Shown here in pieces: positions 1-47,499 of a DNA stretch of 47,499 nucleotides. The DNA is from Gemmatimonadales bacterium (GTDB lineage: Bacteria; Gemmatimonadota; Gemmatimonadetes; Gemmatimonadales; GWC2-71-9). Position 1 is the first letter of the stretch. The number at the start of each line of letters is the position of its first letter. The stretch covers positions 1 to 47,499 of the forward strand of contig JBFGLJ010000002.1 of NCBI GenBank assembly GCA_041576235.1. The letters are read 5' to 3'. The notes beneath the pieces were generated by a model. It was given only the letters and a program-made list of their open reading frames with translations. It had not been told where the DNA came from and did no database searches. Made by a program: the position numbers and the translations under genes.

Positions 1-172
1 CGCCCCCGCCCGGCTGGGCGAGCGCCGGGAAGTTCCGCACCGCGAGCCGGACCTTCCCTCCTACCGGCATCACGGGCGTCGCGACCAGCGATGAGCAACC
101 CGCCAGCACGCCGGCCAACGCACCGGCGCCCAGCACCACGAACTCCCGCCGGTCGATCGCCCGGGCACTCAT
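1..172 (-). CDS. Tat-signal lipoprotein, N-terminal part only (gene runs off the left edge); possibly Rieske-type
   Basis: ATG at 172-170 overlaps the stop of the upstream gene (ATGA). My translation of the minus strand reads MSARAIDRREFVVLGAGALAGVLAGCSS..., a twin-arginine-like motif plus lipobox. It is absent from the ORF track because there is no stop in the window. Confidence 0.5.
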   Translation of the reverse strand, partial: MSARAIDRREFVVLGAGALAGVLAGCSSLVATPVMPVGGKVRLAVRNFPALAQPGGG

Positions 173-1386
173 CGCGAACCCACGAAATCGAGGAGGTCGG
201 CGCGGTCGCCGGCGTCGAGCGCGGCGAATTTGTCCCTCGCCGCTTGCGCCTCACCGCCGTGGAGGAGAATCGCCTCCTCGATGGTGCGCGCCCGGCCGTC
301 GTGAAGCAGGAAGGCGTCGCCGTTCAAGAACTCCCGCATCAGCCGGAGACCCCAGAGCGGTGTGGTGCGCCACTCCCGTCCGTTGGCGCTCCCGTCGGGG
401 CGGTTGTCGGCGAGGCCGTCCCCCATGTCGTGCAGCAACAGGTCTGAGTAGAGCACGACCGGCTTGTTCGAGAGCGCCGCGATGGCGTTGGGCCCGGTCA
501 TGAGCTGCGGCACATGGCAGCCCGCGCAGCCGACCTGGAGGAACCGGTCGCGCCCCCGCATTCGGGCGGGCGTGTCGGGTCCCGGCGCCGGCGGAGCCAG
601 GGTGCGGATGTAATGCACCACCGCCCGTACCGTCGATTGAGGGATCTCGGGATCCGGCGCGTGATCGGCCGCATCGGTGGGGGTCGACGCCAGGGGGTTC
701 ACGTTCTCGACCGGCAGGAGGTCCGAGGTCACCCCGATGTCCTGGTGATAGGCCTCGACGGTCTGCTGCAGCAGGCTCGAGACCTGCGCCTTCCGTGAGA
801 ATCGGCCCAGCTGGAGCCCCCCCCCGCCCCCGGGTTCGGTGGCCGGAACGAATCCGGCCGGGGTGACCCAGTTGGGCCGCCCCGAGATCCCATCCCCGTC
901 GGCGTCCGTCTCGTCGGCCAGAGCGAGGATGGTCGCCACCGGAATGGCTTCGATGAGCCCCACGCCGAATACCGGGGGCGGAAGCCGCACCGACACCTCG
1001 ACCCCCGACGGCAGCGCTTCGGCCTGGGCGCCGGCGATGGCCTTGTCTTGAAGTTGGGGCCCGCCCAGTTCGGGGACCTGCACCCCACCCTGGCTGAACC
1101 GGGTGAGGGCGTTTTCGACCCGGCCGCGCCCGTCGCCGCTGTGGCAGGCGGCACAGGAGACGTTATTGAAGATGGGCCCCAGGCCCTCGGCGGGAGCAAA
1201 CGCCCGCCCGAATTCCTGATCCCCGCGTACGAAGGCGGCCAGTTCCTCGGCGGTGAGCCCGGGAAGCGGCCCGTCGAAGATGTCTCCATCCGCCGGCGCT
1301 TCGGTGGTGAGGTCCGAGCAGGCAGCCGCCATCGCCAGGAAGCCGGCCAGCACCAGCCGGCTAGCGCGCGCCCCAAGTGGACTCAT
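169..1386 (-). CDS. di-heme c-type cytochrome, DUF1111 / putative thiol oxidoreductase-peroxidase family, lipoprotein
   Basis: Two CxxCH heme motifs (CAACH, CAGCH) and a lipobox LAMAAAC. I chose the internal ATG at 1386, which overlaps the upstream stop as ATGA, rather than the ORF-track start at 1419. Confidence 0.85.
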   Translation of the reverse strand: MSPLGARASRLVLAGFLAMAAACSDLTTEAPADGDIFDGPLPGLTAEELAAFVRGDQEFGRAFAPAEGLGPIFNNVSCAACHSGDGRGRVENALTRFSQGGVQVPELGGPQLQDKAIAGAQAEALPSGVEVSVRLPPPVFGVGLIEAIPVATILALADETDADGDGISGRPNWVTPAGFVPATEPGGGGGLQLGRFSRKAQVSSLLQQTVEAYHQDIGVTSDLLPVENVNPLASTPTDAADHAPDPEIPQSTVRAVVHYIRTLAPPAPGPDTPARMRGRDRFLQVGCAGCHVPQLMTGPNAIAALSNKPVVLYSDLLLHDMGDGLADNRPDGSANGREWRTTPLWGLRLMREFLNGDAFLLHDGRARTIEEAILLHGGEAQAARDKFAALDAGDRADLLDFVGSR

Positions 1387-2132
1387 GCGATCTGGTCTCC
1401 GTCGCTGGTTCGCCGGCACAGGAGGAGCGCTGCCAGTTCATGGCCCAGTATTCTGTCCTTGTAGCCGACGCGGACGGTGGTCGGCCCGTGGAACGGCTGG
1501 CGGTCCAACACGTACAGCGTGCTGCCCGGTTTGAGGCCGAGCTTGGCCAAATAGCGGAGCCGTTCCGGCTCGCTCGTCATGACCCGCAGCACCTCGACCG
1601 CGGAATTCAGCGGTACCTCGGAGAGTGGAATGGTCTCGACCTCGGTCATCGACCCATCGGCCTGGGGAATGGGATCGCCGTGCGGGTCGAAGGCCGGGTT
1701 GCCCAGGGTCAGCGCCATCCGTTCGATCAGGGATTCCGAGACGGCGTGCTCGAGGCGCTCTGCCTCGGGGTGCACCGAATCCCAGGCGTAGCCGAGCTTC
1801 TCGACCAAGTAGGTCTCGATGATTCGATGGCGGCGCAGCGTCCGGAGCGCCGCCCGCCGCCCCGCCGCGGTCAGCTCCACTCCCTTGTAGGGGATGTGCT
1901 CGAGGAGTCCCAGCTCGGACAGTCGCTTGACCATGCCGCTGACCGACGGGGCGGAGAAATTCAACCACTCGGCGATGTCGCTGGTGGCCACCGGGCCGCC
2001 GTCCTGGGACAGGCGAAAGATTGCCTTGAGGTAGTCTTCGACCGAGGCGGTGAGGCGCGGGGGCCGCTTGGGCGGGGTGCCTGGGGTTCTCGGGGGCCCA
2101 GGGGGCGAGGACGTGGGCTGGGGCGGGTGCAT
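1383..2132 (-). CDS. DtxR/MntR-family metal-dependent transcriptional repressor with C-terminal FeoA/SH3-like domain
   Basis: SVEDYLKAIFRL... winged-helix region, the typical metal-site region HPEAERLEHAVSE, and a C-terminal SH3-like segment. The Pro-rich N-terminal 25 aa make the true start uncertain. Confidence 0.88.
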   Translation of the reverse strand: MHPPQPTSSPPGPPRTPGTPPKRPPRLTASVEDYLKAIFRLSQDGGPVATSDIAEWLNFSAPSVSGMVKRLSELGLLEHIPYKGVELTAAGRRAALRTLRRHRIIETYLVEKLGYAWDSVHPEAERLEHAVSESLIERMALTLGNPAFDPHGDPIPQADGSMTEVETIPLSEVPLNSAVEVLRVMTSEPERLRYLAKLGLKPGSTLYVLDRQPFHGPTTVRVGYKDRILGHELAALLLCRRTSDGDQIA

Positions 2133-2143
2133 AAGCGCTCAAC

Positions 2144-2161
2144 AATTAGGCGGACCTAATT
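2144..2161. promoter_or_regulatory. palindromic DtxR-type operator candidate AATTAGG-CGGA-CCTAATT
   Basis: Perfect 7-bp inverted repeat with a 4-bp spacer, 12 nt upstream of the repressor start codon. Its TTAGG...CCTAA arms match the ends of the DtxR box consensus. Confidence 0.6.
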
Positions 2162-2368
2162 CTATGATATGCTCGCCCTAAAAGCAAGGGTCGGGCGGCG
2201 ACGCGCTCGACCCGCCCGGTCGCGGGCGTCCCCGCACCCCAGGCCCAAGCGGCAGCGTTTCAAGCGGTTACGCCCCTAGGTGCGCGGCTGGCGCCGCCAT
2301 ACGTCCGCCGATAGCCACGGTGCACCGGGGGGGGGAGCTTCTGTGCCGACCGGCTCCGAAGCGCCGCT

Positions 2369-2821
2369 GTGCGGGCCGGCAGCGGAACCCTGGCCACCGA
2401 CTTCGCGCTCAGCATCGAGTCGCGGCTGGCTCATAGCGCCGGGCGACTCGAGCAAGCCCTCGATCTCATCGAGCAGATCCGGAGCGAGATATTCTACCAG
2501 GGCACGCTCACCTCACCCCTCAGAGCGGCAGCGTTTGAACGCTCTTGGCGAGCGGAGCTCCTGAACGAGGCAGGGCGCGACGAAGCCTTGGCGTGGTATG
2601 GGCAGTTAGCTAATCTCTCGGTGTACGAGTTGGTGTACTTGCCCATTTCGTATCTGCGCCGGGCCGAGATCCACAACCGGGCGGGCCTGCACGCCAACGC
2701 CTTGGAACCCTGCACCGCGTTCGTCGACCTCTGGCGAGAGGCCGATGAGCCACTTCAGCCGCTCGTCCGAGATGCGAAAGAGCGCATCGCGCAGCTGTCG
2801 AGCGAACTCAACTCCAATTAG
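2369..2821 (+). CDS. TPR-like helical protein, possibly an orphan C-terminal fragment
   Basis: 150-aa ORF with a GTG start and helical-repeat-like sequence (ALAWYGQLANL..., RRAEIHNRAGLHANALE). Its frame is closed by TAG at 2312, so there is no longer upstream extension. Confidence 0.4.
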   Translation: MRAGSGTLATDFALSIESRLAHSAGRLEQALDLIEQIRSEIFYQGTLTSPLRAAAFERSWRAELLNEAGRDEALAWYGQLANLSVYELVYLPISYLRRAEIHNRAGLHANALEPCTAFVDLWREADEPLQPLVRDAKERIAQLSSELNSN

Positions 2822-2850
2822 CCTAGCGCCACCGGGCAAGGAGGAACGTC

Positions 2851-3267
2851 ATGGCCACGAGAACCAAGAAGGTCACCTACTGCTACCTCAAGGTTCCGAG
2901 TCGCGCAGGGCAAGGTGCCAAGGTGTTGGCCGCCATCAATGCGGCCGGCGTCGACCTCCTCATGTACAGCGGATTTCCCATCGGCGGCGGCAAGGCCCAG
3001 CTCGATTTCGTGGCGCGGGATATGGGCGCGCTGCGCCGCGTGGCCCGGCACGAGGGCTGGCGGTTGAGCAAGAACAAGAAGGCGTTCTTGATCCAGGGTG
3101 ACGACAAACCGGGCGCGGTGTATCGCATCGTGGATCGTCTGGCCAAGCGCGGGATCAACATCACCGCGGCGCAAGCCATCGCCGCCGGCGGTGGGCGGTT
3201 CGGCATGATCATCTGGGTCAACCAGAAGGTGTACGGGAGGGCGGCCCGAGCATTGAATGCCAAATAG
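2851..3267 (+). CDS. ACT-domain-like small regulatory protein
   Basis: Strong SD (AAGGAGG) 6 nt upstream of the ATG. Two beta-alpha-beta-beta-alpha-beta-like halves (VTYCYLKVPSRAGQGAKVLAAINAAGVDL; AFLIQGDDKPGAVYRIVDRLAKRGINI). Confidence 0.6.
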   Translation: MATRTKKVTYCYLKVPSRAGQGAKVLAAINAAGVDLLMYSGFPIGGGKAQLDFVARDMGALRRVARHEGWRLSKNKKAFLIQGDDKPGAVYRIVDRLAKRGINITAAQAIAAGGGRFGMIIWVNQKVYGRAARALNAK

Positions 3268-3419
3268 CGATGTGTTGGCGCCGGGATCGACCGCCGCCTA
3301 TTCTAAAGGTGGCCCTCAGACCATGGGGCCACCGGAGACGGCGGGTGCGGCTGGCGGGCGAGCCCGGGGAGGGCTGATGCCGTCTGGTGGCCCACGAGAG
3401 GGAGTGATATAGTAGCTCC

Positions 3420-4256
3420 ATGGGAGAGACCTTCGAGGTCGACGCCTTCGGACTGACGGACCGAGGCAAGGTTCGGGACGAGAACGAGGATCAATTCCTC
3501 GTCGGCGGGATTCACAAGGCGATCGACATCACCCAGACCAGCCTCCACAAGCGCGAACAGGCCAAGCTCTTGGGAGGCCGGCTCGGCGCGCTCATGGTGG
3601 TCGCCGACGGAGTGGGCGGGGCCGCCGCGGGAGCCCAAGCCAGCGGGGTGGCCGTCGATACGCTGGTGTCATACATCACCTACACCATGCCATGCTTCTT
3701 CCACTTCGCCGACCACAGCGCCGGCGACGTGTTGAAGGAGATCACGACGGCCTTCGAGAAGACACACGAAAAGGTGCTGGCCGAATCGCAGACGAGTGGC
3801 AGCCAAGGCATGGCCACGACCCTCACCATGGCCTACGTGCTGTGGCCGCGGGCCTTCATCGTCCAGGTCGGCGATAGCCGCCTCTATCTGTTGCGCGACG
3901 GCTTGCTGGACCAGATCACCCGGGACCAAACGATGGCCGAGGACCTGGTCGACCAAGGAATCCTCAAGCCGGAATTGGCCGAGAAATCCCGCTGGAGCAA
4001 CATCCTGTCGAGCGCAGTGGGGGGGCGCGATCGCGCGCTCGATCCGGTGCTCTACGATCTCGGCCTCAAGGCCGAGGATGTGATCATGCTCTGCAGCGAT
4101 GGGCTCACCAAGCACGTGTCGAATGACCAGATCGGTGAAATGCTCGGGCAAAGCGGGTCCGCTGAGCAGGCCTGCCGGGACCTCGTCGCCGCCGCGCTCG
4201 ATGGTGGCGGCAGTGACAACATCACGGTGGTGGTAGCGAAGTTCCCGACGCAGTAA
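3420..4256 (+). CDS. PP2C-family Ser/Thr protein phosphatase
   Basis: Motifs GLTDRGKVRDENEDQF, VADGVGG, DGGGSDNITVVV. Confidence 0.9.
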   Translation: MGETFEVDAFGLTDRGKVRDENEDQFLVGGIHKAIDITQTSLHKREQAKLLGGRLGALMVVADGVGGAAAGAQASGVAVDTLVSYITYTMPCFFHFADHSAGDVLKEITTAFEKTHEKVLAESQTSGSQGMATTLTMAYVLWPRAFIVQVGDSRLYLLRDGLLDQITRDQTMAEDLVDQGILKPELAEKSRWSNILSSAVGGRDRALDPVLYDLGLKAEDVIMLCSDGLTKHVSNDQIGEMLGQSGSAEQACRDLVAAALDGGGSDNITVVVAKFPTQ

Positions 4257-4356
4257 TCACACGTTCTCCTCCCAGGACCCTCCTGGCCCGTCTCATGCGA
4301 ACCATCAAAGAACCTGTCGCCACGTCACCCCTGACCAACGTAGGAGCCTGTTAGCC

Positions 4357-5709
4357 ATGTCCGACGCCGTTGCCTCGGAGATCAGCCGATTCATGCGGGG
4401 TCTCAAGCGCCGCAACACCAACGAGCCTGAGTTCCACCAGGCGGTGCTCGAGGTGGTCGAGTCGGTTATGCCGTTCGTGCTCGAGCACCGCAAATACAAA
4501 GATGATTTCATCCTCGAGCGGATGACCGAGCCGGACCGCATCGTCATCTTCCGCGTGACCTGGGAGGACGACCGTGGCCGGGTTCATGCCAACCGCGCCT
4601 GGCGGGTCCAGTTCAACAACGCCATCGGCCCGTACAAGGGCGGCTTGCGCTTTCACCCCTCGGTGTCGTTGAGCGTCCTCAAGTTCCTGGGCTTCGAGCA
4701 GGTCTTCAAGAACAGCCTCACAGGGTTACCCATGGGGGGGGCGAAGGGGGGCGCAAACTTCGATCCGAAAGGCAAGTCCGATCGGGAAGTGATGCGCTTC
4801 TGCCAGTCGCTCATGATCGAATTGCATCGACACATCGGCGATTACACCGACGTCCCGGCCGGGGACATCGGTGTCGGCCCGCGCGAGATCAGCTACATGT
4901 TCGGGCAATACAAGCGCATGGAGAATATTTTCGCGGGCATTCTCACCGGGAAGGCCTTGAGCTTCGGCGGCAGTCTCATTCGCAAGCAGGCGACCGGCTA
5001 CGGTGCGGTCTATTTCATGGAGGACATGCTCGCCAGCCGAGGCGAAAGCGTTGCCGGCAAGCGCTGCGTGGTGTCGGGGTCTGGAAACGTGGCGCTCTAC
5101 ACGATCGAGAAACTGAATCAACTCGGCGCTACGGTCGTCGCGGCGTCGGATTCAGGTGGGTTCGTGTATGACAAGGACGGCATCGTAGAGGAAAAGCTCG
5201 AGTGGCTCAAGGAACTCAAGGAGGTGAAGCGGGGCCGCATCAATGAGTACGCCGACAAATTCGGGGCCGCGTTTCATGCGGGGCAGCGGCCGTGGAGCGT
5301 ACCGTGCCAGCTGGCCTTCCCGTCCGCCACCGAGAACGAACTCGACGTGGAAGCGGCCCGCGACCTCGTCGAGAACGGCGTGGTGGGCGTCGCGGAAGGC
5401 GCCAACATGCCTACGACGATCAACGGACTCCGGACGTTTCTCGATGCGCAGATCCTGTTTGCGCCGGCCAAGGCCGCGAACGCCGGCGGGGTAGCAGTCT
5501 CGGGTCTGGAGCAGAGCCAAAACGCGCAGCGCATCAGTTGGTCATCCGACGAGGTGGACAGCCGGCTCCGCGAGATCATGGGGAGTATTCACGCCCGCTG
5601 CCTGAAATACGGCAGGGAGAAGAACGGCTTCGTCAACTACGTGAAGGGAGCGAACTTGGCGGCGTTCGTCAAAGTCGCCGATGCCATGCTGGCGCAAGGC
5701 CTCTTCTAG
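4357..5709 (+). CDS. gdhA: NADP-specific glutamate dehydrogenase
   Basis: KGGLRFHPSV..LKFLGFEQVFKNSLTGLPMGGAKGG signature, dinucleotide fold GSGNVALY, 450 aa. Confidence 0.95.
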   Translation: MSDAVASEISRFMRGLKRRNTNEPEFHQAVLEVVESVMPFVLEHRKYKDDFILERMTEPDRIVIFRVTWEDDRGRVHANRAWRVQFNNAIGPYKGGLRFHPSVSLSVLKFLGFEQVFKNSLTGLPMGGAKGGANFDPKGKSDREVMRFCQSLMIELHRHIGDYTDVPAGDIGVGPREISYMFGQYKRMENIFAGILTGKALSFGGSLIRKQATGYGAVYFMEDMLASRGESVAGKRCVVSGSGNVALYTIEKLNQLGATVVAASDSGGFVYDKDGIVEEKLEWLKELKEVKRGRINEYADKFGAAFHAGQRPWSVPCQLAFPSATENELDVEAARDLVENGVVGVAEGANMPTTINGLRTFLDAQILFAPAKAANAGGVAVSGLEQSQNAQRISWSSDEVDSRLREIMGSIHARCLKYGREKNGFVNYVKGANLAAFVKVADAMLAQGLF

Positions 5710-6332
5710 CGGGGCTCCGCATCGTCCGACACGAGCGCCAAGAGCGGCGTCACGATGCGCTCGGTCATGCCCCACACGATGTCGCCCCCCTCACCCTCCT
5801 TCGCCCCCTGCCCCTCGCGTCCCACCCGGTAGCCGGGGTACACCCGTTCCACCGAGCCGGCATGCATGGTCAACCGGACCCACACCTCCGGCCGCAGCAT
5901 GTCCGCCACCGGCGCCCATATCGCCGCCACGGCCTCGTGATTGAGCGCGATCGCCGGGCGGCTGTCCAGCGCGAATACGAACGGCCGCACCATGATCGGT
6001 GGGAGACGGGTCCGGCGCGTCGCCACGTCGTCGAGCGCGCCCAAGAGCTCGGTGGAGGCGAGGGGAATCCCCACCTCCTCGAGCGTCTCCCGAGCGGCCG
6101 TAGCCAGGAGACCGGCATCCCCCGGATCGCTCCGGCCCCCCGGAAACGACACGTGTCCCGACCACGGATCGCCGGCGCGCTCGGCACGCTTGATGAAGAG
6201 AATGGCATCGGGGTCGGGAGCGAACAGCACTGCAACCGCGGCTTGGATCAAGGCGTCGTCGTCTTCGGTGCGCGGGGCCCGCTCCCTGAGACGCCGGGCC
6301 AGGCGGGCCTGCAAGGGGGTCAGGGAGCTCAC
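5706..6332 (-). CDS. NUDIX hydrolase (CoA pyrophosphatase-like)
   Basis: Nudix box GGRSDPGDAGLLATAARETLEEVGI. GTG start at 6332 overlaps the upstream stop as GTGA. Its stop shares the CTAG palindrome with the gdhA stop. Confidence 0.8.
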   Translation of the reverse strand: MSSLTPLQARLARRLRERAPRTEDDDALIQAAVAVLFAPDPDAILFIKRAERAGDPWSGHVSFPGGRSDPGDAGLLATAARETLEEVGIPLASTELLGALDDVATRRTRLPPIMVRPFVFALDSRPAIALNHEAVAAIWAPVADMLRPEVWVRLTMHAGSVERVYPGYRVGREGQGAKEGEGGDIVWGMTERIVTPLLALVSDDAEPR

Positions 6333-7207
6333 GCCAGGTACCGGCTCATCCAATTCACCGTCCCGTCGATGGCCCGGTCGAGTTCGAGGGTCACCCCGCG
6401 AAACGGATGCACGGCGCCGAAGGTGTGCCCGGCACCCTCGATCCCAAGCAGCTGGATGCTCTCGCTTCTGCCCGCCCCCCCTGCCTCGGCGAGCGACTGC
6501 GCCTCCCGGGGATCCACCGTCTCGTCCTGGGTCCCGTGCACGATCAGCCACGGCGCCGCCACCTTGGCGGCCGCAGCACCGATATCCAGCTCGTCCCCCG
6601 TGCCCGACGCGGCGTTCTGTTCGAGATCATCCAAGACGTCGGCATAGAGAGGAAGCACCTGGCCGGTCCTGGCGTTCACCACGTCCAGCTTACCTTCGCT
6701 GCGCCATTGCTTGAGCTCCGATCGCGACCACCGATGGAACGTGCTCACGGCCGACCAGGTCACCAGCGCACCCAGCTCGGGGTCCGATGCCGCGCGCAGC
6801 ACCGATAGGCCGCCACCGCGCGAGTGTCCGAAGAGGCCGAGGCTGGTCGGCGCCGGGACGCCGAGTTCTCCGGCGCGCAGCGCCTCGATCACGGCATCCA
6901 AGTCCTGCAGATCCCCGGAGAAGGTCGCGTGGCCAAAGCGCTCCGGAAAGCTGAACTCGCCATCGTCATCGACCCCACTGCCACTCAGGTTGAACGACAC
7001 CGCCGTCATCCCCGCCTTGGCAAGCCGCTCGGCGAGGACCGGAAACATTCCCCAGTCCTTGAACCCCTTGAAGCCGTGCAACACCACCACCGCGGGCCGC
7101 GCCGGCTTCCCCTTCCCGGCCGCGGCGCGCGCGCCGGAGCGGACGTCGATGAGAATGGGCCCCAGGACGCCGGGGATCGAATGCTTGGTGAGCGAAGGAG
7201 TAGACAT
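6329..7207 (-). CDS. alpha/beta hydrolase (dienelactone hydrolase / S9-like)
   Basis: Nucleophile elbow GHSRGG, VVLHGFKG, and C-terminal GAGHTF. Start taken at the internal ATG 7207 (MSTPSLTK...); the upstream Arg/Gly-rich extension of the ORF is implausible. Confidence 0.8.
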   Translation of the reverse strand: MSTPSLTKHSIPGVLGPILIDVRSGARAAAGKGKPARPAVVVLHGFKGFKDWGMFPVLAERLAKAGMTAVSFNLSGSGVDDDGEFSFPERFGHATFSGDLQDLDAVIEALRAGELGVPAPTSLGLFGHSRGGGLSVLRAASDPELGALVTWSAVSTFHRWSRSELKQWRSEGKLDVVNARTGQVLPLYADVLDDLEQNAASGTGDELDIGAAAAKVAAPWLIVHGTQDETVDPREAQSLAEAGGAGRSESIQLLGIEGAGHTFGAVHPFRGVTLELDRAIDGTVNWMSRYLA

Positions 7208-7209
7208 GG

Positions 7210-7230
7210 GAGACGTGAGTCGTGAGTCGT
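7210..7230 (+). repeat. heptamer tract 1: GAGACGT GAGTCGT GAGTCGT
   Basis: 3 tandem 7-bp units in the 35-bp spacer between two minus-strand genes. Same unit as tracts at 9935, 10452 (inverted) and 10797. Confidence 0.8.
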
Positions 7231-7242
7231 TGGAAAGCTGGC

Positions 7243-8181
7243 TCAGCACACGGCCGGCTCGAGAATCGTAAGGGTGCCGGCGGTGGCGTCGAGTCGTGCC
7301 GGCACCCCCAGCGGCAGGGTCCACTGATCGTCGACATGGCCGATCGGGAATCCCGCCGCGACCGGGACTCCCAGCGGTCCGAAGGAGGTCTGCAGAATCT
7401 GGTCGATGCGCAACGCCGGAGCGTCGGAGGCCGGCTCGCGGAGGCCGAGCTGCCCCACGACGACGCCGCTCAACCCGTCGAACGCCCCTACCATGCGAAG
7501 ATGGGCCAGCATGCGATCGATCCGGTAGGCGTCCTCCGCCACGTCTTCGAGAAAGAGCAGCGCGCCGTCGAGGTCCGGAAAATAAGGGGTCCCCACCAGG
7601 CACTGGAGCAGCGAGAGGTTGCCGCCGAGAAGCGGTCCCGTGGCCACACCACTGCGGAGCGTGGTGGGACGGCAAGACGATGACAAATTCAACGGCACCG
7701 CCGGACTCGCCGGCTCGGTCGTGAGGCGCTCCAGGTGCTCGCGGCTGAAGGGCGTCGGCGCCTCCCGCGCGATGGGACCATGGAAGGTCACGACCGCGGT
7801 GATCCGCGTCACGGCGTTCAAGAGTGCTGTGATGTCAGAATACCCGACCAGCACCTTGGGGCTCCGGCCAAACGCATCGAAGTCTACGTGCTCGAGGATC
7901 CGGGTCACGCCGAACCCGCCTCTCAGGCACCAGATGCCGTCGACGGCCGGGTCCCGGATGGCGGCGTTCACATCGGCCAACCGCTCGTCATCCGTGCCAG
8001 CCAGGTACCCGTACTTCTTGCCGGCGTTGGGTCCCACTTCGGGGTGCCAACCCAGCGCGCGGCACGCCTCTTCCGCGCACGTGATATCGGTCGCGTCGCG
8101 CAGCACACCGGCCGGAGCCACTAACCTGATGCGGCTCCCTCGCTTAAGCCCCTTTGGACGGGTGAGTGTCTTTGACCCCAC
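7243..8181 (-). CDS. ldcA: LD-carboxypeptidase (peptidase S66, muramoyl-tetrapeptide carboxypeptidase)
   Basis: IRLVAPAG, GYLAGTDDERLADVNAA, GYSDITAL, conserved C-terminal GHV. Start set at in-frame GTG 8181 because the longer ORF overlaps the divergent gene; the start is uncertain. Confidence 0.78.
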   Translation of the reverse strand: MGSKTLTRPKGLKRGSRIRLVAPAGVLRDATDITCAEEACRALGWHPEVGPNAGKKYGYLAGTDDERLADVNAAIRDPAVDGIWCLRGGFGVTRILEHVDFDAFGRSPKVLVGYSDITALLNAVTRITAVVTFHGPIAREAPTPFSREHLERLTTEPASPAVPLNLSSSCRPTTLRSGVATGPLLGGNLSLLQCLVGTPYFPDLDGALLFLEDVAEDAYRIDRMLAHLRMVGAFDGLSGVVVGQLGLREPASDAPALRIDQILQTSFGPLGVPVAAGFPIGHVDDQWTLPLGVPARLDATAGTLTILEPAVC

Positions 8182-8276
8182 TGGACCCCCGCACTTACAT
8201 TTCCCGCGCTCAACCTTCTGCTCGGAGAATCGCGCTGCGCGCTTCCCATCCCACCTTGCTCGTCGCCGGCCGCGCC

Positions 8277-8792
8277 ATGGCCGAGGCGCGAGATGAATTG
8301 GTCCAGGAATGGGCCGACTGGCTGGGCGATCGGATGACCGCCTCCACCACAATACCCCGTTCCCTGGTCGAGCGGGAGCTTCGGTTGATCATCGACATCA
8401 TGGTGCAGCTGGTCGGTCCCTACCGTCGCGAAGCGAAGGCCGTGTGGGAGAAGGTCTGCGACCACTACGGACGAACGGCCGCCGCCCGCGGGCTCGCAGC
8501 GGGTGAAGTGGTCGAGGAGATCCAGTACCTCCGCGAACTCATGACCCGACGGCTGGCGCCCATCGTCGCCGCCATGCGCGCCCGGCAAAGCATGGCGATG
8601 TTGCTCCATCTCAACCGGGCGCTCGATCAGGGCATCGCCGCGGCCGTAGTGGGCTACACCGACGCGCTGGTGGCGACCATGTTCAGCCAGAACGGCGTCC
8701 CCGCCCCGGACACCGAGTTCGACGCGGCCGACGTCGAGAAACAGCTGGGCACCATCGAAGACCTCCTGGCCACGGTCATCGGGCCCAGCTGA
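8277..8792 (+). CDS. hypothetical all-helical cytoplasmic protein
   Basis: Internal ATG at 8277 (MAEARDELVQEW...), coding-like composition, no motif recognised. Confidence 0.5.
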   Translation: MAEARDELVQEWADWLGDRMTASTTIPRSLVERELRLIIDIMVQLVGPYRREAKAVWEKVCDHYGRTAAARGLAAGEVVEEIQYLRELMTRRLAPIVAAMRARQSMAMLLHLNRALDQGIAAAVVGYTDALVATMFSQNGVPAPDTEFDAADVEKQLGTIEDLLATVIGPS

Positions 8793-8808
8793 TCTCCTTT
8801 CCCATCCG

Positions 8809-9957
8809 GTGACGCTCGACCTCCTGCCCGCCATCCTGTGGCTGGCACCGTTCGTGGTGTTCATCCGCCTGGCCCGGCGGACGCCCCAGCTGACCGACGC
8901 CACACCGGCCACCGACGGGCTGGTGAGTGTGATCATTCCCGCCCGGAACGAAGCGCAGAATATCGAGACCGTAATCCGCTCGATCCTGGCCACGTCCTAC
9001 CATCCAATCGAAGTGCTGGTGGTGGACGACCGCTCGACCGACCGGACCGCGGCCATCGTCGACGCCCTGGCGAAAGAGGACCAGCGGGTGCGGCTCATTG
9101 CCGGCGAGCCCCTGCCCCAGGGCTGGTTCGGGAAGCCGTGGGCCTGTGTTCAAGGCTACCGGCAGGCCACCGGGAACCGCATCCTCTTCACCGATGCCGA
9201 CACCCGCCACCAGCCGGCGCTCCTCGGCTACGCGGTGGGCGCCGCCATGGAACACCAAGCCGATCTGCTCACCATCGCCCCGCGCCAGGAATGCGTCACG
9301 CTTTGGGAACGCCTGGTCATGCCCCAGATCGTCTTGATCTTGGGCTACCGGTATCACCCGCGGGTGGTGAACCGGGCCCGGCGGAGGCGAGGGGTCATCG
9401 CCAACGGACAATTCATCTTCGTCACCCGCGAGAGCTACGAGGCCATCGGGACCCACGCGGCGGTCAAGGGCGAGGTCGCCGAAGACCTGGCCTTGGCCCA
9501 GCGCTTCTTCGCCGCGGGACATAGGCTCTACCTGGCCTTCGCCGAGTCGCTCATGACCACCCGCATGTACCGGAGCCTGGGCGACCTGATCGAAGGCTGG
9601 GCCAAGAACGTGTTCCTGGGCGGCCGGCAATCCTTCCCGGATGAACCGCTGCGCCGGGCCATCCTGCCCCTCCTCTTGGCCCCCACCGCGCTGTTCTGGC
9701 TGATTCCGCCGGTTGTTCTGGCCCTGGGGCTGGCCGGGCTGCTCCCGGCCTGGACCCGTGCCGCGGCAGCGGCCACGCTCCTCTCGCTCGGGTTCTGGGG
9801 CATCGTGTCGTACGGGATGCAGATCCCCGTGCGCTACGCCATCGGCTATCCGCTGGGGGCGGCGATGGCGGCCTACATCTTCCTCCGGTCGCTGTGGCGG
9901 GGAGAGAAGGTGACGTGGCGGGGGAGAGAGTATGGAGTCGTGAGTCGTGAGTCGTGA
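8809..9957 (+). CDS. family 2 glycosyltransferase with C-terminal membrane domain
   Basis: VSVIIPARNE, VVDDRSTD, FTDADT motifs and multi-TM C-terminus. The last codons and the TGA stop are encoded by heptamer tract 2. Confidence 0.85.
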   Translation: MTLDLLPAILWLAPFVVFIRLARRTPQLTDATPATDGLVSVIIPARNEAQNIETVIRSILATSYHPIEVLVVDDRSTDRTAAIVDALAKEDQRVRLIAGEPLPQGWFGKPWACVQGYRQATGNRILFTDADTRHQPALLGYAVGAAMEHQADLLTIAPRQECVTLWERLVMPQIVLILGYRYHPRVVNRARRRRGVIANGQFIFVTRESYEAIGTHAAVKGEVAEDLALAQRFFAAGHRLYLAFAESLMTTRMYRSLGDLIEGWAKNVFLGGRQSFPDEPLRRAILPLLLAPTALFWLIPPVVLALGLAGLLPAWTRAAAAATLLSLGFWGIVSYGMQIPVRYAIGYPLGAAMAAYIFLRSLWRGEKVTWRGREYGVVSRES

Positions 9958-9962
9958 GTCGT
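9935..9962 (+). repeat. heptamer tract 2: (GAGTCGT)x4, perfect
   Basis: Four exact tandem 7-bp units; TGA occurs in all three forward frames across the tract. Confidence 0.9.
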
Positions 9963-10072
9963 TCACGAGACCAGTGTTGGTGCTAGAACGATTGCTCGCG
10001 CGTAGGTTTGCGTCGCCCAACTGATGCCCCGGTCGTAACCATCAGGATCTGGATCCTGGGCCGACGGCAAGG

Positions 10073-10432
10073 ATGGGAGACTTTAAGCAACTGAAGGCCT
10101 GGCGGAAGGCGCACCAGCTCGTCCTAGCTGTCTACCAGGCAACAGCTAAGTTCCCTCATGAGGAGCGGTATGGGCTCCGGGGTCAACTGCGTAGAGCGGC
10201 GGCCTCGGTCCCAGCCAATATCGCTGAAGGATGTGGCCGCCGTGGAGACGGAGACTTGTGCCGATTCTTAGGTATTGCCTTGGGATCTGCTGCAGAGCTA
10301 GAGTATCACTGTTACCTGGCCCGAGTTTTGGGGCTTCTCACCGGAGATGTTGCACAGCGATTGATGGACGACTCCATTGAGGTTCAGAAGATGTTGGCCT
10401 CGTTTATCCGGTTTCTGAGGCGAGCTAGATGA
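10073..10432 (+). CDS. four-helix-bundle protein (23S rRNA intervening-sequence protein / Avd family)
   Basis: Family signature RGQLRRAAASVPANIAEGCGRR...FLGIALGSAAELEYHCYLA, 119 aa, lower GC than flanks. Confidence 0.9.
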   Translation: MGDFKQLKAWRKAHQLVLAVYQATAKFPHEERYGLRGQLRRAAASVPANIAEGCGRRGDGDLCRFLGIALGSAAELEYHCYLARVLGLLTGDVAQRLMDDSIEVQKMLASFIRFLRRAR

Positions 10433-10451
10433 TTGCAATGCCCTTGAATGA

Positions 10452-10535
10452 AGTCTTAAGTCTCTAGTCTGTAGTCTCATGTCTCAGGTCTCACGACTAG
10501 TCCTCACGTCTCACGACTCATGTCTCAGGACTCCA
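10452..10535 (-). repeat. heptamer tract 3: about 12 degenerate 7-bp units in inverse orientation (AGTCTCA / CGACTCA type)
   Basis: 7-bp periodicity read directly: agtctta agtctct agtctgt agtctca tgtctca ggtctca cgactag tcctcac gtctcac gactcat gtctcag gactcca. This is the reverse complement of the GAGTCGT/GAGACNT units. Confidence 0.8.
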
Positions 10536-10539
10536 CTCC

Positions 10540-10794
10540 ATGATGAAACTCTCCCTCACCCGTGACATGGTCGACGCGCTGGATGACGCCGTCGACAAGC
10601 CCGACTGGCTCATCGCCGAGGTGGAGCGGATGAAGACCTCCGGCGAGCCCTACGAGCTGACCTTGATACCCGAGCAGAGCACGGCGCTCGAGGAGCTGTG
10701 CACCATGAACATCCGCTTCGACGCCGAGGGCAATGTGAGGGCCGAGCACATGGCGCTCGAGGAATTGTCGAATCTGGTGATGGAGAATTACTAG
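10540..10794 (+). CDS. small acidic hypothetical protein (84 aa)
   Basis: ORF bracketed by inverted heptamer tracts 3 and 4. No recognisable motif; composition is coding-like. Confidence 0.5.
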   Translation: MMKLSLTRDMVDALDDAVDKPDWLIAEVERMKTSGEPYELTLIPEQSTALEELCTMNIRFDAEGNVRAEHMALEELSNLVMENY

Positions 10795-10796
10795 AA

Positions 10797-10845
10797 GACT
10801 TGAGACTTGAGTCGTGAGTCGAGAGTCTGCGGTCATCAGTCGTCG
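10797..10845 (+). repeat. heptamer tract 4: GACTTGA GACTTGA GTCGTGA GTCGAGA GTCTGCG GTCATCA GTCGTCG
   Basis: 7 tandem 7-bp units starting 3 nt after the stop of the 84-aa ORF. Confidence 0.75.
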
Positions 10846-11125
10846 GGCGGCGGTCTGCAGTTCCCGGTTTGAGCCTCTTGGCACTTGGCAACACCTCGTA
10901 TACGAAGTGACTCCTCGGGCCCACTTCCCGTCCCGTTCACCCACCCGCATTAGGGTGCGGTTTCCGCAGTCATCCTCCCCGCAGGCTACTTGCAAGGGCA
11001 ATCCCTAAACGTGATGGCGGGGGGGCGTATGAATGCAGGCTGGCCGGCCGTTCTGGCTGATATATGGCAGGACTGGCAGGATCGGCTCATTTTTCTGCAG
11101 TCTAGTACTCGTTAGGCGGCGTCAC

Positions 11126-11653
11126 GTGAAGCGCGATATCTACCCATTACTCCCGGTCATTGCGGCAACCCTCGCCCTCTTCTGGATCGTACCTGGCGTA
11201 CCCTTCGCTCATTTGGACGATCCCAGCTACTGGGGAGTGATAGGCTATGGATTGACACTCGTGGTGGTCGTCACCCGCGTGCTCGGGCGCCGATCAGATG
11301 CGTCCGAACGCCGGTGGTTGATCGGCTTCCTGGTGGGGATGCCGTTGATATACATAGCGGCTTGGCTGCGCTTTGGTGGCGCTGCTTCCTGGTTGGCGAT
11401 CGAGTTCGTGGGGCTTGTCCTCTTCTCTGGCATCGCATGGCTGTCAGTTCGCCGATCGGTGTGGTTCTTACCGTCAGGCATCGCTTTGCATGCGTTGTGG
11501 GACGCCGGACATTACGGAATAGCGGAATTCATCCCAAACTGGTACGTCGTGGGCTGTATCGTTGCAGACGTCGCCCTAGGCCTATACATCGCCGGTCGCC
11601 TGTCCGGACTCGCGTTGGTTGCGACTCGAAGCTCCCCGCGGGACGCCGTCTAA
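11126..11653 (+). CDS. cassette ORF: integral membrane protein, unknown function
   Basis: GTG at 11126 lies 9 nt after the GTTAGGC box. About 5 predicted TM helices. The TAA stop lies inside the GTCTAAC box. Confidence 0.6.
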   Translation: MKRDIYPLLPVIAATLALFWIVPGVPFAHLDDPSYWGVIGYGLTLVVVVTRVLGRRSDASERRWLIGFLVGMPLIYIAAWLRFGGAASWLAIEFVGLVLFSGIAWLSVRRSVWFLPSGIALHALWDAGHYGIAEFIPNWYVVGCIVADVALGLYIAGRLSGLALVATRSSPRDAV

Positions 11654-11808
11654 CCAGCAAATGCACCTGACGGGGCGCGCACGCCGGTAAGGAATACAGC
11701 GTTTGTGCGGCGGCCTATGATAGTGCACGTTAAAGTGACTGATACCCGGCCTGCGGCCGGTCTCGCCAACGGGTGGGTCGCCCGCAGGTGATTTGCAGGC
11801 CGTTAGGC
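11648..11808 (+). other. attC-like recombination site A (161 bp)
   Basis: The 5' arm GTCTAAC-CA-GCAAAT-G-CACCTG pairs with the 3' arm CAGGTG-ATTTGC-AGGCC-GTTAGGC. There is one bulged G. Confidence 0.7.
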
Positions 11809-11880
11809 AGCAGCGCTACGGTTCAGAGGACCAACGCGAGGGCCGGCAGGGTCCAGATTTGGGAGGTGTCCGCGACAGCA

Positions 11881-12333
11881 ATGGATGGCCAAATTAGGAC
11901 AGCGCAGGAGATACGTAGAACCTCCGACAACAAATTGGCAGGTATTGTCCGGTTGCTACTGGCCGTGCTTTTTCTGATGACTGGTGCTATGAAGCTTGTG
12001 GTGCCAATGCTTGCCGAGGCCTGGTCCGGACAACTGCTCGCTGCGGACCTACCGCTTTCCACGTTAAGTCGCTGGACCGTTCCGTTTCTCGAGATTTTCC
12101 TAGGTATCGCTCTTGCTATCGGCGTATTTGTTCGCCCGGCGGTTATTGTGGTCATAGGCGTTATGATCGTCGCGACGTACGTTCATCTAGTCGTTGACGA
12201 TCCGACGCTGTTCCCGCTGCAGCCCACCGAGCCGATCATTCCGCTCATCGTGATTGTGATGGGTGTCTACCTTCTATGGCGCGGGGGAGGGGCTTGGAGT
12301 GGGGATCTGAGAGCGACGGGGACTGCTGTCTAA
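11881..12333 (+). CDS. cassette ORF: DoxX-family membrane protein
   Basis: GGGAGG SD-like sequence 13 nt upstream of ATG 11881. LAGIVRLLLAVLFLMTGAMKL DoxX-like N-terminus, 4 TM helices. The TAA stop lies inside the GTCTAAC box. Confidence 0.65.
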   Translation: MDGQIRTAQEIRRTSDNKLAGIVRLLLAVLFLMTGAMKLVVPMLAEAWSGQLLAADLPLSTLSRWTVPFLEIFLGIALAIGVFVRPAVIVVIGVMIVATYVHLVVDDPTLFPLQPTEPIIPLIVIVMGVYLLWRGGGAWSGDLRATGTAV

Positions 12334-12466
12334 CCGGCGTTTGCACCTGACGCGGGCGCCGCTCGATGTACGGCCTTAGATCTTCTTGAGGCGAGTTCCG
12401 TGGCCGGGCCGCTCCCGCAGACGGGCGCGGACGCTGCCGCGCAGGTGAAACGCAGATCCGTTAGGC
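12328..12466 (+). other. attC-like recombination site B (139 bp)
   Basis: The 5' arm GTCTAAC-CG-GCGTTT-G-CACCTG pairs with the 3' arm CAGGTG-AAACGC-AGATCC-GTTAGGC. Same architecture and bulge as site A, with compensatory changes. Confidence 0.7.
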
Positions 12467-12489
12467 GCCAACTTTAACAGGATCGTGCC

Positions 12490-13050
12490 GTGTGGTTGGT
12501 CTGGACTGTAACGGCGGCTTCAGCAGTAGTGGCTACCTCCTGCGTAATCCTACTTCGGGACGACTGGAGGGTGGCACCGAGGGGCTGGCAGTGCCTTGCC
12601 GGCTCCGGCGTGGCACTCGCGCTGGGGGGGCTCGGCTTCATCATCCGTTTCTGGCAGCCTCTTCCGGGCCCTTACATCGCAAACGAACTCTATCCATTGG
12701 GCCCATATGTGAACGCGTGGGCGGTGTCATTCGGTTTCATGTGGCTCGCCTACGGTCTGGCGTTCGTGACGTTGGCGCTGCGAGGCCAGCGGTCTTTCAA
12801 GATCTGGCTGGCGATGATTGCGACCTGGATTCTGGCGTGGCTCCCTCACGCCATCATCGTGCTCGGCTTTCTGACGGCGGGTGAGAACGAGCGAAGCCTG
12901 GAGCTTTACCGCGGCTGGGCAGCGGAGTGGCGCGGCCTACTTGCCCTCTCGGTTAGCGGCCTGATTCTCGTCGGGCACCTTGGGCTGAGCCTAGCGGGGT
13001 TCGTTCTCACGGGTCGAGCACTGCTGCGAGATAACAAGACTCCTGCCTAA
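12490..13050 (+). CDS. cassette ORF: integral membrane protein, unknown function
   Basis: GTG start 24 nt after the GTTAGGC box. About 5-6 TM helices. The TAA stop lies inside the GCCTAAC box (13045-13051). Confidence 0.6.
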   Translation: MWLVWTVTAASAVVATSCVILLRDDWRVAPRGWQCLAGSGVALALGGLGFIIRFWQPLPGPYIANELYPLGPYVNAWAVSFGFMWLAYGLAFVTLALRGQRSFKIWLAMIATWILAWLPHAIIVLGFLTAGENERSLELYRGWAAEWRGLLALSVSGLILVGHLGLSLAGFVLTGRALLRDNKTPA

Positions 13051-13174
13051 CAGGCCGTCAGTCCCTCGACGACGGTGCACATGAAGGCGTTCGCTCTTCC
13101 ACCAATGGCCTCGTACGGCACGATCTATCGTTGCTGCGTTGGAAACTTCCCTCACACACAGGAGGGTCCGAGCA

Positions 13175-13348
13175 ATGGCCCGGTCTTCCGTCGGACTCGA
13201 AGCGGTGTTGTCGGTCATAACATTGGCGGCCTGTGGAGCGGAGCAGGCTGAGGAATCGCGGGCGACGGGCGAGCTTGCGGCTCCTGCCGGCAACCAAGGA
13301 ACTTCGGTGCAACGGATACGAGCCTACACTGTGCTATGCCGGCCATGA
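13175..13348 (+). CDS. small putative lipoprotein (57 aa)
   Basis: AGGAGG at 13160-13165, 9 nt before ATG 13175. Signal peptide plus lipobox MARSSVGLEAVLSVITLAAC. Confidence 0.45.
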   Translation: MARSSVGLEAVLSVITLAACGAEQAEESRATGELAAPAGNQGTSVQRIRAYTVLCRP

Positions 13349-13357
13349 TTCGTTTGG

Positions 13358-13388
13358 CGCCCGCAGCAGAATAACAGATCCGTTAGGC
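13358..13388 (+). other. attC-like 3' half-site (L'-R'): GCGCCCGCAGCAGAATAACAGATCC-GTTAGGC
   Basis: Aligns with the 3' arms of sites A and B (..CGC(C)CGCAG....AG(G/A)(C/T)CC-GTTAGGC). I could not find a convincing 5' partner. Confidence 0.45.
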
Positions 13389-13420
13389 TGCGTGGAATGT
13401 GACAGCCACGGCCGTTCGCG

Positions 13421-13849
13421 TTGCTCGTGCACGCTCTGACACCGAGCGTCGAACTGAAGGTGGCGCCCAAGGCGTTTCGATTCTCCTGCCGCGGCCGGGT
13501 CGAGTCAATCGCCCCGGTCCTCTACCTCACCGGGTCAGGCGCCAACCAGCGCGTTTCCGCTGTCGGTGATTCTGCTGCGCCACCCGGACCCTACACGAGA
13601 GTTGCGTTCCTCCAGGCTTCCGCAGAGCTTGAGCTTCCCATTTCGCGCACCGATGCACTAGAAGCTTTCCTCCGCTACGCACTCGCCAAGGTTTTCAAGC
13701 GCACCTTCCTTGTGCGCCCCACGGTCTTCGTCAGTGGCATCGAATCGATCGCGGGTACCTTCGGTGGGACCGAGGCTCGTGTCCTCGAGGATGCCCTCCT
13801 GTCTGTTGGCGCGCATAGGGTCGTGTTCTTCCCGTTGCGCGCCACCTAA
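13421..13849 (+). CDS. cassette ORF: hypothetical soluble protein (142 aa)
   Basis: TTG start 33 nt after the GTTAGGC box. The stop TAA sits in ACCTAAT, immediately followed by ACTC-GTTAGGT. No motif recognised. Confidence 0.5.
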   Translation: MLVHALTPSVELKVAPKAFRFSCRGRVESIAPVLYLTGSGANQRVSAVGDSAAPPGPYTRVAFLQASAELELPISRTDALEAFLRYALAKVFKRTFLVRPTVFVSGIESIAGTFGGTEARVLEDALLSVGAHRVVFFPLRAT

Positions 13850-14019
13850 TACTCGTTAGGTCCACCGGACCCACTCTTCAACAGAGTGATGCTGCAATCC
13901 GCATGGCGGGCCTCCATCGCGTCGCTCGGCCTCTCAAGCGTAGGCTCCTCGCCAGCATGAGGGTCTTCCCGAGCTCCGCGCAGTCCGATCCCCAGCGGGG
14001 TTCCGCTGCCGATCCGGGT

Positions 14020-14127
14020 CCCTAACCGCCGTCTCCGGTGGACGGGCCTTGCAGCGGTCAGCAGAAATCGTTGATTTCGCTAAGGGTGTACTACGATGGC
14101 CCGCCACCGACATGGAACCCGTTAGGC
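14020..14127 (+). other. attC-like recombination site E (108 bp)
   Basis: The 5' arm CCCTAAC-CGCCGTCTC-CGGTGG-A-CGGGCC pairs with the 3' arm GGCCCG-CCACCG-ACATGGAACCC-GTTAGGC. One bulged base; a different sequence family from A and B. Confidence 0.6.
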
Positions 14128-14156
14128 CAGACAGGAGTCTCACGTGACGAACCCGA

Positions 14157-14354
14157 ATGAATAAACAGCCGCAGGACAACGACGACCGCAAGGCGATCTA
14201 CATAGGAGTGTGTGTCGGCATCGGCATCGCGATGGGCGCAGCATTTGGAGCAGCGATGGGCAGTGTCGGCGTGGGGATCGCGTTCGGAATCGCGCTCGGT
14301 GCGGCGATTGGCGCAGCAATTTCACTTTTCATCGACAAGGACGGTGCCAGCTAG
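14157..14354 (+). CDS. glycine-zipper small membrane protein (65 aa)
   Basis: Starts 30 nt after the GTTAGGC box. Consecutive GxxxG/AxxxG repeats (GIAMGAAFGAAMGSVGVGIAFGIALGAAIGAAI). Confidence 0.6.
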   Translation: MNKQPQDNDDRKAIYIGVCVGIGIAMGAAFGAAMGSVGVGIAFGIALGAAIGAAISLFIDKDGAS

Positions 14355-14620
14355 CACGGGCTCCTGCTGTCGTGCCGTGCGGCAGCATCATCGAGTTGCG
14401 CCTTCGAGCTTGGCGCGGCAGCGTTCATGGGTACTGCTCACTGTTGGCCACGCAACAGACCCCAATTCGCTAGTCGAAGACGTCGGAGGTCCGATGCGGT
14501 GACACCCCAACTGACGTACCCTCCCAAACAGTAGACGAACAACGTATCCCAAGCAGGCAGCGGCCATTCGTGGTGTTCACACAGTCCCTCAAGCCAAGAC
14601 ACTCACACCAGGACCGAACC

Positions 14621-15328
14621 ATGGGCGAGAATCGCATCATCTTCGTGCAGGGATCGTTAGATGACGTCAACAGGCAACTACCGGCGTCCGAGGAAGCCGC
14701 AAGGGACGATCCGAGCGGCATGGTGGATGCCGCCGTAGATCGTGCGCGGCAAATGACGTCCCGCGCCGTCAACCAGATTGATGCCATCTGGAGGGTAAGC
14801 AACAAGAAGGCTGCCCTCGAGTCGGCCTGGAAGGATAACGCAGCGTTCTGTGCCTATTTCGGGATCGACCACGTCAAGAAGAGACAAATCCGCGCATTAC
14901 GTCGCCGTCTGCTGAAGGTCAACCAGTGGATCGGAAGGGGACTCAAGATCAAGGTGCGCCCCGCGAATGGCCCCCGCTCCGGAAGATGCAAGAAGGGGGG
15001 CGCCGGCTTCAATAACCGCGGAAAGTTCGGTAAACGGTGGATAAACCTGTGCCCTGTCTGGTTCGGGGTGGCCAAGAAATGGGAAATCCCCCCGGACGAT
15101 CGCAGGGCGTCGATCGTTGCGCATGAAGTCGCGCACTCCCTCGCCGATATCACAGGGTTCGGTCTCTGGACCGTCGACTTGCCGAAAGGCGGTCCGAAGC
15201 GCGGCCCAAAGGAGGCGCGGGAATTCGCCAGGACAAACCCGAAGAGGGCACGGCACAATCCGGAGAACTTCGAGCACGCCCTCTTAGCGCTCATGCACCC
15301 CGATCACGTCACTGCGGAAGACGACTAA
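14621..15328 (+). CDS. putative HExxH zinc metallopeptidase-like protein
   Basis: Internal ATG at 14621. HEVAH motif followed by TVD...GG and NPENFEH, loosely reminiscent of the aspzincin/M35 layout. Lys/Arg-rich; last gene of the low-GC island. Confidence 0.55.
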   Translation: MGENRIIFVQGSLDDVNRQLPASEEAARDDPSGMVDAAVDRARQMTSRAVNQIDAIWRVSNKKAALESAWKDNAAFCAYFGIDHVKKRQIRALRRRLLKVNQWIGRGLKIKVRPANGPRSGRCKKGGAGFNNRGKFGKRWINLCPVWFGVAKKWEIPPDDRRASIVAHEVAHSLADITGFGLWTVDLPKGGPKRGPKEAREFARTNPKRARHNPENFEHALLALMHPDHVTAEDD

Positions 15329-15332
15329 GAGC

Positions 15333-15367
15333 GAGGTGAGCGGCACGGTCACGACACCGCTCATCTC
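15333..15367. terminator. hairpin between convergent genes (GAGGTGAGCGG - 13 nt loop - CCGCTCATCTC)
   Basis: 10 of 11 bp stem read directly, no U-tract. The right arm overlaps the stop of the permease gene by 2 nt (15366-15367). Marks the right edge of the low-GC island. Confidence 0.45.
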
Positions 15368-17489
15368 AGCTCGCCGTGTACCGGTCTCGCAGCAGCCGCA
15401 GCGCATCGGGCTCGCCGATGACGGTGACCAGATCGTTTTCCCTCAGCACGTCGCGCCGGCCGGGCACGATGATGTCGTTCCCGCGACGGACAATGGCAAC
15501 CAGTGAATTCTCCGGCAGCTCCAGGTCCTGAATCGCCTTCCCGATGAACTCGGCCGTGCGGTCGCTCGAGCGCAGGCGAACGGTCTGGTAGCGGGTCTCC
15601 TCGAGCAGCAGCTCCTTCAGGTGGGCCGCGTTGCGAGCCTGCAACCAATCTTCGATGAAGTGCTCCTCGTCGACACGGTTGGCGAGCTGCGCGAGCATGC
15701 GAAGATGCTGCCCGTGGTCTTCTTCGGGACTGACCAGGAGGAAGATGGCGTGGACGCGGTGGGCCACGTCCTCCTCGCCGCCGATAGCATCGATGACGTC
15801 CATCAGGAGGCCCGCGCGCGATCGCGCCAGCACCATCTCCGGCCGCTCGATGCCGAGCACATGGAGGTGCGGCAGGGCGGCCCCACGCGCCACCGGGGTC
15901 GCGCCGGTCTTGGTGCCCTGCAGGAAGCCCTGCTCCAGCTTGGCCGCGGGAACCGGCAGCCGCGTCGCCAGCTGGTGCGCCGCCTTCGACACGAGCTCCT
16001 CGAACGATTCCCCTTCGTCTAACTCGATCACCTGCGCCCGGGCCACGACCTCGTCGAACTGATCGTCGGACCGGAGTCCCTTCTCCTTCAAGATCGTCCG
16101 GAATTCGCGGTCGAGATCGTCATATTGGCGCTGCCCGAGCCGCCTGAACCAGTGATAGATGGCGCCGTCGCGGACGACGTTCGGCCGGGCATACCACAGA
16201 TACCACACCAGGCACACCAGCACCACGCCCAGTGTGAACAGAATGGCCAGCCAGCCCATGTACACGATCAGGATGAACGACGCCAGAATCCCCGCGACCT
16301 GCATCCACGGATAGAGGGGAGACCGGTAGCCGGGGTCGTAGGACGGGATCCGGCTCTCGCGCATCACGATTACGGCCAGATTGACCAGCATGAAAATGAA
16401 GAGCTGGAAGGCACTGGCGAGTTTGGCGAGGCCTTCCTCGTCGAGGACGAGAATAAAGACAACGATGAGCACGCCGGTAAAGACGATCGCGAACGACGGT
16501 GTGCGAAACCGCCCCAATCGGCTGAACACATTGGGCAGCAAGCGGTCGCGCGCCATGGCCAGCGGATACCGCGATGCGGAAAGCACGCCCGCGTTCCCGG
16601 TGGACGCGAACGCCGCGAGCGCGGCGGCCACGATGAGCGCCAACCCGAGCGGCTTCGGCAACCACGTGAAGAAGGCCTCCGCGGCCGTCGCCACCGGCGT
16701 CAGGTCGGCGTGGAACGCACCCGGCTCGAGCACCGCGACCATCACGAACACGCCGGTCACATAGATGATGGACGTGGACGCGAGCGAGAGGATCATCCCG
16801 AGAGGGATGTTGCGCTCGGGGTTGGTCACCTCTTCCGCCACGCTGGCCACCTTGGTCAACCCGGCGTAGGACACGAACACGAACCCGACCGTCGCGAGCA
16901 GGCCCTCCACGCCGAACGGCGCGAACGGCGTGAAGCGCTCGCGAGTCACCGACCTCGGCTGGTCGAAGATGATCTCGTGAAACCCCTGCAGAATGAAGAA
17001 GACGGTCACACTCAGCAGGATCACGACAAACCAGCGCTGCAGCCCGCTGGTCTCCTTCGCCCCGATGATGTTGATGCCGACAAACACGACGGTGAGTGCT
17101 ACCGCAATCGGCTTGATCGGCAGTTCAACGAAGAGCGCCGAGTAGGCGCCGATGCCGACGAGGGCGAAGGCGGTCTTGAGCGAGAGGGCCAGATAGGTGC
17201 CGAGCCCCCCGATGGTGCCGAACATCGGCCCCAGACTTCGGTCGAGGAAGTAATAGGTCCCGCCGGCCCGGGGCAGCGCCGTACTCAGCTCCGCCTTGCT
17301 GAACATGGCGGGCAGGATGAGAATGCCGGCGATCAGGTAGGCGAGTACGACGGTCGGTCCGGCCTTGGCCGCCGCCAGCCCGGGCAACAGAAAGAACCCG
17401 GAGCTGAACATCGCGCCGGTGCAAATGGCGTAGACGTCGAAAAGCCCCAGTTCTTTCTTGAGCCGATGCTCTTTTCGAAGGATAGGCAT
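15366..17489 (-). CDS. APC-superfamily amino acid permease fused to PTS-EIIA(type 2)-like and TrkA-C domains
   Basis: N-terminal 12-TM permease (GLFDVYAICTGAMFSSGFFLLPG). C-terminal ARGAALPHLHV EIIA-like segment and RCK_C-like IGKAIQDLELPENSLVAIVRRGNDIIVPGRRDVLRENDLVTVIG. Confidence 0.88.
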   Translation of the reverse strand: MPILRKEHRLKKELGLFDVYAICTGAMFSSGFFLLPGLAAAKAGPTVVLAYLIAGILILPAMFSKAELSTALPRAGGTYYFLDRSLGPMFGTIGGLGTYLALSLKTAFALVGIGAYSALFVELPIKPIAVALTVVFVGINIIGAKETSGLQRWFVVILLSVTVFFILQGFHEIIFDQPRSVTRERFTPFAPFGVEGLLATVGFVFVSYAGLTKVASVAEEVTNPERNIPLGMILSLASTSIIYVTGVFVMVAVLEPGAFHADLTPVATAAEAFFTWLPKPLGLALIVAAALAAFASTGNAGVLSASRYPLAMARDRLLPNVFSRLGRFRTPSFAIVFTGVLIVVFILVLDEEGLAKLASAFQLFIFMLVNLAVIVMRESRIPSYDPGYRSPLYPWMQVAGILASFILIVYMGWLAILFTLGVVLVCLVWYLWYARPNVVRDGAIYHWFRRLGQRQYDDLDREFRTILKEKGLRSDDQFDEVVARAQVIELDEGESFEELVSKAAHQLATRLPVPAAKLEQGFLQGTKTGATPVARGAALPHLHVLGIERPEMVLARSRAGLLMDVIDAIGGEEDVAHRVHAIFLLVSPEEDHGQHLRMLAQLANRVDEEHFIEDWLQARNAAHLKELLLEETRYQTVRLRSSDRTAEFIGKAIQDLELPENSLVAIVRRGNDIIVPGRRDVLRENDLVTVIGEPDALRLLRDRYTAS

Positions 17490-17573
17490 AGGCCTCGCGC
17501 GGGCCAGGTGAGGGACTCGCTAATGCACAGCGGAAGCGTCGATCCGTACCGATTGTGTTGAAGGAGCTATCCC

Positions 17574-18725
17574 CTACGCCGCACTCCGCTCCAACCGCTC
17601 GACCGCCGAGCGGTACTCGTCCACCAACCGCTCGTAGATCGAATGCCAGGTGCGTGCCCGCGCGGTCGCGAGCGCGCCGGCCGACAGGCGGCTCCGGAGC
17701 ACCGGGTCATGGATCAGCCGGTCCAGACCCTCGAGCATGGCGTCCACGCTGTCGGGCGCAACCATCCAGGCGTTCTCGCCGTGGGTGGCGAACTCCAATA
17801 CTCCGCCCGCCGCCGCCACCACCGGCGGCAGCCCGCTGCCCATGGCCTCGAGCACCGAGTTGCCGAAGGTCTCAGTACTCGATGGGAACGCAAACAGATC
17901 CGCCGACGCATAGGCCTCCGAGAGCTCCCGGCCCTGCTTCAACCCGGCCAAGTGCACACCGGGGATCTGCCACTCACGGATCTCGGCCTCGAGCGGGCCC
18001 CGGCCCACCAACACCAGCTGAGCCCCCTCGCGTCTCACCCCCAAGAGCTCCCACGCCCGAAGCAACAGCTCGAGGTTCTTCTCCTTGGCGATCCGGCCCA
18101 CGTAGGTGACCAACAGGTCGCTTTCCTGATCGCCGACGCCGAACGACCGGCGGTAGGCTTGGCTCCTGAACCGAGGATGGAACTCCTCGGGGTCGATGCC
18201 CCGGCTCCAGACCCCGGTGTGCATCACCCCGCGGCTGTTCAAGTGCCGCTCGTAGAGCTGGCTGGGACAGAGCACCCGCGACGCGTGGCCGTAGAACCAG
18301 CGGAGATAGGGCCACCCCGCGCGCACCGCCCACTGGACGCCGTAGCGCGACGCGTATTTGTCGTAGTCGGTGTGGGCCGACGCCACCACCGGGATGCCCA
18401 GCGCCCGAGCGGTCTTGATGCCGGCCACGCCCAGGGCGAACTCGGTGGCCGCGTGCACCACGTCGGGCGCGAACGCGCGGGCGTCGGCCAGGATGTCGCG
18501 CATGCGGGGGAAGGCCCACTGGACGTCGCGATAGAGAAAGAAGGGGAGGCTCGGCGAGCGGTGCACCTCGGGGCGGTCCGGTTCACTCTCGGGCAAGGGA
18601 TAGGACGCGGTGTACACCCGCACCCGGTGGCCGCGGGCCTCGAGGGCCTCGGTCAGGCGCAGCAGGGTCACCCCCACCCCGCTCACCATGGGCCAATAGA
18701 CCTCCGAGAACACGGCGACCCGCAC
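17574..18725 (-). CDS. GT-B fold glycosyltransferase (family 4)
   Basis: VAVFSEVYWPMVSGVGV N-terminus and E(x7)E region FPSSTETFGNSVLEAMGSG. Start trimmed to GTG 18725 (GAGGAG SD upstream) because the longer ORF would overlap the tRNA. Confidence 0.85.
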   Translation of the reverse strand: MRVAVFSEVYWPMVSGVGVTLLRLTEALEARGHRVRVYTASYPLPESEPDRPEVHRSPSLPFFLYRDVQWAFPRMRDILADARAFAPDVVHAATEFALGVAGIKTARALGIPVVASAHTDYDKYASRYGVQWAVRAGWPYLRWFYGHASRVLCPSQLYERHLNSRGVMHTGVWSRGIDPEEFHPRFRSQAYRRSFGVGDQESDLLVTYVGRIAKEKNLELLLRAWELLGVRREGAQLVLVGRGPLEAEIREWQIPGVHLAGLKQGRELSEAYASADLFAFPSSTETFGNSVLEAMGSGLPPVVAAAGGVLEFATHGENAWMVAPDSVDAMLEGLDRLIHDPVLRSRLSAGALATARARTWHSIYERLVDEYRSAVERLERSAA

Positions 18726-18746
18726 AGACGACTCCTCGCTGGAACA

Positions 18747-18819
18747 CTGGGGCGGCTGGACTCGAACCAGCAACCTCCCGGTTAACAGCCGGGCGCTCTG
18801 CCAATTGAGCTACACCCCA
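18747..18819 (-). tRNA. tRNA-Asn (anticodon GTT)
   Basis: Cloverleaf folded by hand: acceptor TGGGGTG/CGCCCCA, D-arm GCTC-AATTGGCA-GAGC, anticodon arm CCCGG-CTGTTAA-CCGGG, T-arm GCTGG-TTCGAGT-CCAGC, discriminator G. No encoded CCA. Confidence 0.95.
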
Positions 18820-18898
18820 CCATGGGCGGCCGGGGCCGCCCACGCAAGGTAGTCCGACGAGCTTGATCCCCGGTAGAACGGCGCTAGGATCAACACCC

Positions 18899-19981
18899 AT
18901 GCGCGACATCCAGGAGGACCACCGGCGCTTCATGGCCACGGGCCGGCCGTTCGGGCGGGCGGTGGTCACCAGCGTCTGGGGCTCGGCCCCCCGCCCCGCC
19001 GGTGCCTGCCTCTTGGCCGACGCCGCAGGCCGGATCGCGGGGTCGGTCTCGGGCGGCTGCGTCGAAGGCGCCACCGCCACGGCCATCGCTCAAGCCCTCG
19101 ACGCCGGGAGCCCCAAGCTGGTGGAGTTCGGGGTGAGCGACGAGCAGGCCTGGGAGGTGGGACTGGCCTGCGGCGGCACCATCCGGATCCTGGTCGAGCC
19201 CGAGGTGCGCCAAGCCGTGGCCCGGGCGGCCGCGGGCCCGGGCGGCGTGGCCATCGCGACTTTGATCGAAGGGCCGGGAGACATCGGGGCCGCGCTGGTG
19301 ATCGACGAGCGCGAGCAGACGGTCGAGCCCGTGCGCCCCGCCGGCCACAGCAAGGGCGATGGCGGGGCCGCACTCCTCGACGAAGAGCGAAGCCGCATCG
19401 TCGACACCGCTCGCCACGCGCTCCGGCGCGGCACCAGCACCACCGAGACGTTCGAAACCCAAGGCCAGACGTTCCAGGTGTTCCTCGAGGTCTTCCCCCG
19501 ACAGCCGACCCTGGTCGTCTTCGGCGGGGTCCACATCGCCGCCGTCCTGGTGCCCATGGCCCGGCTCCTGGGCTACCGCACCGTGGTGGCCGACGGGCGG
19601 GCGTCGTTTCTCACCCGCGAGCGCTTCCCCCAGGCCGACGAGCTGATCCTCGGCTGGCCGGACGAGGCGTTCCGCCAGGTGGAACTCGATTCGGCCGCCT
19701 ATGTGTGCGTCTTGACCCACGACCCCAAATTCGATGACCCGGCGCTCGAGATCGCGCTCCGGTCGAACGCCGCCTACGTCGGCGCCATAGGCTCGCGCAA
19801 GACCCAGAAGGCCCGCCGCGCCCGCCTCGAGAAGGCGGGACTCAGCGACCAGGAACTCGATCGCCTGCGGGGCCCGATCGGGCTCGACCTGGGCGGCCGG
19901 GAGCCGGGGGAGATCGCGCTGGCTATCCTGGCCGAGATGACGGCCGTGCGCTACGGCGCGAGCGGCGGCCCGAGAGCCTAG
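18899..19981 (+). CDS. XdhC/CoxI-family molybdenum-enzyme maturation protein
   Basis: N-terminal XdhC_CoxI pattern (GRPFGRAVVTSVWGSAPRPAGA...GSVSGGCVE) and a C-terminal Rossmann-like part. ATG at 18899. Confidence 0.85.
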   Translation: MRDIQEDHRRFMATGRPFGRAVVTSVWGSAPRPAGACLLADAAGRIAGSVSGGCVEGATATAIAQALDAGSPKLVEFGVSDEQAWEVGLACGGTIRILVEPEVRQAVARAAAGPGGVAIATLIEGPGDIGAALVIDEREQTVEPVRPAGHSKGDGGAALLDEERSRIVDTARHALRRGTSTTETFETQGQTFQVFLEVFPRQPTLVVFGGVHIAAVLVPMARLLGYRTVVADGRASFLTRERFPQADELILGWPDEAFRQVELDSAAYVCVLTHDPKFDDPALEIALRSNAAYVGAIGSRKTQKARRARLEKAGLSDQELDRLRGPIGLDLGGREPGEIALAILAEMTAVRYGASGGPRA

Positions 19982-20880
19982 TCCACCACCCGCTCGCCTT
20001 CGCGAACGGTCAGGTCACGGTAGAGCGCGGTGAGCCGGCCGGTGACCGGACCCGGCGCGCCGTCGCCGATCCGGCGGCCGTCGACACGGGTCACCGCCGC
20101 CAACTCGCCCATGGTCCCCGTGCAGAACACCTCGTCGGCCCGATAACACTCGGTGAGGCTCAAGTCCCCGACCTCGGCCGCAATGCCGTGCGCCCCACAC
20201 AGCTCGAGCACCGCCGAGCGGGTGATCCCCTCGGGGCAGGCCACGGTGCGGCTGGTGCGCACCGTCCCGCCCTCCACCAGGAACAGATGGGTCGCGTTGG
20301 TCTCGGCGATCATGCCGCGGGTGTCCAGCATGATGGCGTCGTCGGCCCCGGCGGCGTTGGCCTCGATCTTGGCCAGGATCGACGGAACGAGGTTGCAGTG
20401 GTGGATCTTGGCATCGAGGCAGTCGGGCGGCGCCCGGCGCACCGAGCTGGTCATGAGGGTGAGTCCCGTTCGGTCGTAGACCGGCGGCTTGTGCTCGGCC
20501 AAGACGATGAGCGTCGGCCCCGCTTGATTGAGGCGCGGGTCCATCCCGGAGGTGATCTTGACCCCGCGGGTGAGGGTGAGGCGGATGTGCACCTCGTCCC
20601 GCATGCCGTTGGCGTCGAGGGTGCGGGCGATCTCCTGGGTGATGGCGGCGTGGGTCGGAATCTCGGCGAACCCGAGCGCCAGCGCGGAGGACCGGAGACG
20701 GTCGAGGTGCGCCGTCAATCGGAAGATCTTGCCGTCGTAGAGCCGGAGCCCCTCCCAGACCGCGTCCCCGCCCTGCACCGCCGAATCGAAGGGGCTGATC
20801 GCGGCCTCATCCCGGTGGAGGAGACGGCCGTTGATGTTGACGACGATGTCGCGGTTCTTCTCGTTCCAGGCTTGAAGCAT
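19978..20880 (-). CDS. class IV (BCAT / D-amino-acid aminotransferase-like) PLP-dependent aminotransferase
   Basis: SPFDSAVQGGDAVWEGLRLYDGKIFRLTAHLDRL, IRLTLTRG, ETNATHLF, GITR, TGTMGEL. ATG at 20880. Confidence 0.85.
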   Translation of the reverse strand: MLQAWNEKNRDIVVNINGRLLHRDEAAISPFDSAVQGGDAVWEGLRLYDGKIFRLTAHLDRLRSSALALGFAEIPTHAAITQEIARTLDANGMRDEVHIRLTLTRGVKITSGMDPRLNQAGPTLIVLAEHKPPVYDRTGLTLMTSSVRRAPPDCLDAKIHHCNLVPSILAKIEANAAGADDAIMLDTRGMIAETNATHLFLVEGGTVRTSRTVACPEGITRSAVLELCGAHGIAAEVGDLSLTECYRADEVFCTGTMGELAAVTRVDGRRIGDGAPGPVTGRLTALYRDLTVREGERVVD

Positions 20881-20884
20881 GGCG

Positions 20885-21601
20885 TTACCGGAGGCGATGG
20901 GTGTGGAGTCGGGTGTAGTAGGGCAGGCACTCCTGGTAGAGCGCCTCGAGATCGGGTGGAAGCGCGACCGAGCTGGGCCGATACGGCGCGAACCCGGTCG
21001 AGCGCTCGACCGCGTCATACCAGTACTTGGCCCAGATCCCGTCGGTGCTGCGGGGGCCCGGCGGCCAGGAGAGCATGGCCTCGTCGAACGGAACCCCGAT
21101 GCGCTCGCACAAGAGCGCGAGCACCCGCCGGGGGGCCTGGAGCACGTCGGCCGAGTCGATCACCGGAGGCGGCGGAGAGCCGTGGCCGGCCTCGCGCCAC
21201 AGCGCATCGAAGAGGTCCGCCTGCTGCGGGAGTCCGGTATCGGCGAGCGACGGCGGGCCCATCTTCTTGGCGAGCGACGCCAGCATGGCCCTGGGTTCCC
21301 GAATCAGGAAGCAGTTGATCAGCTTGGCCAGCCAGCCGCGATCGATGTGCCCCAAGAGATGGTGCGCCATGTGTTTTTGATAGAAGACGCGGTAGCCGGT
21401 CTCTGGGTCCTGGCTGAGCCACCGCACCACCCGCCGCCAGTCGGTCTCGTGCGCGGCCATGACCTCCTCGCGTCCCGGATGAGCCACCTCGGTCTGGGTC
21501 AGGTAGTGGGCGTAGAGCGGCTCGTCGCAGACGATGGTGTCCGCCCGGTTGCCCCACGATCGCATGAGCGCGGTGGAGATGTTCCGGGGCCCCGACCACA
21601 T
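20885..21601 (-). CDS. sulfotransferase-like P-loop protein (homologue of the N-terminal half of plant BCAT-like fusion proteins)
   Basis: MWSGPRNISTALMRSWGNRADTIVCDEPLYAHYL N-terminus. Ends 4 nt before the start of the aminotransferase gene. Confidence 0.65.
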   Translation of the reverse strand: MWSGPRNISTALMRSWGNRADTIVCDEPLYAHYLTQTEVAHPGREEVMAAHETDWRRVVRWLSQDPETGYRVFYQKHMAHHLLGHIDRGWLAKLINCFLIREPRAMLASLAKKMGPPSLADTGLPQQADLFDALWREAGHGSPPPPVIDSADVLQAPRRVLALLCERIGVPFDEAMLSWPPGPRSTDGIWAKYWYDAVERSTGFAPYRPSSVALPPDLEALYQECLPYYTRLHTHRLR

Positions 21602-21748
21602 GGCGACGCGTATAATAGGAAGGCTCCCTTCACCATCGTGCTTGGCAGAGGCATTGGACCCGCGGTAAACTACCCGAGGGCCGGGCGGGGTCCATGGCCC
21701 CTCGCCCACCGCCCGCCGCCTCACCTCACCCCCGTCTCAGACCATTCC

Positions 21749-21844
21749 ATGTCCGGTTTCGCCATCATCATGTTCGGCCTCCCGGCGGCGATCATTGCCC
21801 TCGCGGTGATCTTGGTGCTACTGGACCGTCGGGCCGAGCGGTGA
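21749..21844 (+). CDS. 31-aa single-TM peptide, putative symporter small accessory protein
   Basis: MSGFAIIMFGLPAAIIALAVILVLLDRRAER. Its TGA shares one base with the ATG of the symporter (TGATG). Confidence 0.5.
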   Translation: MSGFAIIMFGLPAAIIALAVILVLLDRRAER

Positions 21845-23361
21845 TGCTCGTCGCCACCCAGGGAGCGCAGATCGGCTTACCGGCTGGGGGTGAAGGGGGG
21901 GGAGCGGCCCTCGCGGCGTTCCTCGGGTATCTCATCGTGATCTTGGGGATCGGCGTCTTCGCCACCCGGTTCTCCTCGGCCGGGATGCGGGAGTTCTTCC
22001 TGGCTGGGCGGGGGCTCAACCGCTACGTGGTGGCGCTCTCGGCGGTGGTCTCGGGCCGGAGCGCCTGGCTCCTGCTCGGGCTCACGGGCATGGCCTACGC
22101 CCGCGGGCCCTCGGCCGCTTGGGCGGCGGTGGGGTACATCGTGGTGGAGCTGTTCCTGTTCCTGTTCTACGCGCGGCGGCTCAGGCGCTTCACCGAGGCC
22201 TACGACTGCGTCACCCTGCCCGATTTCTTCGCCGCGCGCTTCGGCGACGCCAATGGCGCGCTCCGTGGCACGCTGGCCGTGGTCATTCTGGTGTTCATGG
22301 TGAGCTACGTGTCGGCCCAGTTCGTGGGCGGCGGCAAGGCCTTCTCGGCGAGCTTCGGCATCGACCCGGCACTCGGCGTGGGGTTGACCGCCGCCATCGT
22401 CCTTGCGTACACGGCCCTCGGCGGGTTCCTGGCGGTGAGCCTGACCGACATGCTCCAGGCCATCTTCATGATCGTGGCCTTGGTGCTCCTCCCCGTCGTG
22501 GCCATCGCCGACCTCGGGGGTCTCGGCGTCGTGATCGAGCGACTCGGCCGGCTCGATTCCACGATGATCGATCCCTTCGCGATCTCGGCGGGCGCGGCCA
22601 TCGGCCTCATCGGGATCGGGCTCGGGTCCCCCGGCAACCCGCACATTCTGGTTCGCTACATGGCGATCAAGAGTGCGAGGGACCTCAGGGCAGCCGCCCT
22701 GGTCGGGACGGTGTGGAACGTGGTGATGGCGTGGGGGGCGCTGTTCATCGGGTTGGTCGGCCGCGCCGCGTTTCCCGACGTGGCCCAGCTCCCCGCGGGC
22801 GACACCGAGAACCTCTATCCCACGCTCGCCCAGGTGCACCTGCATCCGGTACTCTTCGGCATCGTGGTGGCCTCCATCTTCGCCGCCATCATGTCCACCG
22901 CCGATTCGCAACTGCTGGTGGCGTCCTCCGCCGTGGTGCGCGACCTCTACGAGCGCATCGTGCGGAAGGGTCGCACCCTAGACCAACAGAGACTGGTTCT
23001 CTATAGTCGAGTGGTCACCGTGCTGCTCGTCGCCCTGGCGCTCTTGCTGGGCTTCATCCTGGAAGGGCTGGTCTTCTGGCTGGTGCTCTTCGCCTGGGCC
23101 GGACTGGGCGCGGCGCTCGGGCCCACGTCGATCCTGGCGCTCTACTGGCGAGGGACCACCCGCACCGGAGTCCTGGCCGGCCTGGTCACCGGGACCGTGG
23201 TGACGGTGCTCTGGAAGCGGACCCCGGATCTGAGTGCCGTCGTGTACGAGCTCGTCCCCGCGTTCGTTCTGGCCGGAGCGGCCACCGTCATCATCAGCCG
23301 CATCACTCGACGCCCGGAGGACATCGATCGGATGTTTCGCATCATGAAGGGCGAGCCATGA
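21844..23361 (+). CDS. sodium:solute symporter family transporter (PutP-like)
   Basis: FFLAGRGLN, 13-TM SSF layout. Start at the internal ATG 21844, coupled to the micro-ORF. Confidence 0.88.
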   Translation: MLVATQGAQIGLPAGGEGGGAALAAFLGYLIVILGIGVFATRFSSAGMREFFLAGRGLNRYVVALSAVVSGRSAWLLLGLTGMAYARGPSAAWAAVGYIVVELFLFLFYARRLRRFTEAYDCVTLPDFFAARFGDANGALRGTLAVVILVFMVSYVSAQFVGGGKAFSASFGIDPALGVGLTAAIVLAYTALGGFLAVSLTDMLQAIFMIVALVLLPVVAIADLGGLGVVIERLGRLDSTMIDPFAISAGAAIGLIGIGLGSPGNPHILVRYMAIKSARDLRAAALVGTVWNVVMAWGALFIGLVGRAAFPDVAQLPAGDTENLYPTLAQVHLHPVLFGIVVASIFAAIMSTADSQLLVASSAVVRDLYERIVRKGRTLDQQRLVLYSRVVTVLLVALALLLGFILEGLVFWLVLFAWAGLGAALGPTSILALYWRGTTRTGVLAGLVTGTVVTVLWKRTPDLSAVVYELVPAFVLAGAATVIISRITRRPEDIDRMFRIMKGEP

Positions 23362-25070
23362 GCCGTGTGATGGCGCGATGGCGCCGGCTACGCATCCAAA
23401 TCGCCGTTGCCGCACTGGTTGTCTTCCAGTTCTCGTGCGACCCGGCCCCCCGGTACGACGTCGTCATCCGGGGCGGAACGGTCTACGATGGGAGCGGCGG
23501 TGATCCCCTAGCGGCCGACATCGGCATCGACGCCGATTCCATTGTCGAATTCGCCCAGCACATCGCGCGCGAGGGGCGGATCGAGATCGACGCGCACGGC
23601 CTGGTGGTCGCGCCCGGATTCATCAACATGCTGAGTTGGGCCACCGAGAGTTTGCTTGAAGACGGCCGGGCCCAGAGCGACATCCGGCAAGGTGTCACCC
23701 TCGAGGTGTTCGGTGAGGGCTGGTCGATGGGCCCGCTCAACGACACCATGAAGGCGGAGGTCGTCGCGGAACAGGGTGACATCACCTATCCCATACAGTG
23801 GACGACCCTGAACGAGTATCTCGAGCATCTCGTGGCGCGCGGTGTCTCGCCGAACGTCGCGTCGTTCGTAGGGGCCACCACGGTACGCATCCACGAGCTC
23901 GGCCACGACGACCGGCCGCCCACCGCGGCGGAGCTGGAGCGCATGCGCGACCTGGTTCGCCAGGCGATGGAGGAGGGCGCCCTCGGCGTCGGTTCCTCCC
24001 TGATTTACGCCCCGGCGTTCTACGCCTCGACCCAGGAGCTGATCGCGCTGGCCGAAGTGGCCGCGGAGTACGGTGGGATGCACGTCTCACACATTCGGAG
24101 TGAAGGGAATCAACTGCTCCCAGCGCTCGATGAGTTTCTCACCATCGCCCGCGCCGCCGCGGTGCGGTCGGAGATCTACCACCTGAAGGCGGCCGGCCGG
24201 CGGAACTGGCCACGGCTCAACGACGCCATAGCCCGGATCGAGCGGGCCCGGGCGGACGGACTCGAGATCACCGCCGACATCTATACCTATACCGCCGGCG
24301 CCACCGGACTCGACGCGGCCATGCCGCCGTGGGTGCAGGAGGGCGGGCTCGATCGTTGGATCGAGCGGCTCCGCGACCCGGCGATCCGGGGGCGCGTCGC
24401 CCGGGCCATGCGCACCCCGGCGGCCAGCTGGGAGAACCTCTACCTCGCCGCCGGCGGACCGGAGAACGTGCTCCTAGTCGGGTTCAAGCAGGACTCCCTC
24501 AAGCCGCTCACCGGCAAGACGCTGGCCGAGGTCGCGGCCGAGCGCGGCAGGTCGCCCGAGGAGACGGCCATGGACCTCGTCATCCAGGATGGCAGCCGCG
24601 TCAACGCCGTGTACTTCCTCATGTCGGAAGACAACGTGCGCCGGAAGATCGCCCTCCCGTGGGTGCGGTTCGGCTCGGACGCGGCGGCCCTGGCACCGGA
24701 GGGGGTCTTTCTGGCCTCGAATCCCCATCCGCGGGCCTATGGCACGTTCGCAAGGCTCCTCGGCCGCTACGTCCGCGAAGAGCGGATCATTCCGCTCGCC
24801 GAGGCCGTCCGCCGGCTCACGAGTGATCCGGCCACCACGCTCGGGATCGCCCGCCGCGGCATGCTCCGACCCGGCTATCTTGCCGATGTCGTCGTCTTCG
24901 ATGCGCAAGCGGTCATCGATCGCGCCACCTACGATGCGCCCCATCAGTACGCCACGGGCGTAGAGCACGTACTCGTCAACGGAATCCCCGTGCTCGAGAA
25001 CGGTGAGCACACCGGGGCGACACCCGGCCGGGTGGTGCGGGGCCCGGGGTGGAAAGCCGACGCTCCATGA
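23358..25070 (+). CDS. N-acyl-D-amino-acid deacylase (D-aminoacylase, amidohydrolase superfamily), secreted or membrane-anchored
   Basis: YDVVIRGGTVYDGSG, GFINMLSW, HIRSEG, and C-terminal GYLADVVVFD..VLVNG pattern. ATGA overlap with the symporter. Confidence 0.88.
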   Translation: MSRVMARWRRLRIQIAVAALVVFQFSCDPAPRYDVVIRGGTVYDGSGGDPLAADIGIDADSIVEFAQHIAREGRIEIDAHGLVVAPGFINMLSWATESLLEDGRAQSDIRQGVTLEVFGEGWSMGPLNDTMKAEVVAEQGDITYPIQWTTLNEYLEHLVARGVSPNVASFVGATTVRIHELGHDDRPPTAAELERMRDLVRQAMEEGALGVGSSLIYAPAFYASTQELIALAEVAAEYGGMHVSHIRSEGNQLLPALDEFLTIARAAAVRSEIYHLKAAGRRNWPRLNDAIARIERARADGLEITADIYTYTAGATGLDAAMPPWVQEGGLDRWIERLRDPAIRGRVARAMRTPAASWENLYLAAGGPENVLLVGFKQDSLKPLTGKTLAEVAAERGRSPEETAMDLVIQDGSRVNAVYFLMSEDNVRRKIALPWVRFGSDAAALAPEGVFLASNPHPRAYGTFARLLGRYVREERIIPLAEAVRRLTSDPATTLGIARRGMLRPGYLADVVVFDAQAVIDRATYDAPHQYATGVEHVLVNGIPVLENGEHTGATPGRVVRGPGWKADAP

Positions 25071-26152
25071 TTCCGGGAGCGTCGGGCGACGAAATGTCGG
25101 GCGCCGTCCGACGCTTCTTTACCATCGTCATCGGGATCACGGTCGTCGGAACAGTCGGTTTCATGGTGCTCGAGGGATGGGGCCTCCTCGACGCGCTCTA
25201 CATGACGGTGATCACCCTCTCGACCGTCGGCTTCAGCGAGGTCCGTTCGCTCTCGACCGGCGGACGAGTCTTTACCATCGTATTGATTACGGCCGGCGTG
25301 GGGGCCGTCGCGTACTTATTCAGCACCCTTAGCCACTACGTCGTGAGCGGGGCGCTCACCGGATCCTTTCGGAGCCGACGAATGCAACGAACCATCGATC
25401 AACTCAGCGGCCATTTCATCGTGTGCGGCTTCGGCCGCGTGGGGCAGCACGTGGTCGAGGACTTGGAGAGCCGCGGGCAAGACTGCGTGATCATCGAAGA
25501 GGACAAGCAGGTCCTCGACACCCTGGGCAGCAGGCTGGTGGTGCCGGGGGATGCCTCCGATGACGATGTCCTCCGGCAGGCCGGGGTCGACCGCGCCCGC
25601 GGACTGGTCGCCGCCACGGGCGATGACGCCGTGAATCTGTTCGTGACCCTCTCGGCCCGCTCGCTCAACAAGGATCTCTTGATCGTGGCGCGGGCCAATG
25701 ACCCGGCGTCGGAACCCAAGCTGGTGCTCGCGGGCGCCACCCACGCCATCTCGCCGTTCTCGATCAGCGGGCATCGTATCGCCTCGCAGTTGTTGAACCC
25801 GTCGATTACCGATTTCCTCGACGTCGTGATGCGCTCCGCCAACCTCGAGCTGTGGCTCGAGGAGGTCACCGTGGGGGAAGGAAGCGACCTCGACGGGAAG
25901 GACATGGAGGCGGCGATGCTCCGACTCGAAGTAGGTGCCAACATCATCGCGATTCGCCAGACCAATCAGCGCGGGTTCACCTCGGTGCCGGTCGCAGGCT
26001 ATACCATCGAACCCGGCGACGTCCTCATCGCGCTCGGAACGCTCGAGCAGCTCCACGCCCTCTCGCACATGGCCAAGCACCATCCAACCATCCCCCCACC
26101 CCACGCGACCGCCGCGGGCAGGGGCGGGGGCGGGGGCGGGATTTCATCATGA
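25067..26152 (+). CDS. 2-TM ion channel with RCK (TrkA-N + TrkA-C) domains
   Basis: Pore helix plus filter LYMTVITLSTVGFSEV, Rossmann CGFGRVGQHV, and a TrkA-C segment. ATGA overlaps at both ends. Confidence 0.85.
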   Translation: MIPGASGDEMSGAVRRFFTIVIGITVVGTVGFMVLEGWGLLDALYMTVITLSTVGFSEVRSLSTGGRVFTIVLITAGVGAVAYLFSTLSHYVVSGALTGSFRSRRMQRTIDQLSGHFIVCGFGRVGQHVVEDLESRGQDCVIIEEDKQVLDTLGSRLVVPGDASDDDVLRQAGVDRARGLVAATGDDAVNLFVTLSARSLNKDLLIVARANDPASEPKLVLAGATHAISPFSISGHRIASQLLNPSITDFLDVVMRSANLELWLEEVTVGEGSDLDGKDMEAAMLRLEVGANIIAIRQTNQRGFTSVPVAGYTIEPGDVLIALGTLEQLHALSHMAKHHPTIPPPHATAAGRGGGGGGISS

Positions 26153-27330
26153 CGGCGAGCGGCGACGCCGCATTCGCGGAGCGGTTGGTGGCCACCCGGC
26201 GCGACCTCCACCAGCACCCGGAGCTGAGTTGGCAGGAGCGGCGGACCAGCGAGCAGATCCACCGGGCCCTCGACCGTCTTGGCATCGCATCGCGAAGCGC
26301 GTTGGACACCGGCATCATCGCCGACATTCCAGCCAGAAGTGCTGGACACGCCCCCGCTGTCGCGCTTCGGGCGGACATCGATGCCCTCCCAATCACCGAA
26401 GAGACCGGACTCCCCTTCGCATCCGTGCATCAGGGCGTCATGCACGCCTGCGGGCACGACGCGCACACCAGCATGCTGCTCGGGGCCGCAGAACTCCTCA
26501 TGGCGCACGGAGACTTGCCCGCCACGGTGCGGCTCATCTTCCAGCCGGCCGAGGAGATGGGATCGGGGGCCAAAGCCATGATCCAGGCCGGTGCGCTGGA
26601 CGGCGTCGGCCTCATCTTCGGAGGACATGTCGACCGCCACTTCCCGACCGGCACCATCGTCGCCACTGAAGGGGTGGTCAACGCCTCGACCGACGCCTTC
26701 CGAATCACGATCACCGGGCGCGGCGGCCACGCCGCCCGGCCGCACGAAAGCGTGGATGCCGTCGTGGTGACAAGCCTGCTGGTGATGTCGATCCAGACCG
26801 TGGTCTCCCGGGAGGTCGACCCCGCGCATCCCTCCGTGGTGACCGTTGGGCGCTTCGAAGCGGGGACGGCATCCAACGTGATCGCGGCGGAGGCCGTGCT
26901 GGAAGGGACCATCCGAGCCCAGGAACCGGACGTCCGCCGGCACTTGATCGAAGCCATCCGCCGGATCGCCCAGTCGGTCGGGCAGCTGCACGGCGCAGCG
27001 GTAACGGTTGAGATGACCGAGGGCACCCCGCCGCTCGCCAATCCACCCGAGATGGTGGCCCTGGCACGGCGCGCGGCCGAGGGGGTGGTCGGGCCGGCAA
27101 GTGTAACGGCGCTCCACATCGCCAACATGGGCGGTGAAGACTTTTCCTATTATCTGGACCAGGTGCCGGGCTGCTACGTGCGCTTCGGCGCTCAAGTCCC
27201 CGGCCGCGAAGGCTACCCGGCCCATTCGAGCAAGTTCGACATCGATGAGGCCGTCCTGCCGGTCGGCGCGCGCTACTTCTTCGAAGTGGCGAAGCTGGCA
27301 GGCGAGCGCCTCCGGGCCGGCAGCGGGTAG
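26149..27330 (+). CDS. M20D-family amidohydrolase (N-acyl-L-amino acid amidohydrolase / hippurate hydrolase-like)
   Basis: RRDLHQHPELSWQE, MHACGHDAH, GGEDFSYY motifs. Confidence 0.9.
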   Translation: MTASGDAAFAERLVATRRDLHQHPELSWQERRTSEQIHRALDRLGIASRSALDTGIIADIPARSAGHAPAVALRADIDALPITEETGLPFASVHQGVMHACGHDAHTSMLLGAAELLMAHGDLPATVRLIFQPAEEMGSGAKAMIQAGALDGVGLIFGGHVDRHFPTGTIVATEGVVNASTDAFRITITGRGGHAARPHESVDAVVVTSLLVMSIQTVVSREVDPAHPSVVTVGRFEAGTASNVIAAEAVLEGTIRAQEPDVRRHLIEAIRRIAQSVGQLHGAAVTVEMTEGTPPLANPPEMVALARRAAEGVVGPASVTALHIANMGGEDFSYYLDQVPGCYVRFGAQVPGREGYPAHSSKFDIDEAVLPVGARYFFEVAKLAGERLRAGSG

Positions 27331-27331
27331 C

Positions 27332-29173
27332 TCAGGTCGCGGCCACCGGATCGAGCCGGAAGTCGATGCGTCGGGCCGCCCGCGACACGCGCTCGGTGTA
27401 GTCCCGGCCGCCGACGCGTTCCCGGAGGGCGGCGCTCACCGGCACCACCATCACGGCGGGCTCCCAGGACACCGACTGGCCGGTCGCGGCATCCCGCACC
27501 TGCCCCGCCTCCAGCGCCGCGCTGGCGCGGGCCAGCGGTCGATCGCCCAGCACCCGGTGCAGCGCCTCGAAGCTGGCTTGCTTCTCGGGATCGACGAACC
27601 GCAGATACCGCTTCCCCAAGACCGCCATATAGTAGTGCGATGGGACGAAGGCGATGCCATCCAGGCCGAGGGCGCGGCACATGGCAATCAGCCATCCGAA
27701 GATCTCGCGCAGCATCCCGAGCCCGGGATGCTCCTGGCCCGGGAGCCGCGGGTGATCGGCCGAGAAGGACGCGCGAGGGTTCTGGAGCAGCAGCCACTCG
27801 ACGAAGATCACCTCGCTATCCGGCACGACCCGCCGGGTCCGGCCCATCTTGAGCTCCATCAGCAAGGCGGACCGCTCCGGATCGGCGTAGAGCCGGATGG
27901 TGGGCACGCCGCCCGACGCGCGGACGATGTCGAGATGCGGGTTGGCGTATCCCAGCACTCGGATATGGTCCAGAAACTCCACCCGCTCCAGCATGAGCTC
28001 GATGCCGTGCTTCGAGTAGTGATCCAGCACCCGGTCGTGGCTCGCCCCCGTGGCCACCGCCCCCCAGAGTTCGGCTTCCGAGAGATCCCACCCCCCGCCG
28101 GCACCCGCTATGTCGCCTACGCGGGGCGTGCTGAACTCCGGGTGTTGAATCGCGTCGGCGAGGTCACGGATGCGCTCGAGGACACGCGCCATCTGGCTCG
28201 GCGGCTCGATGACGGTACCGGAGAGGAGCCAGGCGAAGAACCGCGCGGAATACCGCCACGCCTCATCCCCGTATCCACCGCCGAGCAGGATGGCGACCGC
28301 CGGGCCGCCGGCACCCCGCACGGTTTCGAGCACAAAGCGGTCTCGCGCAAGCATCCCATCGTGGGAGAGCTCCCAATCCCCGAGCCGGTCGTCCGCGGCC
28401 GCGTCCGTGCCGGCCACGTAGAGCACCAAGGTGGGCCGGTGCGCCCGGACGACTGGGGGCAGCTCCCGCCGCAGAGTGTCGAGCAGGACGTCGTCCGTCA
28501 CGCCGGGGCCCAGGGCGATGCTGGTGTCCGCCACGGCCGGCGTGTCGTCCCAGGCGGTGTGGTGGATGGACAGCGTGTACACCGACGGGTCCGTGGCGAA
28601 CGCAGCGCGCGTCCCGTTGCCGTCGTGCATGTCCAGGTCGACGACGAGCACCGGGCGGTCGAAGCCCTTGGCGCGGAGCCGGGCAATGCTCACGGCAATG
28701 TCATTGAACACGCAAAAGCCCATGCCTCTCTCGGGTGTCGCGTGATGGAAGCCCCCACCCAGATTGACACCGATCCGCTCCCGGCCCAATGCGATGCGGG
28801 TGGCCTGAATGGTCCCGCCCACCATGAGCCGCTGGAGATCGAGCACCGCTTCCAGCTCGGCCTCGGTGACGGTGATGCCGAGGATCTCGGTCAGGGTCTC
28901 GGGCCGTTGGAGTCGCTCGAGATAGGCGGCGGAATGAACGGCGAGGACACGGTGGAGGGCGACGGGCCTGGGGCGATCGACGTCCCGGCGGCCCACCAGG
29001 CCCTGATCTTGGAGGAAGGCGAGGATGCGCTCGCCGCGGCGGGCATCCATGGGAACGCCGCTCACGCTACGGGCGTACCGCGGATCGTACACGAATCCCG
29101 CTGGAGCCCGGGCAAGCCGCCGCCGCATGGCGTGCCACATGCGTCGCAATCGGAACGGTGACGAGCCCGTCAC
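27332..29173 (-). CDS. histone deacetylase-family (arginase fold) deacylase fused to about 250-aa uncharacterised C-terminal domain
   Basis: GGGFHHA, VVDLDMHDGNGT, GGGY HDAC motifs in the first ~330 aa. No motif recognised in the remaining ~280 aa. Confidence 0.82.
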   Translation of the reverse strand: MTGSSPFRLRRMWHAMRRRLARAPAGFVYDPRYARSVSGVPMDARRGERILAFLQDQGLVGRRDVDRPRPVALHRVLAVHSAAYLERLQRPETLTEILGITVTEAELEAVLDLQRLMVGGTIQATRIALGRERIGVNLGGGFHHATPERGMGFCVFNDIAVSIARLRAKGFDRPVLVVDLDMHDGNGTRAAFATDPSVYTLSIHHTAWDDTPAVADTSIALGPGVTDDVLLDTLRRELPPVVRAHRPTLVLYVAGTDAAADDRLGDWELSHDGMLARDRFVLETVRGAGGPAVAILLGGGYGDEAWRYSARFFAWLLSGTVIEPPSQMARVLERIRDLADAIQHPEFSTPRVGDIAGAGGGWDLSEAELWGAVATGASHDRVLDHYSKHGIELMLERVEFLDHIRVLGYANPHLDIVRASGGVPTIRLYADPERSALLMELKMGRTRRVVPDSEVIFVEWLLLQNPRASFSADHPRLPGQEHPGLGMLREIFGWLIAMCRALGLDGIAFVPSHYYMAVLGKRYLRFVDPEKQASFEALHRVLGDRPLARASAALEAGQVRDAATGQSVSWEPAVMVVPVSAALRERVGGRDYTERVSRAARRIDFRLDPVAAT

Positions 29174-29209
29174 GTCGGTCTCAGGGTCATGCCCCGGGCC
29201 ACCGGTTAG

Positions 29210-29902
29210 TCAGAGGGTCAAACCGAAGCCGGCATGCAGGTGAAAGGCGACGTTGGGAACGGTGGCGTGGCCGTTCGGGATCGGGACCCGGGCGTAGGAC
29301 CCGGATACCTTGCCGCCTAGGCTGACGTGCCACCCGCCCTTGACCCGGAAGTTCCGTTGGGCCGAGAGCAAGATCGTGCCGCCGGACCAGTAGTATCCCG
29401 CCCCCAGGAGCGGCTGCAGGAAGCCCTTGTCGTCGGCCTCGTCGAGCCCGCGGATCTTGACGTCGGGGTTGGCGAGCACCACCCCCGCGCCGGCGGCGAG
29501 GATGAGATGGCCGAGCTTCCACCCCCGGCTCAACGAGAAGATCGTGTAGCCGTTGGTGATTTGGAACTTCTCGACCTCGGGCGCCGGGGGGTCCTCCATG
29601 TGCAGCTTGTGGTGCAGAAACCCGATGATCCATCCCCGGCTTCCACTCCACAACCCCACCTGGATATCGTAGTACGGGAATCCGGTGAACGGGCGTGTCG
29701 AGAAATTCGCCTCATCGATTCGGATATCGGGAAACCCATCTTGGGAGATGGTGACCGGAGTGCGCAGACTCCACGCATCGCCGGTGGCGAAGTCGACGGT
29801 GACCTGGCTGGCCGCCGGAACAGCTGCGACGAGGCTGGCGGCAAAGGCGAGCGACATGCAGCGTCCAGCGGAGCGCAACCGGGGAAAGTGCAGGATCTTC
29901 AC
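29210..29902 (-). CDS. putative outer-membrane beta-barrel protein
   Basis: Signal peptide (SLAFAASLVAAVPAASQ) and alternating hydrophobic beta-strand pattern, Gly/aromatic-rich. Sits 36 nt upstream of the HDAC-family gene on the same strand. Confidence 0.55.
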   Translation of the reverse strand: MKILHFPRLRSAGRCMSLAFAASLVAAVPAASQVTVDFATGDAWSLRTPVTISQDGFPDIRIDEANFSTRPFTGFPYYDIQVGLWSGSRGWIIGFLHHKLHMEDPPAPEVEKFQITNGYTIFSLSRGWKLGHLILAAGAGVVLANPDVKIRGLDEADDKGFLQPLLGAGYYWSGGTILLSAQRNFRVKGGWHVSLGGKVSGSYARVPIPNGHATVPNVAFHLHAGFGLTL

Positions 29903-30050
29903 GTCACCCGATCCCTAGCATCGAGGGGACTCAATCATAGCCCGGATCACGAGCACCGCCAACCACGGAGGCGTACGCCGGGCACACGCTCCACCTCCGC
30001 GTTAGACTTGGGAGCGATCGCTCCCTCCTGGGATGCGAGAAAGGAACAGC

Positions 30051-30791
30051 ATGCCGCAGCCTCCTGGTCCGCATACCGTGCCCGACCCGCGCGAGCGGCG
30101 GCGTCCCTTCTTGCGGGCCCGCTGGTCCAACCTCGTCTTGCTGACCTACGCCGTCCCCGACGAGCTGGTGCAGCCATTCTTGCATCCGGCGCTCGACCTC
30201 GATCGCTGGGAGGACCACGCCCATGTCAGTCTGGTGGCCTTCGACTTCCAAGACACCCGCGTTCGGGGCCGCCGCTTTCCCGGACTCGTCAACTTTCCCG
30301 AGATCAACCTGCGGACCTACGTGCGTCACGGGGATGAGCGCGGGGTCTTGTTCATTCGTGAATTCGTGCCCAGCCGGATCATCGCCATTGTCGCTCGCTT
30401 GCGGTACAACGAACCCTACACCGCCATCGACATGTCCAGCGCCACGACCGGCAAGGGACACGACCTCGCAGTGACGCACCGCTGGCGCCACAACGGGGTG
30501 AAGGGACACCTCAGTATCAGCGGCTCGCAACAGTCGACGCTTCCCAGCGAGCCGGACCGCTATCCGTTCAAGGAACATCACAAGGGATTCGGTGTCTCCC
30601 GCCGCGGGGAACTGGTCAGCTATCGGGTCGAGCATCCCGAGTGGGCCGTGCGCGAGATCCACGCCCTGGATCTTCAGGTGGATTTCGCATCGCTGTATGG
30701 CCCGTCTTGGGCCGGGCTCCAGGACGCCACCCCTGTCAAGACTACCTTTGCCGTCGGGTCGCCGGTCGAGGTCTTCCCGCCCGGACGCTAG
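30051..30791 (+). CDS. DUF2071 (YqjF-like) family protein
   Basis: RARWSNLVLLTYAVP...VSLVAFDF...FPEINLRTYV pattern. Start at ATG 30051. Confidence 0.75.
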   Translation: MPQPPGPHTVPDPRERRRPFLRARWSNLVLLTYAVPDELVQPFLHPALDLDRWEDHAHVSLVAFDFQDTRVRGRRFPGLVNFPEINLRTYVRHGDERGVLFIREFVPSRIIAIVARLRYNEPYTAIDMSSATTGKGHDLAVTHRWRHNGVKGHLSISGSQQSTLPSEPDRYPFKEHHKGFGVSRRGELVSYRVEHPEWAVREIHALDLQVDFASLYGPSWAGLQDATPVKTTFAVGSPVEVFPPGR

Positions 30792-30800
30792 CTCGGGCGC

Positions 30801-31778
30801 CTAAGGCGCCTCGCGCCCCGCAGGACGTGGGGTTTCCTCGGCCGGAGCGGCCAGACCGCTGGGGCGGCCGGGGGGAGCGCGCCGGGCCGGGCCACCGGGA
30901 CGGGCACCGGGATGCGCCCGCGCGGACGTGATCAAGCCGACGGCGGCAAGGATCACGAGCGCGGCGAGCATGGTCCGCGGGGCCAGTCCCTCGCCGCCCA
31001 AGAGCCAGCCGAGCAGCACGGCGACGACCGGATTCACATAGGCTGCGGTCGATACCCGGGCAGGGGTGCTCACCCGCAGGAGCCACACGTAGGCCGAATA
31101 GGTGATGAGTGAGCCGAACACGATGAGGTAGCCGAGCGCCAGCAGCGAACGGGCGGTGATGGCGGAGAGATGCACCGCGGCCCATTCACCACCGGCCGTC
31201 GCGCCACCGAGCAGCAGCGTGCCCCCCGCCAGCATGGCCATGGCGGTGAAGAGGAGCGGTGACGCCGGCTTTCGGGCTCGGAGCGAGAAGATGGATCCCA
31301 TGGCCCAGCAGAGCCCCGCGCCCATGAGCGCGAGCGCGCCGGCCAGGTCGACACCGCCGCCACCCACGACCTGGGCAGGGCTCACCAAGATCACGACCCC
31401 GAAGAACCCGGTGATCAATCCGGCGACGATCTGCCGGGTCGGACGCGGTCCGCCCCGCCACCACCAGTCGAGCAAGACCATGAAAAAGGGTGTAGTGGCA
31501 ACGATCAGCGCCGCGACGCCGGACGGCACGCGTTGCTCAGCCCAGACGACGCCCCCGTTCCCACCCGCCAGCATGAGTCCCCCAACCACCATCGCGCTGA
31601 GCCAATGCGTCCTGTCCGGTCTGGGAACGCCCCGCCAACGGCACCATGCGTAGAGCAACGTCCCAGCAATGAAGAAGCGCGTTCCGGCCATGAGGAACGG
31701 CGGCAGGGTTTCGATGGCGAACTTGATGGCGAGGTAGGTGGAGCCCCAGACCAGGTAGATGGCCGCAAAGGCCAGCAC
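30801..31778 (-). CDS. EamA/DMT-family transporter
   Basis: 10-TM duplicated EamA pattern (IYLVWGSTYLAIKFAIE; ITYSAYVWLLR). GTG start. Confidence 0.85.
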   Translation of the reverse strand: MLAFAAIYLVWGSTYLAIKFAIETLPPFLMAGTRFFIAGTLLYAWCRWRGVPRPDRTHWLSAMVVGGLMLAGGNGGVVWAEQRVPSGVAALIVATTPFFMVLLDWWWRGGPRPTRQIVAGLITGFFGVVILVSPAQVVGGGGVDLAGALALMGAGLCWAMGSIFSLRARKPASPLLFTAMAMLAGGTLLLGGATAGGEWAAVHLSAITARSLLALGYLIVFGSLITYSAYVWLLRVSTPARVSTAAYVNPVVAVLLGWLLGGEGLAPRTMLAALVILAAVGLITSARAHPGARPGGPARRAPPGRPSGLAAPAEETPRPAGREAP

Positions 31779-31830
31779 CAGTCTGAGAACGGCCGGCTCA
31801 TCCCCCCCACCTGGACCGGCCGGGGGAGTC

Positions 31831-32958
31831 CTAGTCTCGGTCAGCGGCAGGAGGAGTCACGTCAGATGCGGACGGTTCCGACGCCGTTGGCTGTGGCGGC
31901 GAGGCTCGGCTGGGGCCTGTTGGAGCGGCCGAGTGCCCCCCGCCCCCGCTGTCGGCTGGGCCCGCCGGGACGGTGAGGTATTCCTCCCGGTACATGCGGA
32001 TCAGCTCAAAGAGGTAGGACAGCGCGAGCGGGCCAATCAGGATCCCCAGAAGCCCGAAGAACCTCACGCCGGCAAACGCGCCGACCAGGGTCAGCATCGG
32101 ATGGATATTGGCCCACCGCTGATAGATCATCGGCCGCAAGAAGTTGTCGATGTTGCCGACGAGCACCAGGCCCCACAGACCCATGAACACAGCCGCCCCG
32201 ATACGCTGATCGATCACCAGGGCGATGGTAGCGGGCAGCCACACCACGCCACTTCCCACAACGGGAAGAATCGAAAACACGCCGGTGACGACGCCCCAGA
32301 AGAACGGATTCGACAACCCGGTCCACCAGAACGCCATGCCAACCAAGGCCCCCTGCACCGCGGCAATGAGTCCGGTCCCGACCAGCGTCGAGTTGGTGAC
32401 ATCGCGAAAGCGGGTGCGCAGTCGTTCGGTGCTTCCGGTAGAAAACGGAATGTACGGGCGGACCGCTTGCCAAGTGGACTCCGGGTACAGCAGCAGGTAA
32501 TACAGGCCAAACAGCGCAATGGTGAAGTTGAGAGCGGCCCGCGTCGCGGTGCCGACGAGGCCCACCGCGCTCCGCCCCATCCACGACACGACTTGCTCGC
32601 CGAGGCCGGCGATTTGCGGACCCACTTCATACTGGCCGATGCGGAGTTCCGAGAGCCGGGTCAGAATCGGACTCCGGATCACGCCGCCGGCAATTTGCTG
32701 CCCTTCGGTGGCGACCAAACCCACCAGGGAGACGCCGGGCCCGACGATCAACACCAGGGCCAGCACCACCACCAATGCCGCTGCGATGCGTGGCTTGAGC
32801 CAGCGGCTGAGCCAGCGATGGAGCGGCCGGAAAATGACAAAGAGGACCGGGATCCCAATGAGCCCGGTGGCGAACGGGGCCAACGCAAAGGCGAGCCCCA
32901 ATCCCAAGACGGCGATGAGGGCCGCGGCGCGTTGATGCTTGGTATCCAGAAAGGGCAT
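31831..32958 (-). CDS. AI-2E family transporter (PerM/UPF0118)
   Basis: Multi-TM protein with conserved C-terminal GLLGILIGPL pattern and a Pro/Ala-rich tail. Confidence 0.82.
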   Translation of the reverse strand: MPFLDTKHQRAAALIAVLGLGLAFALAPFATGLIGIPVLFVIFRPLHRWLSRWLKPRIAAALVVVLALVLIVGPGVSLVGLVATEGQQIAGGVIRSPILTRLSELRIGQYEVGPQIAGLGEQVVSWMGRSAVGLVGTATRAALNFTIALFGLYYLLLYPESTWQAVRPYIPFSTGSTERLRTRFRDVTNSTLVGTGLIAAVQGALVGMAFWWTGLSNPFFWGVVTGVFSILPVVGSGVVWLPATIALVIDQRIGAAVFMGLWGLVLVGNIDNFLRPMIYQRWANIHPMLTLVGAFAGVRFFGLLGILIGPLALSYLFELIRMYREEYLTVPAGPADSGGGGHSAAPTGPSRASPPQPTASEPSASDVTPPAADRD

Positions 32959-32993
32959 GAAGGCGTCGGGTCGCGAGGCGGTTGAAGGCTAGG

Positions 32994-33683
32994 TCACTGC
33001 GCGATGCACGCCGCCGCCCTGGAGCAGGTCGCCCAGGGGCGCTCCCCCGCGAGGCCATCATCCTCCCAATGCCACCGGGCCAGCGCCCTATCCCGGGCGG
33101 CAGCGGCGCTGCTCTCGGCACCCCCCCTCGCTCGCACCTCGAGACCGGCGGGAAGCATCCCGATCGACGCTCGCGCTGAGAGGTACACCGAACGCCAGCG
33201 TCCCAGCCCCACGCTATCGACCCACCAGTACGCGGTGTCGCGCGCTCCGAGAGCCAGCCGCGGAAAAGCGAGTGAATCCTCGTTGATGAATCGTGCCACC
33301 ACCAGCCCGTTGGCGAGCTCCGCGCGGCTCGCCGCCGCGGCGTGCCGCATGGGCTCGATGCGGACCAGCGGCCCCGGGACCTGCGAGCCCAGAGGGCTGT
33401 CACTCACCAGGCGCTGCCCGTCCCCTGCCCCGGGATCGCCATCAAACGGAAGTGCCCGGGCGTAGCCCAGGAAGTCGTCTCGCGACGACGCATCGATGCT
33501 TCGGCCGAACGAAGGAATCGCCGGCGCGACGGCAGCGCTAGCGGTAGCGGGGGGGGGCGGAGGGGCCAGCTTGACTTCACCACCCAGCTGGCCGATGACG
33601 ACACCCCCAATGAGCGCGAGAATCAGCAGAATGGGACCTCGTTTGCTCGCGCCGCTCTGGGCCGCCTGATTGGACATTTGCAT
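32994..33683 (-). CDS. membrane-anchored hypothetical protein
   Basis: N-terminal TM anchor (PILLILALIGGVVIG) followed by a poly-Pro linker. No motif recognised. Confidence 0.5.
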   Translation of the reverse strand: MQMSNQAAQSGASKRGPILLILALIGGVVIGQLGGEVKLAPPPPPATASAAVAPAIPSFGRSIDASSRDDFLGYARALPFDGDPGAGDGQRLVSDSPLGSQVPGPLVRIEPMRHAAAASRAELANGLVVARFINEDSLAFPRLALGARDTAYWWVDSVGLGRWRSVYLSARASIGMLPAGLEVRARGGAESSAAAARDRALARWHWEDDGLAGERPWATCSRAAACIAQ

Positions 33684-33877
33684 CGTCCCGGGCGAGGTGG
33701 GGGCGGGGGGGAATGAGGAGGATTCCCGTCGGGAGGTTGGATTATAGCACCCACCTGAGAAGTTTCCAGACGGCCCGGAGCCCAGGGTCTGACCCTAGGA
33801 GCTCTGGCATTGTCCCACTTTGAAACTTCTGCCGTCCTGTCATCGTTTGGGGGAAGCGGTCACCCAAGTCCATAACG

Positions 33878-35035
33878 ATGGCTCTGTTGGGGGAACACCG
33901 TATGGGTCAAGTGCAACGTGGGCTCGCCGTTCTGATTCTCGCCTCCGCCGGCCTCGTCGGCTGCCGCGACGCAAGCGCCAATGGGGGCGCCGGGGGTGGA
34001 GAAGGGCGACCCTACAAGATTGGCGTGGTCGACCGGGGGAGTGTGCGGGTGGTCGTGGAAGAGACCGGTGTGGTCGAGCCCGAGCGCCAAATCATCGTCA
34101 AGTCGCCCATCTCAGGCGTTGTCCAGCAGCTCCTGGTCCGGGAAGGCGATCGGGTTGGGCGCGGGAAACTCCTGGCCCGCATCGTCCCCGATATCGCGCA
34201 GGCCAACACGTTCGCGCGCATTCGCAGCGAGATCGCCTCGGCGCGCATCGCCCAGGAGAACGCCGAGCGCGAGTACCAACGGGCCCTCCAGTTGAGTGAG
34301 ACCGGGGGGATCGCGCAGGCCGACTTGGATCAGCGCCGGGTGGATCTCGACCAGGCACGGAATCAGTTCCAGGCGGCCCTCGACCAGCTCAAGCTCATTG
34401 AAATGAGCGGGGTGACCACCGCAGAGACGACGCAGTGGGCCCGCATCGTCGCCCCCGCGGCGGGAGTCGTCATTCGGCGGGGTGTGGAAGTAGGTGAGAC
34501 GGTTGTTGGGGGAACCAGTGCCTTCGGCGGAGGCACGGAGCTCTTCACGATTGCCGACCTATCGACCCTGCTCGTCAAGGCCGCGGTGAACGAGGTCGAC
34601 ATCGGAAAGGTGCGCGTGGGCGACAGCGTCTCGCTCAGCGTCGATGCCTTTCCGGAGGATACGGTCAGCGGCACGGTCAGGCTGGTCCCGCCCGCGGCGC
34701 GGCAGCAGGAACGGGTCCGCGTATTCGACGTGGAGATCGAAGCGCACGACGGTGGCGGCGTCTTGCGCCCCGGGATGACGGCCAACGTGGCGATCGCGGG
34801 TCCCAGCCGGGTCGACGTGACCCGGGCGCCGGTGGAAGCGGTCTTCTTGAGCGAGGGCGCCCCGGTGGTGTACCGTGTCTCCGGCGACCAGCACGAGCAG
34901 ACGGCGGTCAGGCTCGGGTTGAGTGATTTGTCGTTCGTCGAGATTCTGTCGGGCGTGGCCGAAGGGGACACCGTCGCCCTCGAAGATCCCGCAGCCGCCA
35001 TCGAACGCGCGAACAACCCGGCTCGCCGGCGGTAA
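33878..35035 (+). CDS. efflux periplasmic adaptor (HlyD/MacA-type membrane fusion protein)
   Basis: Lipobox LASAGLVGC, barrel-sandwich, coiled-coil and beta-barrel order (IVKSPISGVV...; ARIVAPAAGVV). Confidence 0.85.
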   Translation: MALLGEHRMGQVQRGLAVLILASAGLVGCRDASANGGAGGGEGRPYKIGVVDRGSVRVVVEETGVVEPERQIIVKSPISGVVQQLLVREGDRVGRGKLLARIVPDIAQANTFARIRSEIASARIAQENAEREYQRALQLSETGGIAQADLDQRRVDLDQARNQFQAALDQLKLIEMSGVTTAETTQWARIVAPAAGVVIRRGVEVGETVVGGTSAFGGGTELFTIADLSTLLVKAAVNEVDIGKVRVGDSVSLSVDAFPEDTVSGTVRLVPPAARQQERVRVFDVEIEAHDGGGVLRPGMTANVAIAGPSRVDVTRAPVEAVFLSEGAPVVYRVSGDQHEQTAVRLGLSDLSFVEILSGVAEGDTVALEDPAAAIERANNPARRR

Positions 35036-35706
35036 TGCCTTCGCTCATCGAGGCGCGCGATATCACCAAGGTATACCGCCTCGGCCGCGTGGATGTGCCG
35101 GCCTTGCGCGGTGTCGACCTCGACGTCGCAGCCGGCGAATTCATCGCCATCATGGGGCCCTCGGGGTCGGGGAAGAGCACCCTCATGCACATTCTCGGGT
35201 GCCTGGACTCCGCCACGTCGGGAACCTATGTGCTCGACGGCGAGGACGTCGGCGGCTTGGCCGGCAAGCGCCTCGCCCACGTGCGCAATCGCAAGGTCGG
35301 TTTCGTCTTTCAGACCTTCAATCTCATGCCGCGGCTCAACGTCGAAGAGAACGTGGCTCTCCCGCTCAAGTACCGGGGTTCGCTCGGCAAGCGCGAGCGA
35401 CGCGCCCGCGCGCTGGCCGTGCTCGCGCAACTCGGTCTCGATGATCGCGTGGGACACCGTCCCGATGAGCTCTCCGGCGGCCAGCGGCAACGGGTCGCCA
35501 TCGCCCGCGCGCTCGTGGGGGAACCCACCATCCTCATGGCGGACGAGCCGACCGGCAACCTCGATTCCCATGCTGGCGCGGAGGTGCTTCGGACGTTCGA
35601 GGAGTTGCACGCCGCGGGGCACACCATCGTCTTGGTGACCCACGATTCGAGCATTGCGTCTCGCGCGGAGCGGATCGTCGAAATCAGTGACGGGAGAATC
35701 GCGTGA
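35035..35706 (+). CDS. ABC transporter ATP-binding protein (MacB/LolD-type)
   Basis: Walker A GPSGSGKST, signature LSGGQRQR, Walker B ILMADEPT, H-loop VTHD. Confidence 0.95.
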   Translation: MPSLIEARDITKVYRLGRVDVPALRGVDLDVAAGEFIAIMGPSGSGKSTLMHILGCLDSATSGTYVLDGEDVGGLAGKRLAHVRNRKVGFVFQTFNLMPRLNVEENVALPLKYRGSLGKRERRARALAVLAQLGLDDRVGHRPDELSGGQRQRVAIARALVGEPTILMADEPTGNLDSHAGAEVLRTFEELHAAGHTIVLVTHDSSIASRAERIVEISDGRIA

Positions 35707-36926
35707 ATTGGCTGGAATCGATGCTCACTGGTCTCGGCGAGGCCCGGCGGCACTGGGGTCAGACCCTCCTCTCCCTCTTGGGGCTGGTGCTCGGGACCGG
35801 CAGTATCGTCACCGTGCTCGCGTTGTTCGGCGGGCAGGCCGCCTTGACCCAGCAGTTCCTCGAAGAAGTCGGCGGCGTGGGCACCATGATCGTCTACGAC
35901 CGCGAAGACGCCCTGCGCCCCTCCGCCCGGGAGTTGGCCTCCGACCGACTGACCTACGATGACGCCGCGTTCCTCAAGGCCCGGGCCACCACCCTCGCCG
36001 CCGTGAGCCCCGGCTGGTCGGAACAGCTCACCTACCGGGCTGGGGCCACGGCGTTTGTCGGCCAGGTCATCGGCACGGTGCCGGACTATGCGGTCATCAA
36101 CGACATCCGTCCCATGATTGGGAGATACCTCAGCGATCTCGACGTCCGGAACCAAGCCCGCGTGACCGTGCTGGGCTGGAAGTTCGCGGACTCGTTATAT
36201 GGCGAGCCGGAGCGCGCGCTCGGCCAGGTCGTGAATCTCGGCGGGAAGCAGTTCACGGTTGTCGGGGTCCTCGTACGAGAGGAGTTCTATTTCGCCTCGT
36301 GGGAAGACAATGCGCTCGAGTACCGGAATGAGCGGACCTACATCCCCATCACGACCGCCATCACCCAGTTCAGCGGCGTGGATCGATTGTCGTTCCTGAC
36401 GCTCAAGGCGACGCGCCACGGCCGCGCGACCGCCGAATCAGAAGTCCGGAGCCTCCTCTATGCACGGCACGGCGTCGAAGACTTCGACGTGCGACCCTCC
36501 GGCGGAAACGCCGGAGGCGAGAGCGGCAACTTCTTGAAATTGTTCAACTACATCTTCCTCGTGGTCGGGATCGTGTCGCTGTTCGCCGGCGGCATTGTGA
36601 TCGCCAACATCCTCCTCGCCTCGGTGGTCGAACGCGTTCGCGAGTTCGGGACCCGCATGGCCCTGGGGGCCACCGCCGGCGGCATCTTCGCCCACGTCCT
36701 CGCCGAAGTCATGGTCATCACGCTCATCGGGGCCGTCTTGGGCCTGGGCCTCGGCCAGGCCCTTACGGGGACCGTCGCCCACTTCATGCGCATGCCCGCC
36801 GTCGTGAGCCCCCTCATCGCCGCCGTGTCCGTCTCGACGGCCCTAGCCGTCGGCTTGGCCGCCGGCTTGTATCCGGCGTTGCGGGCCGCTCGGCTTTCGC
36901 CCGTTGAAGCCCTCCGGTATGGCTAG
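35703..36926 (+). CDS. ABC transporter permease (FtsX/MacB-type with periplasmic domain)
   Basis: N-terminal TM, large periplasmic domain, and a C-terminal FtsX 3-TM block with REFGTRMALGA motif. GTGA overlap with the ATPase gene. Confidence 0.85.
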   Translation: MNWLESMLTGLGEARRHWGQTLLSLLGLVLGTGSIVTVLALFGGQAALTQQFLEEVGGVGTMIVYDREDALRPSARELASDRLTYDDAAFLKARATTLAAVSPGWSEQLTYRAGATAFVGQVIGTVPDYAVINDIRPMIGRYLSDLDVRNQARVTVLGWKFADSLYGEPERALGQVVNLGGKQFTVVGVLVREEFYFASWEDNALEYRNERTYIPITTAITQFSGVDRLSFLTLKATRHGRATAESEVRSLLYARHGVEDFDVRPSGGNAGGESGNFLKLFNYIFLVVGIVSLFAGGIVIANILLASVVERVREFGTRMALGATAGGIFAHVLAEVMVITLIGAVLGLGLGQALTGTVAHFMRMPAVVSPLIAAVSVSTALAVGLAAGLYPALRAARLSPVEALRYG

Positions 36927-38193
36927 CCCTCCGATTCTGAGAGCGGTGCTCGAGGCCACGGATCTCGTTGGCGATGCGGTCCGTGAGATCCGAGCCCATC
37001 CGCTCCGTTCGCTACTCACCCTGTCGGGCATCGTCTTCGGAGCGGCCTCCCTCGTGTCCATGACGTCACTGGCGTCCGCGATGCGGGTGATGGCGTACGA
37101 CGATCTCGAGGCCATGGGCTTCCCCAGGAGCTTCGCGGCGATCGACCGGGGGCCGCCTTCGGATGCAAGCCGGGCGCACGCCCTGCAGCATCCGGGGCTT
37201 CGGCTCTCCGATCTCGACGCCTTGGCGGCATTGCCGGGCGTCGAATCGGTGCACGGCCGCAATTTCGGCGATGCGTACGTCGTGAACGCCCCGGCCGGGC
37301 AACGGCACGTGCGCATCGATGGCGTCGATGCCGGGTACCTCGAGATGCGGAGTTATCGGATCGTGGCGGGACGCAGCCTCCGAGCCCTGGACATTCTCAA
37401 TCGCGCTCGCGTCGCCGTCGTGGGGTCGGAATTGGTGCCCGCACTCTTCGGCGGCGTCGATCCGGTAGGGCGAAGGATTACCGTCGACGGCGTGCGCTTT
37501 CGGGTCATCGGCGTCATGGCTCCGATCGTGTTCGACCTGGTGCCGGCCGATTTCAGCTTCACCGCCCGGCGCATCTACATCCCATACACGTACCTCACAC
37601 AGTACTACCAGGGACAATCGCGGCTCGACTTGGCGTTGGTCACGGCCCGCTCCACGGGCGACGTCCCCGAGGTGCTGCGACGGGGCAGTGAGCTGCTGCG
37701 CCGCCGGCATCGCGGGACCGAAGACTTCACTATCGACAACGAGGCGGCCGATGTCCTGAGCGACCTGGCCATGGCCGACGGGATTCTCAACGGATGGAAG
37801 GGTGTCATGTACGCGATCGCCGCCGTGACGCTCGTGGTCGGCGGGATCGGCCTGTTCAGCGTGTTGCTGATCAGCGTTCGGGAGCGGGTCCGGGAGATCG
37901 GGATCCGCAAGGCGCTCGGGGCAGACGATGGCTCCATTCTGCGCCTCTTTTTGGCCGAGTCCCTGACCTTGGCTGCGCTCGGGGCGCTGCTGGGCGCCGG
38001 CGGTGGAGCGGGGCTCATCCTCATCACTGAGCGCATCGCGGCCGCCTTCGGTAGACCCTTCGCCATCCCCATCCACCTGCCGGGCGTCTTCATCGCGGTG
38101 GGCTTCGCCATTGTCGTGGGGCTCCTGTTCGGCTGGTACCCCGCGCGCCGGGCCGCCAAGCTCGATCCTATCGCCGCCATCTCCGGTCTCTAG
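36919..38193 (+). CDS. second FtsX/MacB-type ABC permease
   Basis: Same architecture; REIGIRKALGA motif. ATG 36919 overlaps the upstream gene by 8 nt. Confidence 0.85.
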   Translation: MASPPILRAVLEATDLVGDAVREIRAHPLRSLLTLSGIVFGAASLVSMTSLASAMRVMAYDDLEAMGFPRSFAAIDRGPPSDASRAHALQHPGLRLSDLDALAALPGVESVHGRNFGDAYVVNAPAGQRHVRIDGVDAGYLEMRSYRIVAGRSLRALDILNRARVAVVGSELVPALFGGVDPVGRRITVDGVRFRVIGVMAPIVFDLVPADFSFTARRIYIPYTYLTQYYQGQSRLDLALVTARSTGDVPEVLRRGSELLRRRHRGTEDFTIDNEAADVLSDLAMADGILNGWKGVMYAIAAVTLVVGGIGLFSVLLISVRERVREIGIRKALGADDGSILRLFLAESLTLAALGALLGAGGGAGLILITERIAAAFGRPFAIPIHLPGVFIAVGFAIVVGLLFGWYPARRAAKLDPIAAISGL

Positions 38194-38328
38194 CCACACG
38201 CCGCCACGCGTTGTCCAAGATCTCGACACCCTCAAAACCGAGATAGTGCCTTTCGGTGCAATCGGTAATATCTTCCCTACCCTCAGCCCGTCGCCGAGCC
38301 TTCTACAAACACGCAACGGAGTGCACAC

Positions 38329-39696
38329 ATGAGGAGAGTCTTACTGGGCGCCGCGCTCGGGGCCGCGGCCTGGTTGGTCCCCCAGACCCTATTCGCTCAA
38401 CGGGGCGGCACGGTTGAACTGGGGGCCCTTGGGCAATACACCATCTTCGACCAATCCCTCGAATTCGATGACGCAATTCTGGGAGGCGGGCGGATCGGTG
38501 TGTTCCTCAACCGGTCGATCTCCCTCGAGGCGCAAGGCGCCTACGGTCAGACGGACAGGGTTCGGACCGGGCAACGGGCGTCCTTCTTTCCCATCCACGG
38601 CATGCTGCTGTTCCACGTCCCAATCGGAGAGCGGGCTGCGTTCGTCGTCGGTCCGGGCTACGTGCATCACGAGTTCGGCAAGGACTTCAACGGGTCCGAG
38701 GACGGGGTCAGCGGATTGGCCGGCTTCCGGATTGGGTTGAGCCGTTTGCTCGCCCTGCGTGTGGAAGGACTGATCGACTACGTGCCGACACCGGCGAATC
38801 CGGTAGACGATAGCTGGACCTACGGTGCGCAGGCGGGTCTCTCGGTGCTACTCGGCACCGGAGGACCGAAGGACCGTGATCGCGATGGCGTCGTCGATCG
38901 TCTCGACCGCTGCCCGAACACGCCGATGGGTGAACTCGTCGATGCTACCGGGTGCGCCATTCCCAAGGACCGGGATGGAGACGGGGTGCTCGATACCGCC
39001 GACCGCTGCCCGAATACACCGACCGGCATGCGGGTCGATGCCAATGGATGTCCGATCGACGCGGATGGTGACGGTGTCCCGGATCGGCTGGACCGCTGTC
39101 CGGATACCGAGGCCGGCATCACCGTGGACAGCCAAGGGTGCCCGGCGGCCACCGACACCGACGGTGACGGCGTCGTCGACGCGACGGACCGCTGCCCCAA
39201 CACGCCGCGCGGCGCCAACGTCGATACCGACGGATGCGTCATCCCACAGGACAGCGATGGCGACGGCGTGGATGACAGCATCGATCGGTGCCCCAGAACT
39301 GCCTCCGACGTCCAGGTGGATGCGGTGGGGTGCCCGATCCTGTTCCGTGAACAGCAAACCACGCTGGTGCTCGAAGGGGTCCGCTTCCAGACCGGGCGGT
39401 CCGCGCTGACGCAACCGGCGCGTGCCATTCTCTTGACGGTGGCACAATCGCTGATCGGCAATCCGACCATTCAGGTCGAGGTCGCCGGCCACACCGACGC
39501 GACCGGCTCGCGCGACACCAACATGCGGTTGTCGCAGGCCCGCGCCGATGCGGTCCGAGACTTCCTCATCAGGAACGGTGTCGATGCGGAACGACTCGTG
39601 GCTCGCGGCTATGGGCCGGATCAGCCGATCGCCGATAATGGAACGGTCGTCGGCCGCGCCGAGAACCGGCGGGTTGAGCTCCGGCGTCTGAATTAA
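38329..39696 (+). CDS. OmpA-family outer-membrane protein with thrombospondin type-3 (TSP3) repeats
   Basis: Signal peptide, N-terminal beta-barrel-like region, 5 TSP3-like repeats, and a C-terminal OmpA domain (GHTDATGSRDTNMRLSQARADAV...NRRVEL). Confidence 0.88.
   Translation: MRRVLLGAALGAAAWLVPQTLFAQRGGTVELGALGQYTIFDQSLEFDDAILGGGRIGVFLNRSISLEAQGAYGQTDRVRTGQRASFFPIHGMLLFHVPIGERAAFVVGPGYVHHEFGKDFNGSEDGVSGLAGFRIGLSRLLALRVEGLIDYVPTPANPVDDSWTYGAQAGLSVLLGTGGPKDRDRDGVVDRLDRCPNTPMGELVDATGCAIPKDRDGDGVLDTADRCPNTPTGMRVDANGCPIDADGDGVPDRLDRCPDTEAGITVDSQGCPAATDTDGDGVVDATDRCPNTPRGANVDTDGCVIPQDSDGDGVDDSIDRCPRTASDVQVDAVGCPILFREQQTTLVLEGVRFQTGRSALTQPARAILLTVAQSLIGNPTIQVEVAGHTDATGSRDTNMRLSQARADAVRDFLIRNGVDAERLVARGYGPDQPIADNGTVVGRAENRRVELRRLN
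38868..39345 (+). repeat. five in-frame ~96-bp coding repeats (D-x-D-G-D-G-V-x-D-x-x-D-R-C-P-x-T-P...G-C)
   Basis: Read from translation: DRDRDGVVDRLDRCPNTP.., DRDGDGVLDTADRCPNTP.., DADGDGVPDRLDRCPDTE.., DTDGDGVVDATDRCPNTP.., DSDGDGVDDSIDRCPRTA.. Boundaries are approximate. Confidence 0.8.
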
Positions 39697-39764
39697 CGAA
39701 CGGTGCCTGATGGAGGTGCTGGATTGCCTCCTCAGCCGACATATCAGGTGGGCGGCGCTTCTTC

Positions 39765-39790
39765 CTCGGCGGGGTGGTTTTCCCGCCGAG
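39765..39790 (+). terminator. hairpin CTCGGCGGG-(8 nt)-CCCGCCGAG downstream of the OmpA-family gene
   Basis: Perfect 9-bp GC-rich stem about 70 nt after the stop. No clear U-tract. Confidence 0.4.
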
Positions 39791-39959
39791 TGAGGGACGC
39801 CGCCCTCTGGTGTCGGGGCCGGTCATGGCTCCGGCGGGCGCCGGTGTTGCTCTACGCGGCCTACGCCGGCCTCCGCCACCTGACCGATCCGTGGCACTGG
39901 GCTGGTATATTCTCTTAGCCGTGCAGCTCGCCCCGACAACTCACGCCCAGTGAGTCCTG

Positions 39960-41450
39960 ATGGCCTTCGCGAGCAACACCGAAAACCTGCGCAGGCATCT
40001 CACCGCGTTGAAGGCGGCGGCCCGCTTGTTACGCCGCCAGCCGGACGAGGCGGCGGGATCCGCTCGGCGCATCGCGCAGGTGCTGGCCCGGCAGGAGGGT
40101 GACCATCCGGACATCGCAGCGATGGCGGCACGGCTCGAGGGAGTCCAGGGAGACGACCTCGCGGACGACCTCAAGGCGTTGATCGCCATGCTCGATGAGG
40201 CGATTGTCCGGGAATCCGCGCCGGGCGGGGTGGTGCTCCTGGTGGAGGACGACCCCGAGCTCGTCAAACTCTTCACCCATGCGCTCGGGAAGGCAGGCTG
40301 GGAGGTCGCGTCCGCCGCCACCGCCGCAGAGGCGCGCTCAGTGGTCGAACGCCGGGACGTCTCCGCCATCGTGCTCGATCTCATGCTCCCCGATACCGAT
40401 GGCCGAAACCTCCTGCTCCAGCTCAAGGAACAGCCTCAGTCGGCAGCCATTCCAGTGCTCGTCGCGTCCGCCCATGCCGACCCGCATGTCAAGGCCGAGT
40501 GCCTGGCCTTGGGCGCGACCGACTTCCTCAAGAAGCCACTCAAGCCGCGTAAACTCCTCGACCTACTTGCCCGTCGGGCACGACCCTCATCTCCCGCTGA
40601 CCCCAGCGACCCGGCGGTGGCGGTTCGTTTGGCGGATCGGGTCGCCTTGAGCGCGGCCTTTCGAGCGACGGGCGGCGGGAATCGGGCACTGGCCTTGGTC
40701 GGGCCGGCGCAGCCCGATGCCGGCCCTGGCTCGGGACGCACACCCCTCGAGGACATCGTGATCGGGGTTGGGGCCGGGCTCACGGCGGCCGTCGGCGACG
40801 ACGGTCTCGTGGCCCGCCACGGAGAGGATGAACTCGCGGTGCTGTTTCGTGGGGGTGACCGTGAGCCGTTCAGGATTCTGGAACAGGCGCGGCAGGACCT
40901 GCGCGCCCGCCAGGGGCAACAACTCGACTTTGTGGCCGGGTTGGTCTCCCTGACCGAGGAGATGTCCCTCGAGGAGGCCACGGATGACGCCGGCCGGCTG
41001 CTCTACAGCGCCCTCGGTTCGCCTGGGGGCCGGGTGCTCTGCGATCTCGACGAGGTGGTATCACCAAACGTGCGGGTGCTCCTGGCCGAAGACGACCCGC
41101 TCACGGCCAAACTCCTCATCTATCGGCTCACCCGCGAGCCGGCCTATCAAGTGACCCATTGCATTGACGGGGCGGAGGCCCTGGCGGCCGTCCGGGAAGA
41201 ACAGTACGACATCGCCCTTCTCGACATCAACATGCCCGGCCTGGATGGGTTCGACCTCCTAGCACGCATGCGCGCGATGCCCCGCTACCGGCGCACACCC
41301 ATCGCCATCTTGACCGCACTGGGCGGGGAACAGACCGTGATCCGCGGCCTGGAGCTGGGCGCCAACGACTACATCATCAAACCCTTCTCTCCATCGGAAG
41401 TCATCGCCCGCATGCGCCGCCTCCTGGGGCGCTCGGTGCGGGGCCGCTGA
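39960..41450 (+). CDS. multi-domain response regulator: helical N-terminus, REC, degenerate GGDEF-like domain, REC
   Basis: REC1 VLLVEDD..VLDLMLPDTDG..KKPL. The central domain has HGEDEL in place of GG(D/E)EF. REC2 VLLAEDD..LLDINMPGLDG..IIKPF. Confidence 0.82.
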   Translation: MAFASNTENLRRHLTALKAAARLLRRQPDEAAGSARRIAQVLARQEGDHPDIAAMAARLEGVQGDDLADDLKALIAMLDEAIVRESAPGGVVLLVEDDPELVKLFTHALGKAGWEVASAATAAEARSVVERRDVSAIVLDLMLPDTDGRNLLLQLKEQPQSAAIPVLVASAHADPHVKAECLALGATDFLKKPLKPRKLLDLLARRARPSSPADPSDPAVAVRLADRVALSAAFRATGGGNRALALVGPAQPDAGPGSGRTPLEDIVIGVGAGLTAAVGDDGLVARHGEDELAVLFRGGDREPFRILEQARQDLRARQGQQLDFVAGLVSLTEEMSLEEATDDAGRLLYSALGSPGGRVLCDLDEVVSPNVRVLLAEDDPLTAKLLIYRLTREPAYQVTHCIDGAEALAAVREEQYDIALLDINMPGLDGFDLLARMRAMPRYRRTPIAILTALGGEQTVIRGLELGANDYIIKPFSPSEVIARMRRLLGRSVRGR

Positions 41451-42514
41451 TGGACGGGGTCGCGACCCTTCCTTTTGCGGATCGTGGCTTCCAGCTGGTT
41501 GCGGCTGCCACACTGCTGCTCCTACTGTGCGCCGTCGCGTTCACGTTGGTCACGGGGTGGCTGCGCACCCAAGCCATCCGCGAGCGGCGGCGGTGGGAGC
41601 GGCTCGAACGCCAGTGGGAGCCCACAACATTGGCGGTGCTGGCGGGCGATGAGAGCACCGGCAGCCTCCGCGCTCTCGTCCACGGCAGAGACGAGCGACG
41701 GTTTGTCAGTTTCCTGTTGCGATTCGCCCGCCAACTGAAGGGGCCCGAAGCCGAAGCGGTGCGCCAGCTCGCCGCACCCCACCTACACCAGATCGCAGCC
41801 GATCTCCATCATCGCAACGCCGAGCACCGCGCTCGCGCTTTGCAGACGCTGGGTGAGCTGAGCGTGGCCATGTATAGCGATCAGTTCCTCCAGGCACTGA
41901 AGGATCCATCGACCTTAGTGGCCATGAGCGCCGCGCAGGCGCTCAGTCGCGAATACGACCCGGCCTACGCCGAGCAATTGCTGGACGCGCTGGCGCGATT
42001 CGATCAGTGGAGTGTCAACTACCTTGCGGCGTTGCTCAGCACCATGGGACCCGAGTCGGCCGAGGCGCTCCGGGGCGCCCTGGGCGACACCAGTCGCCCG
42101 CCGCGGGTGCGCGCGGTGGTAGCCGCCACCCTGACCGCACTGAATGATGTCGAGTCAGTCGATGTCGCCCGCCGGGTGATCGAAGCCGAGGACCAGGTCG
42201 ATCTGGTGGTGCGGTGTCTCCGGCTAGTCGAGAAGCTCGGCGCGGATGACCAGCTTCCGGCTGTGCGGTCCCTCCTCATGTCTCCCGAGCCTGGAATCCG
42301 GGCACGGGCGCTCCGGACTCTTGCCCGGATCGGAGGGTCGGACGACGCGGATCGCATCAAGGCGGGTCTCACCGATGAATCCAATTGGGTGGTGTTGCAC
42401 GCGGTGCGCGGTCTCAGCGAACTGGGGGAGACGGAGTTGCTCGAGGACATCGCGGCCTCCGAACACGGGGCGGCGGAAGCCGCACGCGAACTCTTGTGGG
42501 AAGGGTCTGCTTGA
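41450..42514 (+). CDS. membrane-anchored HEAT-repeat protein
   Basis: N-terminal TM (FQLVAAATLLLLLCAVAFTLV) and repeated HEAT-like units (..RARALQTLGEL.., ..IRARALRTLARIG.., ..WVVLHAVRGLSELG). TGATG coupling at both ends. Confidence 0.72.
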   Translation: MDGVATLPFADRGFQLVAAATLLLLLCAVAFTLVTGWLRTQAIRERRRWERLERQWEPTTLAVLAGDESTGSLRALVHGRDERRFVSFLLRFARQLKGPEAEAVRQLAAPHLHQIAADLHHRNAEHRARALQTLGELSVAMYSDQFLQALKDPSTLVAMSAAQALSREYDPAYAEQLLDALARFDQWSVNYLAALLSTMGPESAEALRGALGDTSRPPRVRAVVAATLTALNDVESVDVARRVIEAEDQVDLVVRCLRLVEKLGADDQLPAVRSLLMSPEPGIRARALRTLARIGGSDDADRIKAGLTDESNWVVLHAVRGLSELGETELLEDIAASEHGAAEAARELLWEGSA

Positions 42515-43932
42515 TGGGGAATGCGCTCTGGCTCTTTCTGCTGGTTGTCAATGTCCTGGTGCTCTTCTACTTCATCGTGCTCAACACGACCTACCTCGTC
42601 ACCAGCATCACCGCGTTTCGTTCCCTCCGGGACTACGCCCACCGGCTCAAGACCCTCGACGTGGGATTCCTCATGCGCTCCGGGGCCGCCCTACCGGTCA
42701 CGATCGTCGCGCCGGCCTACAACGAGGAAGCCACCTGCGTCGAGGCGGTCCAGGCCTTGCTCACGCTCGAATACCCCAATTACGAGGTCATCGTCGTCAA
42801 CGACGGATCCAAGGATCAAACGCTCAACCAGTTGACGGCCGCCTTCGACTTGGTCGAGGCTCCGAGGTATCCCTCGGCCACCCTCTCGACGGCACCGGTG
42901 CGCGCAACCTACCGAAGTAAGAGCCATCGGAACCTGTGGGTCGTCGACAAGGCCAACGGGGGGAAGGCCGACGCCATCAATGCCGGCCTCAACCTGGTCC
43001 GGAGCGTGCTCTTCTGCGTCATCGACGCCGACAGCCTGCTCGAACCGGAGGCCTTGATCCGGGTGACCCGGCCCTTCATCGAAGACGACAACACCGTCGC
43101 CGCCGGCGGCATCATCCGGATCGCCAACGGGACCACCGTCCGCGCAGGCCGCGTCCACGATGTGCGCCTGCCGCGCAATCTCCTGGCCCGACTCCAGGTG
43201 CTCGAGTACCTGCGCTCGTTCCACTCCGGCCGCCTGGGCTGGGCCGAGATGAATGCGACATTGATCATCTCGGGGGCGTTCGGCTTGTTCAAGCGCTCGA
43301 TCGTGGTCGATGCCGGCGGGTTCGCCACCGACAGCGTGGGTGAGGACATGGAACTCGTGGTACGACTCCATCGATTCTGCGGAGACAACGGCATCCCATA
43401 CCGCATCGTGTACATCCCCGACCCCGTGGCCTGGACCGAGTGCCCGGAGACCGTTCGCACGTTGGCCAGACAGCGGGACCGGTGGCAGCGCGGCCTGGTG
43501 GACACCCTCATGCGCCACCGGCAGATGCTCTTTCGACCCCGATACGGAGCAGCCGGGCTGCTCTCGTTCCCCTACTATTTTTTTCTCGAGATGCTCGGCC
43601 CCGTCATCGAGGTCGTCGGCTACATCGCCTTCGCGCTGACCATCATCCTCGGACTGGCCTCCGGTGAGTACGTCCTCGCGTTCTTTGCGTTGGCGGTCGT
43701 ATTCGGCATCGCCCTGTCCGTCGCCGCGATCGGGTTGGAAGAACTGAGTTTCCGCCGGTACGCGCGCACCGGCGATCTCCTGCGCCTGTTCTGGCTCGCC
43801 ATCATCGAGAACATCGGCTACCGACAGCTCAATTCGTGGTGGCGCCTTCGCGGCATGTGGTCGGCCATCCGCGGCCGCACGAGCTGGGGCGAGCAACAGA
43901 GGAAAGGGTTTGCGACGACCAGCACCCCCTGA
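42514..43932 (+). CDS. processive family-2 glycosyltransferase (PgaC/IcaA/NodC-like polysaccharide synthase)
   Basis: VTIVAPAYNEE, VVNDGSKD, VIDADS, GEDMEL, QRDRWQRG (Q-x-x-R-W), flanked by N- and C-terminal TM helices. Confidence 0.9.
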   Translation: MGNALWLFLLVVNVLVLFYFIVLNTTYLVTSITAFRSLRDYAHRLKTLDVGFLMRSGAALPVTIVAPAYNEEATCVEAVQALLTLEYPNYEVIVVNDGSKDQTLNQLTAAFDLVEAPRYPSATLSTAPVRATYRSKSHRNLWVVDKANGGKADAINAGLNLVRSVLFCVIDADSLLEPEALIRVTRPFIEDDNTVAAGGIIRIANGTTVRAGRVHDVRLPRNLLARLQVLEYLRSFHSGRLGWAEMNATLIISGAFGLFKRSIVVDAGGFATDSVGEDMELVVRLHRFCGDNGIPYRIVYIPDPVAWTECPETVRTLARQRDRWQRGLVDTLMRHRQMLFRPRYGAAGLLSFPYYFFLEMLGPVIEVVGYIAFALTIILGLASGEYVLAFFALAVVFGIALSVAAIGLEELSFRRYARTGDLLRLFWLAIIENIGYRQLNSWWRLRGMWSAIRGRTSWGEQQRKGFATTSTP

Positions 43933-46384
43933 GGGACGACGCGGCCGCCCCGCGCGCCTGATCGCGGCCGCCGCCCTCCTAGGCGGCGGCCTCGTAGCGC
44001 TCGGCACCCCGCTCGGACCACTGCCGCCGCTCGGGCCCTTACTCGACCCCGCCAGCGGGGTGTGGGCCGTGGCACGCAGCGCTATCCTCCCAGCCAGCGC
44101 AACGGCTCGCCTCCCAGGCCTCGACGGCCCGGTTTCCGTCGTATACGACCGCCGGGGCGTGCCGCACATCTTCGCCGAAACCGAAGCCGATGCGTACCGC
44201 GCCCAGGGATACGTCGTGGCAAGGGACAGGCTCTTCCAGCTCGAGCTGCAAACCCGCGCCACCACCGGCCGGCTCACCGAATGGGTCGGCCCGCTGGCAC
44301 TCCCGGCCGACCGCCTCATGCGCTCGTTGGGATTGGCCGGCGTGGCCGAGCGGCAGTTCGCGCAACTCGATACGACCGCTCCCGATCACCTCGCCTTGCG
44401 TGCCTACGCCGAAGGTGTGAACGCCTGGATCACCGGACTCGAGCCGCGACATCTGCCCCTCGAGTATCGCCTCCTCGATATCCGCCCCGAGCCCTGGCGG
44501 CCGGAGCACACACTATACCTCCTGCAGCGCATGAACTGGACCCTCTCCTACGGCCAGTTGACGCCCAAGCGCGAGCGGGTCGCCGCCTTGGTCGGACCCC
44601 GCGCCGCCGACGCGTTGCTCGCTCCGTGGAGCCCAATCCAAGAACCGATTATTCCAAACGGGCGCGAGGCGCCGCGGTTCGACTTCACCCCGCTGCCCGA
44701 GCCGGAACTGGGACCGGGTCGTCTCGCACTCGACCCCGTCCCCACCCCGCCCTCCACAGAGGGACCTCTCGGCAGTAACAACTGGGCCCTCGCGGGGGCC
44801 CGCACCGGGTCCGGGTTTCCGATTCTCGCGGGCGATCCCCATCTCGAACTCACCCTCCCGTCGATCTGGTACGAGATCCATCTCGTGGTCCCCGGTGTGC
44901 TCGATGTCTACGGCGCCACCATTCCGGGCGCACCCGGGGTCATCATCGGCTTCAACCGCCACCTCGCGTGGAGCTTCACCAACACCGAAGCCGATGTGAT
45001 GGATTACTACCGTGAAGCGGTGGACGATGCCGCGGCGCCCACCCGGACCCGTCTCGACGGCGGATGGCGGGACGTCGAGCGCCGCCTCGAGACCTACCGT
45101 GACCGCGACGGGGCTGTCGTGGCGCGGGACACGTTCTTCACCAGCCACCGCGGGCCGCTCCTGCGCGAGGGGGACGCATGGCTCTCGCTCCGGTGGACAG
45201 CGCTCGAGCCCTCGCGCACCCAGCGCGCCCTGCTCGCGGCCCCCAAGGCAGAGAATGCCAGGGATTGGCTTACCGCGATGGAGGCCTTCGCCGTCCCGCC
45301 GCAGAACGCCCTGGTCGCCGATCGATTCGGAACCATCGCCATTCGCTCGACCGGTCACTTCCCGCTCCGGCCGGCGTCTCGGGGAGGACGCGTTCTCGAT
45401 GGATCCACCAGCGCAAATGACTGGACGGGCTACCGGCCTCCCGCCCGGATGCCGCAGGCCATCGATCCCGACCAAGGCTACCTGGCCTCGGCGAATCAAC
45501 AGCCCAGCGATCCCCTTGCCGACAGCACCTATCTCGGGGCCGACTGGCGGCAGCCGTGGCGCGCCATCCAGATCAACCGCCTCCTCCGCGCACGGCACGA
45601 CTGGACTCCCGAAGAGGTCGCGCGATTGCAGACCGATCCCCGAAGCGCCAAGGCCGATTTCTTCGTGCCGTATTTTCGCGACGCCGTCGCGCGCCTCAGC
45701 GAGCAAGGTCGAGCCGACTCGATCGTGGTCGAGGCCGGCCGGATGCTCGGCACATGGGACCTCCGCTACACGCTCGAGAGCGCCCAGGCCGTCCTGTTCG
45801 AGTTCGCCATGGAGGAACTGACCACTCGCATCTGGGACGAACTCGGCGACGACGAGAGCACGCGCGCCCACACGCCACCCAGCGCCCTGCTCCCCAGGCT
45901 GCTCGAGGATCCCACCAACGCTTGGTGGGATGTCCGGGCCACCGACGTCGCCGAGACCCGTGATTCGATCCTGCTCTCCAGCCTCCGTGCGGGCTTCGAG
46001 CGGGCGAGAGAGGAACATGGTCCTCCCGGCACGGTTTCATGGCACTGGGGCAACGTGCGGCAGATGCAGATCCATCATCTGCTCCGCATCCCAGCGCTGT
46101 CCGCGCTCGACGTGCCCAACGCAGGGGGCACGGGCACGCTCAGTCCCATGGGCGCGCACGGCACCCACGGGGCCAGCTGGCGGATGGTGGTGGAGCTCGG
46201 GCCCAAAGAGGTCCGCGCCCGGACCATCTACCCGGGAGGCCAATCGGGCAATCCGGCGAGCCCCTGGTATCAGGACCGTCTCGCGCGGTGGTCGGCCGGA
46301 GAGCTGGATGCGGTGTCGTTCCCCGTGTCGCCCGAGGAGCTATTGGCCAACCAGGTGAGCGCGCGTCTCTCCCTCACCCCCTGA
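43910..46384 (+). CDS. penicillin/AHL acylase family Ntn-hydrolase (peptidase S45)
   Basis: GVPHIFAETEADAYRAQGYVVARDRLFQLE and the autoprocessing site G-SNNWALAG. N-terminal anchor. TTG start preceded by GGAAAGGG, overlapping the GT2 gene by 23 nt. Confidence 0.88.
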   Translation: MRRPAPPEGRRGRPARLIAAAALLGGGLVALGTPLGPLPPLGPLLDPASGVWAVARSAILPASATARLPGLDGPVSVVYDRRGVPHIFAETEADAYRAQGYVVARDRLFQLELQTRATTGRLTEWVGPLALPADRLMRSLGLAGVAERQFAQLDTTAPDHLALRAYAEGVNAWITGLEPRHLPLEYRLLDIRPEPWRPEHTLYLLQRMNWTLSYGQLTPKRERVAALVGPRAADALLAPWSPIQEPIIPNGREAPRFDFTPLPEPELGPGRLALDPVPTPPSTEGPLGSNNWALAGARTGSGFPILAGDPHLELTLPSIWYEIHLVVPGVLDVYGATIPGAPGVIIGFNRHLAWSFTNTEADVMDYYREAVDDAAAPTRTRLDGGWRDVERRLETYRDRDGAVVARDTFFTSHRGPLLREGDAWLSLRWTALEPSRTQRALLAAPKAENARDWLTAMEAFAVPPQNALVADRFGTIAIRSTGHFPLRPASRGGRVLDGSTSANDWTGYRPPARMPQAIDPDQGYLASANQQPSDPLADSTYLGADWRQPWRAIQINRLLRARHDWTPEEVARLQTDPRSAKADFFVPYFRDAVARLSEQGRADSIVVEAGRMLGTWDLRYTLESAQAVLFEFAMEELTTRIWDELGDDESTRAHTPPSALLPRLLEDPTNAWWDVRATDVAETRDSILLSSLRAGFERAREEHGPPGTVSWHWGNVRQMQIHHLLRIPALSALDVPNAGGTGTLSPMGAHGTHGASWRMVVELGPKEVRARTIYPGGQSGNPASPWYQDRLARWSAGELDAVSFPVSPEELLANQVSARLSLTP

Positions 46385-46388
46385 CGCC

Positions 46389-46751
46389 ATGCGAACCGTG
46401 ATCCGCCTCCTGCTGCTCGCCGCCGCCGTGGCCCTCGGTACCCAGGCCGTCGGCTGGGTCGCCCCCGCTGGGGTGGGACTCCTGTGGGGGGTAGTGGGGG
46501 GAGACACCCGCCGACCCGTGCTCGTCGGCGCGGCCGCGGCGGTGGCGGGGTGGGCCGGGCTCCTGGTGAGCCACGCGATCTGGGGTGATTTGGGCGCGCT
46601 CCTGTCCCGTCTGGGCGGTGTCGTGGGGCTCCCCTGGCCCGTTCTGCTCGGGGCCCCGCTCCTCCTCGGCGCTTCATCTTGCGGGTTGGCCGCCTGGTGT
46701 GGCACCGAGGCTTGCCGATTCCTTGGGCCGCGTCGGGAAACTGTGAGCTAG
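46389..46751 (+). CDS. small integral membrane protein, unknown function
   Basis: Starts 5 nt after the acylase stop. 3-4 hydrophobic helices. Confidence is limited by the high-GC background. Confidence 0.45.
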   Translation: MRTVIRLLLLAAAVALGTQAVGWVAPAGVGLLWGVVGGDTRRPVLVGAAAAVAGWAGLLVSHAIWGDLGALLSRLGGVVGLPWPVLLGAPLLLGASSCGLAAWCGTEACRFLGPRRETVS

Positions 46752-46891
46752 ATCGCGGCCCCGAGCCGCAGGGAGGCTCATGTTCCAAGCCCCCAGACGC
46801 CGGGAGCGCCCATGACCCAGAGCCCAGCCCTTTCTTCCTTCAACCCCACCTTGAGCTGAATCGGCCAGCGCCACGCGGAGGGACCTGGTGG

Positions 46892-47499
46892 TTGCCTAGG
46901 ATCAGCATCCTGCTGGCGGCGGGATGGGTTCCATTCGCCTACGCCCTGGCACCGTGGCTCGTTCGGAAGGCCTATCGGGGCGAGAGTCTCGCCCTCTTCA
47001 ACGCGGTCATCACGGGACAGGCACAGCACCCGGTGTCGCACTACCTCGCGGTATGGTTTCGCGCGGCGCACGCGATCACGGGCGCCTTGGTCATCATCCT
47101 CGGGCTGGTCTACGTCGTGATGCGGTGGGCGCCACGGGCTCGCCCCCTCCTCGACCGCAGCCTCGATCTTCTCAGGACCGCACCCAGCGATACCAGAACG
47201 CTCCTCACCTTCTCCATCTGGTTCGGGTTCGTTGCCGGTTTGGGCGAGGGCCTGCTTCTGTGGCTGCTGCAGCGGCTGCACCTGCTCACCTGGAAGATGG
47301 GCCTGTTGACGGTGACCGCGGAGATCATCGGCGCCTCGCTCGTCGTGGCGGTTCTGGTCTTTGGCGGGCTGGGGATCCTGGCCGCGGTGCTGGCGCGTCT
47401 CTGGCCCCGCGTGCCGGTCGGAGCTGGCGTGGTCTTCGTCTTCGTCTTTCTCACGGCGTACAACTGGCTCGGCGTGCCGCTCACCGGACGCCTCCAGGA
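46892..47499 (+). CDS. integral membrane protein, N-terminal part only (runs off the right edge)
   Basis: My own translation gives an open frame to the window end (..ISILLAAGWVPFAYALAPWLV...FSIWFGFVAGLGEGLLLWLLQ...VVFVFVFLTAYNW..) with several TM helices. The TTG start is tentative. Not in the ORF track because there is no stop. Confidence 0.4.
   Translation, partial: MPRISILLAAGWVPFAYALAPWLVRKAYRGESLALFNAVITGQAQHPVSHYLAVWFRAAHAITGALVIILGLVYVVMRWAPRARPLLDRSLDLLRTAPSDTRTLLTFSIWFGFVAGLGEGLLLWLLQRLHLLTWKMGLLTVTAEIIGASLVVAVLVFGGLGILAAVLARLWPRVPVGAGVVFVFVFLTAYNWLGVPLTGRLQ

Follow-up and report, generated by a model that had tools for sequence, protein, structure and literature searches.

Tandem-heptamer hairpins at gene junctions of a Gemmatimonadales bacterium, one of them enclosing a four-helix-bundle gene

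Results

Heptamer tracts and genes at the locus

The window, a stretch of 47,499 nucleotides from a Gemmatimonadales genome (hereafter G000), contains four tracts built from the heptamer GAGTCGT. All four were found at the coordinates given by the original prediction and lie far above chance, as (GAGTCGT)2 with at most two mismatches occurs nine times in the window against 0.46 expected from shuffled sequences (maximum 3). Tract 1 (7210-7230, + strand) is a solo array of three units that lies in a 35-nt gap, with the stop codon of an LD-carboxypeptidase gene (7243-8121, - strand) on one side and the start codon of an alpha/beta-hydrolase gene (6329-7207, - strand) on the other. On the sense (-) strand it reads ACGACTC and directly precedes the start codon; the orthologous junction of the congener G002 holds a hairpin of about 170 bp made from other units (GTAGGGAG / CCTACTA).

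Tract 2 (9935-9962, + strand; four perfect units) overlaps the end of a host gene for a GT2 glycosyltransferase (8809-9957, + strand; Pfam GT2, E 6e-27), whose final codons and TGA stop (9955-9957) fall inside the tract, and its units put TGA into all three forward frames. The encoded C-terminus reads ...GREYGVVSRES in G000, ...GREYGGTGDTG in the congeners G002 and G004, with one residue different in G003, and ...YRSP or ...YSAE in outgroups. After a leader of 110 nt (9963-10072, + strand) comes a four-helix-bundle gene (10073-10432, + strand) of 119 aa that belongs to PF05635, the 23S rRNA IVS protein family (E 2.5e-36, match over residues 5-109). It is followed by tract 3 (10452-10538, - orientation), which on the + strand shows about 12 degenerate units of ACGACTC type and ends one base ahead of the ATG of an 84-aa acidic gene (10540-10794, + strand) with native codon usage; the product of the latter matches no Pfam family. 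Two nucleotides past the stop codon of this gene begins tract 4 (10796-10845, + strand), composed of AGACTTG twice, then GAGTCGT, GAGTCGA and GAGTCTG, then degenerate sequence. The + array predicted here is present, yet the seven units ascribed to it were a generous count because the sequence past 10830, up to 10845, is degenerate, and about five clear units remain. No clear 3' partner of tract 4 was seen downstream. Tracts 1 and 4 are solo arms at junctions neighbouring the cassette. About 260 nt further downstream a lower-GC island and an integron cassette array (11.1-14.1 kb) begin.

An exact-protein look-up with the 84-aa protein returned one independent contig, 99.4% identical, in which tract 3 has the same number of units and two substitutions; the four-helix-bundle protein has no exact match on record. 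A scan for a sigma-70 promoter consensus found none in the leader, a scan of 9800-11100 for intrinsic terminators gave no sites and no T runs after the arms, and an Rfam search of 6500-12000 (E up to 1) gave no match.

The four-helix-bundle cassette

Tracts 2 and 3 are inverted around the four-helix-bundle gene, as had been noticed from the sequence, and folding predicts the long-range stem proposed for them, in the MFE structure as well as in the centroid (z -3.85). In the MFE fold tract 2 pairs with the proximal part of tract 3 (10513-10538), the predicted duplex energy is -51.8 kcal/mol, and the gene lies in a loop of 490 nt. It is the only PF05635 gene of G000; its codon usage is atypical, and the R..S...N..E motif, described in PMC3936711, is retained. 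When the cassette interior (9963-10451) was compared with G000 by BLAST, no other copy was found, only chance 13-16-mers. The best matches to the protein share 54-58% identity and mostly have other arm units; GAGTCGT-armed four-helix-bundle proteins of other phyla were considered as its closest relatives and are not. An assignment as the accessory variability determinant (Avd) of a DGR was likewise discarded: the neighbours are the GT2 and 84-aa genes, and the only repeats are the heptamer arms.

The vicinity of the integron array, with its first GTTAGGC core at 11111, could suggest reading the tracts as degenerate attC sites and both small genes as the first cassettes of that array. This reading has next to no credibility and was rejected because the core sites are missing: 9900-11100 contains no GTTRRRY / RYYYAAC pair. 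Moreover, genera that have no tracts keep the 84-aa gene in synteny with the GT2 gene, and the tract family also occupies ordinary housekeeping junctions (PPase/ychF, ABC transporter).

A genome-wide family of junction hairpins

GAGTCGT-type tracts number about 100 in G000 (99-102), against 0-9 for 24 heptamers of the same composition, with one outlier at 21. With gene calls from a crude codon-usage caller, which underlie all genome-wide statistics given here, 95 of 102 tract midpoints fall outside called genes and 7 within them, at a coding fraction of 92.5% (p about 1e-97 for the intergenic bias), and about 75 junctions carry a tract. A TRF census of arrays in the genome found one superfamily to be dominant. 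All 25 close pairs have the polarity (+)(-), i.e. 5'-(GAGTCGT)n-loop-(ACGACTC)n-3'; the reverse order, which tracts 3 and 4 display, occurs in none of them. The standard element consists of (GAGTCGT)n, a loop of 3-83 nt and (ACGACTC)n, and it typically spans the entire intergenic gap. Fold energies of the 25 pairs range from -24 to -77 kcal/mol, their loops share no common sequence, and the arms have no fixed head sequence. On the sense strand, tracts that read GAGTCGT follow stop codons (48:15) and those that read ACGACTC precede start codons (26:5), the 26 falling between -25 and +40 nt from the start. At an ABC ATPase/permease junction a single hairpin of 151 bp provides the TGA stop together with the ATG start (as ATGACTC). 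Tracts at contig ends amounted to five against 4.5 expected; this lack of enrichment gives no sign of an assembly-break artefact.

The tracts are arms of tandem-heptamer hairpins at gene junctions throughout G000. The suggestion of a dispersed, REP-like repeat holds as well, given the number of tracts and their strict orientation. Within this genome the supposed link of the tracts to four-helix-bundle genes fails, one such gene standing against about 75 tract-bearing junctions.

The hairpins resemble the REP/BIME elements of enterobacteria and pseudomonads, which are dispersed imperfect intergenic palindromes, often right after stop codons, species-specific in sequence and present in hundreds of copies. 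A REP, in contrast, is one palindrome, about 35 bp long, that has a conserved GTAG head and is mobilised by RAYT transposases, whereas the G000 elements are tandem arrays of variable length. Cyanobacterial STRR repeats are another intergenic heptamer repeat family. Such families as such are already described, with genome-specific units: TAACTGA in Beggiatoaceae, Cyanobacteria and Bacteroidetes (PMC4679880), GGGAATC in Xanthomonas and GGGGAYT in Nostoc (PMC4692102). The G000 family shares with them a single 7-nt unit massively over-represented as short tandem arrays, a nearly exclusive intergenic location, often a few nucleotides from start codons, and a patchy distribution across phyla. It differs in that its arrays form inverted pairs of fixed polarity (for TAACTGA, PMC4679880 counts 169 direct sets and only one inverted set), in its visible link to one gene family, PF05635, and in the replacement of the unit at orthologous junctions of congeners. 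The exact string GAGTCGTGAGTCGT had no match in a literature search.

Alternatively, the tracts might be passive simple-sequence repeats that arise by replication slippage with a preference for 7-nt units and are tolerated only between genes, having neither a function nor a link to four-helix-bundle genes. Heptamers are the commonest class of long simple-sequence repeats in prokaryotes (Mrazek 2007, as quoted in PMC4679880), the units drift, copy numbers differ among species, and arrays persist in one relative (G026) that has no PF05635 gene. We regard this explanation as improbable. Slippage leaves unexplained the invariant inverted pairing of a G-rich 5' arm with a C-rich 3' arm (25/25 pairs; 54 arms in the wider family described below), the complementarity of arms that is kept while units diverge, and the dominance of one unit over a whole genome; inverted pairs at the frequency of independent placement, as passive repeats would have them, are contradicted here.

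History of the cassette and of the repeat units

In the outgroup genera the GT2 and 84-aa genes are adjacent, with a spacer of 60-75 nt and no cassette. Among the congeners, G001 retains a truncated 3' end of the four-helix-bundle gene with diverged heptamer arms, G002 and G004 align with a cassette remnant of about 60 nt, and the intergenic sequence of G003 is the same. By comparison of these genomes, the genus ancestor acquired the cassette as an insertion between the GT2 and 84-aa genes; the G000 species has kept it intact, and in the four sister species deletion has reduced it to remnants. Orthologs of the 84-aa gene were found in 17 of 60 relatives, and it stands beside the GT2 gene in at least eight genomes of four genera, mostly without tracts; judged by this synteny, it is an older host gene outside the repeat element. 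Thus, of the two genes originally regarded as bracketed modules, the four-helix-bundle cassette is indeed absent or decayed in relatives, while the 84-aa gene mostly occurs without tracts; tracts 3 and 4 do have the inverted geometry around it, but in an order that no close pair of the genome shows, and this host gene does not count as a bracketed module.

Species share some of the array positions, but the units are genome-specific, the dominant one being GAGTCGT in G000 and GCTATYG in its congeners. The PPase/ychF junction has a hairpin in 5/5 congeners, made of GAGTCGT in G000 and of GCTATCG/GCTAACG in the others. Over 160 syntenic junctions arrays coincide above chance (p about 2e-5) with different units, one G000 junction preserves a relic of the old unit beside the new array, and one G002 junction holds several repeat families stacked together.

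Such a distribution raises the question of mobility: hairpins and cassette could be mobile elements with the inverted arrays as their termini, the gene-less hairpins being non-autonomous, MITE-like copies and targeting junctions or existing hairpins. The hairpin at the ABC ATPase/permease junction is found only in G000, GAGTCGT occupies about 75 junctions there and is nearly missing from the congeners, the stacked families of G002 would fit repeated insertion, insertion of the cassette maps to a defined node of the tree, and exact (GAGTCGT)4 arrays, often as (+)(-) pairs, are present across many phyla. Against this stand the lack of a visible target-site duplication, the variable arm length, the lack of an associated transposase, the single-copy cassette interior and the hairpin loops without common sequence; cassettes also decay in place and show no clean excision. 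Arrays occur in G002 too at five of six G000 hairpin junctions examined, a pattern that in-place turnover of units fits as well as re-invasion does. On balance, mobility seems a rather unlikely account.

PF05635 genes in relatives and the comparison with rRNA intervening sequences

When bracketing was scored as an array score of at least 30 (the 99th percentile of control genes being 33), 28 of 30 PF05635 loci in relatives proved to lie inside inverted arrays of 7 or 8 nt, each with its own unit, as against about 1% of control genes, a difference that slippage also leaves unexplained. The units vary from locus to locus and the paired arms are always complementary; the same bracketing occurs at loci in genomes of other phyla. 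In the 54 arms of the wider family the 5' arms are G-rich (42% G, 17% C). Stop trinucleotides occur three or more times in only 19 of 54 5' arms, and the three-frame stop seen in tract 2 is hence not a general rule.

The IVS-like topology that had been recognised at the locus is accordingly the rule in the order, and the cassette is built like an rRNA intervening sequence, although outside rRNA. The 23S rRNA IVSs of Coxiella burnetii and Leptospira (Ralph & McClelland 1993; Warrier et al. 2016, PMC4990558) likewise carry a PF05635 (S23p) ORF in the loop of a stem, have terminal inverted repeats forming a stem of about 28 bp and tandem heptamers in or beside the 5' arm, directly ahead of the ORF, and lose the ORF by deletion in some lineages. 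The Coxiella IVS has a 28-bp stem; GACAGAT heptamers repeat in tandem ahead of its S23p ORF, and its RNase III cuts have been mapped (PMC4990558). Unlike these IVSs, the G000 cassette lies between protein-coding genes and not in helix 45 or 25, both of its arms consist wholly of tandem heptamers, the G000 arms provide the stop codon of a flanking gene and, at certain junctions, a start codon too, about 100 gene-less arrays of the same unit accompany it, and RNase III, which carries out IVS excision, is undetected in the lineage.

With the anatomy of the Coxiella IVS in mind, the stem may be viewed as an RNase III processing site, where a cut would split the cistrons on either side from each other and either set the four-helix-bundle mRNA free or destroy it. 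In G000, a PF14622 search, tblastn with E. coli rnc and a signature-motif scan found no RNase III; PF00636 is absent from 31/31 genomes of the order, whereas 8/14 control genomes match it, and an rnc protein search matched 1/61 genomes, on what is apparently a contaminant contig. As canonical RNase III is absent from G000 and 59/60 relatives, the stem cannot work exactly as it does in rRNA, and the processing at the tracts that had been suggested, if ascribed to RNase III, is very improbable because the enzyme is absent.

Another candidate role is that PF05635 proteins are trans-acting, unit-specific partners of the hairpins: while resident, a gene would maintain arrays with its own unit at the junctions or make them spread, and its loss would lead to decay or replacement of the family. 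G000 has an intact GAGTCGT-armed gene and 177 GAGTCGT matches against three of GCTATCG, while G001-G004, where the GAGTCGT-armed gene exists only as remnants, have 1-2 GAGTCGT and 83-123 GCTATYG matches, and a GCTATYG-armed four-helix-bundle gene is present in G001, G002 and G004. The arms of all three four-helix-bundle genes of G002 match repeat families abundant in that genome, and in most genomes checked the dominant unit matches the arms of a resident four-helix-bundle gene. Nevertheless, G026 has arrays without a PF05635 gene, G003 has no visible GCTATYG-armed gene, the repeat families of G002 outnumber its four-helix-bundle genes, and proteins that share an arm unit are not each other's closest relatives. 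Across 61 relatives the GAGTCGT count shows no correlation with the number of PF05635 copies. A match of units would also be expected if the gene simply lands in existing hairpins, and a partnership of this kind is a speculative possibility, to which we assign a low likelihood.

Discussion

From these results we consider the following the best explanation and a reasonably probable one: the hairpins are elements of gene junctions, one of which holds a looped-out four-helix-bundle cassette from the genus ancestor, with arms that couple the flanking genes and units that turn over. The two arms would pair in the transcript or in single-stranded DNA and thereby loop the insert out. Since TGA recurs every 7 nt, the G-rich 5' arm would terminate the upstream reading frame whatever its frame, and the C-rich 3' arm would adjoin, and sometimes provide, the start codon of the downstream gene; with the stop in one arm and the start at the other, both would meet at the base of one stem. 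A ribosome terminating in the 5' arm could then melt the stem and expose the downstream start, so that the insert would be nearly neutral for the operon, in analogy to the IVS stem that keeps an rRNA helix continuous. In the family as a whole, junction positions are partly kept between species while the genome-specific unit changes in waves.

Translational coupling cannot apply to hairpins between divergent (3/25) or convergent (6/25) genes. When the 25 hairpins were folded as sense and as antisense strand to test for RNA-level G-U wobble, the energies showed no consistent asymmetry, and thus a role at the RNA level is not favoured over one at the DNA level.

The anatomy found here brings together two old puzzles, the surplus of heptamer tandem repeats between bacterial genes and the role of the large '23S rRNA IVS protein' family. 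Given the apparent absence of RNase III across the order, IVS-like stems can persist without their supposed processing enzyme. G000 is an unusually clean case, with one four-helix-bundle gene and one dominant unit beside sister species in which the gene has decayed and the unit has been replaced, and it makes a specific hypothesis testable, be it a partnership of protein and repeat or an insertion between cistrons that insulates itself.

Heptamer hairpins at gene junctions

The four GAGTCGT-type arrays were all found in the window where they had been placed: tract 1 at 7210-7230 (GAGACGT GAGTCGT GAGTCGT), tract 2 at 9935-9962 (four perfect GAGTCGT units), tract 3 at 10452-10535 (about 12 degenerate reverse-complement units) and tract 4 at 10796-10830 (about five recognisable units, fading by 10845). 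Two-unit matches (≤2 mismatches) numbered 9 in the window, where dinucleotide-preserving shuffles gave an expectation of 0.46. The window is contig C2 of a Gemmatimonadota assembly of 2.68 Mb, 237 contigs and 66% GC. The option of a dispersed repeat family was borne out by a scan of this genome (G000) with a 21-mer and ≤4 mismatches, which gave 102 GAGTCGT tracts, compared with 0-9 for each of 24 control heptamers of the same composition, with one outlier at 21. Only 7 of the 102 tract midpoints fell inside called genes, against a 92.5% coding genome (p ~1e-97), and most tracts reached into the interval from -25 to +40 nt around a gene end; gene calls for these statistics came from a codon-usage caller written for this analysis.

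Close pairs numbered 25 (50 tracts, gaps of 3-83 nt), and the order 5'-(GAGTCGT)n-loop-(ACGACTC)n-3', that is (+)(-), was seen in all 25, the opposite order in none. Their predicted RNA fold energies ranged from -24 to -77 kcal/mol, and no common sequence was found among the 25 loops. On the sense strand, GAGTCGT followed stop codons at 48:15 and ACGACTC preceded start codons at 26:5, the hairpins lying between co-directional (16), convergent (6) or divergent (3) genes.

Tracts 2 and 3 also form a (+)(-) pair of this kind, around a 490-nt loop that holds the PF05635 four-helix-bundle gene (10073-10432, E 2.5e-36), the three together forming a cassette, and the stop TGA (9955-9957) of the GT2 glycosyltransferase gene (8809-9957) lies within tract 2. 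The stem predicted around the four-helix-bundle gene held: the duplex amounts to -51.8 kcal/mol and closes the cassette in both MFE and centroid folds of 9920-10545 (z -3.85), as well as in a fold of the longer stretch 9920-10930. Tracts 3 and 4 could also pair (-45.9 kcal/mol), with a fold no better than that of shuffled sequence (z 0.16), and their (-)(+) order is without precedent among the 25 close pairs. Searches of the cassette region for Rfam families, a sigma-70 promoter and an intrinsic terminator returned no match. An attC identity for the tracts was rejected, attC core sites not being present in them. An island of lower GC (55-62%, 11100-14130), with GTTAGGC at 11111, begins just past tract 4, and the heptamer cassette lies at its left edge.

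History of the cassette

The acidic 84-aa ORF at 10540-10794, which has no Pfam family, had been proposed as a second bracketed module. Its orthologs occur in 17 of 60 relatives, and in outgroup genera (G032, G020 and G036) it directly follows the GT2 gene across a 60-75-nt spacer with no cassette between. At the same junction the cassette is intact in G000; among its four sister species (G001-G004) it has decayed, G001 retaining the 3'-terminal third of the four-helix-bundle ORF, interrupted by a stop codon and flanked by diverged arrays (GAGTCGG TAGTCGG AAGTCGT; GACTTNN x7), and G002-G004 a homologous remnant of ~60 nt plus two units ahead of the ATG. This distribution, from cassette-free outgroups through the intact and partial copies to the remnants, indicates a single insertion of the cassette, in the common ancestor of the genus; it decays through deletion in place. 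The 84-aa ORF is a host gene older than the cassette, not a module.

In four genera or more, the gene for this acidic protein comes directly after the GT2 gene, and the protein may act together with the glycosyltransferase. In another genus, a different heptamer array (ATTGAAA ATTGCAA ATTGAAA ATTGGCA) lies ~55 nt upstream of its ortholog (L127, G019).

Unit turnover between species

Units were counted as 21-mer matches with ≤3 mismatches, both strands summed. GAGTCGT x3 gave 177 matches in G000 and 1, 2, 1 and 2 in G001-G004, GCTATCG x3 gave 3 in G000 and 94, 110, 123 and 83 in G001-G004, so that the counts are reciprocal across the five species. Other relatives rich in GAGTCGT are G021 (270 matches), G027 (52) and G037 (56). 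The PPase|ychF junction carries a hairpin in 5/5 species, of GAGTCGT type in G000 and of GCTATCG/GCTAACG elsewhere. At the ABC ATPase|permease junction a 151-bp hairpin is found in G000 only, its arms supplying the stop codon (TGA) for the gene before it and the start codon (ATG, as ATGACTC) for the gene after it. Along 400 kb of G002, arrays were present at 15 of 160 syntenic junctions in G002 and 9 of 160 in G000; six array-bearing junctions overlapped, four of them clearly (Fisher p ~2e-5), and in these four the units differ. At one junction G000 still has two GCTATYG units as a relic beside its GAGTCGT array, and G002 in places has several families at one junction; its arrays fall into at least five superfamilies, those of G000 into essentially one. 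In an independent contig with 99.4% identity to the window, tracts 3 and 4 have as many units as here, so the arrays are stable at strain level.

A 34-kb stretch of G002 (C1:32000-66000, L215-L217) has side-by-side 7- or 8-nt families (CTCCTCA, GCTATYG, GGCGGTTC, CCGCCTTC, GTCGGTAA) in nearly all intergenic gaps and looks like a hotspot of hairpin-family accumulation. A backwards-read control unit, TGCTGAG x3, was abundant in G036 (294 matches) and G005 (34), so a dominant heptamer of their own is also found in other genera of this family.

Armed four-helix-bundle genes

In the top-scoring PF05635 locus of each of about 30 related genomes, arrays were sought on both sides. TRF detected a 7- or 8-nt tandem array ahead of almost all these genes, at a distance of 30-170 nt, with a reverse-complement array downstream, and units that vary by locus (AGCCATC, GGGTGTA, GAGGACT, TTGGCTA, TAGGGGC, CGGCGGAT, GCGGGGAA and others). 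Local alignment of the left flank with the reverse-complemented right flank scored ≥30 in 28 of 30 PF05635 loci, the 95th and 99th percentiles for 200 similar-sized control genes being 25 and 33; the design of arms around a gene also recurs in most of a separate set of 30 loci, taken from 24 genomes of other phyla. Because the arms remain complementary though the units differ, covariation favours a stem. Of the two strands, the G-rich one always formed the 5' arm (42% G, 17% C; 54 cassette arms, L138-L242); a hairpin reads alike on either strand of the DNA, so the polarity belongs to the element itself. Orthologous cassettes 3' of the same upstream gene in G003 (L235), G002 (L237) and G004 (L241) have arms that diverged in concert (GGGAGTR vs GTAGGAN), and the G004 one has an additional outer array, GGGGTGTA x4.

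The closest published anatomy is the Coxiella 23S rRNA intervening sequence, a 28-bp stem with tandem GACAGAT heptamers before the start codon of S23p, a PF05635-family protein, and mapped RNase III cuts (PMC4990558). Heptamer repeat families (PMC4679880, PMC4692102) and four-helix-bundle genes wedged into operons (PMC3936711) are already published; we found in the literature neither a gene-in-heptamer-hairpin architecture outside rRNA nor genome-specific unit turnover at conserved junctions.

The arms of these genes match resident repeats. The sole four-helix-bundle gene of G000 has arms of the dominant unit, the three of G002 have arms of GCTATCG, GTAGGAN and GGCGGTTC, each abundant there, and G021, G027 and G037 each have one with GAGTCGT-like arms. 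GAGTCGT-armed genes also occur in Chloroflexia, Thermomicrobiales, Gemmatimonadales and a deltaproteobacterial MAG, all with (GAGTCGT)4 arrays. Several findings speak against a strict dependence of family on gene: G026 has GCTATCG arrays and no PF05635 gene, no GCTATYG-armed gene was found in G003 (assembly 89% complete), families outnumber four-helix-bundle genes in G002, and proteins with a common arm unit are not mutual closest relatives. The match would come out equal if genes landed in pre-existing hairpins or if arms were homogenised with the array pool of the genome. Inside G000, which has a single PF05635 gene, the tract family is therefore not linked to four-helix-bundle genes.

Possible role of the hairpins

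By the rRNA precedent, cleavage of the stem by RNase III would be expected. The enzyme was not detected in G000 by the PF14622 profile, by tblastn with the E. coli rnc query or by a signature-motif scan; PF00636 matched 0/31 genomes of the order and 8/14 control genomes. A protein search with rnc matched one of 61 genomes, at G050:C294 (53% identical to E. coli RNase III), probably a contaminant contig (genome contamination 3%). Judged from these assemblies, canonical RNase III appears absent from the whole order (G000 and 60 relatives). The original observation is confirmed; of its interpretation, the stem that encloses the four-helix-bundle gene stands, as does the dispersed family, the 84-aa module does not, and processing of RNase III type is probably wrong.

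A structural role free of cleavage is therefore favoured. The present evidence favours neither an RNA-level nor a DNA-level role, and a structural stop/start model leaves the convergent and divergent hairpins unexplained. In such a model the stem would loop out the insert, so that the stop codon of the gene before it and the start codon of the gene after it come to lie at the foot of the stem; the 5' arm would terminate translation arriving in whichever frame, and the next start codon would mark the end of the 3' arm. This inferred role fits the anatomy of the co-directional junctions.

Follow-up and report, generated by a model that had tools for sequence, protein, structure and literature searches.

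A small cluster of attC sites and gene cassettes, very probably an integron array, on a contig with no integron integrase

What has gathered six or seven small genes, with attC sites in between, into a chromosomal tract flanked by housekeeping genes, on a contig with no integron integrase? The locus lies in a 47.5-kb window (the whole stretch of DNA analysed here), and a first-pass annotation had read it from the letters alone as a CALIN-like cassette array. The motifs on which that reading was built are all present: GTTAGGC or GTTAGGT core boxes at 11111, 11802, 12460, 13382, 13855, and 14121, inverse-core boxes at 11648, 12328, 13045, and 14020, and a TAA stop inside the inverse-core box for the ORFs at 11126-11653, 11881-12333, and 12490-13050. 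The ORFs start 8-72 nt after the boxes rather than the 9-75 nt originally given. All seven GTTAGGY matches in the 47.5 kb are confined to 11111-14127 (the seventh being the reverse complement of GCCTAAC at 13045), and CGTTAGGC occurs five times against 0.89 expected, a count reached in none of 100 shuffles. GC content is below that of the flanks, as had been noted, over a tract wider than claimed (0.58-0.61 over 10000-15365, against 0.67-0.68 in the flanks). This tract reaches 1.1 kb further left than the junction at 11111. We conclude that 11111-14475 is very probably a CALIN, an array of integron gene cassettes on a contig that lacks an integron integrase, and that its far end possibly lies at 15365 instead (Table 1).

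Table 1. Coordinates and content of the units of the array and its two ends.
Feature	Position	Strand	Content
Left boundary junction	11094..11117	+	CAGTCTAGTACTC followed by GTTAGGC; core box, no attC behind
Cassette 1	11112..11802	+	ORF 11126-11653 (175 aa, multi-pass membrane protein, no Pfam family; TAA in R'') and attC1 11648-11808
Cassette 2	11803..12460	+	ORF 11881-12333 (150 aa, Pfam DoxX, E 1.5e-10) and attC2 12328-12466
Cassette 3	12461..13382	+	ORF 12490-13050 (186 aa, membrane, no Pfam family), orphan R'' box GCCTAAC at 13045, ORF 13175-13348 (57 aa, lipoprotein-like signal), L'-R' half-site 13356-13388; no full attC detected by the models
Unit 4	13383..13855	+	ORF 13421-13849 (142 aa, orphan); ends without attC
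Cassette 5	13856..14121	+	266 bp; ORF of at most 40 aa (13903-14025) and attC5 14020-14127
Cassette 6	14122..14475	+	ORF 14157-14354 (65 aa, glycine-zipper-like membrane peptide; TAG stop inside R'') and decayed attC6 14349-14475
Terminal low-GC segment	14476..15365	+	Orphan ORF 14570/14621-15328 (235-252 aa, HExxH-like motif); no attC; GC 0.60

To score the repeats as attC sites we used two covariance models built solely from metagenome sites (R1, n = 41; R2, n = 150). These are our own models, not IntegronFinder's attC model; the CALIN call rests on them, and their E-values come from a shortened calibration. Each model returned three significant matches (E <= 1e-4), all on the top strand and spaced 0.5-1.6 kb apart, with the opposite strand about 50 bits lower. 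With the two models, attC1 scored 61.9/60.5 bits (E 2e-15/4e-13; only 13-15 bits on the opposite strand), attC2 65.2/63.7 bits, and attC5 24.6/27.9 bits (E about 1e-4). The training sites had been collected with a motif from attC1 and attC2, so that scores of the left arm are partly circular, whereas attC5 and all right arms are independent of that motif; attC5, which lacks it, is therefore an independent match. By these models the proposed inverted repeats of 161, 139, and 108 nt are attC sites, but the 13045/13382 pair (344 nt) is not a single attC, and only three of the six core boxes close a functional-looking site, those at 11111, 13382, and 13855 not doing so.

The repeats could instead be no recombination sites at all but commonplace elements between small core genes, either REP-like palindromes or intrinsic terminators. 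They are indeed GC-rich imperfect palindromes that follow ORFs, with unexceptional folding energies (z -0.6 to -2.3), but this reading has next to no credit with us, being refuted by covariation, strand asymmetry, association with IntI, and the position of homology breakpoints. In the training alignment of 41 sites, 95.6% of cells pair, against 28-37% when the partners are slid, and 66 double-sided changes occur, including one at pair 27-179, which had not been selected for. More than 200 sites show conserved RYYYAAC and GTTRRRY boxes together with covariation in the L stems, and the two bulges give the model scores a strong strand asymmetry. A terminator scan found no T-tracts or terminator-like site coinciding with any attC, the number of terminators in the scan being at chance, and none of the families in an Rfam search covers the attC sites. 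The IntI genes associated with this attC family, and the breakpoints, which fall exactly at the G/TT step of the core, are described below.

In bottom-strand DNA folds of the attC sites, an unpaired spacer separates the R box from an L stem in which two bases are extrahelical, and the central loop is variable, as the annotation had anticipated; attC5 likewise folds into an R box, a spacer, and a bulged L stem. A canonical example of such a site is the aadA7 attC, in which the first bulged base is G. The geometry here is the same: the R'' box has 7 nt, the first bulge comes 8 nt further on, and after a stem of 6 bp there follow a second bulge with CG behind it, a variable loop, and GTTRRRY as the R' box. 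The bulges likewise lie on the bottom-strand R''-L'' arm. The sites in the window differ from aadA7 attC in having a bottom-strand C (top-strand G) as the first bulge and in being long (108-161 nt). attC1, attC2, and attC5 have their arms in common and differ in their loops; homogeneity appears only in comparison with arrays in other contigs.

The attC family to which these sites belong is widespread in soil and sediment metagenomes, where its motif TAAC-NN-GCNNNT-G-CACCTG-A-CG was found by an arm-motif scan on at least 120 contigs, in arrays of up to 5-10 sites. At these matches the unspecified positions spell RYYYAAC, and the partner arms follow 70-168 nt downstream. Multi-copy attC sites on L098, L063, L161, L127, and L104 match attC2 along its whole length at 75-83% identity. 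IntI homologues carrying the IntI-specific insertion adjoin such arrays on L099, L069, L174, and L138; on these four contigs and on L129, intI lies upstream of the cassettes and shares their strand, and the first junction comes 190-222 nt past the intI stop. A further recombinase, on L075 (33% identical to IntI1), was rejected as an integron integrase, since it adjoins an IS91-type transposase-like ORF. An integrase co-oriented with the cassettes is the mark of the 'inverted' integron group, as in Treponema denticola. The metagenome relatives of the window's attC family share this upstream same-strand intI, whereas the window has none at the corresponding position, which is taken up by a gene of the 23S_rRNA_IVP family and an ORF of 84 aa with heptamer repeats on either side.

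If the units are cassettes, they should recur behind other neighbours, and comparison with relatives showed that the block is neither syntenic nor invariant. Cassette 1 is found on L189 and cassettes 3-4 on L184, independent contigs from other samples in which the neighbours differ. The cassette 1 unit is 86% identical to L189:591-1284, and this homology is limited to 11110-11811, a different, full attC preceding the cassette there. Compared with L184, the window is 40-45% identical up to 12460; at this core box identity jumps to 100%, and to the right of it the values are 80-99.6% (80-84% for 12467-12950 and 99.5% from there on). Both homologies stop exactly at the G/TT core, which is direct evidence of cassette shuffling. 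The array is thus a mosaic at the level of single cassettes, and these shared cassettes, together with the model matches, answer both of the refutations that the annotation had named and bear out its CALIN reading. Among 57 loci related to the flanking permease, none shares a neighbouring gene with the window, so that they do not bear on presence or absence of the array. The start codon of cassette 1 at 11126 is GTG in the window and ATG in L189. A homologue of cassette 1 also occurs on L185-L187, in a cassette-like run of small genes with no detectable attC of the window's type; we did not use these contigs as evidence.

No integron integrase was detected anywhere in the 47.5 kb, and the four methods used agree with the earlier statement that no tyrosine recombinase is present. 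A tblastn search with IntI1 and three metagenome IntI proteins found no IntI in the window, neither a six-frame catalytic-motif scan nor an IntI profile HMM revealed an integrase or a remnant of one, and in a Pfam batch of 72 ORFs no integrase family was among the best 25 of 74 families. No integron integrase therefore lies within 4 kb of the cluster, the distance used to define CALINs, and with none on the contig the array is a CALIN by the IntegronFinder definition. The MAG contig seems to extend no further than the window, and the statement that an integrase is lacking therefore holds only for the 11 kb left and the 33 kb right of the array.

Thousands of CALINs are found in RefSeq (PMC9024848), with a mean of about 6 attC sites (PMC4889954; PMC9024848). 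Like them, the array groups two or more attC sites picked out by the models, all oriented alike and less than 4 kb apart, with no intI nearby; its size is typical, with three solid attC sites and some degenerate ones, and there is one ORF per cassette. We see no essential difference. The array has two core junctions that are not attC sites and that standard annotation would ignore. With sedentary chromosomal integrons (SCIs) the array has in common its chromosomal place between housekeeping genes, a cargo mostly of unknown function, and attC sites that closely resemble those of related arrays (78-86% identity between attC1 and the three L189 sites). It differs from them in having neither an intI nor a confirmed attI nor a detected Pc promoter, in showing signs of decay, and in having only 6-7 cassettes where SCIs have tens to hundreds; it is too short for a large SCI, which has more than about 10-20 cassettes and highly homogeneous attC sites. 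A scan with the sigma-70 consensus, which may not suit the host lineage, found no promoter on the + strand near 11000-11130. The cargo consists of small membrane proteins, one DoxX protein, and orphans, as is typical of environmental cassettes, and has no evident application. Given the Pfam match of cassette 2 to the DoxX family of membrane proteins, it is not 'entirely uncharacterised', as had been stated.

A known class thus gains an ordinary genuine member, and the locus is no new kind of element; the general biology of CALINs being already established, the finding is confirmatory and unsurprising. What it adds is a verified cassette array, with evidence of shuffling between samples, in a lineage with few described integrons (uncultured, Rhodothermales-like, high-GC bacteria of sand), and a view of the wide soil and sediment spread of its attC family and of the link of that family to integrases co-oriented with the cassettes. 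A complete integron is reported from Salinibacter ruber M1 and large arrays from Gemmatirosa kalamazoonesis (PMC9024848), so that integrons are on record for both candidate lineages of the host, Rhodothermales-like bacteria and Gemmatimonadota.

How might the array have formed? We propose that each unit consists of a single promoterless same-strand ORF followed by an attC. The bottom strand of an attC folds into the structure described above, which an IntI tyrosine recombinase cleaves between G and TT. Past activity of such an integrase would have assembled and shuffled the cassettes in this lineage. The platform on the contig is incomplete and has decayed in part: the attC sites that look intact are three in number, attC6 has lost its AAC/GTT triplets, half-sites stand at 13045 and 13382, and the gene of unit 4 has an early nonsense codon. 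At present the array would be either inactive or dependent on a source in trans, as further rearrangement would require an IntI from elsewhere in the genome. The latter case could go further: the array may be the cassette part of a sedentary chromosomal integron that is still active, served in trans by an integrase on another contig. This is quite conceivable, although we lean against it. The window is a single contig of 47.5 kb from a MAG, the structure of three attC sites is intact, and the 99.5% identity of cassettes 3-4 to L184, where the upstream neighbour differs, implies recent recombination in the population; on the other hand, the decay just described, the shortness of the array, and the lack of an attI-intI platform within the 11 kb upstream, where related integrons keep intI, argue against it.

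Cassette 3, with its two ORFs, is possibly two fused cassettes. We rejected 13045-13388 as a single long attC, as its arms are not complementary, neither model matches it, and it folds into separate local hairpins; the right arm of the half-site with box 13382, CCGCAGCAGAATAACAGATCCGTTAGGC, resembles by eye the CAGCAG-type arm of the L184 attC. An inverted repeat formed by 13362-13378 and 13563-13579 was likewise rejected as an opposite-strand attC, the box order being wrong. The only homologue found for unit 4 is P0001 on L184 (99% identical), and codon 2 following the ATG at 13397 is TGA in the window against CGA in L184. At the end of unit 4 a strong hairpin (13807-13844, z = -4.4) is followed, in the place expected for an attC, by a perfect 6-6-6 palindrome, ACCTAA TACTCG TTAGGT (13844-13861), in which the models detect only a bare R-box pair (8.7 bits). 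Beyond the region covered by the annotation, 14349-14475 is a decayed attC: it scores only 12-15 bits (E 0.16-0.36 with the two models), yet aligns over its full length with a 54-bit attC at L154:10289-10417, and its R'' box AGCTAGC and R' box GCTAGTC carry complementary changes of AAC/GTT to AGC/GCT. The terminal segment, matched by neither model, adjoins the 3' end of the permease gene. Its ORF has no Pfam family, and the homologue search returned only the ORF itself; strand and composition suggest that the segment belongs to the array.

A last question is what stands at the left end. Neither model matches 11094-11117, which folds without structure, and CTAxTACTCGTTAGG is common to the left box at 11111 and to 13844-13861. 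The left junction agrees at 14/18 bases with the attI-type junction next to intI on L099, a short similarity between sites that are integrase-specific, and it is AT-rich before GTTA, as are the junctions of L069, L174, and L138. It may be a double-strand site of the attI or attG type. According to a preprint, IntI inserts cassettes at double-strand secondary sites, and this has been proposed as the origin of small CALINs (10.1101/2022.09.11.507474). By the same route the array may never have been joined to an integrase here, having been seeded by an attC x attG insertion at TACTCG/TT (11111, the former target) and then grown or copied. The left junction, which resembles a short double-strand core and is not backed by an attC, and the failure to detect an intI pseudogene upstream would agree with such an origin. 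We consider it rather doubtful, however, as a single genomic target does not explain both TACTC junctions, the left junction resembles the intI-proximal junction of L099, and the low-GC tract continues leftward beyond it.

The alternative that the CTAxTACTCG/TTAGG junctions at 11100-11117 and 13844-13861 are double-strand attI-type cores of the array's lost integrase appears unlikely. If it were true, 13383-13855 would be a cassette-like module with crossover points on both sides, in which an attI-like core replaces the folded attC; alternatively, this unit could mark the place where two integron platforms were fused. Neither arrangement would belong to the standard integron model. Six matches to the TACTC junction in viral contigs were judged likely to be chance.

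Searching the window confirmed the positions given in the first-pass annotation for six core boxes (GTTAGGC/T) and four inverse-core boxes, and all GTTAGGY matches of the 47.5 kb proved to be confined to 11111-14127. The extended box CGTTAGGC is present in five copies, while 0.89 are expected and 0/100 shuffles reach that count. Three ORFs indeed end with a TAA stop inside the inverse-core box. The low GC content attributed to the array was also found (0.61 versus 0.67-0.68 in the flanks), but the dip is broader than claimed and spans ~10000 to 15365.

It had been suggested that the box pairs form attC sites whose folded bottom strands would present R/L boxes with extrahelical bases. When the bottom strands of 11645-11811, 12325-12469 and 14017-14130 are folded as DNA, all three show such features: the R box is paired, a brief unpaired spacer follows, and two bulged bases, both on the R''-L'' arm, break the L stem. 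Since Rfam holds no family matching the candidate sites, we built our own attC models. Scanned against metagenomes, the left-arm motif TAACNNGCNNNTGCACCTGACG matched at least 120 contigs, and with 17 specified bases in this pattern, tens of chance matches are possible in a collection that large. The matches are nonetheless real, because the three unspecified bases ahead of TAAC complete RYYYAAC, because nearly all untruncated cases have a partner arm 70-168 nt downstream (CAGGTG and GTTRRRY, with the variable hexamer reverse-complemented between them), and because multiple copies, spaced as cassettes would be, occur on many contigs. In an alignment of 41 such sites (A2), pairing is canonical in 95.6% of cells, compared with 28-37% when partners are slid, and 66 changes are double-sided; covariation in L-stem 1 is partly imposed by the site selection rule, while pair 27-179 co-varies though outside this rule. 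Model R1, derived from these 41 sites only, and model R2, derived from 150 sites of which about half were not motif-selected, agree on the same three significant window matches. On the opposite strand the scores drop to 13-16 bits, as a role of the bulges would predict. attC5 lacks the search motif TAACNNGCNNNTGCACCTGACG and is therefore a fully independent match.

Significant matches of the attC covariance models in the window
Site	Coordinates	Strand	R1 (bits)	R2 (bits)
attC2	12328-12466	+	65.2	63.7
attC1	11648-11808	+	61.9	60.5
attC5	14020-14127	+	24.6	27.9 (E about 1e-4)

The remaining boxes are not part of an intact attC, and the proposed pairing stands for attC1, attC2 and attC5 only. Upstream of the 13382 box lies CCGCAGCAGAATAACAGATCC, resembling the L'-R' arm of the same attC family, but it has no matching left arm, and the GCCTAAC box at 13045 is an unpartnered R''. 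The 13855 box sits in a perfect palindrome (ACCTAA TACTCG TTAGGT) with a strong hairpin upstream (z = -4.4) and shares 14/15 bases with the leftmost box at 11111 (GTCTAG TACTCG TTAGGC); there is no attC behind either. By contrast with the three significant sites, 14349-14475 (attC6) scores only 12-15 bits with R1/R2, but it aligns end to end with a 54-bit attC of another contig (L154). Its boxes read R'' = GCTAGC and R' = GCTAG, with the AAC/GTT triplets altered in complementary fashion, and on this basis it is read as a decayed attC closing a sixth cassette. The substitutions (TAAC to TAGC at 14349-14355, GTTA to GCTA at 14469-14475) preserve R-box pairing and abolish the conserved cleavage triplet; chance or gene conversion could account for them.

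Cassette presence/absence polymorphism, put forward as a check, is seen in two independent assemblies. The single homologue of the 142-aa ORF of unit 4 is on a 1.8-kb contig from a different sample (L184), which is 99.4-99.6% identical to the window over 12951-13861, and 80-84% over 12467-12950. Identity is complete at the 12460 core, left of which the two sequences are unrelated (40-45%) and L184 carries another attC and another cassette. For the cassette-1 protein, 13 homologues were found, and in one of these loci (L189) DNA homology (86%) extends over 11110-11811, exactly cassette 1, preceded by a full attC rather than a TACTC junction. Thus, two cassettes have boundaries at the G|TT crossover. 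That cassettes 3-4 are almost identical in another setting speaks for recent shuffling in the population. The step from 80-84% to 99.5% identity at ~12950, within the cassette 3 ORF, indicates homologous recombination inside this cassette besides site-specific shuffling. The L184 gene (150 aa) begins ATG CGA, whereas the window has ATG TGA at 13397-13402 (codon 2), and the unit-4 gene is either a pseudogene or begins, shortened, at a TTG codon at 13421. A cassette-1 homologue also lies in L185:1-11908 (GCA_041609635.1), among 19 or more consecutive small genes on one strand, with functions typical of cassettes (glyoxalase, SnoaL, cupin, NUDIX, GNAT, GDSL lipase). No attC of the window family was detected there; possibly this run is an array whose attC sites are of another type or eroded.

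In line with the first-pass annotation, nothing resembling a tyrosine recombinase, intact or decayed, is encoded in the 47.5-kb window, which appears to be the entire contig. Five contigs with the same attC family (L099, L069, L129, L174 and L138) bear intI upstream of the cassettes and co-oriented with them, and the L099 protein has the IntI-specific patch. Their first junction lies 190-222 nt past the intI stop and, like the window TACTC boxes, is AT-rich before GTTA, whereas attC-type junctions of the family are GC-rich. The L099 junction matches window 11094-11111 at 14/18 bases and is the only occurrence of TACTYGTTAGR among 177 loci. Because of these AT-rich junctions and the L099 match, we hypothesize, with modest support, that the left boundary (11111) is of attI-type origin. 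The array would have been assembled by IntI-mediated attC x attC and attC x attI (or attG) recombination and is, within this contig, a cluster without integrase. Three attC sites still look competent; attC6, the half-sites and the CGA to TGA change relative to L184 are marks of decay. The array fits the CALIN definition (PMC4889954, PMC9024848), bearing out the original reading, and adds one case to this already known class. Another contig, L098 (Ga0180437_10000119, 170 kb), has at least nine attC in one orientation within 1-7117, 72-77% identical to attC2, and no integrase in that segment; it resembles a large chromosomal array built on the same attC family.

The low-GC tract holds further genes immediately left of the array. 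An 84-aa ORF (10540-10794) without Pfam family is bracketed by inverted heptamer arrays, with ~12 tandem AGTCTCN copies directly upstream (10441-10533) and ~5 inverted copies directly downstream (10796-10827). At 10073-10432, where related integrons would have intI, lies a gene whose 119-aa product belongs to the 23S_rRNA_IVP four-helix-bundle family (Pfam E 2.5e-36); the Avd accessory proteins of diversity-generating retroelements are among the members of this family. On the other side, the nearest relatives of a 707-aa amino-acid permease/TrkA-C gene (15366-17489) are in Rhodothermales/Rhodothermia MAGs, with the single best match labelled Gemmatimonadales; integrons have already been reported for Salinibacter ruber M1 and Gemmatirosa kalamazoonesis, so both groups are covered (PMC9024848). 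None of the 57 permease loci compared shares a neighbouring gene. The permease DNA is 82-83% identical to genes of two MAGs whose assigned phyla differ (one Gemmatimonadales, one Rhodothermales), neither with a flanking gene in common with the window, a likeness that could reflect mis-binning or horizontal gene transfer.
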